From assembly GCA_044344255.1 (NCBI GenBank), contig JBIJDH010000002.1, positions 64,001 through 128,000 of the forward strand: a stretch of 64,000 bases of DNA, written 5' to 3'. Shown piece after piece: positions 1-64,000 of this stretch (position 1 is its first letter; the number at the start of each line of letters is the position of its first letter). A program made the position numbers and the translations under genes. The notes under the pieces are model-generated. The model did no database searches and was not told the DNA's origin. It was given only the letters and a program-made list of their open reading frames with translations. Source of the stretch: Myxococcota bacterium (GTDB lineage Bacteria; Myxococcota_A; UBA796; UBA2385).

Positions 1-123
1 GGGACGGGCATCCCGAGCCAGCTCCTGCAGATGCTCCCCCACGTGCTCACGCTCGTCACGCTGGTGGGCTTCATCGGGCGCTCTCGCGCGCCGGCGGCGC
101 TCGGCCAGGTCGATCGGGGCTGA
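1..123 (+). CDS. 3' end of an ABC transporter permease (nucleoside/simple-sugar type), partial
   Basis: Frame 1 reads GTGIPSQLLQMLPHVLTLVTLVGFIGRSRAPAALGQVDRG*; the MLPxVLTL...APAALG tail is typical of NupQ/YufQ-like permeases. Not in the ORF track. Confidence 0.75.
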   Translation, partial: GTGIPSQLLQMLPHVLTLVTLVGFIGRSRAPAALGQVDRG

Positions 124-139
124 CCCCCCTCGGGACTCG

Positions 140-2203
140 GTGATGTTGTCGCTCGCCCCCACCGTGATCCTCGGCGCGCTGCTGCTCTTCCTGGTGCAGC
201 CGATCGTGGGGCGCGCGCTGATGCCCTGGCTCGGCGGCGCGCCTGCGGTCTGGACCACCTGCCTCGTCTTCTTCCAGCTCCTGCTGCTCGGCGGCTACGC
301 CTGGTCCTTCGCGCTCAGCCGCCTGCCGCCCCGCCGCCGCACCGCGCTGCAGGCGGGCCTCGTCGCCCTCGCGGCCCTCTCCCTCGCCCTGGCCATCCCC
401 GGCGGGGGCACGCCGCTCCTGCCCGCGCGCGCCGGGCTGGTCGCCCCCGAGGGCTCGCCGGTCGGGCCCCTGCTGCTCACGCTGCTGCGCCTCGTCGGCC
501 TGCCGTACCTCGCGCTGTCCACCACCGGGCCGCTGCTCCAGGGCCTCGCGGCGACGCGCGTACCCGAGGCGCGTGTCTATCGCCTCTACTCCGCCTCCAA
601 CCTCGGCTCCCTCGTGGCGCTGCTGCTCTATCCCGTGCTCTTCGAGCCCTGGCTGCGGCTCGCCACACAGGCCTGGCTCTGGGCGGGGGGCTTCGCGATC
701 TGGGCGGTCGGGATGGGCCTCTGCCTCACCCAGACGGCGGGCGCGGCGCTGCCCGTGGTGCCGGCGGAGGCGGAGGCGCCGCCGGGGCGCTTCGGCCGCT
801 GGGTCGCCCTCGGCGCCGCGGCCTCGGCCCTGCTCGTCGCTGTCACCGCGCAGCTCACCACCGAGGTGGCCCCGGTGCCCTTCTTGTGGGTCTTGCCGCT
901 CGGCCTCTACCTGTTGAGCTTCGTCTTCGCCTTCGCCGGCGACCGCTGGGCGCCGCGGCGCCCGCTCCAGGCGGCCTGGCTTCTGCTCCTCCCCGTCGCC
1001 CTCTGGCTCCTCTCGCGCCCGCGCGAGATCGCAGTGCCGGTGCAGATCGTCGGCTGGTCTGCGGTGGTCTTTGTCGGAGCGATGTTGGCCCACGGCGAGC
1101 TCAGCCGCAGCCGCCCCGCCGCAGGGGACCTCAGCCGCTTCTACCTCGCGCTCTCCCTCGGGGGAGCCCTGGGCGGCCTCCTCCTCGGCGTCGGCGCGCC
1201 GGCGCTCCTCCCCATCCCGGTCGACGTCGAGGTGGCGCTCGTCTCCGTCACCGCCGCACTGGCCTTGTCGCGGGCGCGGCTGGCCCCCCGGCGGGAGCTG
1301 ATCACCCTGATCGGCGCCGTGCTGCTCCTCAACCTCGCCGCCGCGGGGCGGGCCGTGAAGTGGCAGCAGGGCCTCGTCTTCGCCCGTCGGGGCTTCTATG
1401 GTGCGCTCACGGTCCTCGAGGTGGCCGGCGACCGCGAGGGGAGCGCCGCCTACCTCCTCGCGCATGGCCACACGATGCACGGCGTGCAGTTCCGCGCCTC
1501 CCCGCGGCGCGAGGTGCCGGGGAGCTACTACGCCTCCGAGACCGCGGTCGGGCAGGCCCTCACCCTCCACCCTCGCCGGGCGCGCGGGGAGCCCCTGTCC
1601 GTCGGCGTCGTCGGCCTCGGCGTGGGGGTGCTGGCGGCCTACCTCGAGCGCGGCGACACGATGCGGGCCTACGAGATCAACCCCGACGTGATCACGATCG
1701 CCCGCGACCCCTCGCTGTTCACCTTCCTCTCCTCCGCCCGCGGACCGGTCGAGGTGAGGCTCGGCGACGGGCGGGTGACGCTGCAGCAAGAGCTCGACCG
1801 GGGCGAGGCGGGGGCCTTCGACGTGCTCGTGCTCGACGCCTTCTCCGGCGACAGCATCCCCACACACCTGCTCACCGTCGAGGCCCTGCGGCTCTGGCTC
1901 GCCCACTTGCGCGACCGGGAGTCTGTCATCGCGGTCAACATCTCCAACACCGCCCTCGACCTCGCGCCGGTGGTCTTCGCGACCGCCGCCGCGCTCGACC
2001 TGCCGGCGCGCCACGTCTTCACCGCCGCCCCCGATCCCCAGGACCTCGGGCTCCGGAGCTGCCACTGGGTGCTCCTGGGGCCGAGCGACCCCGCCGCCGC
2101 CCCCCGCTCACCGGCCCTCGACGCCGGAGACCAGGGGGTGCCGCTCGCCCTGCCGCCCGCCTGGACCGACGACAGGGCGCCGCTGCTCTCTGCGCTGCGC
2201 TGA
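140..2203 (+). CDS. Multi-TM membrane protein fused to a spermidine synthase-like SAM-binding domain
   Basis: Many hydrophobic helices, then VGVVGLGVG, YEINPDV, GDGR and LVLDAFSGDSIPTHLLT motifs. Confidence 0.85.
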   Translation: MMLSLAPTVILGALLLFLVQPIVGRALMPWLGGAPAVWTTCLVFFQLLLLGGYAWSFALSRLPPRRRTALQAGLVALAALSLALAIPGGGTPLLPARAGLVAPEGSPVGPLLLTLLRLVGLPYLALSTTGPLLQGLAATRVPEARVYRLYSASNLGSLVALLLYPVLFEPWLRLATQAWLWAGGFAIWAVGMGLCLTQTAGAALPVVPAEAEAPPGRFGRWVALGAAASALLVAVTAQLTTEVAPVPFLWVLPLGLYLLSFVFAFAGDRWAPRRPLQAAWLLLLPVALWLLSRPREIAVPVQIVGWSAVVFVGAMLAHGELSRSRPAAGDLSRFYLALSLGGALGGLLLGVGAPALLPIPVDVEVALVSVTAALALSRARLAPRRELITLIGAVLLLNLAAAGRAVKWQQGLVFARRGFYGALTVLEVAGDREGSAAYLLAHGHTMHGVQFRASPRREVPGSYYASETAVGQALTLHPRRARGEPLSVGVVGLGVGVLAAYLERGDTMRAYEINPDVITIARDPSLFTFLSSARGPVEVRLGDGRVTLQQELDRGEAGAFDVLVLDAFSGDSIPTHLLTVEALRLWLAHLRDRESVIAVNISNTALDLAPVVFATAAALDLPARHVFTAAPDPQDLGLRSCHWVLLGPSDPAAAPRSPALDAGDQGVPLALPPAWTDDRAPLLSALR

Positions 2204-2501
2204 AGGGGACGACCGGAGCACCGTTCGGGGTCGGCCTGGTTCAAGCGGTTGCTCGGGTTCTGAAGTCCCCCGACAGGGTAGACACCGCTCCAAGTCGGGT
2301 GAACCAGGGACATGAACGCACACGACGAAGAGAGTCTGGTGGAGGACTGCGCCTCTGAGGAGGTATAACCTCGCTCATGGAGCGGCCCACGGCGAGGGCC
2401 TCAAGACCGGATAGGGTGGGGGAGCGCGTTGTTGCGCGGCCGCGGTGACCCCCTCGGGAGGTATGAGGGAGACATCGCGGACTTCACCTGGCGGTGGTCT
2501 G

Positions 2502-4196
2502 ATGCCCCTTTACTTCCAGAGCGTGAGCCTGTCTCGCTGCGGCGCCCTCGCGCTGCTCCTGGCTTGTACCTCGGGCTCCAAGGGAGTGGGAAGTTCCCGC
2601 AGCGGCGATGACGACACCTCCGCCGCCGAGGGCCTCGCCACCGACACGAGCATCACCGTGGGCGAGCCCGGTGTCGAGGACACCGACACGGGGCACGGCG
2701 ACGATGGGGGGCCGACCGACTCGGGACATGTCGACGACACCGGCTCGGGCTGCGCCGCCTGCACCGTCGTTGAGCTGGATGCGGGTGACTACACCACCCT
2801 GACTGCATCTTACGAACATCCTTCGATCACCGGGGGCACCTCCCTCGGCTACACCCTCGCCCTCACGAGCGACATCTGGGGCGACGGCCGGCCGGAGGTC
2901 GTGAGCAGCAGCTCGTATGTGGACGGCTACTACGGCGTCGCCACGACCTACATCTTCGACAGCGACTACTTCTCTTCGGGGCCGAAAGACGGCATCGCCA
3001 GCGACGAGGCCCGGATTCAGATCGACACCGAGAACCTCTCGGGGAACTCGATTCCGTTCGTGATCGGCGACATCGACGGAGACGGGCTCGATGAGCTGGC
3101 CCTCAGCCCTGATGGTTTGGGCTCCGAGTCGATCCTGCTCCGCGGGTCCAACGTCGCGATGCTCAGCGGGCACATCAAGCGGGAGGATCTCGTCGCAGAC
3201 ATGACCTTCACGAACTGCCCTCCCGGCTACTCTGGAGGCTTCGCGTTCGTCTACCGCTCGGGCTACCTCTCAGACCTGAGTGGTCTCAGCCCCGACCTTG
3301 TTGTGGACTGCTTCGGGACGATCGTAGTCGCTCATACGTCCGGTCTAGCTGACGGCATCGTGACAATGGCCGACGAGGGGCAGGTCCGCATCTACAACAC
3401 GGACGCCTGGGGCGGTGAGCCAGTGGTGGAGGATGACCGCCTGGGGCTACCAGAAGTGCTGGGAGATCTCGACGGCGACGGGCTCGACGAGCTCGGGATC
3501 GCAATGGGGACCACGACGGCCGCCTACAACTACGTCTTCTACGGGGGCTCGCTCGACTTCGAGAACCCCACCGCGGTGTTCGACGCCGACATCACCCTCG
3601 CCGCGCCCTCCACGATCTCGTGGGGAGACCACTACAGCTATTCCTTTACGACCAAACCGCTTGGGGACGTCGATGGGGACGGCGTCGCGGACGTACTCTG
3701 GTGCGCCGACTACGCTGAGGTCGGTGGGCGTGGAGACGTCGGCACCGCCTGGCTTTGGTCCGGGTCACGCCTCGCGTCACCAACGGTCGGGGACGTGGGG
3801 GACGCCGACGTCACCTTCACCGCGGAGATGTGGGGTGCTTCGGTTGGACAATCGGCGGCAGACGCTGGTGATGCCGACGGTGACAGCCTCAGTGATCTCC
3901 TCATCCACTCCACGGGGTATGACCCCGACGACTCGGATACGCCGAAGCCATTCGTGCACCTCGTTCGTGGAGCGGAGCTATCGGGAGGCGGTATCTACAA
4001 CCTCGAACACACTGGGTTGTCCTTCATCGGGACCGGGAGCGGACTTCCCAGGCGTGGTAGTGACACGGGCGAATATGTGGGTGGGCAAGACATAGATGGT
4101 GACGGCGTCAGCGATATCTTGATTGGAAACGGTGATTGGAGCAGAGGCGCCACTGGACGCATCTGGATGATCCCCGGCGGCACCCTCCCGCTGTGA
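2502..4196 (+). CDS. FG-GAP (integrin-alpha-like) repeat lipoprotein, copy 1
   Basis: Lipobox LLLAC, acidic DTG-rich linker, repeated GDxDGDGxDD/E Ca-binding motifs. ATG at 2502 preferred to GTG at 2445. Confidence 0.85.
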   Translation: MPLYFQSVSLSRCGALALLLACTSGSKGVGSSRSGDDDTSAAEGLATDTSITVGEPGVEDTDTGHGDDGGPTDSGHVDDTGSGCAACTVVELDAGDYTTLTASYEHPSITGGTSLGYTLALTSDIWGDGRPEVVSSSSYVDGYYGVATTYIFDSDYFSSGPKDGIASDEARIQIDTENLSGNSIPFVIGDIDGDGLDELALSPDGLGSESILLRGSNVAMLSGHIKREDLVADMTFTNCPPGYSGGFAFVYRSGYLSDLSGLSPDLVVDCFGTIVVAHTSGLADGIVTMADEGQVRIYNTDAWGGEPVVEDDRLGLPEVLGDLDGDGLDELGIAMGTTTAAYNYVFYGGSLDFENPTAVFDADITLAAPSTISWGDHYSYSFTTKPLGDVDGDGVADVLWCADYAEVGGRGDVGTAWLWSGSRLASPTVGDVGDADVTFTAEMWGASVGQSAADAGDADGDSLSDLLIHSTGYDPDDSDTPKPFVHLVRGAELSGGGIYNLEHTGLSFIGTGSGLPRRGSDTGEYVGGQDIDGDGVSDILIGNGDWSRGATGRIWMIPGGTLPL

Positions 4197-4406
4197 CGGG
4201 CTCGACGCGGTCGTCCTCCTCCGGGCCGCCTGCCCGATGACCCCCACCGGCACGCTCAGCGCGGCCTACGGCGAGGACCTCATCGTGCGCCAGGGGATGG
4301 GCGGCTCCTGACCGGATAGGGTGGGGGAGCGCATTGTTGCGCGGCCGCGGTGACCCCCTCGGGAGGTATGAGGGAGACATCGCGGACTTCACCTGGCGGT
4401 GGTCTG

Positions 4407-6101
4407 ATGCCCCTTTACTTCCAGAGCGTGAGCCTGTCTCGCTGCGGCGCCCTCGCGCTGCTCCTGGCTTGTACCTCGGGCTCCAAGGGAGTGGGAAGTT
4501 CCCGCAGCGGCGATGACGACACCTCCGCCGCCGAGGGCCTCGCCACCGACACGAGCATCACCGTGGGCGAGCCCGGTGTCGAGGACACCGACACGGGGCA
4601 CGGCGACGATGGGGGGCCGACCGACTCGGGACATGTCGACGACACCGGCTCGGGCTGCGCCGCCTGCACCGTCGTTGAGCTGGATGCGGGTGACTACACC
4701 ACCCTGACTGCATCTTACGAACATCCTTCGATCACCGGGGGCACCTCCCTCGGCTACACCCTCGCCCTCACGAGCGACATCTGGGGCGACGGCCGGCCGG
4801 AGGTCGTGAGCAGCAGCTCGTATGTGGACGGCTACTACGGCGTCGCCACGACCTACATCTTCGACAGCGACTACTTCTCTTCGGGGCCGAAAGACGGCAT
4901 CGCCAGCGACGAGGCCCGGATTCAGATCGACACCGAGAACCTCTCGGGGAACTCGATTCCGTTCGTGATCGGCGACATCGACGGAGACGGGCTCGATGAG
5001 CTGGCCCTCAGCCCTGATGGTTTGGGCTCCGAGTCGATCCTGCTCCGCGGGTCCAACGTCGCGATGCTCAGCGGGCACATCAAGCGGGAGGATCTCGTCG
5101 CAGACATGACCTTCACGAACTGCCCTCCCGGCTACTCTGGAGGCTTCGCGTTCGTCTACCGCTCGGGCTACCTCTCAGACCTGAGTGGTCTCAGCCCCGA
5201 CCTTGTTGTGGACTGCTTCGGGACGATCGTAGTCGCTCATACGTCCGGTCTAGCTGACGGCATCGTGACAATGGCCGACGAGGGGCAGGTCCGCATCTAC
5301 AACACGGACGCCTGGGGCGGTGAGCCAGTGGTGGAGGATGACCGCCTGGGGCTACCAGAAGTGCTGGGAGATCTCGACGGCGACGGGCTCGACGAGCTCG
5401 GGATCGCAATGGGGACCACGACGGCCGCCTACAACTACGTCTTCTACGGGGGCTCGCTCGACTTCGAGAACCCCACCGCGGTGTTCGACGCCGACATCAC
5501 CCTCGCCGCGCCCTCCACGATCTCGTGGGGAGACCACTACAGCTATTCCTTTACGACCAAACCGCTTGGGGACGTCGATGGGGACGGCGTCGCGGACGTA
5601 CTCTGGGGGGCGGAATACGCCGAGCTGGATGGGCAGGAGGATGTCGGCACCGCGTGGTTGTGGTCCGGTGCCCGCTTGGCCTCGCCCGGCGTCGTTGATG
5701 TCGGAGATGCTGACGTGACCTTCGTGGCGGACTTCCAGGCGGCGACCGTTGGACAGTCTGCTGCGGCTGTGGGCGATATTGATGGGGACGACCTCAGCGA
5801 CACTCTCATCCACGCTACGGGGTATGACCCAGACGACATGTACACCCAGGGTCCCTTCGTGCACCTCGTCTTCGGTGCCGAAATTGTGGGAGACGGGACC
5901 TACAACCTCGACCACGCTGGTATTTCGTTTTTGGCTGATGGGAGTGACTATCGGAAGAGTGGCTATGATCAGGGAGAATATGTTGGGGGTCGCGATGTGG
6001 ATGGAGATGGAGTTGACGACCTCCTGATCGGAAACGGCGACTGGGGCGGGGCGTACCTCGGTCGTATCTGGATGATCCCCGGCGGCACCCTCCCGCTGTG
6101 A
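4407..6101 (+). CDS. FG-GAP repeat lipoprotein, copy 2 (different C-terminal 153-codon segment)
   Basis: Same length as copy 1 and identical up to ...VADVLW, divergent afterwards, identical final IWMIPGGTLPL. Confidence 0.85.
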   Translation: MPLYFQSVSLSRCGALALLLACTSGSKGVGSSRSGDDDTSAAEGLATDTSITVGEPGVEDTDTGHGDDGGPTDSGHVDDTGSGCAACTVVELDAGDYTTLTASYEHPSITGGTSLGYTLALTSDIWGDGRPEVVSSSSYVDGYYGVATTYIFDSDYFSSGPKDGIASDEARIQIDTENLSGNSIPFVIGDIDGDGLDELALSPDGLGSESILLRGSNVAMLSGHIKREDLVADMTFTNCPPGYSGGFAFVYRSGYLSDLSGLSPDLVVDCFGTIVVAHTSGLADGIVTMADEGQVRIYNTDAWGGEPVVEDDRLGLPEVLGDLDGDGLDELGIAMGTTTAAYNYVFYGGSLDFENPTAVFDADITLAAPSTISWGDHYSYSFTTKPLGDVDGDGVADVLWGAEYAELDGQEDVGTAWLWSGARLASPGVVDVGDADVTFVADFQAATVGQSAAAVGDIDGDDLSDTLIHATGYDPDDMYTQGPFVHLVFGAEIVGDGTYNLDHAGISFLADGSDYRKSGYDQGEYVGGRDVDGDGVDDLLIGNGDWGGAYLGRIWMIPGGTLPL

Positions 6102-6115
6102 AGCGCGACGCCCCA

Positions 6116-6693
6116 TCGTGTCGAGCGCGCGCCCGCTCGCCCAGGCGCCAGAGAGGGCCTTCGATGCCTGGACCCGACGCGGAGATCGCTCCTCGGCGGG
6201 CTCCCGGGCCGTGTGGCCACCCCGAGGTCAGCCGGCGGCGCGGCGGGCCGGCGGGGGGCGGGCGGCGGCGCGGGCCTCCACCCCGGCGTAGGCGGCGTCG
6301 AAGCCGCAGGTGCAGGGGGTGAGATCGACCCGCAGCGCCTCGTAGCCCCGCCGCGACCAGGGTCGGGCAGGTGGGCCGGGCAGCTCGGGTGGTGCTGAAT
6401 GTAGGCCTCGAGCCGCAGCAGGCGGTCCCAGTCTTCGAGCAGGCCGAGGAGCTGCCGGCGGGTGATCCGCCCCTGGCCGGCGGGCCGGCTCAGCTCCTCG
6501 CGCAGCCGGCTCACGAAGGCGAGGTTCTGCGGGCTCGGCGGGGGCCTTTCAAGGGGCACCGAGCGGAGCGGGCGGAGGCGGGCGCTGGCGTGCAGGGGGA
6601 TCGGAGGGCATACCCTCCTGAACCTGAGCGGATGACAGGTGTACAGCGACAGAGTGCGGACCTCGACCGCCGACCGACGCCTCGATCAGGCCC
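6116..6693 (-). pseudogene. Degenerate, internally deleted copy of about 6988-7869 (antitoxin 3' part plus the 162-aa hypothetical gene)
   Basis: 6226-6546 is nearly identical to 7296-7617 (a 1-nt indel frameshifts it). Flanks match 6988-7095 and about 7727-7869 with many errors. Two deletions of roughly 200 and 110 bp. Confidence 0.85.
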
Positions 6694-6939
6694 GCAGCCA
6701 GCCTCCCCGAAGAGCCGCGCGCTCGCGAGGTCGGGAGTGAGCACCGGGAGGGTGTGGAGGAACCGGACGACCAGGGCCGCGTTTGCCTCGGGCTTTGTCG
6801 ACTTCGCCGCGCCATAGAACAGCTCCGATGCGGTGACCCACGTCGTGGTGAGCTCGTCGAGCTCACGCGCGCTTCGCTCCAAGACCTCGGTGTGCCCCCG
6901 GAGGATCCCGATGCAGGTGTCCGAGTCGAGCACCTTCAC
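6694..6939 (-). pseudogene. vapC: Truncated PIN-domain toxin
   Basis: GTG start overlaps the antitoxin stop (GTGA). VKVLDSDTCIGILRG...TASELFYGAAKS...ARLFGEA is a PIN N-half; the C-terminal DxxIAA/LVTxN motifs are replaced by duplicated sequence. Confidence 0.85.
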
Positions 6940-7205
6940 AGGTCGATGTCTCGGCCGGCTGTACGCGCGGCGTAAAGGCTTGCCACTTCGTCGTCGAACG
7001 CGCGTTCGCTCACCCAGGCGCCCGAGAGGGCCTTCCAGGCCTGGACCCGACGCTGCGCTCGCTCCTCGGCGGACTCCCGGGCCGTGAGGCCCCCCTCGAT
7101 GAGGACCAGGGTCTCCTGGTTCAGGCTTCGGCGCTCGCGCGCCGCCACGGTGCGGAGCCGGTTGAGCAGCTCCTCCGGGACGTCCTTCAGGGTGAGCGAC
7201 GCCAT
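6936..7205 (-). CDS. Ribbon-helix-helix (Arc/FitA-like) antitoxin
   Basis: MASLTLKDVPEELLNRLRTVAARERRSLNQE; GGAGG SD; coupled to the PIN gene. Confidence 0.85.
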   Translation of the reverse strand: MASLTLKDVPEELLNRLRTVAARERRSLNQETLVLIEGGLTARESAEERAQRRVQAWKALSGAWVSERAFDDEVASLYAARTAGRDIDL

Positions 7206-7206
7206 G

Positions 7207-7251
7207 TGCACCTCCGTGGTTCCATTGTGGTGCGGTAGTGGAGGAAGTCAA
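7207..7251 (-). promoter_or_regulatory. Putative sigma70 promoter/operator of the TA operon
   Basis: Minus strand TTGACT-16-CACAAT; a GCACC...GGTGC inverted pair brackets the -10 and SD region. Confidence 0.4.
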
Positions 7252-7297
7252 CCCAGACGTCGGCATCGTCCACTCGAAGTCCATTTGCGGCGCGGGG

Positions 7298-7786
7298 TCA
7301 GCCGGCGGCGCGGCGGGCCGGCGGGGGGCGGGCGGCGGCGCGGGCCTCCACCCCGGCGTAGGCGGCGTCGAAGCCGCAGGTGCAGGGGGTGAGATCGACC
7401 CGCAGCGCCTCGTAGCCCCGCCGCGACCAGGGATCGGGCAGGTGGGCCGGGCAGCTCGGGTGGTGCTGAATGTAGGCCTCGAGCCGCAGCAGGCGGTCCC
7501 AGTCTTCGAGCAGGCCGAGGAGCTGCCGGCGGGTGATCCGCCCCTGGCCTGCGGGCCGGCTCAGCTCCTCGCGCAGCCGGCTCACGAAGGCGAGGTTCTG
7601 CGGGCTCGGCGGGGGCCCGCAGCTCTGCTCACCGGTCTGGTGGCGCAGCGCCTCGCGGAAGCGCTCGACGCGGTCGATCTCGTCGAGGAGGGCCTGGAGG
7701 TCTTCCCCGTCGAAGCGGACCCGGCCGAGGGGCACCGAGAGGAGCTGGCGGAGGCGGGCGCTGGCGTGCAGGGGATCGGAGGGCAT
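7298..7786 (-). CDS. Hypothetical protein with possible Zn-binding HxxxC...CxCG motif
   Basis: AGGAGGG SD before ATG; QHHPSCPAH...TPCTCGFD. Confidence 0.65.
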   Translation of the reverse strand: MPSDPLHASARLRQLLSVPLGRVRFDGEDLQALLDEIDRVERFREALRHQTGEQSCGPPPSPQNLAFVSRLREELSRPAGQGRITRRQLLGLLEDWDRLLRLEAYIQHHPSCPAHLPDPWSRRGYEALRVDLTPCTCGFDAAYAGVEARAAARPPPARRAAG

Positions 7787-7861
7787 ACCCTCCTGATACT
7801 GAATGGATGAGCAGGTGTCCAGCGCCCGTGTGCGGTCCTCGGCCGCCGGCCGGCGCCGCGA

Positions 7862-8623
7862 TCAGGCCCCGTGGCGCCCCTGGCCGGCCGCGAAGCGCCC
7901 CGCGCCCTCGGCGACGTCGGCGGTGAGGGCCGCCATGCCGTGGCGGAGCTCGTTCTGGATCGCCTCGGAGAAGGAGAGGTCTGCGCTCTCGTAGGCGCTG
8001 AGCCGATCGCCGCGGAGGGCCGCTTGGGGGAGGGCGGCGAGGGCCCGGGCCAGGGTGAGGGCGGCCTCGAGGGCCTGGCCGTCGGGGACGACGCGGTGGA
8101 CGAGCCCGATGGCCAGGGCCTCCTCGGCCCGGACGGGGCGGCCGGTGAGGATGAGGTCGAGGGCGCGGGAGAGGCCGATCAGGCGGGGGAGGCGGATCGT
8201 GCCACCGTCGATGAGGGGCACGCCGAAGCGCCGGCAGAAGACCCCGAGCACCGCGCTCTGCTCGGCGACGCGCAGATCGCACCAGAGGGCGAGCTCGAGG
8301 CCGCCGGCGACGGCGTGGCCGGCGATGGCGGCGATGACGGGCTTGCCGAGGACCATGCGGGTGGGGCCGAGCGGCCCGTCTCCGTCGGGCTCGACGCGGT
8401 TGAAGGTGCCCGCGTGGATGGCCTGGAGGTCAGCCCCGGCGGAGAAGGCGCCGCCCTCGCCCCACAGGACGGCGACGGCGGCCTCGGGATCGGCGTCGAA
8501 GGCGCGGGCGGCCTCGGCCAGCGCACCCGCGGTGTCGCGGTCGATGGCGTTTCGCCGCTCGGGGCGAGACAGGGTGATCACGGTGACGGGGCCTTGTTTC
8601 TCGACTCGAACGGCGCTCGGCAT
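7862..8623 (-). CDS. Enoyl-CoA hydratase/isomerase (crotonase) family protein
   Basis: FSAGADL, KPVIAAIAGHAVAGGLELALWCDLRVA. Confidence 0.95.
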   Translation of the reverse strand: MPSAVRVEKQGPVTVITLSRPERRNAIDRDTAGALAEAARAFDADPEAAVAVLWGEGGAFSAGADLQAIHAGTFNRVEPDGDGPLGPTRMVLGKPVIAAIAGHAVAGGLELALWCDLRVAEQSAVLGVFCRRFGVPLIDGGTIRLPRLIGLSRALDLILTGRPVRAEEALAIGLVHRVVPDGQALEAALTLARALAALPQAALRGDRLSAYESADLSFSEAIQNELRHGMAALTADVAEGAGRFAAGQGRHGA

Positions 8624-8757
8624 CGTCGGCTCCTTGCCCGAGGGGCGGGGGACGCACAGGGCCGGTGCTTATCGTGGGTGCGGTGGGAGGAGCGGGGGGA
8701 TCGGAGCCGAGGCCAGGCAGAGGCGGCGTGCTAAGCCTCGGAGACGGGGGTGGGTGC

Positions 8758-9768
8758 GTGGGGCGACCGAAGCTGGACGCGGCCGGACAAGCGGCCCTGG
8801 GCGCGCGGATCGAGGCGGGGCTGGGCGAGCAGGTGGGCCTCCCGGTCGAGGTCACGGCCCTGTCTCCGCTCGGCGGCGGGGCCTGCCAGGAGCTCTTCAG
8901 CGTCGATCTGCGCGTCGGAGGCGAGGCCCTCGCGCTGGTGCTGCGCTGTGACGCCCCCTCCTCGCTGCCGGGGAGCCTGCGCCGCGCCGCGGAGGTGGAG
9001 GTGGCGCGGGCCGCCTGGGAGGCGGGGGTGAAGACGGCCCGCCCCCGCTGGCTGCTCCGCGATCTGCTGCGGCCCGGGTCAGACGGCTGGTTCATGGATC
9101 GGCTGCCGGGCCTCGCCCTCGGCGGCAAGGTGGTGAGCGGGCGGGAGCTCGCGGGCGCGCGGGCGGGCCTGCCTTCGGCCCTCGCCGCGGAGCTGGCGCG
9201 GATCCACCGCCTCCGCCCCGGCGGGGCCCCGCCGCTGCCGCTGCCCCAGGCCGACCCGGTGGAGCAGCTCCGCGCCACCCTCGACGGCCTCGCCGCGCCT
9301 CGCTTGGCCCTGGAGCTCACGCTCCGCTGGCTGCGCGACCACCGGCCCGCGGGGGAGCCCGTCACGCTGGTGCACGGCGACTTCCGCGTCGGCAACCTCC
9401 TCGTGTCGCCGCGCGGGCTCGAGGCCGTGCTCGACTGGGAGTTCGCCCACTGGGGCACCCCCGCCGAGGATCTGGCCTGGCTCTGCGTGCGCGACTGGCG
9501 CTTCGGGCGGGTCGAGCTCGCCGCGGGGGGCCTCTGCAGCCGCGAGGCCCTGCTCGAGACCTACGCTGCCGCCGGTGGGGAGCCCCCGGGCGCGGCGGCG
9601 CTGCGCTGGTGGGAGGTGATGGGGAACGCCCGCTGGGCCGCCGGCTCGCGGGCCCAGGGGGAGCGATACCTCGCCGGAGATGAAGACGACATCGAGCTCC
9701 TCGCCATCGCCCGCCGGGCCGCCGAGATGGAGTTCGAGGCCCTGCGCCTGATCGAGGAGGCCGGATGA
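8758..9768 (+). CDS. APH-family phosphotransferase (LvaA / ACAD10-11 kinase-like)
   Basis: LGGGACQE, LVHGDFRVGN, VLDWEFAHWG, WLCVRDWRFG; start uncertain. Confidence 0.9.
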   Translation: MGRPKLDAAGQAALGARIEAGLGEQVGLPVEVTALSPLGGGACQELFSVDLRVGGEALALVLRCDAPSSLPGSLRRAAEVEVARAAWEAGVKTARPRWLLRDLLRPGSDGWFMDRLPGLALGGKVVSGRELAGARAGLPSALAAELARIHRLRPGGAPPLPLPQADPVEQLRATLDGLAAPRLALELTLRWLRDHRPAGEPVTLVHGDFRVGNLLVSPRGLEAVLDWEFAHWGTPAEDLAWLCVRDWRFGRVELAAGGLCSREALLETYAAAGGEPPGAAALRWWEVMGNARWAAGSRAQGERYLAGDEDDIELLAIARRAAEMEFEALRLIEEAG

Positions 9769-10145
9769 TCGAGCGACCCTCTGCCGAAGACACCCTCCAG
9801 GGCCTCGCGCGCTTCCTGCTCGAAGAGCTGCGCCCGGTCGTCACCGACAAGGTGCTGGCCTACAAGGTGCTCGTGGCCGCCCACATCGCCAGCGGCCTCT
9901 CGCGGGAGGCGGCGCTGGGCGCGGCCTTCGCCGAGCACGAGCGCGAGCGGCTCGGGGCGCTGCTCCCCGCCGCCCCCGCCGACGCCGGCCGCGCGGCCCT
10001 CCTGGCCGAGCTCATCGCCGAGGTGCGGGCTCCCGAGACGCCCGGCCCTCGGCTCGCCGCCATCCGCCGCGCCACGCTGGCCTCGCTGCGCGAAGAGCTC
10101 GTCGCGGTCAACCCCTTCTTCGACACCGGCTTGTCGCCCACCTGA
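9765..10145 (+). CDS. Small helical partner protein (DUF6285/LvaB-like)
   Basis: ATGA overlap with the kinase; MxERPS...FL.EEL.P...L..VNP pattern. Confidence 0.7.
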   Translation: MIERPSAEDTLQGLARFLLEELRPVVTDKVLAYKVLVAAHIASGLSREAALGAAFAEHERERLGALLPAAPADAGRAALLAELIAEVRAPETPGPRLAAIRRATLASLREELVAVNPFFDTGLSPT

Positions 10146-10252
10146 GGGGCATCCGGCCCGGGCCTGCAATTTGCAGGAGCGGCGTGAGGTGTCTATAGGG
10201 GCCGTCCAACCCGCTCATTGGTTGGATCGATCGCCCATACACCGAAGTCCTG

Positions 10253-10912
10253 ATGCGTCCGCTGCTGCTCTCCCTGCTCCTCGCCGCGCTCTCTGCCCCA
10301 GCCTTCGCCAAGAAGGACAAGGGCGACGACGACGAGGGCAAGATCCGCCTCCGCGGCGACACCAACATCGTCTCGATGGACACCTTCTCGATCGTGCCGG
10401 AAGATCCGGACGCCGCCGGCTTTGACGAGGCGGGCTTCAAGTCCACGGGCATCTCGCTCGGCGGCGCCGAGGCGCGCCTCCACATCTCCTACCTCGTGAC
10501 CCCCCAGATCGAGGTGGGCGTGGGCCTCGCGCTCGGCAGCACGACCCTCAAGTCTTTCGTCGACAAGGAAGATCCGGAGCCCCTCGGCAAGACCACGAAC
10601 ATCGGCCTGCTGTTCGAGCCCGCCTACAACCTCAAGCTCACGGAGGGCCTCCAGCTCTTCGTGCAGCCCGAGGTGGGGATCGCCAACACCAAGACCACCC
10701 CCGAGGACGGTGATCCCACCGGCTCGAAGTACATGCTCTACGGGGCCGAGGTGGGAGTGCACAAGCGGCTCGTCAAGCACGCCACGATGGACCTCGGCCT
10801 CGAGTACCTCGCAGGCAGCGGCCATGACAGCGTGGACGGCAAAGAGGACGACACCTATACGAACAAGCTCTCCCACATCGGCATCCGGGCGGGCTTCGGC
10901 ATCCGCATCTGA
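10253..10912 (+). CDS. Outer-membrane beta-barrel protein
   Basis: Signal peptide (APAFA), amphipathic strands, C-terminal GIRAGFGIRI. Confidence 0.8.
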   Translation: MRPLLLSLLLAALSAPAFAKKDKGDDDEGKIRLRGDTNIVSMDTFSIVPEDPDAAGFDEAGFKSTGISLGGAEARLHISYLVTPQIEVGVGLALGSTTLKSFVDKEDPEPLGKTTNIGLLFEPAYNLKLTEGLQLFVQPEVGIANTKTTPEDGDPTGSKYMLYGAEVGVHKRLVKHATMDLGLEYLAGSGHDSVDGKEDDTYTNKLSHIGIRAGFGIRI

Positions 10913-11033
10913 GAGGCTCCACGGCCGCGGCCCTGCACCATCCCTGCACAGAGGCTGTGGGGATGCGGCACAGGGCCGCGGCGGGAGCGCCCAGGGGCCA
11001 CCTTAGGTTGGGGATGAACCCAAGGTGGAACCC

Positions 11034-12317
11034 ATGCACCCCCTCCTCCGACTCGTCGGCCTCGTCGCCGTGTTCTTGTTCACGACCGTCTGTTGGTTCG
11101 CCCTCGCCGGGGTGACCAGCTCCCGAACCCAGGAGCAGCAATACGCCCTCGACGGGCGCGTGGCCGACCTCTGGGGCAGCCCGCAGGCCCAGCTCGCCCC
11201 CGCCTTTATCGAGGAGTGGGTGGTGGAGCGGCAGGAGGCCTCCGAGGTCACCGATCCGGTGACCGGCCGCACGATGAAGACCAGCAAGACCGTGCGCGAG
11301 CTCCAGTCCCGCCCGGTCGACCCGAACCGCAGCCGAATCGCCGTCGACCTCAAGCTCGATCAGCGCCGGAAGGGGCTCCTGTGGTACCCCCTCTATGACG
11401 TGGGCTTCTCGGGGGACTGGACCTATCGCCACGAGGGCCGGGACGACCACCTTCGCATCGTCTTCCCCTTCGCCGACAGCCAGGGTGTCTACGACGACTT
11501 CGCCTTCGTGGTGGACGGGGTGGACCGGGCCCGCGAGCTCCACCCGGAGGGGGGAAAGGTCTATACGGTGGTGCCGGTGACGGCCGGCCAGGTGGTGAGC
11601 CTGCACATCGGCTACACCTCCCGCGGCAAGGGGGGGTGGAGCTACCGACCCACCGAGGGCGTGGGCCAGATCGAGGACTTCTCGCTGGTGATGAACACCG
11701 ACTTCGACTCGATTGACTATCCGAACCTCACCCTCTCCCCCTCCTCTCGCACCGCCACCGAGGCGGGCTGGCGCCTCGAGTGGACCTTCTCTCGCCTCGT
11801 CAGCGCTTATGGCATCGGGATGGTGATGCCGGAGCGGGTGCAGCCGGGCGAGCTGTCGAGCAGCATCAGCCTGTCGGCGCCCCTGTCGCTGGGGCTGTAT
11901 TTCCTGTGGATCTATGTCCTCGGCATCCTGAAGGGCAAGAGCATCCACCCGATCAACTATCTGTTCATCGCCGCGGCCTTCTTCTCTTTTGACCTCCTCT
12001 TCGCCTATACGGCTGACCGGCTGCCCGTCGAGCAGGCCTTCGCCCTGGCGAGCGTCGTCAGCATCGGCCTCGTCGCCTCCTACCTGCGCCTCGTCGTCGG
12101 GTCGCGCTTCGCCCTCTTCGAGGCGGGCCTCGCCCAGCTCCTCTATCAGGTGGGCTTCTCGCTCGCGCACTTCTGGGAGGGCACCACCGGCCTCACCATC
12201 ACCGTGCTCGGCACCGTCACCCTCTTCGCGCTGATGCAGCTCACCGGCCGCATCAAGTGGAGCGAGGTGCTCAGCCGACAGGCCCCGGCCGCGCCGCTGC
12301 CGAGCCCGGCCCGCTGA
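11034..12317 (+). CDS. creD: Inner membrane protein, CreD family
   Basis: N-terminal TM, WGSPQxQ, RRKGLLWYxLY, periplasmic domain, IHPINYLF followed by about 5 TM helices. Confidence 0.75.
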   Translation: MHPLLRLVGLVAVFLFTTVCWFALAGVTSSRTQEQQYALDGRVADLWGSPQAQLAPAFIEEWVVERQEASEVTDPVTGRTMKTSKTVRELQSRPVDPNRSRIAVDLKLDQRRKGLLWYPLYDVGFSGDWTYRHEGRDDHLRIVFPFADSQGVYDDFAFVVDGVDRARELHPEGGKVYTVVPVTAGQVVSLHIGYTSRGKGGWSYRPTEGVGQIEDFSLVMNTDFDSIDYPNLTLSPSSRTATEAGWRLEWTFSRLVSAYGIGMVMPERVQPGELSSSISLSAPLSLGLYFLWIYVLGILKGKSIHPINYLFIAAAFFSFDLLFAYTADRLPVEQAFALASVVSIGLVASYLRLVVGSRFALFEAGLAQLLYQVGFSLAHFWEGTTGLTITVLGTVTLFALMQLTGRIKWSEVLSRQAPAAPLPSPAR

Positions 12318-12363
12318 GCCGGAGACGGTGAGCCGGCAACGGTGAGCCGGCGGCGGTGAAGGG

Positions 12364-13167
12364 TCACAGATAGGCGCGCACGAAGCCGTAGAGCGGTCGC
12401 AGGGCGGGCAGATAGACCGTCTCCGAGGTATAGAGCAGATAGAGCAGCCGGGCTGACGCCAGCGAGAGCGTCAGCCCGGCTGCCGCCGTCAGGGCCAGGA
12501 GCTCGCCGGGGCGGGCATCCAGGGGCCTGCGGAGGCGCCGGGGCGCGGCGGGGTCAAAGCCGCGGGCGTCGAGGGTCTCGGCGAGGGTGCGGGCGCGGCG
12601 TAAGGAGCGGGCGACCACCGGGCGGAGGAGGGAGAGCTCGAGCGCCAGCCAGGCGAGCGGGCGGCGGGCCCAGACCGGCCGGCCACGCGAGGCGCGAGAG
12701 GCCCGCACCGCGGCGAGCTCGGCCCAGAGGGTGGGGACGAAGCGGAGGGCCGTCACGGCGAGGAAGGCGAGGCCGCTCGGGAAGCGCAGCGCCACGAACG
12801 CGGCGAAGAGGCGGTCGGGGGGCGTGGACAGGGACAGAGAGACTCCGGACAGGCTGAGGGCGAGGAAGCGCAGCGACTGGACGAGCCCGTCCCGGACACC
12901 CTCCCGCCAGAGGGTGAGGGGGCCCCAGTGGATGAGCTCCACCCGCGGCTGCTCGGCGTAGAAGAGGCCCTGGGTGAGGACGGTGCTCCAGACGAGGGCC
13001 AGGACGCCGAGGGTACCGCGCCGCAGGGCCGCGGCCGAGGGGCGCATCGCGAGCAGCGGCAGGGCCGAGACGAGGGCGAGCAGGCCGAGGGAGGTGGCGT
13101 GGTCGAGCGTCACGGCGAGGAGCCCGACACAGGCGAGCAGGCCGAGGCGGAGGCGGGGATCGGTCAT
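12364..13167 (-). CDS. ecfT: ECF transporter T component
   Basis: ALRFVPTL, ASRASRG and LDARGF (two X-R-G motifs); start overlaps the ATPase stop. Confidence 0.9.
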   Translation of the reverse strand: MTDPRLRLGLLACVGLLAVTLDHATSLGLLALVSALPLLAMRPSAAALRRGTLGVLALVWSTVLTQGLFYAEQPRVELIHWGPLTLWREGVRDGLVQSLRFLALSLSGVSLSLSTPPDRLFAAFVALRFPSGLAFLAVTALRFVPTLWAELAAVRASRASRGRPVWARRPLAWLALELSLLRPVVARSLRRARTLAETLDARGFDPAAPRRLRRPLDARPGELLALTAAAGLTLSLASARLLYLLYTSETVYLPALRPLYGFVRAYL

Positions 13168-14771
13168 GGCGACCCCAGCGTGCGCCCGAGCTCGGCGGCG
13201 GTGCGGTGGGGGAGGCCACGGGCGGCGCACCACCGGAGGAAGGGGGGCAAGAGCAGGCTCGGATCGGCCTCGATCGCGGGGAGGAGCTCGGCCGGCGGCC
13301 CATCGGCGACGAGGTGACCCCCGCGGAGCAGCAGGATCCGGGTGGCGTGGCGGGCGGCCAGATCGACGTCGTGGGTGGCGAAGAGCAGGGTAGCGCCGCG
13401 GAGAGACTGGGTGAGGGCCTCCATCATCGCCTCGACCTGGTCGCGATCCTGGCCGGCGGTGGGCTCGTCGAGCAGGAGGAGGGCGGGGCGGCTCGCGAGG
13501 GCCGCGGCCACCGCCACCCGCAGGCGCTGGCCCCGAGAGAGGGCCTGGGGCGCCATCTCCCAGAGGTCCTCCACCGACAGGGCGCGGGCGGCGCGGCGGG
13601 CGGGGAGCGCAGGGTCACCCGGGAGGAGCTCGCGGGGGCCGTACTGGAGCTCCTCGCCCACGGTGGCGGAGAAGAGGGCCAGGTCGGGATCTTGGGGGAT
13701 GAGGATGACCCGCCCGCAGGGCGTGCGCAGGGCGGAGAGGCGCGCGAAGAGGGTCGACTTGCCGGCCCCGTTGCCCCCCAGCACGGCGACCCGCTCACCG
13801 GCGAAGAGCCGCAGCGGCGGGAGATCGAGGGCCAGCGTGCGATCCCCGCCAGCGGCCCAAGCATGGCGCAGCGCCGGGGTGTGGAGGAGGGGCTCGGCGC
13901 CCGGCCCCGGCCCCGGCCCCGGCTCCGAGGGGCCCGGGAGCAGCGAGGCCGGGAGCAGCGAGGTGGGGACAGGCGTCTCGGGCCACCGGGCCTCGATCGC
14001 CGCGGCGCCGAAGCGGTGCTGGAGCTCCAAGAGCGGGGGCACCGACAGGCCGAGCGAGAGGAGGCGGCCGGGGTCGAGCTCGGCGGCCGCCCAGTCGTCA
14101 GTCAGTCGACCGCCCTCCATCACGAGCAGGCGGTCGAGCAGCGGGAGGCAGGGCTCGAGGCGGTGCTCGACGAGGAGCACGCTGTGGCCTTGGTCGGCGA
14201 GGAGCCGGAGGAGCTCGAGCAGGGACTGGGCGCCCACGGGATCGAGGTGGGCGAGGGGCTCGTCGAGGAGCAGGAGCCGCGCGCCCGCCGACAGGGCGGC
14301 GCCGACCACGAGGCGCTGGCGCTGCCCCCCCGAGAGGGCCACCGTGGCGCGGTCGGGCTCGGCGGGGAGCCCGACGGCCCGCAGCAGGCGGTCAATGGTG
14401 GTGTCGAGCGTGCCCGGATCGAGGCCCGCCGACTCGGCGGCGAAGGCGATCTCGTCGCCCAGGGTGCCGGTCACCACCTGATCGACTGGATTTTGAGAGA
14501 CGAAGCCGATCCGCGCCACCCGCTCTGCGGGAGAGAGCGCGGCGGGATCGGCCCCGCCGACCGACACCGCCCCGGAGAGGGCGCCGGAGCCGTGGCGGGC
14601 GAGCAGGCCGGCCGCGAGGCGGAGGAGGGTCGACTTCCCGCAGCCGGTGGGCCCGGTGAGCAGGGTCAGCGTGCCCGGTTCGAGCGAGAGGCTCAGCCCC
14701 TCGAGCGCGGGCCGATCGGCGGCGGGGTACCGATAGCCGGCTTGGCGCAGCTCCAGCGCGGGCTCGCGCAT
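13164..14771 (-). CDS. ECF transporter fused double ATPase
   Basis: GPTGCGKS / LSGGQRQR / LLLDEP and GGNGAGKS / LSRGQRLR / LLLDEP; start MREPALE overlaps the upstream stop. Confidence 0.92.
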   Translation of the reverse strand: MREPALELRQAGYRYPAADRPALEGLSLSLEPGTLTLLTGPTGCGKSTLLRLAAGLLARHGSGALSGAVSVGGADPAALSPAERVARIGFVSQNPVDQVVTGTLGDEIAFAAESAGLDPGTLDTTIDRLLRAVGLPAEPDRATVALSGGQRQRLVVGAALSAGARLLLLDEPLAHLDPVGAQSLLELLRLLADQGHSVLLVEHRLEPCLPLLDRLLVMEGGRLTDDWAAAELDPGRLLSLGLSVPPLLELQHRFGAAAIEARWPETPVPTSLLPASLLPGPSEPGPGPGPGAEPLLHTPALRHAWAAGGDRTLALDLPPLRLFAGERVAVLGGNGAGKSTLFARLSALRTPCGRVILIPQDPDLALFSATVGEELQYGPRELLPGDPALPARRAARALSVEDLWEMAPQALSRGQRLRVAVAAALASRPALLLLDEPTAGQDRDQVEAMMEALTQSLRGATLLFATHDVDLAARHATRILLLRGGHLVADGPPAELLPAIEADPSLLLPPFLRWCAARGLPHRTAAELGRTLGSP

Positions 14772-16531
14772 CAGCTCTCCACCCGACGCAGCGAGTCGGC
14801 GAAGCGCAGCGCCACCCCGCTCGCGGCCAGCACATAGAGGAAGCCCGGAAAGAGGACGATCATCACCACGTACCAGTCGGCGTAGCTCAGGCGATAGAGC
14901 GCCGACTGGAGGGTGAGCCCCGTCGCCGTCCCGACCGCCGAGGCCAGCCCCAAGCCGAGGCCGAGGCGGAGCCAACGGCCGGCCGGCGAGCCCGAGGCGC
15001 CGAGGCCGCGGCTGAGCCCGGTGAGGGCGGCGAAGAGCTCCAGATAGAAGACCCGCGCCGTGACGAAGAGGAGGTCAAAGGGACTGAAGCCGCCGAGCGC
15101 GAAGCCGCGCAGGAGGTAGCCGAGCACGGCGGCGAGGCCGAGGGTGCCGGGGCGGGGCAGGAGGGTGATGAGGGTGCCGAGCAGCACGGTGGAGACGGCG
15201 TCGTCGAGGATCCCGGTGAGCAGCGACGAGAAGGGCCCGAGGATCGCGCCCACCCCGGCGCCGACGAGCTGGGAGACGGAGCCGGCGACGAAGAGCAGCG
15301 CCGCGAAGAGCGCGATGGTGACGAGATCGGCGCTCCGTTGACCGATCCAGCGCGGCCCGCGGAGGCCAAGCAAGAGGCCGCCACCCAAGGAGGCCAGCAG
15401 GGCCAGGCTGAGGCCGACGGCCTGTCGGGTGTCACCCCGCGAGGCGTAGAGGGGGCGCTGGTGGACCGCCAACGGGTGCGAGAGGGGAGCGGAGCTGCCG
15501 AGGGGAGCGGCGCTGAGCTCGAGGGTCCAGGTGCGCGCGGCGTCGAGGGCGGCCTCGTCGACGAAGACGGGTAAGGCGGCCCGGGCCTCACCCTGGGCGG
15601 GCACCCGCAGCAGGACGCTCACGAGGCCGGTGCCGTCGTCGGCGCTGCGCATCCGCGGGCGAAAGACGGGGTCGGGCTGCCCGTCGGGCCCCAGCACCCG
15701 CGCGCGGACCACGAGGTTGATCGGGCTGTCGCTGCGGTTCTCGATCGTGACCCCCGCGTTGGACCAGGGCGCCTCGGAGTTTCGAGGCCGGGTGCCGAGG
15801 GGGCTGTGATCGAGCACGGCCTGCCAGAGCGGCGAGGGGAGGGTGATGCGCCCGCTCGGCCGGGCGATGTCGGGCTCGCCGGTGGGCCCCGCCGGGAAGT
15901 CGACCCGCACGATGCGGAGCCCTGCGGCGACGGCCTCGGTTGAGAGGCGCACGGGCTCCACGCGCAGCGACAGGCGCTGACCGGCGGCCTCGACCGTGAT
16001 CGGGGTGGGCTCGCCGGCGGGCGCCTGGGCGACGAGGCGCTCGCCGGGGCGGAGCACCCCCTCCACCGCGGGGCCGCCGCCGGCGAGGATGCGCACGGGG
16101 CCTGGATCCCGCGCGGTCACGGAGACGGAGAGGCTGGCGGTGGCGCCCTCGACGAGCGGGAAGCGGAGGGTCTCTCCGTCCTGGACGCGCACCCGGCCTT
16201 GCCCGATCGGCGCCTCTACCTCGACGGACAGGGTGGGGGCGCCCAGCGGCACGGAGAAGGGCGTGTCAGAGGAGAGGCCGTCGCCGTCGATCACGCGCAG
16301 CACATAGTCCGCTCCGGCCTCCCAGCGGAAGCTGATCTCCGCCTCCTGGACCGCGGCGGGGAACCGGCGGGTCGCGAGGACGGCCCCGGTCGTGTCCTTC
16401 AGCTCCGCCCGAGACAGGCCGCTCGGCGCGCGCGCCAAGGCCCCCGTCGGCCGCAGCTCCACCGTGACCGGCGCCCGCTCGGCGGCGCAGGCGGCGAGCA
16501 GGGCGAAGAGGGCGAGCGGGGCGCGCCTCAC
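14771..16531 (-). CDS. Lipoprotein-signal ectodomain fused to a C-terminal ECF S-component-like membrane domain
   Basis: LLAAC lipobox, about 350-aa soluble beta-rich region, then about 7 TM helices with DLVTIALFAAL and LLPRPGT; lies directly upstream of the ECF A and T genes. Confidence 0.75.
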   Translation of the reverse strand: MRRAPLALFALLAACAAERAPVTVELRPTGALARAPSGLSRAELKDTTGAVLATRRFPAAVQEAEISFRWEAGADYVLRVIDGDGLSSDTPFSVPLGAPTLSVEVEAPIGQGRVRVQDGETLRFPLVEGATASLSVSVTARDPGPVRILAGGGPAVEGVLRPGERLVAQAPAGEPTPITVEAAGQRLSLRVEPVRLSTEAVAAGLRIVRVDFPAGPTGEPDIARPSGRITLPSPLWQAVLDHSPLGTRPRNSEAPWSNAGVTIENRSDSPINLVVRARVLGPDGQPDPVFRPRMRSADDGTGLVSVLLRVPAQGEARAALPVFVDEAALDAARTWTLELSAAPLGSSAPLSHPLAVHQRPLYASRGDTRQAVGLSLALLASLGGGLLLGLRGPRWIGQRSADLVTIALFAALLFVAGSVSQLVGAGVGAILGPFSSLLTGILDDAVSTVLLGTLITLLPRPGTLGLAAVLGYLLRGFALGGFSPFDLLFVTARVFYLELFAALTGLSRGLGASGSPAGRWLRLGLGLGLASAVGTATGLTLQSALYRLSYADWYVVMIVLFPGFLYVLAASGVALRFADSLRRVES

Positions 16532-18111
16532 CGCATCACGGTGACCCGATAGGCGCCGACGCTGCCCGCCTCGGTTCGATAGGGAAATTCAGCCAGGGCC
16601 AGTCGGCCGTCGGCGCTCAGCGCCTGTCGGAAGAAGACCGGCCCCTCGGTGGAGCAGGTGGTGAGGCGCCGAGCCTCGCCGCCGCGGCCGTCGCCGGGGC
16701 TCGACAGGTCGAAGATCAGCGCCCCGTAGAGGTCGCGCCGGGTGTCGGCGTCCCGCGCCCCCGCGCCCACCGCGAGGCTCTGGCCGTCGGCCCCGAGGCT
16801 CAGCCCCTCCACCCGCTGCTCCCCGTGCCAGCTCCAGCGCTGGGCCCCGTCGAGGCCATAGACCCAGAGGCCGTCTTCGTTCGGGTGGGCCGCGGGGGGC
16901 CGGGTGTCGGGCGCGGCCGCACCATAGGGGATGTTGGTGCCGGAGGTGAGGAAGACGGCCTCGTCTCCGTGCAGGAGCCCGTGGCCGATCGAGGCGGCGA
17001 TCGGGACCTGGCCGGCCATCACGGGGGTGCCCGCGTCGACGGAGGCCAGGGCCGCCCCTGAGCCGAGGCGCTGCAGGCGGAGGCGGCCGTCGCCGAAGCC
17101 CATCAGGACGGCGTCATTGGCCGCGGACACGTCGAGGGCCTCCCACAGGAAGGCGCTCTTCCACCAGGGCGCGAGGGGCTCGATCTGGTGCGCAGAGACG
17201 GGGGAGAGGTCGTCGAGGCGGAGCACCTGGGCGCCATTAACCGGCAGGTCGACCGGCGCCGGGCCGTCGGCGGATCGGCCGACGGCGACGATGACCAGCC
17301 CGCCCGCCTCGTCGACCCGGGGGTGCCAGAGGGTAGCGTCGGCGGCCTCGGCCGGCCAGCGCGCCTTGAGCTGCCCTCGGTCGTCCAGGCGGAGCAGCAC
17401 GGCCTTGTTCTTTCGGACGCCAGCGCTGTCGTTCCACCCGTGTGTGCCGGCGAGGATGAGGTCGCCCCCGGAGAGGACCGAGATGCCATAGGCCGAGGGG
17501 AGGGTATAGACCCCGTAGATGTCCTCTCCGGGCGGGGCCGGTGAGCTGTCGATGAGGTCCGCGAGGCGATAGGACCAGCGCGGCTCGAGGTCGCGGGGGT
17601 CGAGGGCGTGGACGAAGGCGTCCGGGGACTGCTCGCCGGCGTAGAGCGTGTCACCGTCGGGGGCCCAGGCCACGGTCTTCACCATGGTCTCGGCGAGGTG
17701 GCGGCGGGCCTTCACCGCGCCGGTCCAGCCGTCGAGCACGAGCAGGTCGCCGTTGTAGCTGCCCACGGCGAGGCGGTCGCCGGTGGGGGACCAGGCGAGG
17801 GCGGTGTCGGGGGCGTCGCCGCCCATGGCGAGCAGCCGAGAGACGTCGCCGAGCTCCACGCGGAAGAGCGTGAGGCAGTCCGCCTTCTCGGGTGCGGTCA
17901 GGCGGCGCCCCGCGACCTCGATCGCGTGCAGGGGCGACCAAGGGGCGGCGACGAGCGTACCCTGGCCCCCGGGGAGGGGCTGCCCGTCGGCCTCGCCGGG
18001 GAGCACGACCCCGCCGCGGAGGAAGACCACCTCGCCCGTCGGGGCCGGGGCCCCGCCGCAGGCGAGGATCAGAGCGGGCCCTGCCAGTCGAGCTCGGTGT
18101 AGGCGGTACAT
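16528..18111 (-). CDS. WD40/PQQ-like beta-propeller protein, possible lipoprotein
   Basis: LAWSPTGDRLAVG, VAWAPDGDTLYAG repeats; LILAC near the N-terminus; start overlaps the upstream gene and is uncertain. Confidence 0.8.
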   Translation of the reverse strand: MYRLHRARLAGPALILACGGAPAPTGEVVFLRGGVVLPGEADGQPLPGGQGTLVAAPWSPLHAIEVAGRRLTAPEKADCLTLFRVELGDVSRLLAMGGDAPDTALAWSPTGDRLAVGSYNGDLLVLDGWTGAVKARRHLAETMVKTVAWAPDGDTLYAGEQSPDAFVHALDPRDLEPRWSYRLADLIDSSPAPPGEDIYGVYTLPSAYGISVLSGGDLILAGTHGWNDSAGVRKNKAVLLRLDDRGQLKARWPAEAADATLWHPRVDEAGGLVIVAVGRSADGPAPVDLPVNGAQVLRLDDLSPVSAHQIEPLAPWWKSAFLWEALDVSAANDAVLMGFGDGRLRLQRLGSGAALASVDAGTPVMAGQVPIAASIGHGLLHGDEAVFLTSGTNIPYGAAAPDTRPPAAHPNEDGLWVYGLDGAQRWSWHGEQRVEGLSLGADGQSLAVGAGARDADTRRDLYGALIFDLSSPGDGRGGEARRLTTCSTEGPVFFRQALSADGRLALAEFPYRTEAGSVGAYRVTVMR

Positions 18112-18428
18112 TCGGCGTCCTCGGCTCGAAAGGCGGTCTCTCTCTCTTCACAGGCGGCGTCGGTCCGGCCCTCCGCCTCGGCGCGGCCCCGGTCTATCGC
18201 GTCCTCCTCGAGCAGGCGCTGCTCCCAGGCCCAGGTCTCACAAGCCTCGGTGAACGCGTCCACGTCGGCGTAGCCGGCCGCCGCCCAGTCCACCCCCCAG
18301 TCGGTGAGGCACCCACCATACAGCTCCGCCGCCGCCGCGCACATCTCGGTGCAGGGATCAGGCGGGCCGGCGCAGGACAGCAACACTGATAGGGAAAGGG
18401 ACAGGACGGGCGAAAGGTGCGCGCGCAT
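18069..18428 (-). CDS. Small Cys-rich lipoprotein
   Basis: VLLSC lipobox followed by six further Cys (CTEMC...C...C...C...C). Confidence 0.75.
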   Translation of the reverse strand: MRAHLSPVLSLSLSVLLSCAGPPDPCTEMCAAAAELYGGCLTDWGVDWAAAGYADVDAFTEACETWAWEQRLLEEDAIDRGRAEAEGRTDAACEERETAFRAEDAECTAYTELDWQGPL

Positions 18429-18447
18429 CGAGGGGCTCGCGGTGCGC

Positions 18448-19638
18448 CTAGTAGAAGGCGATGTCGTAGGGGGCGATGCCGGTGGTGATCCAGTCGGGGC
18501 CCGTGAGCGAGGAGCAGCTCTCCACGTCATAGACCATCACCCCGCCTTGCGAGTCGGGGTCGGCCCAGGAGGTGCGGGCGGAGATCCAGGCCTCTCCGTG
18601 GCTGTTCAAGCTCATCCCGCTGAGGAAGCTCGTGGTGCTCTCGGCCTCGACGAGGGTGTCCTCGGCCATGTCGTAGCACCAGACGGTGTAGACCGAGGCC
18701 GCGTCGCTCGTGAGCAGGAGGGCCTTGTCGCCGATGGCGACGGCGTCACCGATGTTCTCGCCGATGAGCTCCTCCGAGAGGAGGACCTCGGACTGGGTGC
18801 CGGCGTTGATGTCGAGGACGGAGATCCCACCGTCGAGGTCGATGTTGTAGTCGGCGTCGTAATAGACGCCGGTGCGGACGAGCAGCCGGCCCTCGTCGAT
18901 ACGGCTCAGCGAGGGGCTGGGGCCCACCTCCCAGGCATCGGTGACGGTCTGGCTCGTGCAGTCCACTCGGACGACCGTCCCGCCGTCGGCCAGCCAGCCG
19001 CCGTCCTGGGCGAGCTGCTGGAGGGCGACGTAGAGCGCGCCGCCGAGCTCGATCACGCTGCCGGTCTCGACGAAGCCGTCCCCGTCATCATAAGCGGCGA
19101 GATCGACCACCCCGGTGAGGACGCCGGTGCTGGGGTCGTAGACGCCGATGTGGTCGGAATTGTAGAGGCCGACGAAGAGCTTGTCGTCGCAGACCGCGGC
19201 GCCGAGCGGGTTCGAGCCGGAGCCGGTGGAGAACTCGAGCACGGGGGCTGCCCAGTCGCCGATGGTGTAGAGGCGGACGCTGTCGTATCCGTAGCCGTTG
19301 GCCTCGATCAGCCAGGGGCCGTCGATGTTGAGGTGGGGGTCGCTGGTGAGCGTGGCGAGGCCGTCGGTCACGGTCCAGTCGTCCAGGCTCACCGAGGAGA
19401 GGCCGCCCACCGAGTAGTCATCGGCCACGGTGGCGATGAGCGCGGTGCTGATGTCGGCGTCGGCGTCGGCGTCGGTGTCCCCGTCGGCGTCGGCGTCGCT
19501 GTCCCCGTCGGCATCGGCGTCGGTGTCGGTGTCGCTGTCCGCGTCGGTGTCGGCGTCCGTCTCACCGGACTCCTCGTCAGGGTCGACCTTGGGGGCGCAG
19601 GCGAGCAGGAGGAGGGCGAGGAGGGTCTTCGGGTTCAT
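18448..19638 (-). CDS. Lipoprotein with Asp-rich linker and YncE/BtuG-like beta-propeller
   Basis: LLLAC, DADTDADSD linker, GSNPLGAAV, VGPSPS, TGIAPYDIAFY C-terminus; directly follows the TonB receptor. Confidence 0.8.
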   Translation of the reverse strand: MNPKTLLALLLLACAPKVDPDEESGETDADTDADSDTDTDADADGDSDADADGDTDADADADISTALIATVADDYSVGGLSSVSLDDWTVTDGLATLTSDPHLNIDGPWLIEANGYGYDSVRLYTIGDWAAPVLEFSTGSGSNPLGAAVCDDKLFVGLYNSDHIGVYDPSTGVLTGVVDLAAYDDGDGFVETGSVIELGGALYVALQQLAQDGGWLADGGTVVRVDCTSQTVTDAWEVGPSPSLSRIDEGRLLVRTGVYYDADYNIDLDGGISVLDINAGTQSEVLLSEELIGENIGDAVAIGDKALLLTSDAASVYTVWCYDMAEDTLVEAESTTSFLSGMSLNSHGEAWISARTSWADPDSQGGVMVYDVESCSSLTGPDWITTGIAPYDIAFY

Positions 19639-19701
19639 GTCTTCTCCAGGATTGAAGCGGATGACGATGGCGATACACGCAGCATGCGAGCAGGGCGCGC
19701 G

Positions 19702-21750
19702 TCAGGACTGCCAGCGGAGCGTGAAGAGGAGGGTGCGGCCAGGCAGGGGGTAGCCGGCGAAGTCGGTGATAGGCTGGACGGCCCGCGCGCCCGACGGTCG
19801 GAGGGGATCCCGAGGGACAACCTCGACGAATCGATCGAGGAGGTTGAGCCCCGCGAGCTCCATCGAGGGCCAGGCGGCGGAAGGCTGGAGGCGGAGGAAG
19901 GCGCCGTGGATCGAGCGTGGGGCCGAGCGGAACCAGTTGGTGGCGTCCCAGTAGTTCCCGTCGGTGAAGCTCCAGGTGTGGCCGATCCGGGCTCGCTCCT
20001 CCCAGTGCAGGCTGGTGGCCTGTCCGAGCTCCCAGGTGGGGACACGCGGGAGCTGATTGTTGGAGACGGCAGGGATGGGCACCAGGTTTCGGGAGAGGGT
20101 GCGGGTGAGGTTGCTTTGACTGTCCAGGTGACCGCCGAGGTCGAGGCTCACGGCCAGCTCGAGACCCTGCACCCAGGCCTCCCCCACATTGACGGGGATC
20201 AGCACCCGCTGGGCGTTCTGCATCCAGGTGATGAGGTCTTCGGAGGCGCTCCAGTAGTGGGAGAGGTCGAGGCTCCCGCTCAGGTGTCGGCCCGAGTGGA
20301 CGAGGCGCCCGCCCACGTCCCACTGCCAACCGCGCTCGGGCTTCAGCGTCGTGTTCCCGGCCATGGCGCCGCGGTCGCCAAAGAGCTCGGTGAGATCGGG
20401 CGGACGGATGGTGTGGCCGCCGTTGGCCTTGAGCGCGAGGGCCGGCGTCGGGCGGTAGAGGACGCCCAGGCGGGGGTTGAGGGCGAGGAGGTCGGTGGTG
20501 GGCTCGGTCTGGGCGGCGTCGTACTCAAAGACGGGCTCGTCGAGGCGGAGCGCGTGCCAGGCCTGGGCCTGGACCACCGGGGAGAGGGTCCAGCGGTCGC
20601 GGTTGAAGCGGAAGGTGCTGGCCAGCGAGGCGCTCCCGCCGAGGCGGCTGCGCGGCAGGGCCTCCTCTTCCTGCACGAGGTCGGTGGCGATATACCGCTC
20701 CTGATGAACAGAGAGCGTGAGGGAGGGCGACACCCAGGAGGCTGGTGTCCAGAGGGCGTGCGCGAGGCCGCCGCGGTCGCGCGTGTCGCCGCGGATCTGC
20801 TGGCCGCCCGAGCCGAGCTCGCCGGAGAGATCGTCGAAGAGCTCGCGGCGATCGAGCTGCCAGAGGCGGAGGGTCAGCGCGCTCGCCTCGCCGCAGCGCT
20901 CCAGGCTGAAGACCCCGAGGTTGCGCCGCGTGTCGAGGCTGGCCTCGAGGGCGGGCAGGTGAACCGGTCCCGGCAGGCCTTCGTCGCGAGAGAGCCAGGC
21001 GTCGAGGAGGGTGAGGCGGAGCGCGCCGTAGCGGGCGCGGAGGCGGGCCGTCGCGGCGAGCTGGTCCTTCTCGTTGTTCAAGCGAGGAGCGACGGCGTCA
21101 TCGGCGAGGTTGTAGAGGGTGCCGTTGTCGTCAAAGGCCTCATAGTCCGCGGCGGTCGTGAAGAGCTCGGCGGTGAGGAGACCGTCGAGCTCCCAAGGGC
21201 CAAGCTCGCCCGTCGGCGTCGTGAAGGCGTTGAATCGGCCAGTGTGGTAGCTGCCGCCGCTCACCGCGACGGTGGACGGCCCGGGCACCTCTGCGCTCAC
21301 GAGGTTGACCACGCCCCCCATCGGCGCCGCCGAGAATTCCGGCGGGGCGTTCCCTCGATAGAGCTCGACCCGGGAGAAGGCCTGAAGCGGCAATTCGGAG
21401 AGGTTGACCGTGTCGCTCCCGTCGGGGTTGAGCGGCACGCCGTCGAGGAAGACCGCCACTTGGCGCAACGTCGAGCCGCGGATGCTCACCGCCGAGAAGG
21501 AGCCGAGGCCGCCGAGCTCCACCACGGTGGTGCCCGAGGCGGAGTCGACCACGGAGGCGACGTCCGCCCCGCTGGAGAGGCGCGTGTCTATCGGGATGAC
21601 CGTCACGCTCGCGGGCGTGAGGCTCGGGTCAGGCCCGCGGAGGCCGACGACGACGATGTCACCCACGCCCTCGACAAGCGAGGGATCGGCGGGTGGAGGG
21701 TCTGCGGCGGCGGCAAAGGTGAGGGACAAGGGCAGGAGCAGCGGCGTCAA
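19702..21750 (-). CDS. btuB: TonB-dependent receptor, BtuB-like
   Basis: DIVVVG TonB-box-like, plug motifs SIRGS/VFLDGVPLN/RVELYRG/GGVVNL, LKPERG, NLLD...YPLPGRT; cobalamin riboswitch upstream. TTG start with GGAGG preferred to 21810. Confidence 0.85.
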   Translation of the reverse strand: MTPLLLPLSLTFAAAADPPPADPSLVEGVGDIVVVGLRGPDPSLTPASVTVIPIDTRLSSGADVASVVDSASGTTVVELGGLGSFSAVSIRGSTLRQVAVFLDGVPLNPDGSDTVNLSELPLQAFSRVELYRGNAPPEFSAAPMGGVVNLVSAEVPGPSTVAVSGGSYHTGRFNAFTTPTGELGPWELDGLLTAELFTTAADYEAFDDNGTLYNLADDAVAPRLNNEKDQLAATARLRARYGALRLTLLDAWLSRDEGLPGPVHLPALEASLDTRRNLGVFSLERCGEASALTLRLWQLDRRELFDDLSGELGSGGQQIRGDTRDRGGLAHALWTPASWVSPSLTLSVHQERYIATDLVQEEEALPRSRLGGSASLASTFRFNRDRWTLSPVVQAQAWHALRLDEPVFEYDAAQTEPTTDLLALNPRLGVLYRPTPALALKANGGHTIRPPDLTELFGDRGAMAGNTTLKPERGWQWDVGGRLVHSGRHLSGSLDLSHYWSASEDLITWMQNAQRVLIPVNVGEAWVQGLELAVSLDLGGHLDSQSNLTRTLSRNLVPIPAVSNNQLPRVPTWELGQATSLHWEERARIGHTWSFTDGNYWDATNWFRSAPRSIHGAFLRLQPSAAWPSMELAGLNLLDRFVEVVPRDPLRPSGARAVQPITDFAGYPLPGRTLLFTLRWQS

Positions 21751-21835
21751 TGCCAGCCTCCGCCGGGGCTCAAATCGTGGCCCGGCAGGGCGACACGACC
21801 TGTTCTTCAACCCCGAAGAACGATGCGTTGCTGCT

Positions 21836-22040
21836 CGAAGGCCGGTCTCCTGGCTCCTGGATCATCCGCTTCACCACGCCTTCCCGGTGTGACCCAGTGG
21901 CAATTGTGGTGAGCGTCCCCAGTTACAGTGGCGGGGGCCGCGCCGGACTCGGAGAGCGAATGACCCTTTCGGACCATCCCACCACCCCACCGGCTTCCCG
22001 TTTCACCTCCGCCGCCGAGAGGACGGCGCAGGCACCTTCG
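21836..22040 (-). promoter_or_regulatory. Cobalamin (AdoCbl class) riboswitch
   Basis: Minus strand AAGGTGC...AAACGGGAAGCCGGTG...TCCGGCGCGGCCCCCGCCACTGTAA...GCCACTGG...GGGAAGGC...GAGCCAGGAGACCGGCC; P1 CGAAGG/CCTTCG. Confidence 0.97.
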
Positions 22041-22069
22041 AGGATCTTCTATGAAAAGAACGAGCCGAG

Positions 22070-22098
22070 TGACTAATTCAGATCGCGGCGCCTGTCAA
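22070..22098 (-). promoter_or_regulatory. Putative sigma70 promoter for the riboswitch operon
   Basis: TTGACA-17-TAGTCA, about 30 nt upstream of the riboswitch. Confidence 0.5.
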
Positions 22099-22120
22099 GC
22101 GAGGCCGTGGGCAGCCCCCC

Positions 22121-23287
22121 TCACCGGTCGGTGGGGGGGGAGCCGTCGGCGGGCAGGGCGGGGAGCGTGGGGTGGCTCCAGGTCGCCGCGGCGGCGGGCC
22201 GGCCAAAGTAGTAGCCCTGTGCGCAGGCGAAGCCGAGCTGTCGACAGATCTCGGCCTCCTCCGGGCGCTCGACGCCCTCGGCCAACGGTACGATCCCAAA
22301 GTCGAGCACCATCTTGACCAGGGTGCTGACCATCTGGTGCTTCTGCGCGCTCGCGAGGTGGATGTTCCGGATGAGGCTGATGTCGAATTTGAGGAACTGC
22401 GGCGGCGCTTCGACCAGCTCGATGAGCCGGGCCTGCCCGGCGCCGAAGTCATCGTAGGCAAGAGATACGTCGATGTCGCTCAGACGCTCGGCCAGGGCGC
22501 GCATCTGGGGAGGATCGGTGACCGCGGCCTCGTGGATCTCGAGCACCAGCTGCAGCTTCGAGTTCATGGAGCGGAGCTCTGCGAGCTCAACGAGGAGGTC
22601 CGGGTTGTGGGTCTCGATGGGGCGCGAGTTGAGGAAGAGGAGGAGCGGGCGCTCCGGGAGCGTCGCGGCCTCCTCCACCGCTCGGCGGCGAAGCAGCCGG
22701 CTCAGCTCCTCCTCGGCCTCGAAGCCCGCGGCGATGGAGAAGAGGCGGATCGGGCTGGCGGGCATCCCCGGGGCATCGCTGCGGCCCAGGGCCTCGTAGC
22801 CCATGCGGGTGACCGCAGCGTCAAGGCGCACGATCGGCTGGAAGACCACGCGGACCGCGCTCGTGCTGAGCATGTCGCGGAAGGCGCGCGGGTTGTTGAA
22901 GAAGTGATTCGAGAGGCCCGAGGAGTGGATCGAGGTGTTGAGCGTCGGGTGCCGCAGCTCGCCGAAAGACTCGTGGCCGAGGCGGAATTCGGCGGAGGCG
23001 AAGTGGATCACGTCGCCTTCGCTGAGGGGCGCCAAGCTCGAGATTCGGACCGAATTGACGAACGTGCCGTTGGTCGAGCCGAGATCCCGCAGGTGCAAGC
23101 AGCCGCGCTCGTGGACCAGCTCGGCGTGGGTCCATGACACGCCGGTCGAGCGGATCGTGAGCATGAGATCGGGGGAGCGGCCGACGCGGAACGGAAAGTT
23201 GAGGATCGGCACGCGCATGAGCTGCTTGTTCCCTGGGAAGAATCCCTCCAGGAACCAGCCTACGATCGGGGTTTGTAGAGTTGACAT
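22121..23287 (-). CDS. FHA + EAL domain protein (c-di-GMP phosphodiesterase-like)
   Basis: FHA: VGRS, VSWTHA, DLGSTNGTFVN. EAL: FQPIV, YEALGR, LFLN, YDDFGAG, LKFD, AEGVE, QGYYFGRP. Confidence 0.92.
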   Translation of the reverse strand: MSTLQTPIVGWFLEGFFPGNKQLMRVPILNFPFRVGRSPDLMLTIRSTGVSWTHAELVHERGCLHLRDLGSTNGTFVNSVRISSLAPLSEGDVIHFASAEFRLGHESFGELRHPTLNTSIHSSGLSNHFFNNPRAFRDMLSTSAVRVVFQPIVRLDAAVTRMGYEALGRSDAPGMPASPIRLFSIAAGFEAEEELSRLLRRRAVEEAATLPERPLLLFLNSRPIETHNPDLLVELAELRSMNSKLQLVLEIHEAAVTDPPQMRALAERLSDIDVSLAYDDFGAGQARLIELVEAPPQFLKFDISLIRNIHLASAQKHQMVSTLVKMVLDFGIVPLAEGVERPEEAEICRQLGFACAQGYYFGRPAAAATWSHPTLPALPADGSPPTDR

Positions 23288-23350
23288 GGTAGTCCGTCAG
23301 GCGCCCCTCGGGGACCCGCTGCAGGGAGGGCGCGGGGCGATGGGAGCAGG

Positions 23351-25477
23351 ATGTCCCGAAACCGGCTACAATTCAAGCCGATGAAGTCGACCGGCCCGAC
23401 GGATGCGCTCGCCGCAGCCCCCGCCTCCGCGGCTCCGGCCGCCTTGGAGCCTGTTGTCGCCACCGGCGTGCACCCCGCGGCACCTCCCATGGAGGGCGCT
23501 GAGGAGACCGATCAGACCATCATGAAGGAGGACCTCGGCGCCTCCTTGGAGGACGCCCCGGCGGACGGGAGCCTCGGCCCCGTGGAGCTCCCCGGAGACG
23601 CCCTGCTCGGCACGGTGCTCGACGGCAAATTCCGGCTTGAGAAGCCGCTCGGTCGGGGTGGAGCGGGTCGGGTCTACCTCGGCCGGCAGCTCTCGCTCGG
23701 CCGTGTGGTCGCGGTCAAGGTCATGCGCCCGGAGCTCGATCCGGAGGGTGAGCAGCGCTTCGGCGAGCGCTTCTTCCGGGAGGCCTCGCTCGCGGGCGCC
23801 CTGAACCACCCCAACGTGGTCACGGTGCACGACTTCGGGCGGACGAAGGAGGGGCTCTGCTACATCGTGATGGAGCTCCTGGGTGGGGTGTCCCTCAAAG
23901 ACCTGCTGCGCCTCGGGCCCATCCCGGCTGAGCGGGCCGTCGTCATCTTCGAGCAGATCGTGAGGGGCCTCCGACACGCCCACAAGGCCGGCCTCGTGCA
24001 TCGAGACGTCAAGCCGGGCAACGTCCAGGTGCTCCCCGGTGATGACGGGCGCGACTTCGTGAAGCTGCTCGACTTTGGGCTGGTGAAAGGAGACGACGAG
24101 GAGTCTGGGATCACCCAGCACGGCTCCTTCATCGGCACGCCGCAGTACGCCGCCCCCGAGCAGGTCAAGGGGGAGGCCGCGTCCGCGCGCTCCGACCTCT
24201 ACTCGACGGGCGTGATGTTCTACCGGGCCGTCACCGGGAAGCTGCCCTTCGCCTTCGACAACCCGATGGCGATCGCGCTCGCTCACGTCAAGGAGCCCTA
24301 CCCGCCGATGGCGGAGCGCGCCCCGGATGTGCCTGTCCCGCACGACATCGAGCTCATCGTACGGCGCTGCATGGAGAAGGAGCCGGTTCAGCGCTATCTC
24401 GACGCCGACGCCCTCCTCAACGACATCATCGCCGCCCGACGGAACCTCTTCCCCGAGATGCCGAGCGTGGTGGGCACCGCGGCGATGGTGGCGGCCTGGA
24501 CCGGCGCGGCCGGCGCGGGGAACGGGGACGCGGGCGCGGCGAGCGGCGCGGCCCCGAGGTCACTCGGCCCTTCCTCGGGGGAGCCCCGGACGCTGCCGAT
24601 CCCGATGCCGATCCCGATGCCGGCGAACGGCGCCGCACCGGCGGTTCGGACGGGCCGGCGGCTCGGCGGACTCGTCGCTGTGGTGCTCGGGGTGGGCCTC
24701 CTCTTCGGGGTCGGCTGCCTCGGAGGCGGCCTGTGGCTGGGGCCCTGGAGCGTTGACTTCCTGGACCGCGGCGCGGCTGGGCCCGAGGCGGCGGACGGGG
24801 CGCCCCGACCGGCCGACGCTGCGGACGCCGATCTGATCAACGCCCCCCCGAACAACGCCCCCGCCGAGCCGGAGGCCCCCGCCATGCGGACGGTCTCGCT
24901 GACGGTGCAGAGCGCGCCCGCGGGAGCCGAGGTCCGGCTGAGCGGGGCGCTCCTGGGCACCACGCCGCTCGTCACGGATCTGCCGATCCCCGCCCAGGAG
25001 CAGGGCGCCCACCGGCCGATTGAGCTCCGCCTCTCCGGCTACGAGGCCCGGGTGGTGCTGGTAGACGTCTCGGGGTCGGAGGCGCTGCTGGACACGCGTC
25101 TATCCGCGATCGCCCGCGCCGCCGAGCCCGCTGTGGCGAGCGGCGGTGCCCGCGCCGCGGCGAACGAACCCGAGGTCGCTCCCGAGGAACAGGGGTCGAA
25201 GGCCAGCGTCGGCGCGACCCCGGCGCCAGCACCTGCCTCGCCGGGCGGGGCGGTGATCGCCGACGGTGTTCGTTTCACGAGCGCGGAGGCCGCGGAGGCC
25301 GTCGCCTTCGCCAATGGCGCCAGCAAGGAGGCCCTCCTCGGGGCCGGTATCGCCCCCGCGCAGGCCAACGTCGTGCTGCGGTCGCGTCCCTTCGCGGACG
25401 TGTCGGCCTTCGCCGCGACGCCGCAGATCGGCGAGAAGACGGTCGCCGCCGTGCTGCGAGCGGTGAAGTCTCCGTAG
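23351..25477 (+). CDS. Membrane Ser/Thr protein kinase with extracytoplasmic PEGA domain and C-terminal HhH-like motif
   Basis: LGRGGAGRV, VAVK, HRDVKPGN, DFG, GTPQYAAPE; TM; SAPAGAEV...LGTTP; RPFADV...QIGEKT. Start uncertain. Confidence 0.93.
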   Translation: MSRNRLQFKPMKSTGPTDALAAAPASAAPAALEPVVATGVHPAAPPMEGAEETDQTIMKEDLGASLEDAPADGSLGPVELPGDALLGTVLDGKFRLEKPLGRGGAGRVYLGRQLSLGRVVAVKVMRPELDPEGEQRFGERFFREASLAGALNHPNVVTVHDFGRTKEGLCYIVMELLGGVSLKDLLRLGPIPAERAVVIFEQIVRGLRHAHKAGLVHRDVKPGNVQVLPGDDGRDFVKLLDFGLVKGDDEESGITQHGSFIGTPQYAAPEQVKGEAASARSDLYSTGVMFYRAVTGKLPFAFDNPMAIALAHVKEPYPPMAERAPDVPVPHDIELIVRRCMEKEPVQRYLDADALLNDIIAARRNLFPEMPSVVGTAAMVAAWTGAAGAGNGDAGAASGAAPRSLGPSSGEPRTLPIPMPIPMPANGAAPAVRTGRRLGGLVAVVLGVGLLFGVGCLGGGLWLGPWSVDFLDRGAAGPEAADGAPRPADAADADLINAPPNNAPAEPEAPAMRTVSLTVQSAPAGAEVRLSGALLGTTPLVTDLPIPAQEQGAHRPIELRLSGYEARVVLVDVSGSEALLDTRLSAIARAAEPAVASGGARAAANEPEVAPEEQGSKASVGATPAPAPASPGGAVIADGVRFTSAEAAEAVAFANGASKEALLGAGIAPAQANVVLRSRPFADVSAFAATPQIGEKTVAAVLRAVKSP

Positions 25478-25541
25478 GAGAGCGAAGGGTGCGGCGGCGG
25501 CGATCGGCGCGGAGGGGTAGATCGGCGTCGTGGAGGTCTGC

Positions 25542-26552
25542 ATGGTTTCGCGCGTTCTCATCACCGGGGTCGGCGGGCAGGTGGGCAGCGATCTGCTGCC
25601 TGCGATTCACCAGTCGGGCGCCGACTACCGGATCGTGGACATTCAATCGGCGGAGAAGAGCGCCGCCTGGCCTTCCCTCTGCGCCTCGCTCGGCGAGACC
25701 GGCGCCTGGCGGGGGCGGTGGATCCAGGCTGACGCCACCGATGCCACCGAGATGCGGAGCCTCGTCCGCGACTTCAAGCCGGACGTCACCTTCCACCTCG
25801 TCGCCATCTTGAGCGCCCGTGGCGAGAAGAACCCCGACCTCTGCTGGCAGGTCAACGTCGAGAGCCTGCGGGTGTTGATGGACGAGCTCGCCCTCCAGTC
25901 GAGCCCCGACCGCCGCCCTCGCCTGCTCTGCCCCTCCTCCATCGCCGCCTTCGGGCCGGTGCCGGGATTTGAGCGGGGATATCCGCCCTCGGCCACTCCG
26001 AATGAGTTCCCCCTCCTCCCCCGCACGATGTATGGCGTGACCAAGGTCGTGACCGAGCTGATGGGGGACTACTACGCACGCGCACGGGGTGTGGACTTCC
26101 GCTCGGTGCGGTACCCCGGCTTGCTCAACGCCTCGCCGCCGGGCGGCGGATCGTCGGACTACGCCAACATGATGTACATGGCCGCCGCCCGCGGTGAGCC
26201 CTCGGTGGAGGTCTTTGTCCGTCCGGACGCCACGATCCCCTTCATGTACATGCCCGACGCCATCCGGGCGCTCCTCGAGCTCGCTGACGCGCCGGAGGCA
26301 GCCCTGACCCGACGGACCTACAACATCGCGGCGATGTCACCTTCCGCCCGCGACATCGCGGACAGCATCCGCCGCACGGTGCCGGGCTTCGAGGTCACCT
26401 ACCGCCCGGACACGCTCCGGCAGCCCATCGTGGACTCCTGGCCGGACGCGCTCGACGACCTGCCTGCGCGTCGAGACTGGGGCTGGCGACCGCGTTTCGA
26501 TCTCGACGCCATGACCACAGACCTCATGCGGGCGTTCCGCGCGCTCGGCTGA
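25542..26552 (+). CDS. Extended SDR, L-threonine 3-dehydrogenase-like
   Basis: ITGVGGQVG, FHLVAILSARGE, PSSIAAFG, PRTMYGVTK, PGGGSSDYA, IVDSWP. Confidence 0.88.
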   Translation: MVSRVLITGVGGQVGSDLLPAIHQSGADYRIVDIQSAEKSAAWPSLCASLGETGAWRGRWIQADATDATEMRSLVRDFKPDVTFHLVAILSARGEKNPDLCWQVNVESLRVLMDELALQSSPDRRPRLLCPSSIAAFGPVPGFERGYPPSATPNEFPLLPRTMYGVTKVVTELMGDYYARARGVDFRSVRYPGLLNASPPGGGSSDYANMMYMAAARGEPSVEVFVRPDATIPFMYMPDAIRALLELADAPEAALTRRTYNIAAMSPSARDIADSIRRTVPGFEVTYRPDTLRQPIVDSWPDALDDLPARRDWGWRPRFDLDAMTTDLMRAFRALG

Positions 26553-26584
26553 CGTCACCCCGCCGACGCCCGCCCGCTGAAGCC

Positions 26585-28423
26585 TCAGGACGCGGTCAGG
26601 ATCACGACGGTCTGACCGGCTTCGTCGGCGCAGCGGACCTTCTGGTCTCGCTCGGGGACGCAGACGAGGTGGGTGTCTTGCTTCAGCTCCAGCGAGCCCT
26701 CCACCTTGGCGCGGGCGGCGACCTTCGCGCTCAGGGCGTAGACCCCTGTGGGAAGGGCGGCGTCACCATTCGGGCTGCCGCTCAGGACCCGCTTGCCAGC
26801 GGCGTCTTCAAGGCGGATCCACTGAACGGTGTCGTCAGGTGAGCGGAGCTCGACCTTCACGGTGCCCTCGAGGGCGGCGTCGCCTCCGGCTGGTGTGCGC
26901 TCGGCCGCGCTCGAGGTCGACTCGGCGCTGGCGCGGGGGGCTGGAGCGCCCGCGGCGACCACGTCGGGGGCGGCCGGCCCGCGACTCCAGAGATACCAAG
27001 CTCCGCCTCCCACCGACGCCAGCGCGATCACGCCGAAGAAGGCGATGAACACAACGGCGGCGCCGATGATGAGGCCTCGCTTGGACGGGGCCGGGGCGGC
27101 CTCCGCATCGAAGGGAGGGGGCTGCGTCCGCCGGGAGGGTTCGCCTCGCCGGCCCGCTGGCGCGGAGGGCGAGGGGCTGCCCCGGAGGGCTCGGGAATTG
27201 GACGGCAGGGGGTCCTCGGCCTTGGCCGGCATCGCCGACGGCGAGGTGCGGGCGTCGGCGACCGGACCGCGAGCCACGGGAGCGTCGGGGCGGGCCTCCA
27301 GCTTTCGGGCCGGCGTGGCCGGTCGGGAGACCTGCACATCCGAGGCGCTCGGATCGGGCAGGGCCGCGCGGCCGGATGTGGCGATGGGAGGAGATGGCTG
27401 AGTGGCCACCTGCTGGGGGTCAGCGGTCTTCTCTGCGGTGTTTATCGCGATGAACAGGCGCGATCCGGAGAGCGCGCCGTCGGTGCCCTTGCCATAGACA
27501 TCCTCCGCCACCCGCGCGACGGTCGTGGTGGCGAAAGCGTCGAGGGACGGACCGGCGGACTGCTCCGAGAAGGCACGCAAAAGCTGGATGATCTGCTGGG
27601 CGTTCAGGCGCAGCTCGGGTTCGGCGGCGCACATCCGCGCGAGGGTCTGGCGGAGGGACTGGTCCCAGTCCTTGTTCGGCAGGCCGAGGCTGTCCAGGCG
27701 GGAGATGACGTCACCGAGCGCGGAGTCGTGCTCAGACTTGTCGAGCGGAAGGAGCGGGAGCAGCTCGCCGCGCAGCATCTCGATGAGGACGAGGCCGAGC
27801 GCGTAGATGTCGGAGGGGTGCTCCCCGCGGTCGCCGACGCGGCGCTCGGGGGACATGTACTTCATGCTGCCGAAGCGCAGGACGCCGGTGCGAGCGAGGC
27901 GGGCCTCATGGTTGAACCGGGCGGTGCCGAAGTCGAGGACCTTCACCTCGCCTTCGATGCTGACCATGATGTTCGACGGCTTGATGTCGCGGTGAACGAC
28001 GTTCAAGGGCTCGCTCATGCCGTACGGCACCTTGAAGCAGGCGGCCTCGAGGGCGGCGGCGGCGTCGTGGGCGATCTTGTACGCGGCCCGAGGGGGGATC
28101 CGCTCACCCCGCGCGGCGAGCTTCTCGATGAGCTGCTTGAGGTCGACCCCGTCCACAAACTCCATGATGATCGCGGGCTGGCCGTCGATCTCGGACATCG
28201 CCTCCACGCGAAGGATGTTGCGGTGGTGCAGGCGGGCCAGGAGGCGAGCCTCGTCGCGGGTGCGGTCGAGCAGGTCGTTGGACTCCGACCACTGGTCCTT
28301 CAAGACCTTGACGGCCACAATGCGCGACAGGCCGTCTGCGCCCGAGGCCTCGGCCAGGTAGACCCGCGCGAAGGTGCCGGCGCTGCGCTCCTGGAGCAGC
28401 GTGAGCTCGAACTGTCGGGTCAT
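26585..28423 (-). CDS. Membrane Ser/Thr protein kinase
   Basis: True start MTRQFEL; AGTFARVY, VAVK, HRDIKPSN, DFG, YMSPE; Pro-rich linker, TM, small external domain. Confidence 0.93.
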   Translation of the reverse strand: MTRQFELTLLQERSAGTFARVYLAEASGADGLSRIVAVKVLKDQWSESNDLLDRTRDEARLLARLHHRNILRVEAMSEIDGQPAIIMEFVDGVDLKQLIEKLAARGERIPPRAAYKIAHDAAAALEAACFKVPYGMSEPLNVVHRDIKPSNIMVSIEGEVKVLDFGTARFNHEARLARTGVLRFGSMKYMSPERRVGDRGEHPSDIYALGLVLIEMLRGELLPLLPLDKSEHDSALGDVISRLDSLGLPNKDWDQSLRQTLARMCAAEPELRLNAQQIIQLLRAFSEQSAGPSLDAFATTTVARVAEDVYGKGTDGALSGSRLFIAINTAEKTADPQQVATQPSPPIATSGRAALPDPSASDVQVSRPATPARKLEARPDAPVARGPVADARTSPSAMPAKAEDPLPSNSRALRGSPSPSAPAGRRGEPSRRTQPPPFDAEAAPAPSKRGLIIGAAVVFIAFFGVIALASVGGGAWYLWSRGPAAPDVVAAGAPAPRASAESTSSAAERTPAGGDAALEGTVKVELRSPDDTVQWIRLEDAAGKRVLSGSPNGDAALPTGVYALSAKVAARAKVEGSLELKQDTHLVCVPERDQKVRCADEAGQTVVILTAS

Positions 28424-28840
28424 GGGAGCTGCACTCGTCGACGGGGCATGACTTCGGCTCGTTCGGGCCGCCCCGCAGGCGATGGACCCCGGGCGAGAAG
28501 AGGACGGAATCGGGAGAAGGACGGAGAGCCGGACGGAGAGGGAAGTGAATGATGGCCCGGATGGAGGGCTGGACCCAGGCGAAGGCGGTGTCGCGAGCTT
28601 ATCACGCCGGACCCGCCCCTGTCCGCCGGTGCACTTCCTGCGGACCCCGCAGAGGGCGCTTGCACAACGGACATGGGATGTGGTTAAACCCCCCCGACGG
28701 TCCGTCGGACCGCGGAGTGCCTCCGAAATGCCCCTCTCCTCGGCGAGCGCCTGGCCTTCAGGTTTCGCAGTGTGTAAGGCCGTCCAGGATGGCTGCGTTG
28801 GGTGTTCGAAGGGTCCCTTGGCGCTTGAGTGGAGGTCTCC

Positions 28841-29941
28841 GTGAAGCAAGGAGTGAAGGGCGAAGCCCGAGCCAGAGGGGGCGCAGCTCCCGGCCTGCTT
28901 CGGATGGCGCCCGTCGGATGTGTGGCGCTGCTCGCGATGTTCGCCCTCAGCGGCTGCAGCATCGTCGACAAGGTGCTCAAGCTCGGCGACAAAGCGTCTG
29001 CCGCCGCGGAGGTCAAGCTCAAGGCGGGTGATCTCCCTGGCGCGAGCACCGACTACGCCAAGGCTGCAAAGGACCACCCCTCGACGGTCTCGGCGGCGAC
29101 CGGCGCCGCGTATACGGCGCTGCTCCAAGGAGACACCGCGGGGGCTGACAAGATCCTGGCGGCGGCCGAGGCTGGCGCAGGGCCGCTCGTGGGCGAGATC
29201 AAGCTGCGACGAGCCTTGGTCGCGCTCAAGGCCGGTGACCTCGACTCCATGCGCACCCACGCGGAGGCCAGCGGGCTGCCCCTCGGCAAGCTGCTCGCCG
29301 CCGAGGTCGCGCTCGCGGACGGTGAGCGAGAAGAGGCGGCGGGGCTCCTCACTGCGGTGGAGGGTACGTCGGGTACGGTCGGCGACACTGCCAAGGCCTA
29401 CCTCGCGCTCATCCAGGATCCGGACCCTCTGGTCGCGGGCCTCTCCGAGGCGCAGGCCCTCTGGGCCCTCGGTGAGCGGAAGGTGGCGGTGAAGTCGGCG
29501 GTGGAGCTCGTCACCAACCTCCCCGACACCCGTACGGACCGCGAAGAGCAGCTCCTCGTCTGGGCCGGTCGCGCCGCCTCGGTGGGCGAGACCGACATCG
29601 CCCGTGGGCTGCTCGACGCGGCGATCTTTCCCCCGGAAGGGCAGGCCTGGCGCAAGGTCGCGACCCTCGGCATCATCGCCTGCGCCGAGGGCAAGGGCGC
29701 GGAGTGCCTCACTCAGCTCGACGCGCTCGAAGGGAGCGCTCCTTCTGACGGCCTCGCCGACGCCCGCGCCACCGCGGCCTTCCTGATCGCGGGCACCGAT
29801 CCGGAAACCTCCAAGAAGCTTGCGGGTTCGTACATCTCGAACGCTGCGGCCCGCGCCCTCGTCGAGGCGGGCGACCGGGATGCGGCCCTCGGCTCCTCCC
29901 CGGGCGGCGTGTACGCCACCTACCTGAAGTCCGGAGGCTGA
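28841..29941 (+). CDS. Helical (TPR-like) lipoprotein
   Basis: ALSGC lipobox, Ala/Leu helical repeats; start uncertain (28841-28904). Confidence 0.75.
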   Translation: MKQGVKGEARARGGAAPGLLRMAPVGCVALLAMFALSGCSIVDKVLKLGDKASAAAEVKLKAGDLPGASTDYAKAAKDHPSTVSAATGAAYTALLQGDTAGADKILAAAEAGAGPLVGEIKLRRALVALKAGDLDSMRTHAEASGLPLGKLLAAEVALADGEREEAAGLLTAVEGTSGTVGDTAKAYLALIQDPDPLVAGLSEAQALWALGERKVAVKSAVELVTNLPDTRTDREEQLLVWAGRAASVGETDIARGLLDAAIFPPEGQAWRKVATLGIIACAEGKGAECLTQLDALEGSAPSDGLADARATAAFLIAGTDPETSKKLAGSYISNAAARALVEAGDRDAALGSSPGGVYATYLKSGG

Positions 29942-29944
29942 ACG

Positions 29945-30412
29945 ATGCGTCTCGCCCATACCCTGCTCCTCGGAGCCCTCGTCCTCGCGCCTGCGCTCGT
30001 CCCCGCCACCGCATCGGCGAAGAAGGGTTCAGAGGGAGATCCCGAGGGAGTGCCGGTCAAGGTGAAGGTGCTGGACGCAGACGGGAACCCGATCCCCACC
30101 GCCGTGGTCCGGCACCCCGACGAGGCCGATCGTCACCGGGTCAACTCTCTGACCGGGGAGTGGTTCAACTCGGTGCTGTACCTGCCGGACGGCAGTGAGA
30201 TGATCTTCACTCCCGGCATGCAGCTTCGCCTGGAGATCTCCGCGCCAGGCTACATGACCAAGATCATCCAGTACGACATCCGCAAGCGGAAGAACAACAT
30301 TGAGGTCGCCCTCGACAAGCTCGAAATCGAAGAGCAGTCGATCGAGGAGCCCACCATACAGTTCGGCCGAGACAAGCCCCGCGATGACGGTGGCTCCGGG
30401 CCGGCCAACTGA
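29945..30412 (+). CDS. Secreted protein, carboxypeptidase-regulatory-like beta-sandwich
   Basis: Signal peptide (ATASA), VLDADGNPIPTAVV, ISAPGY. Confidence 0.75.
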   Translation: MRLAHTLLLGALVLAPALVPATASAKKGSEGDPEGVPVKVKVLDADGNPIPTAVVRHPDEADRHRVNSLTGEWFNSVLYLPDGSEMIFTPGMQLRLEISAPGYMTKIIQYDIRKRKNNIEVALDKLEIEEQSIEEPTIQFGRDKPRDDGGSGPAN

Positions 30413-30425
30413 ACAGGAGTCGCGC

Positions 30426-31796
30426 GTGAAGCAAGGACTGGTCTTCCTGGCGGTGTCGGGAGCCTTGGGGGTGGTCGGGGTCGCGTTGGCCGCGGGCTGG
30501 TCGGACTTCGGCCCGGCCTTCCCTGGCTTGCCCTGCAATGACGGCTGGGCGGCCTGCCTCGTGGAGGGGCAGGTGGTGAGCCCGGACATGGTCGTCGACT
30601 CCGCGGGGAGGCCACAGGTCTCCAACCAGCGGGTTGGCTTCTTTGACCTCCAGCCGTTGCCGGCCTTCAGCCCGTTCAGCACCCTGTCCCCCTACGCGGG
30701 CAGCGCCGACGCCGCGTTGGCGGACGCGGCGCCCCCTGCGGGGGCCCCGGCGGAGGCCGAGCCCGCGGAGGCCGAGCCCGCAGAGGCCGAGCCAGAAGAC
30801 CGAGCGGAGAGGGAGGAGGGATCGCGACGGGAGCCGCCGGTCGCGGCCCGCGCCGATCGGGAGGAGCGGGAAGATCGCGCTCCCACGGCGGTCGCCACCA
30901 CCCGCACCCCGCCGCCGGAGACGACGGCCGCGCGAACGCCTCCGCCGGCTACGGCGCCGCCCCCGACCACCGTGAGCGCGCCGCCGTCCAACACCCAGAC
31001 CGCGGCGCGGACTACGCCTCCGCCGACCACCGCGCCACCGCCGACCACGGTCGTGGCGACGCAGCCGCCGCCGGTGACAAAGACCCAGTCGGCCGCCGCG
31101 ACCGCTCCTCCGCCGACGACCGCCACGCAGGCGGCCAGCGCACCGGTAGCGGTCGCAGCGGCCAGCCGCCCCCCACCGCCTGCGAACGCGGCGCCGCAGG
31201 ATGACTCCTGTGACGATCTCGTCGCGCTCGAGGCCCCGGCCATGATGGGGCAGCTCGGCGTGGGGCGTCGAAAGTGCTTGGAGGGGGTGCTCGGGGCGGG
31301 CGGTGCCCAGACCCAGCGGAACAAGGTCAGCCGGGTGCTCATCTTTGACGCCGAGGCCCGCGGGGATCGGTCGGACTGGGAGCGCTTGATGAAGCGCCAC
31401 CTCGAAGACATCGATCGCTCTGATCCGAACCTCTGCATGAAGTATGCGATCCACCTGTCTCGCGGCGGTGTCGCGCGGGCCAATGGCGTGATCCGGTGGG
31501 CCGACTACGCGCTCGAGAACAAGCAGCAGTGGTCCGGTCCGTCGTACACCAAGAACGTCTACAGCCTCTACAAGCTGCGGGCCCAGGGTGCGCATAAGCT
31601 GTGGGAGAGCGCCGAGGCCAAGTTCGTCGCGGAGCGCAATGACGAGAACGAGGCGGCCGCCGCGAAATATCGCGGGGTCGCGAAGGACTACGCCCGGGAG
31701 TGGCTGGACTACGCCCGTGCGTCCAGCAGCGACATCAAAGATCCTCTCGCCCTCTGCGTGTCCGCGTCCGGAAACAAGGAATTCTGCGACGGATGA
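30426..31796 (+). CDS. Secreted protein with Pro/Thr-rich stalk and Cys-containing helical C-domain
   Basis: GTG after AGGAG, signal peptide, TPPPTT repeats, C-terminal ALCVSASGNKEFC. Confidence 0.75.
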   Translation: MKQGLVFLAVSGALGVVGVALAAGWSDFGPAFPGLPCNDGWAACLVEGQVVSPDMVVDSAGRPQVSNQRVGFFDLQPLPAFSPFSTLSPYAGSADAALADAAPPAGAPAEAEPAEAEPAEAEPEDRAEREEGSRREPPVAARADREEREDRAPTAVATTRTPPPETTAARTPPPATAPPPTTVSAPPSNTQTAARTTPPPTTAPPPTTVVATQPPPVTKTQSAAATAPPPTTATQAASAPVAVAAASRPPPPANAAPQDDSCDDLVALEAPAMMGQLGVGRRKCLEGVLGAGGAQTQRNKVSRVLIFDAEARGDRSDWERLMKRHLEDIDRSDPNLCMKYAIHLSRGGVARANGVIRWADYALENKQQWSGPSYTKNVYSLYKLRAQGAHKLWESAEAKFVAERNDENEAAAAKYRGVAKDYAREWLDYARASSSDIKDPLALCVSASGNKEFCDG

Positions 31797-33190
31797 GCAA
31801 CTGGCGCCGGTATTCGACCTTCCTCTTCGGGTGTCTGTCGATCGTCTCCTGTGCGGGCGAGCCGGAGGTGGCGGCGGTCCCCTCTGCGAGCTCCTCGCTC
31901 ATCTCAACGGAGCTCCTCGCCGCCACGTGGCCCGTCCGGATGTCGGAGGACCAGGTTCGCTTACCCTTCGAGCAGGATCCGGCTTGGGGGCAGGTGTTTC
32001 GGCGTGAGTACCCGGAGGCCCTCGGTGCCTTCGCGGCGGCGGCGCCGACGGGCCGAGCTCTGGCCCGGATGCATGTCGAGCACGCGGCCCTCTACCGGCA
32101 GGCCGCCCTGCTCGCGGCCAACAGCGTGAGACAGGTATACGGCGCAGACCGGCAAGACGTCGATCCGGTCGAGGTGGACTACCTGCTGGCCGCCTCCGCA
32201 GGGGTGATGGGCGACTGCGCGGGCGCGCGGGAGGCGCTCCGTCGGCTCCAGGGTGCGAACGCCGCGCTGTTGGGGCCCCAGACGGCCTTCCTGCAGGCTT
32301 GGGCGGACGCCCCGGATTGCCCTCGTGTTCCGGGCGGCGCCGATGTTGGGGTGGGGGCCTTTCCGGGGCAGTGGACCGCCGCGAAGGCGGGCACGATCCC
32401 CAACGTGGAGGCGCTCCCTCACTACCGCTTTACCGAGAAGGTGGAGGGAGGCGGCGAGCTCTCGGCGACCGACCCCACGAGCTTGCTGCTCCTGTCTCGC
32501 TGGCATGAAGCCGCAGCCCTCGCGGCGGCGCCCGCCGAGGACGCGTCCGTGGTCGCCCTCGTCCTCGATCCCTGGCGCCTGCCGGGTGAGGCCAAGGACC
32601 CACTCACGTCTTCCACGCCCGCCGTGGCCGATGACTGGCTCTTCGCGGGCTTCCTGCTCATGCCTGCTGACGCCGCGTTTCTCTCCGCCGCACGCCAAGG
32701 GGGTGTGGCGGCCGTCGAGGCCTGGAAGGGTAAGAGCGCGCTCGCCGCGGTCGTCGCCCCAGCCATCGTGGACGGCAAGGTGGACCCCGATCGGATGCTC
32801 GATCAGGCTGTCGGGTTGGGTGATCAGATGAGCGCCGCGATGGTCGCCAAGGCTGGCTCCGAGCAAGGTTATCAGCGGCCCTTCGTGGACATCAGCCGTG
32901 TCGCTGCGCTGAGGGCCGGGATGGTCGTCGCGGACGCCACGGGTGAGGCCCGGGACGCAGGGATCTTGCGCATCAACGCGCTCGAACGGTCCACTGGGCC
33001 GGCCTCTGATCCCGTGTTCTCCATCTCCGTGGCTGCCTGGGACGCGGGAAACCGAAACCCTCAGCGGGCGCAGGACCTCTTGCACGGGCTCTCGATGAGC
33101 TTCCCCGCCGTGGAGGCGGCGCGTTACCCCCTGGACGCCATGCACATCCGCCTCGCGCGGAACGCGGGGCCCTCTTCGCCGGTACATTAG
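31793..33190 (+). CDS. Hypothetical helical lipoprotein
   Basis: ATGA overlap; IVSC lipobox-like; host-like codon usage. Confidence 0.7.
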   Translation: MSNWRRYSTFLFGCLSIVSCAGEPEVAAVPSASSSLISTELLAATWPVRMSEDQVRLPFEQDPAWGQVFRREYPEALGAFAAAAPTGRALARMHVEHAALYRQAALLAANSVRQVYGADRQDVDPVEVDYLLAASAGVMGDCAGAREALRRLQGANAALLGPQTAFLQAWADAPDCPRVPGGADVGVGAFPGQWTAAKAGTIPNVEALPHYRFTEKVEGGGELSATDPTSLLLLSRWHEAAALAAAPAEDASVVALVLDPWRLPGEAKDPLTSSTPAVADDWLFAGFLLMPADAAFLSAARQGGVAAVEAWKGKSALAAVVAPAIVDGKVDPDRMLDQAVGLGDQMSAAMVAKAGSEQGYQRPFVDISRVAALRAGMVVADATGEARDAGILRINALERSTGPASDPVFSISVAAWDAGNRNPQRAQDLLHGLSMSFPAVEAARYPLDAMHIRLARNAGPSSPVH

Positions 33191-33367
33191 TCTCCCCTCG
33201 GGTACCCTTCGGGCTTCCCTGCCTGAAGGAGCGCCCCTTCCTCTGCTCCCCGTCTCTCCCGTCCCTGTAGCGCCCCGAAATCGAAGAGAGATCGCGGGTG
33301 CTTTGCGCTCCAAGGCTGAATCGATGAACCTGCCGTCGCTGTCCCGAAGCACCCAGGAGACCCAACC

Positions 33368-34939
33368 ATGGCGCTGAAGCACGCCCTCTTGGCCGCTGGG
33401 GCGGCAGCCCTCGCGCTGTTCGCCACCGGCCCCACGCTGGCCTACTTCGAGGAGAGCCTCCCAACGACCCTGAACCCGCTGTACGCCTCCACGATGGTAG
33501 ACGTTCGAGCGCAGGATCTGGTCTTCGATCGGCTTTGGTACCACGACGCGATCACGAACGAGCTGAAGAGCCGCGTGGTGGAGAAGTGGGAGCTCGTTGA
33601 GAATGGGACGGCCATCAAGATCACGCTCAAGAGCGGGCTCAAGTGGCACAATGGCAAGGCGATGGGCGCGGACGACGTCTGCTTCACCGTCGCGGCGATG
33701 CTGGACAAGGGCACGCCGAGCCCCGTGGCGGAGGGCTACCGGGACGTCCTGAAGGACTGCAAGGCCCAGGGAAACCAGGTCGCGGTCATCAGCTTCACCA
33801 AGGTCTTCCACAACCCGCGTGAACGCCTCGGCTTCGCCGTGCTCCCGAAGTCGAGCTTCGAGTCCACGGCCATCACGCCGGACCTCCGCTTCAGCGCGCA
33901 GCCCGACGGCTCCGGCCCTTTCAAGGGCGGGCGTGGGCGCCGCAGCGTCACCTTCGACGCCTTTGGGAATGTGCACCACAGCCCGGCGATCGCGCAGCTC
34001 CAGCTCCAGGAGGGCGGTGATCCGATCGTCCAGGTCAAGACGATCATCAACAACGGCGTGCAAGGCATCATCGCCGTGCCTCCGCAGTACCGTCCCGAGG
34101 TCTCCGCCTCGGACGAGGTGGCGCTGAAGTCCTACGACCTACGCTCGTGGTGGTTCATCGCGGTCAACCCGAACAGCGCGGCGCTCTCCGACAAGCGCGT
34201 CCGGCAGGCCCTCAACCTGCTCCTCGATCGTACCGAGCTCCGGCAGCTGGCGATCGGCGTGAAGCCCGGCGAGCAGAATAGCCCCTGCGAGTTCATCTCG
34301 GGGCCCTTCGTTCAGTCGAGCCCCTATTACAACCGGTCGATCCCGGTCGCGGAGCGCTCGGATCGAGCCAAGGCGGACGCCCTCCTCAAGGAGGCGGGCC
34401 TCGCGCAAGTGGGCGGTCGGTGGCACCTCAAGGGTCAGCCGGTCGATCTGCGCATCGGAATGCTCGCGCCCCTCAACAATGAGGCGCCCGACCTCCTCTC
34501 GCAGATCGGCAATCAGCTCGGCGCTGGGGGCTTCGCCCGCGAGGAGGCGCGGATCAGCGTGGACGACTGGAACCGCAAGGCGGTGACGGGTCAGCTCACG
34601 CAGGAGTACGACCTCTTGATCGGAAAGTGGTCGTTCGGCATCGTCGAGGACGTCAACGACCTCTTCCATTCTCGCGCCGGCAAGGATGGAAAGAAGAACA
34701 TCTTCAACTATTCGAACGCCGAAGTGGACGGGATCCTCGACACCTTCGCGAAGGCTCGGACGGACACCCAGGCCCAGGACGCCTACCACAACCTCCATGA
34801 GAGGCTGTCCAAGGAGCTGCCGTACCTCTTCTTGTGGAAGCTGGACACGCGGTCGGCCTGGCGCACTGAGGTTCGGGGCAACATCATCACGCCGTACCAC
34901 TACTTCACCGAGATCGACTCCTGGCGCTACGAGAAGTAG
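33368..34939 (+). CDS. ABC transporter substrate-binding protein, family 5 (Opp/Dpp/Nik)
   Basis: PTTLNP, LKSGLKWHNG...ADDVCFT, GSGPF, DKRVRQAL, YSNAEVD, ELPYLFLW. Confidence 0.93.
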   Translation: MALKHALLAAGAAALALFATGPTLAYFEESLPTTLNPLYASTMVDVRAQDLVFDRLWYHDAITNELKSRVVEKWELVENGTAIKITLKSGLKWHNGKAMGADDVCFTVAAMLDKGTPSPVAEGYRDVLKDCKAQGNQVAVISFTKVFHNPRERLGFAVLPKSSFESTAITPDLRFSAQPDGSGPFKGGRGRRSVTFDAFGNVHHSPAIAQLQLQEGGDPIVQVKTIINNGVQGIIAVPPQYRPEVSASDEVALKSYDLRSWWFIAVNPNSAALSDKRVRQALNLLLDRTELRQLAIGVKPGEQNSPCEFISGPFVQSSPYYNRSIPVAERSDRAKADALLKEAGLAQVGGRWHLKGQPVDLRIGMLAPLNNEAPDLLSQIGNQLGAGGFAREEARISVDDWNRKAVTGQLTQEYDLLIGKWSFGIVEDVNDLFHSRAGKDGKKNIFNYSNAEVDGILDTFAKARTDTQAQDAYHNLHERLSKELPYLFLWKLDTRSAWRTEVRGNIITPYHYFTEIDSWRYEK

Positions 34940-34963
34940 CCCCGGTCGGCTCTGGAGCCTCGT

Positions 34964-35887
34964 GTGAAGCGATGGTGGTTGAGACCGGCGGTGCGGCTGC
35001 TGGCGGCGGTGGTCCTGCCTCTGGCGGTGCCCGCGATCATCACCCTGTTGATCTGGGCTTTGCCCGGTGATCCCGCGAGCATCATCTGCCCGCCGGAGAG
35101 CTGCGGCGGCACCGAGGCCTTGGCCGAGCGCTGGCACCTCGACGGCGGACCTTGGGCCTTCTTCAGCTCATGGCTCGGTGGGGCGATCCAAGGGGACTTC
35201 GGGAACTCCTGGCGTGTGATGCAGGGCGGGCCGGTCTCCGAGCTCCTCCTGGAGGCGGCGCCGACGACCGTCGCCCTCATCAGCGCGGCGCTGCTGCCCG
35301 TGATCTTCGGCGTCGTGGGCGCGGCCGCAGGCTGGATCCCTCGAAAGCTCGACGGGCCGCTCAACGTCATCGGCCTCGTCCCAGCGCTCGTCTTTGCGCT
35401 CGTGGTGGCCGCGGTGATCCAGCTCAAGTGGGGGGCAGGATCGTCTGACCCCGAGCAGCTCGCGCGCCTCCTTGGGGGTGCGCTGGTGCTCGGCCTCTCC
35501 GACGGGGCGTTCTCGGGCGCGGTCGCGGGGATGCGGGGCATCTTCGACGCCGAGAACCGGCAGCGCTACGTCGCCATCGCGATTCTGCGCGGAGAGCGAC
35601 CGCTGTGGAACACGCTGCCAAATGTCGCGCCTGCGATGGTCGGTCAGCTTCGGGCCCGCACGCTCCACTTGTTGTCTGGGGCGGTCGTCGTCGAGGTCGT
35701 GCTCCGGATCAACGGCCTGGGAGATCTCCTGTGGGGCGGCGCGCTCCGGCAGGACTTCGCGGTGGTGCTCCCTGTGGCGACCGGCTTCGCCTTGCTCTCG
35801 GCGCTCCTCCTGCTCATTCAAGCGCTGGTCGAGATCCTGGTCGCCGTGCACGTTCGTCGTTCGCCGGCGCTCGGGAGCGCCGCATGA
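34964..35887 (+). CDS. ABC permease, DppB/OppB-like
   Basis: LPGDPA, GDFGNSW, GAVVVEVV...GLG...QDFAVV. Confidence 0.9.
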   Translation: MKRWWLRPAVRLLAAVVLPLAVPAIITLLIWALPGDPASIICPPESCGGTEALAERWHLDGGPWAFFSSWLGGAIQGDFGNSWRVMQGGPVSELLLEAAPTTVALISAALLPVIFGVVGAAAGWIPRKLDGPLNVIGLVPALVFALVVAAVIQLKWGAGSSDPEQLARLLGGALVLGLSDGAFSGAVAGMRGIFDAENRQRYVAIAILRGERPLWNTLPNVAPAMVGQLRARTLHLLSGAVVVEVVLRINGLGDLLWGGALRQDFAVVLPVATGFALLSALLLLIQALVEILVAVHVRRSPALGSAA

Positions 35888-36708
35888 GCGGACGCTGGCT
35901 CTCGGGGACCGTGGCTGCGATCGGGCTGATCCTCCTCCTCTTCGCGGCGCTCATGGCGCCCGAGCACCTGCCCTCGCCCGCGCTCGAGCTCGCTAACGCT
36001 GGCTTCTTGGACATGCCCCCCTTCGGGGCGGACGGCCGGGGGCGTCCGCTCTTGGCCTATGCACAGCAGGGGGCTCGCGTGGCGGTCCTCCCCGCGGTGT
36101 TCGCGGGCCTGCTGGTCTCCTCGCTCGCGGTGATGGGCGGCCTCCTCCGCGCGATGGGCTTCACCGGCCTCGACTCTTGGATTCAAGGGGTCGGTGAGGT
36201 CGTCGGCGCGCTCCCGCGCATGGTCGTGCTGCTGGTGGTGGCGCTCATCCTGCCGCGCGACGCGCGGGGGCTGTTGCCGATCGCGCTTTGCTGGGCGCTG
36301 CTCGCCGCTCCCGGGGCGATGGACGAGGCGGCGGCGGTCTCCGAGCGTCTGGGCGGCGCGCGCTTCGTCGAGGCGCTGCGGGCCCACGGCTACTCGGCCA
36401 CCCGGATCTTCCTGTACCACGTCGTCGCCCTCAACCTTCGCCCTGTGGTGGTGCGCCAGGGGGTGGAAGTGGTGATGCAGGTTGTCTTCTTGGAGATCGC
36501 CTTCTCTTACCTCTCGGTGGTCGAGAGCTACCCGAGCTTCACGCACTCCGACAGCGTGGTGAGCTGGGCCGACATCCTCTACATGGGCTACCCGGCGCTC
36601 GCCTTTGGTGACCCCACCGCGGCCCACGCCCTGTTGCTCGGCCTCGGTCTCATCAGCTTCATCGCCGTGGTGACCCTCGCCACCAGCCACGCCGCGAGGG
36701 CCCGTTGA
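35884..36708 (+). CDS. ABC permease, DppC/OppC-like
   Basis: FGADGRGR, FVEALRAHG (EAA loop), EIAFSYL. Confidence 0.88.
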   Translation: MSGRWLSGTVAAIGLILLLFAALMAPEHLPSPALELANAGFLDMPPFGADGRGRPLLAYAQQGARVAVLPAVFAGLLVSSLAVMGGLLRAMGFTGLDSWIQGVGEVVGALPRMVVLLVVALILPRDARGLLPIALCWALLAAPGAMDEAAAVSERLGGARFVEALRAHGYSATRIFLYHVVALNLRPVVVRQGVEVVMQVVFLEIAFSYLSVVESYPSFTHSDSVVSWADILYMGYPALAFGDPTAAHALLLGLGLISFIAVVTLATSHAARAR

Positions 36709-37472
36709 CCCCCCTCATCGAGCTGCGCGGGATGGCGATCCGCGCCGCGGAGCGCCGCCTCGTGGCGGACGTCAACGTCACCGTCTACGGCGGGCGGGTG
36801 ACCGCGCTGGTCGGCCCCTCGGGGGCTGGGAAGTCGCTCACCGCGCGGGCCTGCATGGGCGTGCTCGACGTCGAGCCGGGGCTCGAGGCGGGGACGCTGC
36901 GATACCCGGAGATCGACGCCGAGCGAGACTGGTTCGCCGGGGTGCGCGGCGGCGGTCCTGCGGCGCAGCGGGCTCTGCTCGAGCGGACACGCCACCTCCG
37001 CGGTGCCTTCTTCAGCTACTCGCCCCAAGCGGCCGCCTCAGCCCTGAACCCGGGCCGCACGATCGGCCGGCAGCTCGAGCTCGCGATCGCCCGTCGGAGC
37101 CAAGCCCCCGCCTCGCTCGGCGCAGAGGTCCGAAAGCTGCTCCGCGAGGTAGGCCTCGGCCCGGAGGCCAGCGCGGCGCTCCCCGGCGAGCTCTCCGGGG
37201 GCATGTGCCAGCGGGCGGCACTGGCGATCGCCGTCGCGCCGGCGCCCCGCCTCGTGATCGCCGACGAGCCCGAGACCGGCCTCGATCCGGTGCTGCGGCG
37301 AGCGGTCATCGAGCTCCTCGTCAAGGTGTGCAAGGACAACGGCGCCGGGCTCCTCCTCATCAGCCACCACGCTGACACCATCGATCGGATCGCCGACGAC
37401 ATCGTTCGCCTGCCGGGCCCGCCAAGCTCGGTCGCACAGGACGGCCCGCCGGTCGCTGCGGTGCACGGATGA
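36705..37472 (+). CDS. ABC ATPase, DppD-like
   Basis: GPSGAGKS, LSGGMCQR, IADEP. Confidence 0.92.
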   Translation: MTPLIELRGMAIRAAERRLVADVNVTVYGGRVTALVGPSGAGKSLTARACMGVLDVEPGLEAGTLRYPEIDAERDWFAGVRGGGPAAQRALLERTRHLRGAFFSYSPQAAASALNPGRTIGRQLELAIARRSQAPASLGAEVRKLLREVGLGPEASAALPGELSGGMCQRAALAIAVAPAPRLVIADEPETGLDPVLRRAVIELLVKVCKDNGAGLLLISHHADTIDRIADDIVRLPGPPSSVAQDGPPVAAVHG

Positions 37473-38410
37473 GCGGGCCCGTCGTTCAGGTCAAGCGGCT
37501 GGGAAAGACCTTCACCCAGGGCGGCGCTTGGCCGTGGAGCCCGGTGCGCCACATCCCTGCGGTGCAGGGGGTGGACTTCGAGGTCGGGGCCGGTGAGGTC
37601 GTGGCGCTGGTCGGGCAGTCGGGATCGGGCAAGACGACGGTGTCTCGCATCGTGCTCGGCCTCGAGGAGCCCACCTCCGGCGAGGTCTGGCTCGACGGGC
37701 AGCGCTGGGACGGCCTGACCGAGGCGGAGCGACGCCCCAAGCGGGTCCGCTATCAATATGTGCCGCAGGACGCCCTCGGGGCCCTTGACCCCCAGCAGAC
37801 CGCCCTTGACCACGTGATCGAGACGCTGATCGCCCTCGGCGGCTGCGATCGACGGGAGGCCCGCGATCGGGGGCGCGACATCCTCGACCGCCTCGGCCTC
37901 GGCGCGCGCACCGCCGCGCTGCCGCGGGAGATGTCGGGCGGGGAGCAGCGGCGCGTGACCTTGGCGCGGGTGTTGGCCCTCGAGCCGCGCCTCGTGGTGG
38001 CCGATGAGCCGACGAGCGGCCTCGACGTCGATCGGCGGGCCTCCGTCCTCGAGGCCCTGGTCGGAAACCTGCCGAAGGGCGCCGGCTGCATCCTGGTGAC
38101 CCACGACATGGCCGAGGCGCGGGGATGGTGCAACCGGGTGCTGACGATGCTCGCGGGGAGGGTCATCGAGGAGGTCGACCTCTCCCAGGACGAGCCTCTT
38201 CACCCGTACGCACGCCTGCTCTTCGATCCCTGGTCCGGTCCCTTGCCGGCCGGTCCGCTGGCCCAGGTGGGCTGCCCCTTCCGTCCGGACTGTCCGCTGG
38301 CTACCGGAGAGGCGGCGGCGCGCTGCGCGGCTGAGGTTCCTTCGTTGCAGCTGCTCCGCGAGCCCGCGCATCGGGTAGCCTGTCATGCACTGAGGGGAGT
38401 GCGCCCATGA
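37469..38410 (+). CDS. ABC ATPase, DppF-like, with C-terminal Cys cluster
   Basis: GQSGSGKT, MSGGEQRR, VADEP, HPY...GCPFRPDCP...C...ACH. Confidence 0.93.
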   Translation: MSGPVVQVKRLGKTFTQGGAWPWSPVRHIPAVQGVDFEVGAGEVVALVGQSGSGKTTVSRIVLGLEEPTSGEVWLDGQRWDGLTEAERRPKRVRYQYVPQDALGALDPQQTALDHVIETLIALGGCDRREARDRGRDILDRLGLGARTAALPREMSGGEQRRVTLARVLALEPRLVVADEPTSGLDVDRRASVLEALVGNLPKGAGCILVTHDMAEARGWCNRVLTMLAGRVIEEVDLSQDEPLHPYARLLFDPWSGPLPAGPLAQVGCPFRPDCPLATGEAAARCAAEVPSLQLLREPAHRVACHALRGVRP

Positions 38411-39624
38411 CCCTGTTTCAAAGACTCTCGCCTGCCGCGGTCCTCGTGGTCGCCGCTGGGGTCCTGCTCGCCGCTCCCCGCGCCGCCGAGGCGGCAGACG
38501 CCGCGGCCGCCCAGGCCGAGCACACCCGTCTGTCGGAGGAGATGCGCAAGCTGGCCTCTCGAAACGCCTGGATGGGTGTGGAGAAGGGCTACCTCAACAT
38601 GCTGAACGTCGAGAAGCAGGGCGCGGTGCTCACCTACGACGATCACATGTTGGGCGCCCAGGCTGCTCGCGCCCTCGGTGACACCACCGCGGTCTATGAT
38701 CGGCTGCTTCGCGCGCGATCCAAGAAGAAGACGGACGAGGTCGCGGCCTGGATCGCCGACATCGAGGGCAGCTACGGCCGGGTCGAGCTCTTGAAGGACG
38801 TCAAGTGGGCGGGCACGCTCACCCTCACCCCCGACGAGATGCCCTTCGCCCCCGACCAGCGCGCCGTCATCGCCGTCGCCTTTGAGGCGATCAAGACCAA
38901 GGGCGAGTACAAGGGGCTGCTACCCTTCGGCGGGTACTCCCTCGCCGGGCAACACTTCGAGGTGAAGCCGGGCGGAGAGCTCGCCGTCGCCGCCCTCAAG
39001 GCCGAGGGGAAGAGCGGGAACAAGGTGCAGACGCACGAGCGTCGAGACGGCCTCCGCTTTGATCTGGGGCCCCTGTACAGCGTCGTCGGTGACCCCAAGA
39101 CCGACGAGGGGCCGGAGGGCTTCTCGGGTTACGGGGTCCGGGCGGGGCTCGGCTGGGAGGTTGAGCTGGCCCGCCCCGTCGGGCTCGTGCTCCAGGCGGG
39201 ATACCAGGGCACGCTGGCCGGCTCGGCCAACGAGCCCGCAGAGCTCTATGGCACGACCGTCAACGCGAACGCCAAGGGGGACTCGCTGCACCTCTTCTTC
39301 GTCAGCGGCGGAGTGGCTGTGTGGCCGACGAAGAACCTCTCCATTTCGGTGGGTCCGAGCTGGTCTATCGGCGGCGCCCACATCACGGGGGCGCCCGCCG
39401 GGGGCTGCCTCGAAGGTCAATCCGCGGTCGCATGCGAGAATGCGACCGCGGAGGCCACCGTCATGCCGGTGGGAGGTTCGGCGGGGCTGTTCTACGGCTT
39501 CGCGGGCTTCCCTGGAATGAAGCGCTCCCGCAGCGGTGTCAGCTTGAACGGCGGTGCCGTCGCTGACTCCACCCGACTGTACCCGTGGGCCCAGCTCGCG
39601 TTCACCATCGCCCCGTCGAGTTGA
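38407..39624 (+). CDS. Secreted protein: helical N-domain plus probable C-terminal OM beta-barrel
   Basis: Signal peptide; Gly/aromatic amphipathic strands ending YPWAQLAFTI. Confidence 0.7.
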   Translation: MTLFQRLSPAAVLVVAAGVLLAAPRAAEAADAAAAQAEHTRLSEEMRKLASRNAWMGVEKGYLNMLNVEKQGAVLTYDDHMLGAQAARALGDTTAVYDRLLRARSKKKTDEVAAWIADIEGSYGRVELLKDVKWAGTLTLTPDEMPFAPDQRAVIAVAFEAIKTKGEYKGLLPFGGYSLAGQHFEVKPGGELAVAALKAEGKSGNKVQTHERRDGLRFDLGPLYSVVGDPKTDEGPEGFSGYGVRAGLGWEVELARPVGLVLQAGYQGTLAGSANEPAELYGTTVNANAKGDSLHLFFVSGGVAVWPTKNLSISVGPSWSIGGAHITGAPAGGCLEGQSAVACENATAEATVMPVGGSAGLFYGFAGFPGMKRSRSGVSLNGGAVADSTRLYPWAQLAFTIAPSS

Positions 39625-39635
39625 AGGAGAGAGGG

Positions 39636-40697
39636 ATGTTCGGAACGGTCCGCCTCGCGCTCGTCGCGTTGGCTTCCACTTGGGTGGCCTCCGCAGAGGC
39701 CGTTGAGGTGAACATCACGGCGAAGGGCCATGCCTTCAACCCGTCCTGGTCACCGGACGGTCAATGGCTGGCATTTGAGTTGAACAAATACGAGGGAGCC
39801 ATCGAGCTCTACGTCGTCAAGATCGCCAACGGCAACCCGGTCGGCGCGCCCTTGAAGGTCGACGTGCCGGGGGCGACCTCGAGCTTCGCGACCGGGGGCA
39901 GCGTCGCTCAGGCGCCGAACTGGCACCCCAAGGGCATGCTCATCTTCGAGGGGAGCAATTCCGGCGGCACAAACCGGCTCTACTATTGGGCGCCGAGCGG
40001 CCAGAAGGCGTCGGAGCTGCTCAACGTGGGGCAGATCAAGGGCGATCTCTCTTGGCCGAGCGTCTCGCCGGACGGCAAGACGGTCGCCTTCGTGAGCGAC
40101 GCCACGGGCCTCGGTGACCTGTACACCTGGAACCGCGACACCAACGCGGTCACGATGGCCTTGACGTCACCCTTCTCCGAGATGGCGCCGCGCTACTCCG
40201 CAGACAGCACCTCGATCGCCTACTCTCGCAAGAACCAGGGCGGCGAGGATCTCTTCGTCTTCACGGGTGGTCAGTCGGTGCCCCGAATCGGCGGCAATGG
40301 TGACCAGAGCCGACCGATCTGGTCAGGGGGGACGTTGGTGTTCTTCTCCAACGAGCGCGGGGATGACCGTTGGGACATCGCGAACTCGGCCGCGGTGGGT
40401 GACAAGAAGACGATCGCCAAGGACATCCGCCTACCGCTGCGGGCCTCTCCCTCGCTGTCCCCCGACGGCAAGTGGGTGGCCTACGGGGTGGTGACCCCGG
40501 AGAAGGCCGACGCCATCTTCCTCACGACCGTGGACGGCAGCCGCACCGTTGAGATCAACACCGGCCTCGTCGCGACAGGTGAGCCGGCGATGATCAGCAC
40601 GGGTGGGCGGACCTGGCTCGCCTTCACTGCGCTGCCGAGCAACTCGGCCGACTGGCGGAGCCTGCAGATCATCGACGTGACCGACAAGCTCCAGTAG
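39636..40697 (+). CDS. TolB-like PD40-repeat beta-propeller
   Basis: Signal peptide; PSWSPDGQWLAF, PSVSPDGKTVAF, PSLSPDGKWVAY. Confidence 0.88.
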   Translation: MFGTVRLALVALASTWVASAEAVEVNITAKGHAFNPSWSPDGQWLAFELNKYEGAIELYVVKIANGNPVGAPLKVDVPGATSSFATGGSVAQAPNWHPKGMLIFEGSNSGGTNRLYYWAPSGQKASELLNVGQIKGDLSWPSVSPDGKTVAFVSDATGLGDLYTWNRDTNAVTMALTSPFSEMAPRYSADSTSIAYSRKNQGGEDLFVFTGGQSVPRIGGNGDQSRPIWSGGTLVFFSNERGDDRWDIANSAAVGDKKTIAKDIRLPLRASPSLSPDGKWVAYGVVTPEKADAIFLTTVDGSRTVEINTGLVATGEPAMISTGGRTWLAFTALPSNSADWRSLQIIDVTDKLQ

Positions 40698-40793
40698 TCG
40701 GTCGTCCTCGGCGCGGCGGTGGGCCTGCTCGTCAGCGGGCCCCCCCCTGAGTGTGTTTGCGGCGCGCCGTGCGTCAGGGCCGGTGGGGTGGGA

Positions 40794-41525
40794 TCAGAAC
40801 CACTTGCAGGCCTTCTCGCTCAAGTAGTTGAGCGCCGTGTCGTTGATCTGGCCCGTGGCGTATGGGGTGCCCGACTCTGCGTAATAGAGGAGCGTGGTGC
40901 CGTCGCCCTTGTCGAGGACCGCGTAGGCTGTGGACCAGCTCTCTTCGCCCTCGAAGAGGCCCTCCGGGCAGTCGGTCTGGGTGATGTCGATCGAGGCGCT
41001 GACCTGGAGCCCGAAGTCGCAGGCCGCGCAGGCGCCGGTGCTCGTCTCCGTTGCGCTCGTGAGCCAGGTGATCACACAGTCGTCCTCCCCGGTTGCCTGC
41101 CAGGCCGCGTTGGAGAAGAGGATCCACTGCTCGAAGCCGCTCCAGCCACCCGCGCCGTCGGAGCGGAGCTCGCCGTACCAGTAGCTGGCGGCGCCGGGGA
41201 TCGGGGTGCCGTCGTAGTCCTCACAGCCACCCTGATCGAGGCCGACGCGGAGGTCGTCGAGGCCGGTGCCGTCGCCGCCGTCGCCGCCGTCGCTGCCGTC
41301 GCCGCCATCCGAGCCGTCTGCGCCGTCGCCGCCGCCGTCATTGCCGCCGTCACCGCCATCTGCCCCGTCGGTGCCATCTGTAGAGGAGGTCCCCGTCTCG
41401 CTGGCGGTGGGCTTGCCACTACAGGCGCCGAGCGCGGTGAGCGCGGCGAGCAGGCTGAGCGGCCAAGCCCTGCGAGATCGCGGGGTGCAGGCAAGGGGGA
41501 CCACCAGTTCAAGGCGCGTCGTCAT
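40794..41525 (-). CDS. Cys-rich lipoprotein with GGDG linker (paralog of next gene)
   Basis: ALGAC lipobox; CVITW, GACAACD, CPEGL, LNYLSEKACKWF. Confidence 0.8.
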   Translation of the reverse strand: MTTRLELVVPLACTPRSRRAWPLSLLAALTALGACSGKPTASETGTSSTDGTDGADGGDGGNDGGGDGADGSDGGDGSDGGDGGDGTGLDDLRVGLDQGGCEDYDGTPIPGAASYWYGELRSDGAGGWSGFEQWILFSNAAWQATGEDDCVITWLTSATETSTGACAACDFGLQVSASIDITQTDCPEGLFEGEESWSTAYAVLDKGDGTTLLYYAESGTPYATGQINDTALNYLSEKACKWF

Positions 41526-41527
41526 GG

Positions 41528-42184
41528 TCAGAACCAGTTGCACTTGTGGTTGGAGACGTAGTTGAGCTTACCGCCAGAGTGGTAGCCCTGCCCCAGCATC
41601 TTCCCGCTCTTGTGGAAGAAGACGGTCGTGGTGCCGTCGGACAGCCGCTTGATGTCGTACTGCTCGTCCCAAGGTTTGGCCTCCTTCTTGACGAGGCCCT
41701 CCACGCACTTGCTGGCGTTGATGTTCGGCTCGCCGTGCACCTTCACGGAGAGGTCACAGTCGCCGCAGGCGCCCACCGTGCTCGTGAAGCCCGTGACCTT
41801 CCAGGTGATGTCGCAGTCGCCGCCCCCGCGGGCCACCCACTTCGGGTTGGCGAAGAGGATCCAGCTCTCGGAGCCGCTCACGGCGTTACCGTTGATGGTG
41901 AGCTCCCCCGAGAAGTAGCCGTCAGCGCCTTCGTTTCCGGGGCCGTTGTCACAGAGGCCGCGCTGGAGGGTGGCCTTGAGGTCGGGCAGGGCGCCCTCGG
42001 CGATGGGGGAGGGGGGAGCGGCAGGAGCGCCGGCCTGGGCGGTCCCCACCTCGGCGGAGGGCGCCGCGGGGGCGGCGAGCGGGGTGGCCTCCGCGCCTTC
42101 GGGTTGGTCGCCGCCCGCGCAGGCGAGGGCCGAGAGGGCCAGGAGGGCGACCGTCGTGGGGAGGAGCCAGCGCACCCGTTCCAT
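41528..42184 (-). CDS. Cys-rich lipoprotein (paralog of previous gene)
   Basis: ALAC lipobox; CDITW, GACGDCD, CVEGL, LNYVSNHKCNWF. Confidence 0.8.
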   Translation of the reverse strand: MERVRWLLPTTVALLALSALACAGGDQPEGAEATPLAAPAAPSAEVGTAQAGAPAAPPSPIAEGALPDLKATLQRGLCDNGPGNEGADGYFSGELTINGNAVSGSESWILFANPKWVARGGGDCDITWKVTGFTSTVGACGDCDLSVKVHGEPNINASKCVEGLVKKEAKPWDEQYDIKRLSDGTTTVFFHKSGKMLGQGYHSGGKLNYVSNHKCNWF

Positions 42185-42282
42185 GTGTACTCCGTGCCCT
42201 CGATGATAGCGCGAAGCCGAGGGACGCGCCCCGCTGACAGCCCCGAAGTGGACAGGGTAAGGAGGGCCTCCAGGAGGTGCTC

Positions 42283-43344
42283 ATGGCCGCTCGACCCTCG
42301 CTCCCTCGCCGCGTCGCGTCCGCGCTCGGTCGGTCGCTCTCCGCCGCGCTGCTGCTCGGCGCCCTCAGCCTCGCCCCCCGGGTCGCGGTGGCGCAAGATC
42401 TCGGCTTCGGCTTCGTGCCCTCCCCTGCCGCCGGAGAGAAGCCCGCCCTGCTCATCACGCCCGAGCGGGCCGTGAAGGAGCTCCACGTCGAGATCACCGC
42501 CGGCGGCAAGAGCTGGACCTTCGACAAGGTCAACCAGGCGGCTGGAAAGCAGATCCGCCTCTCTTGGGATCGAGACACGTCGGTCACGGAGGCGGAGGCC
42601 TTCGTCCGCGCCGTCTTTCCGGACGGCTTCGTGGGCGAGTACAACGTGCCCATCCGCTACTCGTACGGCGAGCGACTCTCGGTCGACCTCAGCCGCGCCA
42701 CCGCCGACGTGAGCAAGCGGACCCTGAAGGTGAAGGTCACCGCCAAGGTCGACACCGCCGACATCACCGCCTACGGCGCCAAGAAGGTGGTGGTTGATCA
42801 GAGCTCGGTGAGCGTGGGCAGCGGCCCGGGTGAGATCACGCTGCCCTGGGTGGGCGATCCCGCTGACGTCGTGCTGCTCGACGTCACCCTCCATGGCGGC
42901 TCGGCCTACACTGGCTTCACCTACTCCCCCTGGTTCCTCAACATCCCGCACGACGACGTGCTCTTCGACTCAGACTCGGCCAACGTCCCGCCCACCGAGT
43001 CCTTCAAGCTCGAGGCCACGCTGCGCGATCTCACCGACGTGCTCGACAAGTACGGCGACATCGTGCCGGTGAAGCTCTACATCGCCGGCTGCACCGACAC
43101 GGTGGGCGACGGCGCCCACAATAAGGACCTCTCCACCCGTCGGGCCAAGGCCATCGCCGTGTGGTTGAGGGCGCACGGCTACGACAAGCCCATCTTCTAC
43201 CATGGGTATGGCGAGGGTTTCCTCGCGGTCCCCACCGGAGACGGCGTGGACGAGGCGCGCAACCGCCGCGTGCTCTACATGGTGGGAGCGAACCCACCGC
43301 CCCCCGGCTCCGGCGTGCCGGGCGGGAGCTGGGTCGCCCTCTGA
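42283..43344 (+). CDS. OmpA C-terminal (peptidoglycan-binding) domain protein
   Basis: VLFDSDS, IAGCTDTVG, NKDLSTRRA, GYGE, ARNRRV. Confidence 0.9.
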   Translation: MAARPSLPRRVASALGRSLSAALLLGALSLAPRVAVAQDLGFGFVPSPAAGEKPALLITPERAVKELHVEITAGGKSWTFDKVNQAAGKQIRLSWDRDTSVTEAEAFVRAVFPDGFVGEYNVPIRYSYGERLSVDLSRATADVSKRTLKVKVTAKVDTADITAYGAKKVVVDQSSVSVGSGPGEITLPWVGDPADVVLLDVTLHGGSAYTGFTYSPWFLNIPHDDVLFDSDSANVPPTESFKLEATLRDLTDVLDKYGDIVPVKLYIAGCTDTVGDGAHNKDLSTRRAKAIAVWLRAHGYDKPIFYHGYGEGFLAVPTGDGVDEARNRRVLYMVGANPPPPGSGVPGGSWVAL

Positions 43345-43378
43345 GCCACCCCCTTCGAGACCCATCGAGGCCCCCGCC

Positions 43379-44584
43379 ATGCGCCTTCGTCGTGACGCCG
43401 TTGCCCTGATCCTCGGGACCTCCGCCGTGGTCATCGGCGGGATGGCCTTCAGCGCGAACCGCCTCTTCTCCAGCCAGATGGCCGAGATCGAAGCGGGCCA
43501 GTTCAAGTTGCTGCGGACGATCGTCGACTTCAACCTGCAAGGCGGGCAGGAGCGAGCGCTCTCTCGGGCCGAGCTCCTCGCGGCCACCCCGGCGATCCGG
43601 GAAGCCTTCGCGTCCGGCGACCGCGATCGCCTGCTCTCGGACACTCAGGCCCTCTTCGAGATCCAACGAGACAAGTACGGCCTCGATCAGCTCCAATTTG
43701 TCACCGCAGACAACGTCTCCTTCCTCCGCGTACACAAGCCGGAGAAGTTCGGAGACGACCTCTCTTCCTTCCGGCCCATCGTGGTGGCGGTCAACCAGGA
43801 CCACGTGGCACGTCGGGGCATCTCGCTCAGCCGCACCGGCCCTGCGCTGATGGGCGTGGTGCCGATGCTCACCCCTGCGGGAGAGCCCGCAGGCCTCGTC
43901 GAGATGGGCCTCGACTTCGGGCCGGTCCTCGACCGCTTGAAGGCGACCTACGGCTTTGACCTCACCTTCTTTGTTCAGGAGGAGCCTCTTCGCGCCGTCG
44001 CGACCAGCGTCGATCCCGCCGTGCTGGACGAGACGAACCGCGTGGGGGCCTACCTCAAGTACCACTCCACCAACTGGGAGCGGATGCGGGGCCTCGTGTC
44101 GAGCGAAGACCTCGCCGCCGTCTCGGGCGACAGCGTCGAGTACACCCGCGAGAACCTCGGCGTCCCCTACGGCGTCGTGATGGTCTCCCTCAAGAACGCC
44201 GCGGGCGACCCCATCGGGGTCGTGGCGAGCGCGAAGGACTTTAGTGACACCCGCGCGGCCGGCGGTCGGGTGGCGGTCGTGCAGGCCGCCTCCTCGATCT
44301 TCGGGCTGATCGTGTTGGCGGGGGCCGTCGCCGTCGCGATCAACGGCTTCCTGCTCCGACCGCTGCGCGCGCTCTCCGACGCGATGGCGGCGCTCGCGGC
44401 GGGAGATGCCGGCCGGGTCGTCGATCTGACCGGCTCCTGTGAGGAGCTGGCCGTCGCCGCCGACCGCTACGAAGCGCTCCGCGCCTCGGCCGCTCGACCG
44501 CTCGGCCGGTCGCAGGCCATCGAGGAAGGGTCGGTGACCGACGAGGTGCCCCGGCCCGGCCCGAACACGGCACGCGGAGCATGA
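43379..44584 (+). CDS. Two-TM Cache (dCache_3-like) + HAMP sensor with no output domain
   Basis: SFLRVHKPEKFGDDLSSFRPIV, GLVEMG, TM2, RPLRAL...LAAGD...EELA; stops about 30 aa after HAMP. Confidence 0.85.
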   Translation: MRLRRDAVALILGTSAVVIGGMAFSANRLFSSQMAEIEAGQFKLLRTIVDFNLQGGQERALSRAELLAATPAIREAFASGDRDRLLSDTQALFEIQRDKYGLDQLQFVTADNVSFLRVHKPEKFGDDLSSFRPIVVAVNQDHVARRGISLSRTGPALMGVVPMLTPAGEPAGLVEMGLDFGPVLDRLKATYGFDLTFFVQEEPLRAVATSVDPAVLDETNRVGAYLKYHSTNWERMRGLVSSEDLAAVSGDSVEYTRENLGVPYGVVMVSLKNAAGDPIGVVASAKDFSDTRAAGGRVAVVQAASSIFGLIVLAGAVAVAINGFLLRPLRALSDAMAALAAGDAGRVVDLTGSCEELAVAADRYEALRASAARPLGRSQAIEEGSVTDEVPRPGPNTARGA

Positions 44585-45672
44585 GCGTGAGTCCCCGCTG
44601 TCGCGCGCCCGCGCTCGCGGCCCTCGCGCTGCTCCTCTCCCTCGTCGGGCGTGACGCGGCGGCCAGTGACCGCTCGATCCCCATGGGCAAGGGGCTCCCC
44701 GTGGTGGTGCGCACGGGCGCCTACTTCCTTGACGTCGAGCAGGTCGACGACGCCACCGGCACCTTTGATGCCACCCTTGACCTCCGGATGACCTGGGACG
44801 ACCCCCGGCTGCGCTTCTCCGCCCGCGAGGCTCCCGCGGGCTTCCTGGACCTTCGTGACGCCGATGTCGAAGCCCGCCTGAGCGAGATCTGGTCCCCGCA
44901 GCTCGTGCTTCGAAACCTCGTGGGCGATCCGGCCTTCGTGACCGAGCGCCTCCGCGTCTACCCCTCCGGGCGGGTGGAGTGGATGCGGCGCACGAAGGGG
45001 CAGTTCCGGACCGACTTCGACGTCACCCGATTCCCCTTCGACCGGCAACGCCTGTCCGTCGACATCCTCTCCCGACAGGAGCCCACCTCCCGGTTGATCC
45101 TCGCCTATCAGCAGGCAGAGGTGGACTTCAGCCGGCACGCGAAGGAGCTGGCGGTTGTGGGCTGGCAGATCGGGGCGGTGGACCTTGTCCCGTCGACGGA
45201 GGTCGGCTGGGACGGGGACCGCCACTCCACCCTCAGCGCCACCTTGACGGTGGCGCGTGAACCCCTCCGCTCGATCCCGCCGATCTTCGTCCCGCTCCTG
45301 GCCTCTCTGATCATCCCCTTGATCGCGCTGTGGCTCAATCAGTGTGATGAGGAGGGTGAATTCAAGGTGGAGGCTTTCGAGTTGACGAATGTGTTGATCG
45401 GAGGGCTGTTCGCGTTGATCGCGCTCAACTTCACGATCAACTCCTCCTACCCGATGCTCGCGGAGGGCAACCCCGTCGCGACGCTCTTTGGCCTCAACTA
45501 CCTGCTCCTGGCCGTGAGCTTCGCCATCAACATCGGCGTGATGCGCTTCGGCGTCGTCAAGCGCCTGTTCGGCCCGCACGTCCAGGCTGCGGTCTTCGCG
45601 TACTGCGTTTGGGCCCTGCCAGCCGCGGTCCTCGTCTGCGGCGCCGCGATCGTCCTCCACGCGATGGCCTGA
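44581..45672 (+). CDS. Prokaryotic pentameric ligand-gated ion channel (GLIC/ELIC-like)
   Basis: Signal peptide, WDDPRL, IWSPQL, GRVEW, Pro-loop RFPFDRQ, GW, R before M1, four TM helices. Confidence 0.93.
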   Translation: MSVSPRCRAPALAALALLLSLVGRDAAASDRSIPMGKGLPVVVRTGAYFLDVEQVDDATGTFDATLDLRMTWDDPRLRFSAREAPAGFLDLRDADVEARLSEIWSPQLVLRNLVGDPAFVTERLRVYPSGRVEWMRRTKGQFRTDFDVTRFPFDRQRLSVDILSRQEPTSRLILAYQQAEVDFSRHAKELAVVGWQIGAVDLVPSTEVGWDGDRHSTLSATLTVAREPLRSIPPIFVPLLASLIIPLIALWLNQCDEEGEFKVEAFELTNVLIGGLFALIALNFTINSSYPMLAEGNPVATLFGLNYLLLAVSFAINIGVMRFGVVKRLFGPHVQAAVFAYCVWALPAAVLVCGAAIVLHAMA

Positions 45673-45733
45673 GGCCACGCCCCGAACGGGGCCCCCAGGG
45701 CGCCGCGCCTTCCGGGTGGCTAAGGCCTGTCCC

Positions 45734-46087
45734 ATGACGCCCGTGAAGCCCCCGTGCACCCATCGCCACCTCCTCGTCTGCACCAACGTCCGGCCGGACG
45801 GCTCCCCGAAGCCGAGCTGCGGTCGACAGGGAGGGGTCGAGCTCCGGGAGGCCCTGAAGATCCGGGTCAAGGACGCGGGGCTGAAGGGCGTCGTCAAGGT
45901 CACGGCGGCGGGCTGCCTCGACTACTGCCCCGCCGAGGGCGTGGTGGTCGGCTTCTACCCAGACGGTGACTACCTCATCGCCGACGCCGCCACCGAGGCG
46001 GACGCCCTCTGGACCCGGCTCCTCGAGGGGCTGCCGGCGGCGGATGCGCGCGGAGCGGCGGCCCTCCCCCGCGGCCCGTCAGCGTAG
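45734..46087 (+). CDS. Thioredoxin-like [2Fe-2S] ferredoxin
   Basis: HLLVCTN...SC...GCLDYC...VVGFYPDG. Confidence 0.9.
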   Translation: MTPVKPPCTHRHLLVCTNVRPDGSPKPSCGRQGGVELREALKIRVKDAGLKGVVKVTAAGCLDYCPAEGVVVGFYPDGDYLIADAATEADALWTRLLEGLPAADARGAAALPRGPSA

Positions 46088-48691
46088 GAGCAGGTCGACG
46101 CCGAGGCCGATCCGCAGCTCCTTGTCGGAGACGGCGACCTCGTCCTTCTTCTGCGCGAGCGTGACCGACGTGCGGTCGAGCCCGACGTCGAGGACCGCGG
46201 CGAGGCGCTCCTTCACGGCGAAGGACAGATCGAGGCTGGCCTGGGTCTCGACCGGCCAGGGCACGATGAGCTCGCCGAGCCGTAGATCGGCCCCGAGGCG
46301 CCCGTGCTCGAGGAGGAAGCCGCCGCCCACGACTCCGCCCTGGAGCGTGTAGAGCGAGGGGGAGAGGGCTTCTTCGCCGTAGAGGAAGAGCGGCGCCGAG
46401 CCGCGACCGAGGCCAGCGAGGACGTAGAGCGCGGCCTCGTCGCCGAGGTCAAAGCGGCGCCGGGCCGCGGCGCGGGCGCTCCAGCGTTGGAGGTCGAATT
46501 CGTTGAAGGGGCCGGGCTTCCCCGTCGTGCGCCAGGCCTGCGCGGAGAGCTCGACCCCCCAGTCGCCACCCCGGGGCCAGAGCACCGCCTCGAGGCCGGC
46601 GCCGAGGCCGTCCTGTACGGCGCCCTCGCTGAGCTGACCGGCGGTGAAGGAGAGCGACTTGGGGCCGAGGTTGGCGGCGCCTTCGCTCGTGTAGGTCATG
46701 CCGACAGAGCCAGCTCGGAGGCCGATCCGGCCCCAGGGAGCCTCATTCGCGCTCGCTGAGCGGGCGGCGCGGGCGGCGCGGGCGGCGCGGGCGGAGGGCG
46801 CTTCGTCGTCGGCGTCGGCGTCGGCGGGGATGGGCTCAGCGGTGATGGGCTCGGCGGGCGCGGGGGTGGACCACGGAGAGGCGGCGCTCCCGGCCGCGGG
46901 AGCCGCGGACCGCGCCTTGGCGACGACCGGGGGAGGTCGATCGTAGCTGAGCCAGCCCGCGGTCTCGGCCCAGCGGCGGCTGGCCTCGAGGGCCAACGGG
47001 CCGCCGAGGGCGACGGCGGCCCAGGGCGCGCTGCCCTGGCGGAGGCTGCGCTCGACCTCGAGGCCCGCGCCCTCTGCCCGCAGCCGGACGAGGCCGACAC
47101 CGGCCCCCGCCTTGTAGCTGATGACCGCCACGCCACGCTCATTGGTGATCGCGGTGGGCGGTACGGTGCCATCTCCCTGGGGGACGCTGAGGCGGAGCGT
47201 GACCTTGGGGACCGGGAGACCGAGCGCGTCTACGGCGACGATCCGCATCGGGAGCACCTCACCGGGGCGGAGGGCCTCAGCGGAGGGGTCGATGAGCAGC
47301 GCAGCAGGGGGCAGGCCGGAGGCCTTGAGCGCCGAGCTCTCGGCGCGGAGGCGGAGCGCAGGCGAGCGGGGGGCGAGGGTGAAGGTCGCCTGAAAGCGGC
47401 CCGGCGCGGTCTCCTTCGGGGCGCCGGCCCGGGTGCCGCCGGTCCCCTCGAGCAGCGGCGCCTTGCCCTTGACCGGGCGCCCGTCTGTGCCGGTGACGGT
47501 GGCGGTGACGACGTAGCTGTCCCGCGCCTTGCCGGCGGCGCCGGTGGCGGAGATGCGCAGGGGCGCCGCGACCAGCGGGCGCTCGACCGTGACCGATCGC
47601 CCCCCGACCTCGGCGGTGAACTGGACCTTCGTGCCCTCGGCCGTGGGGGTCCACTCCACGGCGAAGAGGCCGTCCTGATCGGTCTCCTCGACGGAACCAA
47701 GGCTGCCAGAGCTCGCGCTCAGCCTCGGGGCCTCCTCGCCGGGATCCCCGTTTGGTTGGGCCACGGCGATCAGGAGCCGGTAGGGGCGCCTGGGGTCGGC
47801 GAGCAGGGCGGGGGGCAGGGCGACGAAGGCGTGGGTGGGCGAATCGGCCACGCTCAGGCGCACGCGCTGCTCGACGGGCTTCCCCACCTTCGGGGTGGAC
47901 TGGACCGTGGCCTCGACGGAGCGCGGGTCGATCGCCACCTCGAGGGCGAAGGTGCCGGCTGGCGAGGCGGTGACGGGGCCGAGGCGCTGGTCGCCGTGGA
48001 GCACGACGTTGTCGCTGCCCGGGGGGCCCGCGAAGGTGACGCTCTGGCGCAGTCGCAGCGGCAGGCCCGCCCAGCCGGCCACCTGCTCGGGGGAGGACGC
48101 CCGCGCCGCAGTGAAGACCACGATGGTGGAGCCCTTGATTGCGGCAGGGGGGGTCCAGCGGGCCAGCCATTCGCCGCCCGAGCCTTGAACAGGCGCCTCG
48201 AGCGTGCCCAGGCTGGCGTGGACGAGCAGGCGCTCCTCGGCGTCCGACACCGGGCCCGGGGGCGGCAAGATGCGCACCAACACCGAGCCTTCGCCGAGCG
48301 TGATCGCGGGAGGATCAAAACGGAGGCTCACGGGGCCGGCGTCGGCGGGGCGCACGGGCACGGTGGCTCGGCTCTCGGTCGTGCCGCCCGCGCCCTTGAT
48401 GCGGATGACGAGCGGGACTTCGCCTGCGGCCTCGAGGCGGTCTGGGATGAGGCGGAAGGTGCCCGTCCCGTCGGTCCCGATCGTCAGGTCCTCGACGCTC
48501 CCGCCGTCGGCCTTTATCTTCACGGAGTCAGCCGGGCTCAGGCCATCCGCTTGAAAGCGGAGCACCGAGGCGGTCTCTCCGTCCGCGGGGATCGGCGCGA
48601 CCCCCAGGAGCTCGGCGTCCGCGGCCCAGGCAGGGGCCCCGACCAGCAGGGCCCACCCGAGGGTGAGCGGAGGGAGCGCTCTCGAGACCAT
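46079..48691 (-). CDS. Large secreted protein with Ig-like (Big_1-like) domains and probable C-terminal beta-barrel
   Basis: Signal peptide (PAWA), IPADGET, TNERGVAVISYKAG, Ala/Pro linker, amphipathic strands ending LRIGLGVDLLLR. Confidence 0.7.
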   Translation of the reverse strand: MVSRALPPLTLGWALLVGAPAWAADAELLGVAPIPADGETASVLRFQADGLSPADSVKIKADGGSVEDLTIGTDGTGTFRLIPDRLEAAGEVPLVIRIKGAGGTTESRATVPVRPADAGPVSLRFDPPAITLGEGSVLVRILPPPGPVSDAEERLLVHASLGTLEAPVQGSGGEWLARWTPPAAIKGSTIVVFTAARASSPEQVAGWAGLPLRLRQSVTFAGPPGSDNVVLHGDQRLGPVTASPAGTFALEVAIDPRSVEATVQSTPKVGKPVEQRVRLSVADSPTHAFVALPPALLADPRRPYRLLIAVAQPNGDPGEEAPRLSASSGSLGSVEETDQDGLFAVEWTPTAEGTKVQFTAEVGGRSVTVERPLVAAPLRISATGAAGKARDSYVVTATVTGTDGRPVKGKAPLLEGTGGTRAGAPKETAPGRFQATFTLAPRSPALRLRAESSALKASGLPPAALLIDPSAEALRPGEVLPMRIVAVDALGLPVPKVTLRLSVPQGDGTVPPTAITNERGVAVISYKAGAGVGLVRLRAEGAGLEVERSLRQGSAPWAAVALGGPLALEASRRWAETAGWLSYDRPPPVVAKARSAAPAAGSAASPWSTPAPAEPITAEPIPADADADDEAPSARAARAARAARSASANEAPWGRIGLRAGSVGMTYTSEGAANLGPKSLSFTAGQLSEGAVQDGLGAGLEAVLWPRGGDWGVELSAQAWRTTGKPGPFNEFDLQRWSARAAARRRFDLGDEAALYVLAGLGRGSAPLFLYGEEALSPSLYTLQGGVVGGGFLLEHGRLGADLRLGELIVPWPVETQASLDLSFAVKERLAAVLDVGLDRTSVTLAQKKDEVAVSDKELRIGLGVDLLLR

Positions 48692-48875
48692 CGACCCCAC
48701 CTTCGACTCCTGTCACGACTCCTGTCACCGGCGCGTGCACGACTTCGCGACGCGCGCGCAGTGTAGCGCCCTGCCCTCGGCGCGGATGTCAACAGCCCGT
48801 GCAGGCTCCCGGGCGGCCGAACGACCGCCTCGGGTTAGCAAGCCCCTTCGCCCACTGGCGCAGGGAGCGAGCTCG

Positions 48876-49358
48876 ATGCTGGAACAACCGGATGATGTTG
48901 GGGCTGGAGATGTTTGGGACGACGCCGCGCTGCTCCGCGCCTTCGCCCTCGGGCTCCCCGGCGCCTGGGAGGACTTTCCCTGGGGCGACCGCGTCATCAA
49001 GGTGGGGAAGAAGATCTTTGTCTTCCTCAGCGGCGGGGAAGACCTCTCTCGCCCCTTCGGCTTGGGCGTCAAGCTGCCGAGCTCCGGCGAAGCGGCGTTG
49101 CAGATGCCCAACGTCAAGCCCACGGCGTACAACCTCGGTAAGAGCGGCTGGATCTCCGCGCGCTTCGGCCCGGAAGGACGGCTCCCGACGGCGCTCGTCC
49201 AGGGTTGGGTCGAGGAGAGCTACCGCGCCGTCGCGCCCAAGAAGCTCATCCGTGAGCTCGACCTGCGGCCGCCTTCGCCCCTCCTCGTCGCCGAGGGCGG
49301 GGCCCGAGACGGGGCGGTGGACCGGGCTGGGGACAGGGCTGGGGACCGCGCGCCTTAA
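48876..49358 (+). CDS. MmcQ/YjbR family protein
   Basis: LPGAWEDFPWG..VIKVGKKIFVFL, YNLGKSGWIS, WVEESYRAVAPK. Confidence 0.9.
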   Translation: MLEQPDDVGAGDVWDDAALLRAFALGLPGAWEDFPWGDRVIKVGKKIFVFLSGGEDLSRPFGLGVKLPSSGEAALQMPNVKPTAYNLGKSGWISARFGPEGRLPTALVQGWVEESYRAVAPKKLIRELDLRPPSPLLVAEGGARDGAVDRAGDRAGDRAP

Positions 49359-51091
49359 TCGAGGCCGAATTCCTCGGCGGCGGTCTTGAGCGCGATGGCC
49401 GGCTGATCCTCTTTGAGGAGGATGAACGGTCCGGCGACGAGGGCGTCCATCTCGGTGCGCATGAAGCAACGGTAGGCGTCGGCGGGCGTGTTCACGATCG
49501 GCTCCCCGCGCACGTTCATGCTGGTGTTGATGATCACGCTACAGCCGGTCTTCTCGCGGAAGCGGTGGATGAGATCGTAGTACATCTCGTCCTGGGTGCG
49601 GCTGATCGTCTGGATTCGCGCTGAATTGTCCACATGCGTGATCGCGGGGAGGTTTCGGTGCTCGGCCCGAACCTGCGCCACGAGCAACATGTAGGGGCTC
49701 GGCCGATCGAGCTCGAAGTATTTGCCCACGTCCTCCTCGAGTACGGTGGGGGCGAAGGGGCGGAAACCCTCTCGCATCTTGATCTTCCGGTTGATGATCT
49801 CCCGCATCTCCGGGTGTCGCGCGTCGCCCAGGATGCTGCGATGGCCGAGCGCCCGCGGCCCCCACTCGAGGCGACCCTGGTACCAGCCGACGACGTTGGC
49901 CTGATCGATCAGATCGGCGGTCTGGTCGAGCAGGGCCTCGCGCTCGTAACGCTTGTAGACGGCGCCGTACTTGTCGAGGGTCTCCTGGATCTGCTCGTCG
50001 GTGTAGCCGGGGCCGAGGTAGGCGCTCTCGAGCTTCCACAGTCGCGGCTGGTTCATCTGGTCATGCCAGGCCCAGAGCGCCGCGCCCATCGCGCCGCCTG
50101 CGTCGCCGGCCGAGGGCTGGATGAAGATGTCTTCCACCGGGGCGCGGCGGAGGATGTGCCCGTTGGCCACGCAGTTGAGCGCCACGCCGCCCGCTAAGGC
50201 GATCTTGCCCTGCCCCGTCTCCTCGACCACGCGGGTGGCCAGCTTGACCATCACTTCGTCCACCACCTCCTGAAGCGAGCGCGCCACGTTCTTGTGGAAC
50301 TGTGTCATCTCGCCTTTCTCGAGCTCGCGGGTCGGTTGACCCATGATCTTCTCGAAGCCCTCATTGTACATGCGCATGCCATGATCGAAGTCGAAGTAGC
50401 GCATGTCGAGGCGGAAGGTGCCGTCATCCTTGATGTGAATGAGCTGCTTGATGCGGTCGACCTCGGTGGGCTCGCCGTAGGGGGCCAGGCCCATGACCTT
50501 GTACTCGGCGGAATTCACCTTGAAGCCGAGGTAGTAGGTCATCGCGGAGTAGAGCAGGCCGAGGGAGTGGGGGAAGTGGATCTCGCCCTTGAGCTCGAGC
50601 TTCGTGCCCTTCCCGACGCCCCAGGAGGCCGTGGACCACTCCCCCACGCCGTCTACGGTGAGCACGGCGGCCTCGTCCCAGCCTGAACAATAAAACGCGC
50701 TGGCGGCGTGGGAGAGGTGATGCTGACCGTAGAGGATGGGGCCGGTGTAGTCGAATTCGCTCTTCAGCAGCTTGTCGAGGCGCAGCTTGGTGCCGAACCA
50801 GCTCGGCATCCCCTTGACGAACTGCGGGAAGCTCTTGGGGAAGTTGGCCACGTGGCTCATGAGCATGCGCTCGAACTTCCAGAGCGGCTTGTCGTAGAAG
50901 GCGACCGCCTGGACCCGGCTCATGTCGATGCCCGCGTGCGACAAGCAATAGCGGATCGCCTGGACGGGGAAGTCGGAGTCGTGCTTCTTTCTGGTGAAGG
51001 CCTGCTCGTCGACCGCCGCGACCGGCACTCCGTCTGCGAGGAGGCAGGCCGCAGAGTCGTGGTAGAAGCAGGAAAGACCCAGGATGTACAT
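49355..51091 (-). CDS. Carbamoyltransferase, NodU/CmcH family
   Basis: YHDSAACL, HHLSHAASA, DGVGE, EYKVMGLA, GGVALNC, GPRALG, RPFAP, NTSMN. Confidence 0.95.
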   Translation of the reverse strand: MYILGLSCFYHDSAACLLADGVPVAAVDEQAFTRKKHDSDFPVQAIRYCLSHAGIDMSRVQAVAFYDKPLWKFERMLMSHVANFPKSFPQFVKGMPSWFGTKLRLDKLLKSEFDYTGPILYGQHHLSHAASAFYCSGWDEAAVLTVDGVGEWSTASWGVGKGTKLELKGEIHFPHSLGLLYSAMTYYLGFKVNSAEYKVMGLAPYGEPTEVDRIKQLIHIKDDGTFRLDMRYFDFDHGMRMYNEGFEKIMGQPTRELEKGEMTQFHKNVARSLQEVVDEVMVKLATRVVEETGQGKIALAGGVALNCVANGHILRRAPVEDIFIQPSAGDAGGAMGAALWAWHDQMNQPRLWKLESAYLGPGYTDEQIQETLDKYGAVYKRYEREALLDQTADLIDQANVVGWYQGRLEWGPRALGHRSILGDARHPEMREIINRKIKMREGFRPFAPTVLEEDVGKYFELDRPSPYMLLVAQVRAEHRNLPAITHVDNSARIQTISRTQDEMYYDLIHRFREKTGCSVIINTSMNVRGEPIVNTPADAYRCFMRTEMDALVAGPFILLKEDQPAIALKTAAEEFGLD

Positions 51092-51201
51092 GAGCTCGGA
51101 CTCCCGGTGGGGGCTGGGCGCACGGCCGAGGCAGCCCGGATGCGGACGGTCGGGTAACTTACCTCAGGCGAGGGCCTCGGACACGCGAGCGCGTCGGGGT
51201 G

Positions 51202-52773
51202 TCAAGGCGATCGGAGGGCGCCGCGGATGAGCGCCGCGCGGCGGTGAAGGTCTGCGGAGAGCTCGGCGGTGGGGGCCCCCCCGTCGCGGAGGCCCGCTGC
51301 CGCGGGCTCGAGGGTGGCCTCAAGGGCAGCCACCGCCTCGGCCAGCGCGGAGGTGGGGGGCTCCCCCTCGTCGAGCTGGGTGTCGATCTCGTCGGCGGCC
51401 CCGAGGAGATCGAGGCGGATGGGATCGGGGAGGCCCCGCAGCAGGGCCTGTCGCCGGAGGTCCTGGAGGGCCCCGCGCAGGCCCTGAAGTGCGGGATCGA
51501 CGGCTTGGGCCGAGGGACGGAGGCGGATCGCGTCTCGGAGCTCGGCGTCGACGCGCCCGGCGGCCAGCAGGCGCTGGGTGAGCAAGGCCGCCCCGGCGAG
51601 GCCGCCGAGGAGGCCGCCGAGGGCCAGCGCCGCCAGGAGCCCGAGCGCGAGGCTCAACAGCAGGGTGCCCGCGAGGCCGCCGGCGAGCGCGAGGGCCAGG
51701 GCGGGGAGGATGGCTCCGCCCCTGCGGGAGACAATCTCAAGGGGCACCCCCGCCCGATCGAGGTCGACGCGCAGGCGGTCGAGCTCGGCCGCGTCCCGCC
51801 CTCCAGCGAGGAAGACCGGGAGCCCGCGCCGCGCCGCCTCGTCGAGGAGGTCGCGGTCGAGCCCAGCGAGCGCGGCGAGGCGGCGACGGAGGCTCTGCGG
51901 TTGGAGGGCGACCCTCGCCACGAGGGCGAGCTCGGGCAGGGCGACGTCGAGCTGCGCAGAGGGGGGGGAGGGGACCGACACGCGGGGCGGGCGCGCCTGC
52001 GACGCGGCGGAGGGGACCGGGCCTGAGAGCGAGAGGGGGAGCGAGAGGGGGAGCGAGAGGGGGAGCGAGAGGGGGAGCGAGAGGGGGAGCGGGGAGGGGA
52101 GGGTGGGAGAGAGGGCCGCGATGGCGGTCAAGCGGGCGGCGGCGTCGAGGCCGAGCAGCGCCCGCAGCGCGCTGTCCAGCGCGTCGGGCGCGTCGGGGCG
52201 GGCGTCCCGTACCTTCCGGGGGCTGGCCTGGGCGCGGCGGAGGGCATCGACAGCGCCCCCTTCGACGGGCGCCAGGCCGGTGACCGCCTCGAAGACCACG
52301 ACCCCGAGCCCATAGAGGGCTCGCGCGGCGGGAGCGCCCGACGACTCCGGGGCGGAGTAGCGCGAAGGGCGCAGGCCCTCGTCACCGCGGTGCAGGCCGG
52401 AGGGGGCGAAGACGGGCCGCCCATCGGCGTCGAGGGCCAGGTCAACGGGCTCGAGGATGCCCCCGGTGGCCTCTCCGGCCTCGATGATCCGCGCCCCGAG
52501 CGTGGAGAGGATCGCCAGCGCCTCCGCCGGCTCGACGCGAAGGTCGGAGCCCCACGGGCGGCCGATCGGCGCGCGGACGGCGATGGGGCGGCCGCCCTCG
52601 ACGCCGACCGCGAGGACGGCGAGCCGGCCGCCCTCGGCGGGGGTCACCTGCTGGGCGCGCTCGAAGCGCCCACGGGCGTCGGGCCGCAGCAGGACGGCCC
52701 CCTGGGGGCTGAGGAGCTCGACGGCGGCGCCGCTGTGGAGGTCGGTCGCGGCTTGCCGGCGAAGCTCACCCAC
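51202..52773 (-). CDS. Degenerate kinase-like (pseudokinase) protein with C-terminal TM hairpin
   Basis: YSAPE, ALYGLGVVVFEAVTG and D...R C-lobe motifs present; no HRD or DFG; SLPL repeat linker. Confidence 0.6.
   Translation of the reverse strand: MGELRRQAATDLHSGAAVELLSPQGAVLLRPDARGRFERAQQVTPAEGGRLAVLAVGVEGGRPIAVRAPIGRPWGSDLRVEPAEALAILSTLGARIIEAGEATGGILEPVDLALDADGRPVFAPSGLHRGDEGLRPSRYSAPESSGAPAARALYGLGVVVFEAVTGLAPVEGGAVDALRRAQASPRKVRDARPDAPDALDSALRALLGLDAAARLTAIAALSPTLPSPLPLSLPLSLPLSLPLSLPLSLSGPVPSAASQARPPRVSVPSPPSAQLDVALPELALVARVALQPQSLRRRLAALAGLDRDLLDEAARRGLPVFLAGGRDAAELDRLRVDLDRAGVPLEIVSRRGGAILPALALALAGGLAGTLLLSLALGLLAALALGGLLGGLAGAALLTQRLLAAGRVDAELRDAIRLRPSAQAVDPALQGLRGALQDLRRQALLRGLPDPIRLDLLGAADEIDTQLDEGEPPTSALAEAVAALEATLEPAAAGLRDGGAPTAELSADLHRRAALIRGALRSP
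52027..52090. repeat. 12-bp tandem repeat (GAGCGAGAGGGG)x5.3, in frame
   Basis: Directly visible; encodes (PLSL)n on the minus strand. Confidence 0.95.
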
Positions 52774-52921
52774 GTCCGGCAGCGGGGAGCCGGCTTCGAA
52801 TCGACCGAAGAGGGGGGTGCCTGGGCGGACGATCTCGGACAGGTTTGGCTCCTCTCCGAACGTCGTATCGCGGCCTGCCGAGGCGGGCAGCCGCTACACT
52901 GGACACCGATAAGGGGTGTGG

Positions 52922-53569
52922 ATGGAGCGTGAGGAGGCCGAGGCGGGCTGGTTCTGGGGGCGGCTGTTGCCCGCGGTGATCACCGCGGCCTACCGTCTCC
53001 TCGCCGCCACCTGGCGGGTGGAGCGACGTGGGGAGCCCCTGCTCGCCGAGGCGCTCGCAGAGGGCCCCGTCATCTTCTGCTTCTGGCACGGTGAGCAGCT
53101 CCCCCTCATCCAGGCCCACGCCCACCAGGGTATTCACGGCGTCGTCTCGCGCAGCCGAGACGGGGCGCTGCTCGCTCGGGTCCTGGCGCGGCTCGGGTAC
53201 GGGCTCATCCGTGGGAGCTCCAGCCGGGGAGGCGCCGTCGCGCTGCTCGGGGCCGTCCGCGGCTTGCGGCAGGGGCGCTCCATCGCCGTCGCCGTGGACG
53301 GGCCGCGTGGTCCGCGACACGTCGTCAAGCCGGGCGCGCTCCAGCTCTCCGCCCTTGGGCGCCGCCCCATCCTGTTCGCGGTCAGCCACTGCCCGACGGC
53401 CAAGGCGCTCGGCAGCTGGGACCGGTTCGTGGTGCCCGCGCCCTTCTCCCGCGTCTTCATCGCTTACGGGCGCATGGAGCCTCCCGAGGACGTAGAGGCC
53501 GGACGAGCTGGCCTCGCCGAGGCGATGGAGGCGCTCGGCCAGCGCTTGTCTGCCGACGGGCTGGGTTGA
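52922..53569 (+). CDS. DUF374 / lysophospholipid acyltransferase-like protein
   Basis: FWHGEQL, SRSRDG, IRGSSSRGG, VDGPRGP, SWDRF. Confidence 0.9.
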   Translation: MEREEAEAGWFWGRLLPAVITAAYRLLAATWRVERRGEPLLAEALAEGPVIFCFWHGEQLPLIQAHAHQGIHGVVSRSRDGALLARVLARLGYGLIRGSSSRGGAVALLGAVRGLRQGRSIAVAVDGPRGPRHVVKPGALQLSALGRRPILFAVSHCPTAKALGSWDRFVVPAPFSRVFIAYGRMEPPEDVEAGRAGLAEAMEALGQRLSADGLG

Positions 53570-53593
53570 CGACCGCCGACACCCGCGGCGCGC

Positions 53594-53890
53594 TCAGGCC
53601 TTCCAGTGGATCCGCATTCGAAACTGGCCGTCCGAAGGGGACTTCGACACGGAGACCATCGAGGCGCTGTCGACCTTGACGCCGAATTCGAGCTCGACGG
53701 CGGCGTGCTTCGGGGCGCCCTCCATGATCAGGGCGAGCTGGTTCGCCATCGTCCCGGAGAGGCTGATCACGTTGCGGATGACATCGTCGGGGTGGAACTC
53801 CACCGCCGAGGCCGCCTTGGCGAAGCCACCGACCTGCTCGCACTCGAGGTAGACGATCGTGTTGCTGTCAATTCGAGACTCGAGGAGCAC
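53594..53890 (-). CDS. Trypco1 (CU044_2847)-like small protein
   Basis: About 98 aa; VELEFGVKVD...VSK...FRMRIHW C-terminal pattern. Confidence 0.65.
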   Translation of the reverse strand: MLLESRIDSNTIVYLECEQVGGFAKAASAVEFHPDDVIRNVISLSGTMANQLALIMEGAPKHAAVELEFGVKVDSASMVSVSKSPSDGQFRMRIHWKA

Positions 53891-53905
53891 GGGGGCCGCC
53901 CTGGT

Positions 53906-54112
53906 TCAGGTTTCGTCTGCTTCCTTCTTCGCCTTCGCGCCCTTCGGTGGGGGCGGGCGGTTGAGGCGGGCCATCACCACCTGGGCGTCGTCGTTGGGGA
54001 CGCCCGGCTTCTCGTAGGCCACGATGGTCTCGGGGGCCTCGGCGGAGTAGTCCCCGGAGAAGCGCTGCACGACACCCTTCAAGCGACTCAGCACCTTGTC
54101 GCGCAAGCCCAT
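53906..54112 (-). CDS. Small hypothetical protein
   Basis: Strong GGAGG SD, host-like codon usage, 68 aa. Confidence 0.7.
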   Translation of the reverse strand: MGLRDKVLSRLKGVVQRFSGDYSAEAPETIVAYEKPGVPNDDAQVVMARLNRPPPPKGAKAKKEADET

Positions 54113-54220
54113 GATCACCTCCCTCGTGCCCTCCTAAGTCGTTTCACGGCCACCGTCAGGGCAGGTCGCCCCAGGGGGGCAATCGGGGAGGGCGACGGAG
54201 GAGGACGTTCGGAGAGGGTG

Positions 54221-55075
54221 TCAGGGTGTCGCGCCGCGGCCATCGCTCGCGCGGCGATCGGCCACCTGCAGGAGGAGCTCGGTCTCTTGCACGGGCACCC
54301 GCTCGGACAGGGCCTGAAAGAGGGCCTCGGCGCCGCTGACGGAGTATCGCGCGCCGGCGGCCTCCGTGGGCACGAAGACGTCTCGCTCCGGTCGGGAGCT
54401 CTCCACGTAGAAGCTCCGATCTCGCGGGCGCAAGTGGAGCCGGACGATGGCGGAGATCGGGAGGGCCGAGCCTTCCCCGTGGGGGGTGCTCAGTCGGAGG
54501 GCGTCCCCTTCGAGCGCCATCCAGGAACCCCAGAGGGGATCGGCCTGCGTGCGGCGGGCGAAGAGGGTCGCGAAGAGGCCCGTGGGCAGCGCCGCGAGGG
54601 AGCCCCAGTCGAGGGCGCCCCGTTGGGCGGCCCAGAGGGACCACAGCACACAAGCGGTCCCCGCGGCGGCGAGCAGCAGCGGGACCTGAGGGCGCCGCGG
54701 TAGCACCCGATGACGGCCTGGGGCGGGCGGCGCGATCGGGATCCGGAAGAGGATGGCGAGGACACGAGCCGCGATCAGGGCGAGCGCGGTGGCCGCGCCC
54801 AGGTGCAGCGCCTGCTCTCCGTCGGCGCCGATCGGGGAGAGCGTGGTCAGCCAGAGCAGGAGCGGCGGCCACAGGAGGGCGGCCGCGCCGATGCCCGCGC
54901 CACCGTGCGACGCCCAGCGGTAGGCGCGGGCCCCCTCGGTGGGCCCGGACGCGGCCTCCCCGGGGGGAGGCGGGTTGGAGCTGCTCTCTTTGGCCGTCAT
55001 CCCCGCGCGGTCCTCCTCCGGCCTGGCGTCCCGGGCGAGGTCCGGCCGCAGGTCGGTCTCCGCGTGTGGTATCAC
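54221..55075 (-). CDS. Hypothetical membrane protein (4 TM plus small C-terminal domain)
   Basis: Hydrophobic segments; start uncertain. Confidence 0.55.
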   Translation of the reverse strand: MIPHAETDLRPDLARDARPEEDRAGMTAKESSSNPPPPGEAASGPTEGARAYRWASHGGAGIGAAALLWPPLLLWLTTLSPIGADGEQALHLGAATALALIAARVLAILFRIPIAPPAPGRHRVLPRRPQVPLLLAAAGTACVLWSLWAAQRGALDWGSLAALPTGLFATLFARRTQADPLWGSWMALEGDALRLSTPHGEGSALPISAIVRLHLRPRDRSFYVESSRPERDVFVPTEAAGARYSVSGAEALFQALSERVPVQETELLLQVADRRASDGRGATP

Positions 55076-55110
55076 GGACCGGTCGGCGCCTGACGCGCCC
55101 GGGAGGCCCC

Positions 55111-55650
55111 ATGGAAGGTCAACTGACCTTGGAGGGAGTCATAAATTTCTTGTTGGAGACTCCGCTCTTCGCGGATCTCGACCCCACCGAGCTCGCTGAG
55201 ATCGTGCGCATCATGCAGGTCCAGCGGCTGCGCCCGGGTCAGTCGGTGTTTCGAGAAGGTGAGGTCGGAGACGCCTGGTTCGTGATCTACGAGGGCCGCG
55301 CTTCCGTCTCCAAGGACAATGGATTCGGTCCCGCGCGCAACATCGCGAACCTCGAGCCCCATGCTTGTTTCGGAGAGATGGCGGTGCTCGATGGTTCGGA
55401 GCGCTCGGCCACCGTGAAGGCGGAGACCGAGCTCACGCTGTTCCGCTTCCGTCGCGCTCCCTTCCAGGACCTGATGGAGGAGGGCAGCCTCGCGGCCTTC
55501 AAGTTGGTGACCGCGATGGCGCGGGTGCTCTGCGCGCGGCAACGAAGCTTGAACCGTCAGATCGCCGACCTGCTGGAGCGGGAGGCGGATCACGGTCCGG
55601 TCAAGCAGGGCCTCGGGCCGATCATCGACAATTACTCGGTCTCCGAGTAG
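55111..55650 (+). CDS. Stand-alone cyclic nucleotide-binding domain protein
   Basis: PLFADL, VFREGEVGD, FGEMAVLDGSERSATV; GGGAGG SD. Confidence 0.92.
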   Translation: MEGQLTLEGVINFLLETPLFADLDPTELAEIVRIMQVQRLRPGQSVFREGEVGDAWFVIYEGRASVSKDNGFGPARNIANLEPHACFGEMAVLDGSERSATVKAETELTLFRFRRAPFQDLMEEGSLAAFKLVTAMARVLCARQRSLNRQIADLLEREADHGPVKQGLGPIIDNYSVSE

Positions 55651-56321
55651 TGCGGCGGGCAGCGGGCCTCGGCCCCCTGCTCTGGTTCGTCGGCGCAGGC
55701 CTGTGCTGGCCCGCCGAGGTCGCTGGGGGAACCCCGAGCGGCCCGCCAGCGCTGCTGCTGTCGGTGGAGGCCGAGTCGGTCTTCGCGGCTCGGCTCCCCG
55801 GGTTGGTGGGCCTCGCCGCGGAGCCCGCTTGCCGGAGCGTGGGAGACGGGCTCGCGCTCTGCCTCGTCATCCGCGAGGGAGCGGGCGGTCGGCGGCTGAG
55901 CCTCGCGGACCTCGCGGGCTGGGGGCTGACCCTGTTCGAGGCGGAGCGCGCGGCGCGGGCGTCGGCTGAGCTGGCCTGGGAGGCCCACCCCGCCGAGGTG
56001 AGCTCGGTGGAAGGTATGAAGGGGCGCTATTGGCTGCGCATGGAGGGAGATGGCGCTGATGGCGCGGCGCCCCTGCTCCCGGAGCGCCTCGCCACGGCGG
56101 CAGGGGGATCGCCGGTGGTCGCCTTCCCCCAACACGGCGTGGTGCTCTTCTGGCTCCCCGGGGATGCGGACTTTGACCGCGTGATGGCCGTCGGGGTCAA
56201 GCGCATGGCCGAGGCGGCCGCGGAGCCGGTGAGCGGCCGGGTCTATCGTTGGTCGGGCGGTCGCTGGGAGGTCTGGGGGGAGGCTCGGCCGCCGGCTGGT
56301 GGGGGGAGCCCGCCGGGTTAG
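55650..56321 (+). CDS. Hypothetical protein (weak DUF1444-like C-terminus)
   Basis: GTG overlaps upstream TAG; VAFPQHGVVL...EPVSGRVYRW. Confidence 0.55.
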   Translation: MRRAAGLGPLLWFVGAGLCWPAEVAGGTPSGPPALLLSVEAESVFAARLPGLVGLAAEPACRSVGDGLALCLVIREGAGGRRLSLADLAGWGLTLFEAERAARASAELAWEAHPAEVSSVEGMKGRYWLRMEGDGADGAAPLLPERLATAAGGSPVVAFPQHGVVLFWLPGDADFDRVMAVGVKRMAEAAAEPVSGRVYRWSGGRWEVWGEARPPAGGGSPPG

Positions 56322-56345
56322 GGCCGCCCGCAACGCGGAGGGCAG

Positions 56346-57104
56346 ATGGGAATCATCCGAAGCTGGGTGGGGCGCGCCGGACGACGGGCGGCCTCGGTCG
56401 TGGCGGGCCTGGTGGGGGAGGATGAGCTCTTCGAGAAGGTGGGTGAGCGGCCGAAGCAGGCCCCCCTGCCCCCTGCGCCGTCGGCGCCTCTGTCCCCGGC
56501 GCCTCTGTCCCCGGCGCCTCTGTCCCCGGCGCCTGTGTCGCCGGCGCCTGTGCCGCGCTCCGCCACACCCCCGCGGGCCCCCGCGCCCCACCCCGCCGCG
56601 CCCCGGTCGTCGTCGTCGGTGTCTTCGCCTCGGGTGCCTTCGACCCGGCCTGCGCAGGCGACCTGGGCCACGCTCGATCAGCTCCGTGCGGCGGTCGGCC
56701 CCGGTGGTCGGTGGAGGGTGGTCAATCATTGGGCCACCTGGTGCATCCCCTGCGTCGAGGAGTTCCCCGCCCTCCGCGCCCTCCACGCCGCCTTGGGCCA
56801 AGAGGTCGACATGTTCGGGATCTCCTGGGACATGTTTGATCCGCGCGGCGACGAGGACGACATCCAGGAGCACGTCGAGAACTTCGCCGTCGGCCACTCG
56901 GTCGGCTGGCCCTCGCTGATCATCGAGGGGCGGATCAAGCCGGAGTCCTTCTTCGCCGCCTTCGAGCTGTCCTACGACAAGATCCCCCAGACGTGGGTGG
57001 TCTCCCCCGAGGGGTTGGTGGTGCGGCGCGTGAACGGCGCGCTCGACGCCGCTGGCGGCCAGGAGCTGCGCGCCTTCATCGAACAGCAGCTCAAAGGCGC
57101 ATGA
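56346..57104 (+). CDS. TlpA-like thioredoxin-fold protein with Pro-rich N-terminal extension
   Basis: VVNHWATWCIPCVEEFP, IPQTWVV. Confidence 0.88.
   Translation: MGIIRSWVGRAGRRAASVVAGLVGEDELFEKVGERPKQAPLPPAPSAPLSPAPLSPAPLSPAPVSPAPVPRSATPPRAPAPHPAAPRSSSSVSSPRVPSTRPAQATWATLDQLRAAVGPGGRWRVVNHWATWCIPCVEEFPALRALHAALGQEVDMFGISWDMFDPRGDEDDIQEHVENFAVGHSVGWPSLIIEGRIKPESFFAAFELSYDKIPQTWVVSPEGLVVRRVNGALDAAGGQELRAFIEQQLKGA
56482..56552. repeat. 15-bp tandem repeat (CGGCGCCTCTGTCCC), 3 perfect plus about 2 degenerate copies
   Basis: Directly visible; encodes (APLSP)n. Confidence 0.9.
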
Positions 57105-58666
57105 GCCCCGCGCCGAAGGTCGGGCGACGCCGCACCCTCGCCGCCCTCTCGCTGATCCTGGTGTTCGCGTGCCGACCCCCGCCGCCGCCGCCGCTGCCGA
57201 CCGGTGACCCGCCGGGGCACTTCGTCCTCGCCCACACCAACGACCTCCACGCCCACTTCTTGCCGAACCGCGCCGAGTGGCTGGATGGGGGGCCGAAGCT
57301 CGGCGGCTTTGATGCCATCGGCTCCGAGCTCCGCGCGCTCCGGGCGACCCACGGCGAGTCGGCGGTGCTCTACCTCGACTCCGGTGACATCCTCTCCGGG
57401 ACGCCCTTGATGGAATTCCCCGTACACGGCGTCGCGGGGGGCGCGATGCTCGACCTGCTCGACGCTGCAGGCTGCGGCGCCTGGGCCATCGGTAACCACG
57501 AGCTCGATCGGGGGTGGGAGAACCTCGCGGCCATGGTCAAGGCGAGCCCGATGCCTGCGCTCTCGGCCAACCTGCACCGCGCCGGGCACAAGGGCGAGCC
57601 GGCCTTCCCCGGCCAGAAGACACACGAGATCTTCGAGGTGAACGGGCTCCGGGTGGGGGTGTTCGGCCTCACCACCACATCGCTCGCCCGCCTCGCCAGC
57701 AAGGACGCGATGGATCGCATCCTGGTCGAGGACCTCGCGCCCGCGGCCCGTCGGGAGGTCGCGCTGCTCGAGCCGGAGGTCGACCTCGTCGTCGCGCTCA
57801 CGCACGTCGGCCTCGACGACGATCGCCGCCTCGCGGCGGAGGTGGATGGGATCGACCTCATCGTCGGCGGGCACACGCACACGCGCCTCGTGCCGCCGGT
57901 CCGGGTGAAGGACACCTGGATCGTGCAGGCAGGGTCCTACGCGCGCCAGCTCGGCGTGGCGGAGCTGCAGGTGGAGGGCGGTCGCATCGTCTCCTTCCAG
58001 GACGAGCTGCGCGACCTTTGGCCCGACCGGGCCCCGATGGCCCCGCCGGACGACCTCCATCGTGTGGTGCGAGAGTGGCAGGGCGTCGTGGCGGAGCGCT
58101 TCGACGTGCCCATCGGCAGCGTCGAGGTCGATCTCACCCGGGACGGTCGGCGAGAGAGCCCGATCGGGCGCTTCGCCGCGGCGGTCTGCCGGAGCGCGCT
58201 GTCCGCTGATCTAGGCCTCTACAACGGGAGCGGGGTGCGGGGAGATCTGGTGGCGGGGCCGATCACCCTCGCCGACCTCTACGAGGTCTTCCCTTTCCCG
58301 AACGAGATCGTGAGCTTTCACCTCACCGGCAGCGAGCTTGTTCAGCTGCTGCTCAGCGGGCTCCAGGGTGAGCTCTCGGGGAGGAAAGCGCCGCTCCAGT
58401 GGTCGGGCCTCAGCTACTCGTGGCGGGAGCGGCTGGGGTCCCCAGAGCTCGTCACCGTGGAGATCGGCGGCAAGGCCCTCCAAGTCGATGCGACCTACTC
58501 CGTCGCCACCAACAGCTTCGTCGCCGAACAATGGGCCTCCCAGCTCGGGATGGACCCCGGCCCCCTGCGCTCCTCCGGGGTGCTCGTACTCGACGCCGCC
58601 GAGCGGCTGGTGCGTCAGGGACCGCTGAGCGCCTCGCTTCGGCCCTCCGGCTTCAAGGTCCAGTAG
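57101..58666 (+). CDS. 5'-nucleotidase / metallophosphoesterase lipoprotein (UshA-like)
   Basis: HTNDLH, LDSGD, GNHELD, THVG, GGHTHT, NGSGVR, FPFPN; VFAC lipobox. Confidence 0.93.
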   Translation: MSPAPKVGRRRTLAALSLILVFACRPPPPPPLPTGDPPGHFVLAHTNDLHAHFLPNRAEWLDGGPKLGGFDAIGSELRALRATHGESAVLYLDSGDILSGTPLMEFPVHGVAGGAMLDLLDAAGCGAWAIGNHELDRGWENLAAMVKASPMPALSANLHRAGHKGEPAFPGQKTHEIFEVNGLRVGVFGLTTTSLARLASKDAMDRILVEDLAPAARREVALLEPEVDLVVALTHVGLDDDRRLAAEVDGIDLIVGGHTHTRLVPPVRVKDTWIVQAGSYARQLGVAELQVEGGRIVSFQDELRDLWPDRAPMAPPDDLHRVVREWQGVVAERFDVPIGSVEVDLTRDGRRESPIGRFAAAVCRSALSADLGLYNGSGVRGDLVAGPITLADLYEVFPFPNEIVSFHLTGSELVQLLLSGLQGELSGRKAPLQWSGLSYSWRERLGSPELVTVEIGGKALQVDATYSVATNSFVAEQWASQLGMDPGPLRSSGVLVLDAAERLVRQGPLSASLRPSGFKVQ

Positions 58667-58703
58667 GCGCGGCCCGGTCGGGCGCCCCTCGGGCCCGAAG
58701 CGC

Positions 58704-60101
58704 TCAGTGTGCGGCGGAGTTGGACTTCGGTCGGGCGTTCCAGATCGGGATGCAGAGGCCGAGGCCGATGAGGGCCATCACGATCATCGGCGCAGGCCAG
58801 ACTGTCCAGTTCGCGGGGTCCTTCGCGGCCTCTCCCTTGGGGAGGATGCTGCCGTACAGGAAGGCCTGGGTCCCGGTGCCGAGGTAGACGAAGCCGTCGA
58901 TGATGCCGGTGACCGCGCCCGCGTTCTTCGAGCCGCCGAAGTCCATCGAGGCCGTGCCGCTCAGCATCCCGTGGACGCCGATCACGCAGAGCGACATGAA
59001 CACCATCGCCCATCCGAGGGCGGGGCTCCCCACCGCGAAGAAGGCCACCACGGCGCCGAAGAGGAGGCCCGCGTAGAGCACGCTGGCCACCGGGCCGCGG
59101 CGGCTGCCGAAGACGTGGTCGGAGATCAGCCCCGCGAAGACCCCGCCGAGGATGCCGGCCACACAGAGCAGCATGCCCCAGTTGGTGTAGACGAAGCTGT
59201 CTCCTTCGCCGACCAGCTTCGCGAAGGAGCGGTACTGCTTCATCACGGCCTGGCGGAGAAAGCCAGAGCAGAACTCGATCGCGATGATCAGCCAGATGAC
59301 CCTGTTCGAGAACATCCGTCGAAGCACGGTGCCGAGGGGGGCGGAGCCTCCTTCGCCCGAGGAGGCGTCGCCGGTGTTGAAGTCCAGAAAGCCGGCGGTC
59401 GATGGACTGTCCCTCACAAAGAACGCGGTGACGGCGACGCAGGCGGCCAGCACGCCGGCCGGCACCCAAAAGGCGAAGGCGAAGCCGAAGGCCTTGGCGA
59501 GGGCGAGGCTCCAGTCGTAGGAGAAGTAGAGCCCGAGGGAGATGAGGATGCCGAAGAGGGCGCCGAGGACGCCCCGCTCACGCACGTGGAACCAGGGGGC
59601 GTTGACCTTGACGATGCTCACCGCGCCGAAGCTCTGAAAGTACATGTTGACCGCGTTGAGGATGAGCAGGCGCTCCCGGAGGGTCTCGGCGTCAGCCGCG
59701 CCCGAGACGGTCTGCTGCATCGTGATCGCCATCCCGACGTTGACGATCGCGGAAGCGGCGGTGGCGACGAGCATCGTGGCGCGCCCCCCGAAGCGGTCGG
59801 TGAGCGGGCCGTTGATCAGGAAGGCGATGCCGTAGGTCCAGGCGCCCACGCCGTCGATCTCGTTGAAGGCCTCCTTGGTGAGGATGCCGGCCTTGTCGAG
59901 CTCGCCGACGATCGCGGAGAGGTTGTAGCGCCCGAAATATAGGAAGGCGTAGGCGAAGCCCAGCGGCACCCAGTTTTGGACGCGTCGCCGCTTGAAGGCC
60001 TCGCTGTGACCGAGCTCCACCTTGGGCAGCCGAGCGACCACAACCCCCACCGCGATCAGCAAGAGGAGGATGGGGAGGAGCTTCTCAAGCCAGACGGGCA
60101 T
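58704..60101 (-). CDS. MFS transporter, GlpT/UhpT (organophosphate) family
   Basis: YFGRYN, DRFGGR, WFHVRERG, SDHVFGSRRGP, GIIDGFVYLG. Confidence 0.9.
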   Translation of the reverse strand: MPVWLEKLLPILLLLIAVGVVVARLPKVELGHSEAFKRRRVQNWVPLGFAYAFLYFGRYNLSAIVGELDKAGILTKEAFNEIDGVGAWTYGIAFLINGPLTDRFGGRATMLVATAASAIVNVGMAITMQQTVSGAADAETLRERLLILNAVNMYFQSFGAVSIVKVNAPWFHVRERGVLGALFGILISLGLYFSYDWSLALAKAFGFAFAFWVPAGVLAACVAVTAFFVRDSPSTAGFLDFNTGDASSGEGGSAPLGTVLRRMFSNRVIWLIIAIEFCSGFLRQAVMKQYRSFAKLVGEGDSFVYTNWGMLLCVAGILGGVFAGLISDHVFGSRRGPVASVLYAGLLFGAVVAFFAVGSPALGWAMVFMSLCVIGVHGMLSGTASMDFGGSKNAGAVTGIIDGFVYLGTGTQAFLYGSILPKGEAAKDPANWTVWPAPMIVMALIGLGLCIPIWNARPKSNSAAH

Positions 60102-60169
60102 CGTTTACCTCGGGGAGCGGCTGGTTCGCCGGAGCGCCCGAGGGCACCGTCGGCGTTGGGTCGGGTATC

Positions 60170-61174
60170 TTAACTGCGGCGCTGCGGTGGGCCCGCGGGC
60201 AGATCGGCGAGGCGGGCCTCCCCGGGCTGATAGACCGTCGCGTAGAATTGAGGGTGAACCATACGCTTCTCGCGAAGCTCCGGATCGGACAGCTCCACTC
60301 GGGCCTGGAAGCCTGCGGCCATCGCCTCCTCCAGGGGGGTGAAGCTTCCGCCGAGCAGATCGCGGGTGGCGGCGGGGTCTGCCAGCAGCTCGCGGCTGAA
60401 CCAGGCGTGGTCGGCCGCGAGGCGGTGCGCGAAGCGGCGAAGGGGCCGGCCGAAGTGGGTCACGAGCGTGACCAAGGCCTGGGGGAGCACCGTGGCCTTG
60501 GCGGGGACGCCGGCCACCCGGGCGGCGAGCTCGTAGGCGGCCCGCGCGGTGATCGGCGCCTCTCCGGCGAGATCGACGGTCGCACCGATGAGGTCGTCGC
60601 GATCGACGGCGGCGGCCATCGCCCGTCCGACATCGTCAGCGGGCAACAGGCTGAGGAGGTTCTCGCCCCGAGCGGGGAGCTGGGCCCGCCCCGCGCGCTT
60701 CGCGGCCCAGGCCAGATCGATGAAGGTGTGCTCGTGGGCGGGCGCGCGGAGGATCGTCGTCGGGATCCCGGAGTCACGCGCGAGGCCCTCGAGGGCGGCT
60801 CGCTGTGCGGCGCCGTACACGTCCGGCCAAGCGGGGGCGGAGAGGCAGGAGAGGAGGAGCAGGCGCTCCACGCCCCGGGCGCGGGCGGTCTCGAAGAGCG
60901 CGCGGTGCCCCTCGATGGTCACGTTGCCGTGGTGGTTGTTGCGCTCCTCCAGGCGGACACCCGAGCAGACGACGAGGACCCGCGCTCCCTCCATCGCGCG
61001 GCCGAGGCTCTCGGGGTCGCGCAGATCGCCGAAGAAGTAACGACACGACGTGTCATTCAGCCAGTAGTACTCGCTGCCCTTGCGGACCAGGGCGCGCACG
61101 TCCCGGCCCTGGCTGCGGAGGGCGCGGACGACCGCCCCTCCGAGGCGGCCGGTCGCTCCGGTGACGAGGAACAT
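60170..61174 (-). CDS. Atypical SDR / NAD(P)H-binding protein (NmrA/Ycf39-like)
   Basis: LVTGATGRLG, VRALVR, GDLRDPESL. Confidence 0.88.
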   Translation of the reverse strand: MFLVTGATGRLGGAVVRALRSQGRDVRALVRKGSEYYWLNDTSCRYFFGDLRDPESLGRAMEGARVLVVCSGVRLEERNNHHGNVTIEGHRALFETARARGVERLLLLSCLSAPAWPDVYGAAQRAALEGLARDSGIPTTILRAPAHEHTFIDLAWAAKRAGRAQLPARGENLLSLLPADDVGRAMAAAVDRDDLIGATVDLAGEAPITARAAYELAARVAGVPAKATVLPQALVTLVTHFGRPLRRFAHRLAADHAWFSRELLADPAATRDLLGGSFTPLEEAMAAGFQARVELSDPELREKRMVHPQFYATVYQPGEARLADLPAGPPQRRS

Positions 61175-61366
61175 GCGTGGGCTCCCAGGCTCAGGGTTGG
61201 ACGGAGAGGGGGGCAGTGTCTGGGAGGGGGCGGCGACGCCGGGGAGGGCGCACAGCAGGGCAGGGCAGGGCAGGGCAGGTTGGCTCCGCGCTTGCGGCGC
61301 CGGAGGGCCAAGGGTAGCTGCGGAGCGCCGGTTTGTCCCGTGATCACGGGCCCGCGCGAGAGGTCC

Positions 61367-61867
61367 ATGCCGATGGCCGCTGAATCCCCCCCCTCCATTC
61401 TCGCGGCAGATGCCTCTGCTGTTCCCGTGGACTCCGCGAGCGCTGACGCGGCCGGCGCCTCCGGCGCTCCGGGGGCCCCCGACCTCCGCGCCCCTTCGGA
61501 TCAGGGCTCAACCGGTGACTCCCTCGGCAGCGCGGGGGGGGCCCTCGGGGAGGCCCTCGGCAGCGTGCTCCGCCTGCTCCTGAAGCGAGGTCGGGTCGAG
61601 GTGGAGCGGGTCGCCCAGGATGGGCGTCAGCGCCTGGAGCTGCGCCAGCTCCACCGGGACCGAGACGCGATGTACATGAAGATCGGCCGCGAAGTACGAA
61701 ACCTCGTTGAGGGCCGCGAGCTCGTCCACCCCGGTCTGGTGAAGGGGGTGGAGCGGATCCGGGAGCTCGATCAACGGATCGCCGAGGCTGAGGATCGTGC
61801 GAAGGCTCAGCGCAACGCGGGGAGTTCAGCGGCCTCGGTGCCGGACTCAGAGGATCAGCGCAGCTGA
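61367..61867 (+). CDS. Hypothetical coiled-coil protein
   Basis: GAGG SD; LELRQL..DRD.MY.KIG.EV helical pattern. Confidence 0.7.
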   Translation: MPMAAESPPSILAADASAVPVDSASADAAGASGAPGAPDLRAPSDQGSTGDSLGSAGGALGEALGSVLRLLLKRGRVEVERVAQDGRQRLELRQLHRDRDAMYMKIGREVRNLVEGRELVHPGLVKGVERIRELDQRIAEAEDRAKAQRNAGSSAASVPDSEDQRS

Positions 61868-61870
61868 CCC

Positions 61871-61899
61871 TTGCCAGCGCGGCAGACCATATATAAAAG
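61871..61899 (+). promoter_or_regulatory. Putative sigma70 promoter upstream of tRNA
   Basis: TTGCCA followed after 15-17 nt by AT-rich TATATAAAAG. Confidence 0.5.
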
Positions 61900-62133
61900 G
61901 GGAGCACCTTGAAGGGGGGGCACCAAAGAGTCCACCTCCTACCCGGCCACTCCGAGTTGTGATTCGACTTAGGTCGTTCGCTTTTTGGGTGCTTGTTAAT
62001 TCTCTCGTGTTTCTCTGTCACTGAATCTCGGGTTGCCGATTTTCGGTGAGTAGATTAAACATCCAGAGTCTGAATGAGGGTGACCGAATAAGGACGGAGT
62101 CAAGCGCGGCATGTTCGCGCTGACCGAAAAAAT

Positions 62134-62209
62134 GGGGTTGTAGCTCAGTTGGGAGAGCACCAGAATGGCATTCTGGGGGTCAGGGGTTCAAATCCCCTCA
62201 GCTCCACCA
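62134..62209 (+). tRNA. tRNA-Ala (anticodon GGC)
   Basis: 76-nt cloverleaf: acceptor GGGGTTG/CAGCTCC with G3:U70, anticodon stem CCAGA/TCTGG with loop ATGGCAT, GGTTCAAATCC T-arm, encoded CCA. Confidence 0.98.
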
Positions 62210-62215
62210 TTTTGA

Positions 62216-62250
62216 GGGCCACCGAGACAGTAGTCTCGGTGGCCTTTTTC
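62216..62250 (+). terminator. Rho-independent terminator
   Basis: GGCCACCGAGAC-AGTA-GTCTCGGTGGCC followed by TTTTT. Confidence 0.92.
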
Positions 62251-62481
62251 GTTTCGGTTGTCTGGTGCCCCCGCCGAGCGCCGCCTCCGCCCACGGTTCG
62301 GCCTGCGCCGTGCGGGAAGGTCACCGGCTGGCTCCGGGTCTTGCGGGAAGCGCTGTCTCGGCGTGCCCGTTTACAGCGTGGACCGATGCTGGCACCCCCT
62401 TCTCCACCGCCTTAAAGCGCACCTCCACCGGTGCCGTTCTGCGGCAACCCTTCGGACCTGCCCTCACTGCCTGGAGCCCTC

Positions 62482-64000
62482 ATGATCACCCCGTGGTCCC
62501 TCCTCACGGCCCTCGCCATCCTGCCGGCGCCGGCGCACGCCAGCGGGATCCCGAAGGCGGATTATAAGTTGAAGCTGGATAAGTACGACGTTCAGATCCG
62601 GGACTATACATTCCCGTCTGGCCTTCGGATCCTCTTCGAGGAAGACCACAGTCAGCCCATCGTCGCCGTCACCTCCGTGACCGACCACGGCAGCGGCGCG
62701 GACTACAAGGGCATGGAGGGCATGGCCCACGTCATCGAGCACCTCGCCTTTCGGGCGAAGCACGGCGACCTCCCGAAGAACATGGACCTCATCAAGCAGC
62801 TCGGCGGCAATTTCAACGCCTTCACCGCCGACGACATCACCGCCTATATGACGGTCGCCCCGAAGGACGCGCTCGTCCCGCTGATGAAGCTCGAGGCCAA
62901 GCGTTACGGCGGCTTCGCGGTCGCAGGCGTGACGCAGAACGAGCTCGACCTCGAGCGCGACATCTGTCGAAATGAGCTGCGCCAGAACTACGAGAACGGG
63001 ATCGGCGACGCCTGGACTTCGCTGCACAAGCTGCTCTTCCCCGAAGGCCACCCCTACCGGAGCCTCGGCATCGGCGGGCATGAGTCCCTCGACGCCATCA
63101 CCCTGGAGGCGGTCAACCGCTTCACGAAGGAGTTCTACACTCCTCAGTACACCACGATGGTGGTCGTGGGCGACTTCAAGCTCGATGAGACCAGCGCCAT
63201 CATTCAGCAGGTCTTCGGTGACATGCCCGAGCTGCTGCGCGACCCCAAGAACCCCACGGCTCCGCTCGCCCTGGTCGAGCCGAAGCCGCGCCTCCCTCCG
63301 AAGCAGATCGAGCCGCCTCCGCCGGTGAGCCGGGAGACGGTTCGGGTGCAGGGCGCCGTCGACCGCACCACGGTCGTTATCGGGTGGTCGATGCCCTCCG
63401 GCTACTTCGACAACCAGATCTCGATGAACGTTGCTGCGAACATGATCTCCAGCTCGATCACCCAGGCGATCGATCCGGAGTACGACCCCTACGGACCGGC
63501 CGATGAGCAGCCCTCTGCGGGCTGTGGTGCCCAGCCCAGCCGTGAAGCGACCATCGCGTACTGCTTCATCGAGCCCCCCGGCGATTGGACGCCGGAGAAG
63601 ACCATCAAGAAGGCCGCGGACGCCCTGGTCGGCACCTGGGACACCGAGATGCTCAAGATCGAGCAGTATCGGCAGATGAACAACTGGGCCTTCAACAACA
63701 GCAAGGCGACCTTTCAGTCCTCGGTTCTCCGCACCGTTGACACCGTCGCCGACATCGGGGCCGGCCGCGCCACCGACCTCGCGCTCTTCGTGCACTTCAC
63801 GGCGAATCCGGCCTACTTCTCGGGCTCCTTCGAGCAGATCTACAAGGCCGACATGGGGGAGGCGCGGGAGATGGCCCGCAAGTACCTCAACCGCGAGCGG
63901 ATGGTCTCGGTGATCGTGGAGCCCTTCTCGGACGAGGAGAAGGCACGTCGAACCGCCGCCGTCACCAACGGTCAGGAGAAGGCGGCCTACCACGGCACCC
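62482..64000 (+). CDS. M16 (insulinase/pitrilysin) zinc peptidase, secreted, runs off the window
   Basis: Own translation: MITPWSLL signal peptide, PSGLRILF, GMAHVIEHLAFR (HxxEH), NAFTADDITAY, LFPEGHPY, VVVGDF. Confidence 0.93.
   Translation, partial: MITPWSLLTALAILPAPAHASGIPKADYKLKLDKYDVQIRDYTFPSGLRILFEEDHSQPIVAVTSVTDHGSGADYKGMEGMAHVIEHLAFRAKHGDLPKNMDLIKQLGGNFNAFTADDITAYMTVAPKDALVPLMKLEAKRYGGFAVAGVTQNELDLERDICRNELRQNYENGIGDAWTSLHKLLFPEGHPYRSLGIGGHESLDAITLEAVNRFTKEFYTPQYTTMVVVGDFKLDETSAIIQQVFGDMPELLRDPKNPTAPLALVEPKPRLPPKQIEPPPPVSRETVRVQGAVDRTTVVIGWSMPSGYFDNQISMNVAANMISSSITQAIDPEYDPYGPADEQPSAGCGAQPSREATIAYCFIEPPGDWTPEKTIKKAADALVGTWDTEMLKIEQYRQMNNWAFNNSKATFQSSVLRTVDTVADIGAGRATDLALFVHFTANPAYFSGSFEQIYKADMGEAREMARKYLNRERMVSVIVEPFSDEEKARRTAAVTNGQEKAAYHGT

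Follow-up and report, generated by a model that had tools for sequence, protein, structure and literature searches.

A dCache_3 sensor that ends after its HAMP region and a pentameric ligand-gated ion channel are encoded by an overlapping gene pair conserved across bacterial phyla

What could a chemoreceptor-like membrane protein do when it lacks an output domain and its gene overlaps that of an ion channel? This question was raised by a two-gene locus in the window, the whole 64,000-nucleotide stretch of Myxococcota DNA analysed here (Table 1). The initial annotation had described a TM-Cache-TM-HAMP protein ending about 30 aa past the HAMP, followed through an ATGA stop/start overlap by a complete ion channel of the pentameric ligand-gated type (pLGIC), and all of these features were confirmed. 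The sensor P0001 matched Pfam dCache_3 with 95.5 bits (cut-off 25.7), the domain being located between two TM helices, and the domain search found no kinase, MCP or cyclase output domain. The match to Pfam HAMP was 18.7 bits, under the cut-off of 25. The segment after TM2 is nevertheless likely a divergent HAMP, as the best PDB match of the sensor-family profile was the Af1503 HAMP (profile positions 324-372, E 0.006), the hallmark positions P328 and E356 were present in 100% and 98% of the sensor HAMPs, respectively, and the structural model (pLDDT 88.5) showed a helix-connector-helix at residues 323-372 before a disordered tail of 29 aa. In the same model, the distal module superposed on CitA with an rmsd of 2.4 A over 127 residues and dCache folds topped the Foldseek list, while the sensor domains of DcuS and CitA were weak PDB matches of the family profile. 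The dCache_1AA amino-acid motif, given as YxxxxRxW...Y...D in the accessible text of PMC8915833, was not found in P0001 as far as its YxxxxRxW part is concerned, the only Trp having no Arg two residues before it.

Table 1. Coordinates in the window of the two genes, their features and the neighbouring ORFs
Feature	Position	Strand	Remarks
Sensor gene P0001, 401 aa	43379..44584	+	TM1-dCache_3-TM2-HAMP-29 aa tail; output domain absent
Sensor TM1, residues 7-25	43397..43453	+	after conserved basic N-terminus, consensus MxFRRxAP
Sensor Pfam dCache_3 match, residues 59-209	43553..44005	+	membrane-distal module, CitA-like fold
Sensor membrane-proximal module, residues 201-231	43979..44071	+	E201, L204, N220, R221 and G223 conserved, clade-specific
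Sensor TM2, residues 307-325	44297..44353	+	hydrophobic segment
Sensor HAMP (likely, divergent), residues 323-372	44345..44494	+	P328, G342 and E356 conserved; missing from sister clade
ATGA stop/start overlap	44581..44584	+	sensor TGA 44582-44584, channel ATG 44581
pLGIC gene P0002, 363 aa	44581..45672	+	signal peptide, beta-sandwich ECD, M1-M4
Channel Pro-loop FPFD, residues 151-154	45031..45042	+	P152 invariant in 101 rows
Channel loop C G209-W210	45205..45210	+	at least 90% conserved, main and sister clades
Channel acidic M1-M2 hairpin insertion, residues 253-265	45337..45375	+	main clade only; about 9-10 aa longer than GLIC
Channel M2 pore helix	45376..45447	+	no basic residue at 0'
OmpA-domain gene	42277-43344	+	34 nt upstream of sensor; not recurring near related pairs
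Small Cys-rich ferredoxin-like ORF	45716-46087	+	weak DUF1636; 43 nt downstream; not recurring near related pairs
Two adjacent, mutually similar lipoprotein-like ORFs	40794-41543, 41528-42184	-	Cys pairs, CxWF ending, no Pfam match

The channel P0002 matched Pfam Neur_chan_LBD with 60.5 bits and had a signal-like N-terminus and four TM helices. Its model (pLDDT 93) consisted of a beta-sandwich ECD and four TM helices, for which GLIC was the best match both by sequence and by structure (Foldseek TM-score 0.74/0.85, E about 1e-23); DeCLIC also matched structurally. The coupling residues of pLGICs described in the accessible text of Jaiteh et al. (PMC4795631), namely FPFD, W195, R226, P238 and P291, were all found in this channel. 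In the alignment to GLIC, W195, R226 and P238 were invariant, and P291, the M2-M3 Pro present in this copy, occurred at that column in only 29/94 clade members. No Cys was located around FPFD to form a Cys-loop disulfide, as is normal for prokaryotic members. The ECD carried the conserved charged residues D67, R69, R125, E133 and D180 in addition to W210 of loop C, so that the channel itself may possess a site for a ligand. In M2 of the main clade, E(-1') was present in 88/94 channels, N2', G6' and F9' in 94/94 and F16' in 92/94, and this channel carried G6'-G7'. E(-1') and the acidic hairpin, together with the missing basic residue at 0', G6'-G7' and F9'/F16', suggest a cation-selective pore, although the M1-M2 insertion blurs the M2 numbering of this channel and ion selectivity is described as poorly predictable in prokaryotic pLGICs in the accessible text of Jaiteh et al. 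(PMC4795631). Two distantly related (tier-2) channels, those of loci L225 and L257, had A-P-R before M2 in place of F-E-L, and ion selectivity may thus differ between forms of the cassette.

The overlap of the two genes was a common feature of related pairs, 131 of 149 of which overlapped by -4 and 7 by -1. When distinct junctions were counted, the -4 overlap accounted for 117/134, a number drawn from relatives and therefore not from independent samples, against a crude 425/1911 (22%) of the co-directional neighbours in the host genome. In the copy studied here, a GTG at 44587, two codons downstream of the ATG, had better spacing to a GGAG motif; the true channel start could thus lie there, and would still be coupled to the sensor. 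A search for a sigma-70 promoter of the cassette found none, and the one terminator-like site was at chance level. Six contigs of one freshwater metatranscriptome fell on both genes, although contigs cannot show transcription, and none of the six bridged the sensor-channel junction by 31 letters.

The early end of the sensor was shared by its family. Among the 153 related sensors with the stop in view (fetched loci, two frameshifted fragments left out), 150 ended within 40 aa after the HAMP, with a median of 6 aa. The sensor is therefore not the product of a local truncation, the reading against which the initial annotation had named this comparison as a check. Searches with the sensor agreed with this end point. 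The 88 matches of 220-702 aa were headed by 37 proteins (E <=6e-80, query included) of 295-430 aa with only dCache_3 annotated, after which E fell to 2e-29 with an MCP. Among the best 150 of 7526 representative matches, 55 of the first 84 spanned the whole profile and 55/55 of these ended within 28 residues past it, the first output-bearing protein among the matches listed scoring 190 bits. At one locus (L157, 835-2379), the sensor ran after the first HAMP helix into unrelated thioredoxin-like (CPPC) sequence; the contig ended in adapter-like sequence and may thus be chimeric. Another locus (L113, 5902-8852) contained two tandem sensor genes before one channel; the first of these genes has a repeated C-terminal tail and may be part of a degenerate duplicate.

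Conservation of the pair in other genomes, the second check named in the initial annotation, was observed in both directions, and the sensor-channel pairing is near-obligate. In the channel-side survey, covering the best 80 of 162 genome loci, the sensor lay directly upstream in 77 by profile and in one more (L010) by its C-terminal end recognised by eye, i.e. in 78/78 testable loci, the two others having no upstream DNA. In the sensor-side survey of 79 metagenome loci from the best 80 of 175, six of which were cut by the contig end, the channel lay directly downstream in 72/73 testable loci with L157 as the sole exception. The named carriers belonged to Myxococcota, Alpha- and Gammaproteobacteria, Verrucomicrobiota, Acidobacteriota, Planctomycetota and others, and included the cultured Polaromonas, Brevundimonas, Azorhizobium, Rhizobium and Magnetospirillum. 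Across 251 genomes from the family that includes Azorhizobium, the sensor was upstream in 13/13 new channel loci (three with the main form, ten with the sister form described below), and 4/4 of the tier-2 output-less sensors seen in context preceded a pLGIC. A control set of 40 further pLGIC loci, drawn from three genome samples (21, 11 and 8) and including two with short flanks, had no sensor of this family, the only one sought, within about 1.5 kb. In the 27 output-bearing loci (L228-L254), the sequence ended before the next gene could be recognised, so that they provided no control. No conserved third gene was detected near the pairs, the top clusters being generic kinases and ABC ATPases.

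The host genome itself harbored a second intact pair with a GTGA overlap (locus L256; G000:C7, 104469-105632 and 103276-104475, both on the minus strand), 38% and 41% identical to the pair in the window. Pfam PF02931 alone misses members, including this second copy. The presence of two paralogous channels in one genome raises the question of heteropentamers or partner specificity. The cassette was patchily distributed, with no copy detected in 60 host relatives, and a plasmid search gave no channel match and two sensor matches, both long receptors. A voltage-gated channel gene with a TLESW, TLEGW or TVGYG filter was seen in 12/149 pair loci from about three lineages. It was located downstream at +37 in L032, divergently upstream in L036, L038, L039, L051, L118 and L131, and was also present in L025, L054, L067, L100 and L101, overlapping the pLGIC stop in L067 and L100; such loci are possibly small electrical-signalling islands.

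Unrooted FastTree trees, built with 22 of the 93 main-clade rows sampled and with L176 and L212 left out, placed the 35 paired channels in one group (support 1.0) against 38 unpaired channels, and 68 output-less sensors with one fusion protein in one group (0.996) against 86 long relatives. Sensor and channel distances correlated with r of 0.92 in 101 pairs and 0.83 in the 94 main-clade pairs, and 43/46 and 43/47 of the strong splits were shared between the two trees with one conflict. This agreement indicates joint inheritance and not contact, as it is expected of any adjacent co-inherited genes. The sister clade represents a second form of the cassette, in which the sensor stopped about 10 aa after TM2 and HAMP was absent in 10/10 loci, while nine of the ten junctions still overlapped by -4 and one by -1. 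The sister channel was about 27% identical to that in the window, without the acidic M1-M2 hairpin, F9' and G6'-G7'. Additional sensing domains were found in the output-less proteins P0224, P0252 and P0233 (4HB+dCache_3, 4HB+4HB+dCache_3 and tandem dCache_3, respectively), P0252 being the HAMP-less sensor of L257, whose gene overlaps the pLGIC gene by -4. Such additions to an output-less protein fit sensing better than chaperoning.

The fusion in the sensor group, P0356 (790 aa), joined TM-dCache_3-TM-HAMP in frame through a short hydrophobic stretch to a pLGIC, with both halves intact. It was the only long protein inside this group and, with a single record and contig behind it, could result from an assembly error; the former signal peptide of the channel half may be cleaved or serve as a TM helix. 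A second candidate, P0357/P0358, was rejected as a frameshift artefact, its sequence being that of the L060 pair with a stretch out of frame.

The distal pocket of the sensor was conserved in the clade at H108, S114, R117, D127, R132 and E175, positions common to 87 long relatives, P0356 among them, and R117 was kept in 93/93 main-clade sensors; the copy in the window had V at position 108 and M at position 158. In the alignment, the latter position corresponds to the Arg in the 'GPAIRG' strand of CitA, a residue with a role in carboxylate binding. Position 158 was Phe in 85/93 main-clade sensors, whereas Arg was present in 87/87 long relatives, 7/7 sister-clade and 32/38 tier-2 proteins, the sister clade thus keeping the second pocket Arg. 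In view of this replacement, the main-clade sensor likely binds another ligand, possibly an acid of lower charge or greater hydrophobicity. Conservation specific to the clade was also observed at membrane level (F288, R292, consensus W301-Q302 and R322-G323), and these residues, together with those of the proximal module, are candidate channel-facing surfaces. The proximal module had a median length of 105 aa in output-less sensors and 88 aa in long relatives, although a longer module was rejected as an exclusive mark of the former, as 23/85 long relatives also had 103-106 aa.

These findings make some functional partnership of sensor and channel, be it through sensing, assembly or trafficking, or as a hand-over subunit, highly probable. 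The two-part module proposed in the initial annotation is in this sense well supported by the two-way adjacency and the output-less relatives of the sensor. More specifically, we favour with moderate confidence the reading that the membrane-anchored dCache_3 protein is an accessory ligand-sensing subunit, acting on the channel via periplasmic and membrane contacts. Observed here were the architecture, the coupling, the joint inheritance, the intact distal pocket and the lack of a third conserved gene. The overlapping genes constitute a self-contained cassette whose translational coupling presumably delivers sensor and channel together for assembly, and the sensor would sit against the co-translated pentamer. 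The distal module would bind a small solute of the carboxylate type, one that probably carries less negative charge than the di- and tricarboxylates of CitA and DcuS in view of the second Arg replaced by Phe or Met in the main clade. Solute binding would then shift channel gating, the sensor binding the pentamer and gating it in trans, as we infer. The signal may pass sideways, from the proximal module and TM helices to the outer ECD/TM surface of the channel, rather than down the HAMP, whose only role may be to dimerise the sensor. Indeed, since the sister clade and some other members have no HAMP, it is dispensable there and probably not the coupling element. With a cation-selective pore and a Phe gate at 9' and 16', as predicted, the output would be a change in ion flux or membrane potential.

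Points against this accessory-subunit reading include the possible ligand site in the channel's own ECD, with its charged residues and W210, and the HAMP, which implies a two-fold dimer and so has no simple match to five-fold symmetry. Sensor-channel covariation (MI-APC, 94 pairs, Neff 76) gave only noise, inter-chain pairs making up 47% of the top 60 versus 50% expected. Contact of the HAMP with the acidic M1-M2 hairpin was considered, as both are absent in the sister clade, but found no support because tier-2 pairs have a HAMP without the hairpin. A wider evolutionary picture is offered more tentatively. A widespread and mobile pLGIC clade may have outsourced ligand recognition to a chemoreceptor-derived dCache_3 subunit that docks and gates in trans, with sensor domains that can be swapped or stacked, and dimers of the HAMP form could cross-link pentamers into clusters.

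The near-obligate pairing could also be explained if the sensor, by analogy with alpha2delta, were mainly a subunit for assembly, trafficking or stability, its ligand tuning the number of channels more than their gating, which we consider rather unlikely. Tight translational coupling suits co-assembly, the main clade has lost one carboxylate-binding Arg, and a pocket mutation of alpha2delta-1 lowers the current through trafficking according to the accessible text of Gumerov et al. (PMC8915833). Against this stand the conservation of the remaining pocket, the accumulation of extra domains on the sensor, and the 40 other pLGIC loci without a partner of this family. Moreover, GLIC-type channels assemble without a partner. 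Unlikely, too, is a role of the Cache protein in capturing or concentrating a solute for delivery to the orthosteric site of the channel, with no allosteric coupling, even though such a delivery would suit the conserved ECD residues, charged and aromatic, that lie close to the subunit interface and that we take from the GLIC alignment to map to loops D, E and C. This idea appears in the accessible text of Tasneem et al. 2005 (PMC549065). Cache pockets, however, are buried, and the two-TM anchor carries the clade-conserved residues F288, R292, W301, Q302, R322 and G323 of the consensus, which suggest contact at membrane level.

The well-kept hallmarks of the HAMP, P328 and E356, raise the alternative that the sensor signals through it to a separate cytoplasmic protein, in the manner of a split chemoreceptor or kinase, with the channel merely co-regulated. 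Output-less HAMP receptors do exist, Af1503 being, as we assume, devoid of an output domain. This reading is nonetheless improbable, as no third gene is conserved, the post-HAMP tail has a median of 6 aa, and the coupling to the channel stays where the HAMP has been lost (10/10 sister-clade loci and L257). That the sensor is a truncated chemoreceptor relic hitch-hiking with the channel gene is very improbable and already largely refuted. The sub-threshold HAMP score and the patchy cassette, found in 0/60 host relatives, would agree with decay, but intact frames, invariant residues and the -4 overlap persist across pairs down to 22-45% identity and many phyla, and both copies in the host genome are intact pairs. 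The accessory ligand-sensing subunit thus remains the reading that we prefer.

Little is known about the natural stimuli of bacterial pentameric channels or about the roles that they play, and the cassette offers a direct way in, as ligands of its soluble dCache_3 domain can be sought by routine thermal-shift screening. Gating by the sensor, if it occurs, would be a new mode of pLGIC control through a separate subunit for sensing, would account for the silence that such channels may show when they are expressed on their own, and would provide a modular chemical-to-electrical sensor. Gating in trans, if true, would make the sensor the first auxiliary subunit with a ligand-sensing role for any pentameric channel, and a bacterial equivalent of alpha2delta.

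Among known systems, GLIC (22% identity), ELIC and DeCLIC share with this channel the fold and the coupling residues FPFD, W195, R226, P238 and P291; its clade differs from them in having an M1-M2 insertion and a GG in M2 and in lacking a basic residue at 0'. No separate partner of GLIC, ELIC or DeCLIC was described in the literature searched, and the accessory domain of DeCLIC is fused and periplasmic in the portions of its description that were accessible. Chemoreceptors and kinases with dCache_3 have in common with the sensor the TM-dCache_3-TM-HAMP front end and R117, whereas the sensor has no output domain and carries Phe for the second Arg in 85/93 members; ion channels do not figure among the associations given for dCache_3 in the accessible part of the survey of Upadhyay et al. 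2016 (PMC4822843). Alpha2delta and CACHD1 resemble the sensor as a working analogy, in being dCache-bearing, membrane-attached and encoded apart from the channel that they modulate, and are unlike it in their dCache_1 domain with the amino-acid motif, their VWA domain and the other channel superfamily that they serve. Full-text literature searches, with subscription papers outside their reach, found no description or test of this HAMP-bearing sensor-channel family.

The closest precedent was given by Tasneem, Iyer, Jakobsson and Aravind (Genome Biol 2005, PMC549065), whose accessible text describes Cache-fused pLGICs and, from Rhodopseudomonas only, a predicted operon that pairs a stand-alone Cache gene with an ART-LGIC, the two products being proposed to cooperate. 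Like the present cassette, this operon joins a stand-alone Cache gene to a pLGIC of simple architecture with cooperation proposed, and unlike it, was reported for one bacterium, the sensor of its likely clade ending after TM2 without a HAMP. The R. palustris channel rows in the accessible part of the Jaiteh 2016 supplement carried signature stretches of the sister clade, whose channels fall in one group with that of the window, and the sister form is thus very likely the operon mentioned by Tasneem et al. The idea of cooperation is therefore older than the initial annotation implied, and the surprise is limited, the pairing having been foreseen in 2005 for one genus. What is new relative to that work is the breadth of the pairing, its near-obligate coupling, the HAMP form and the altered pocket.
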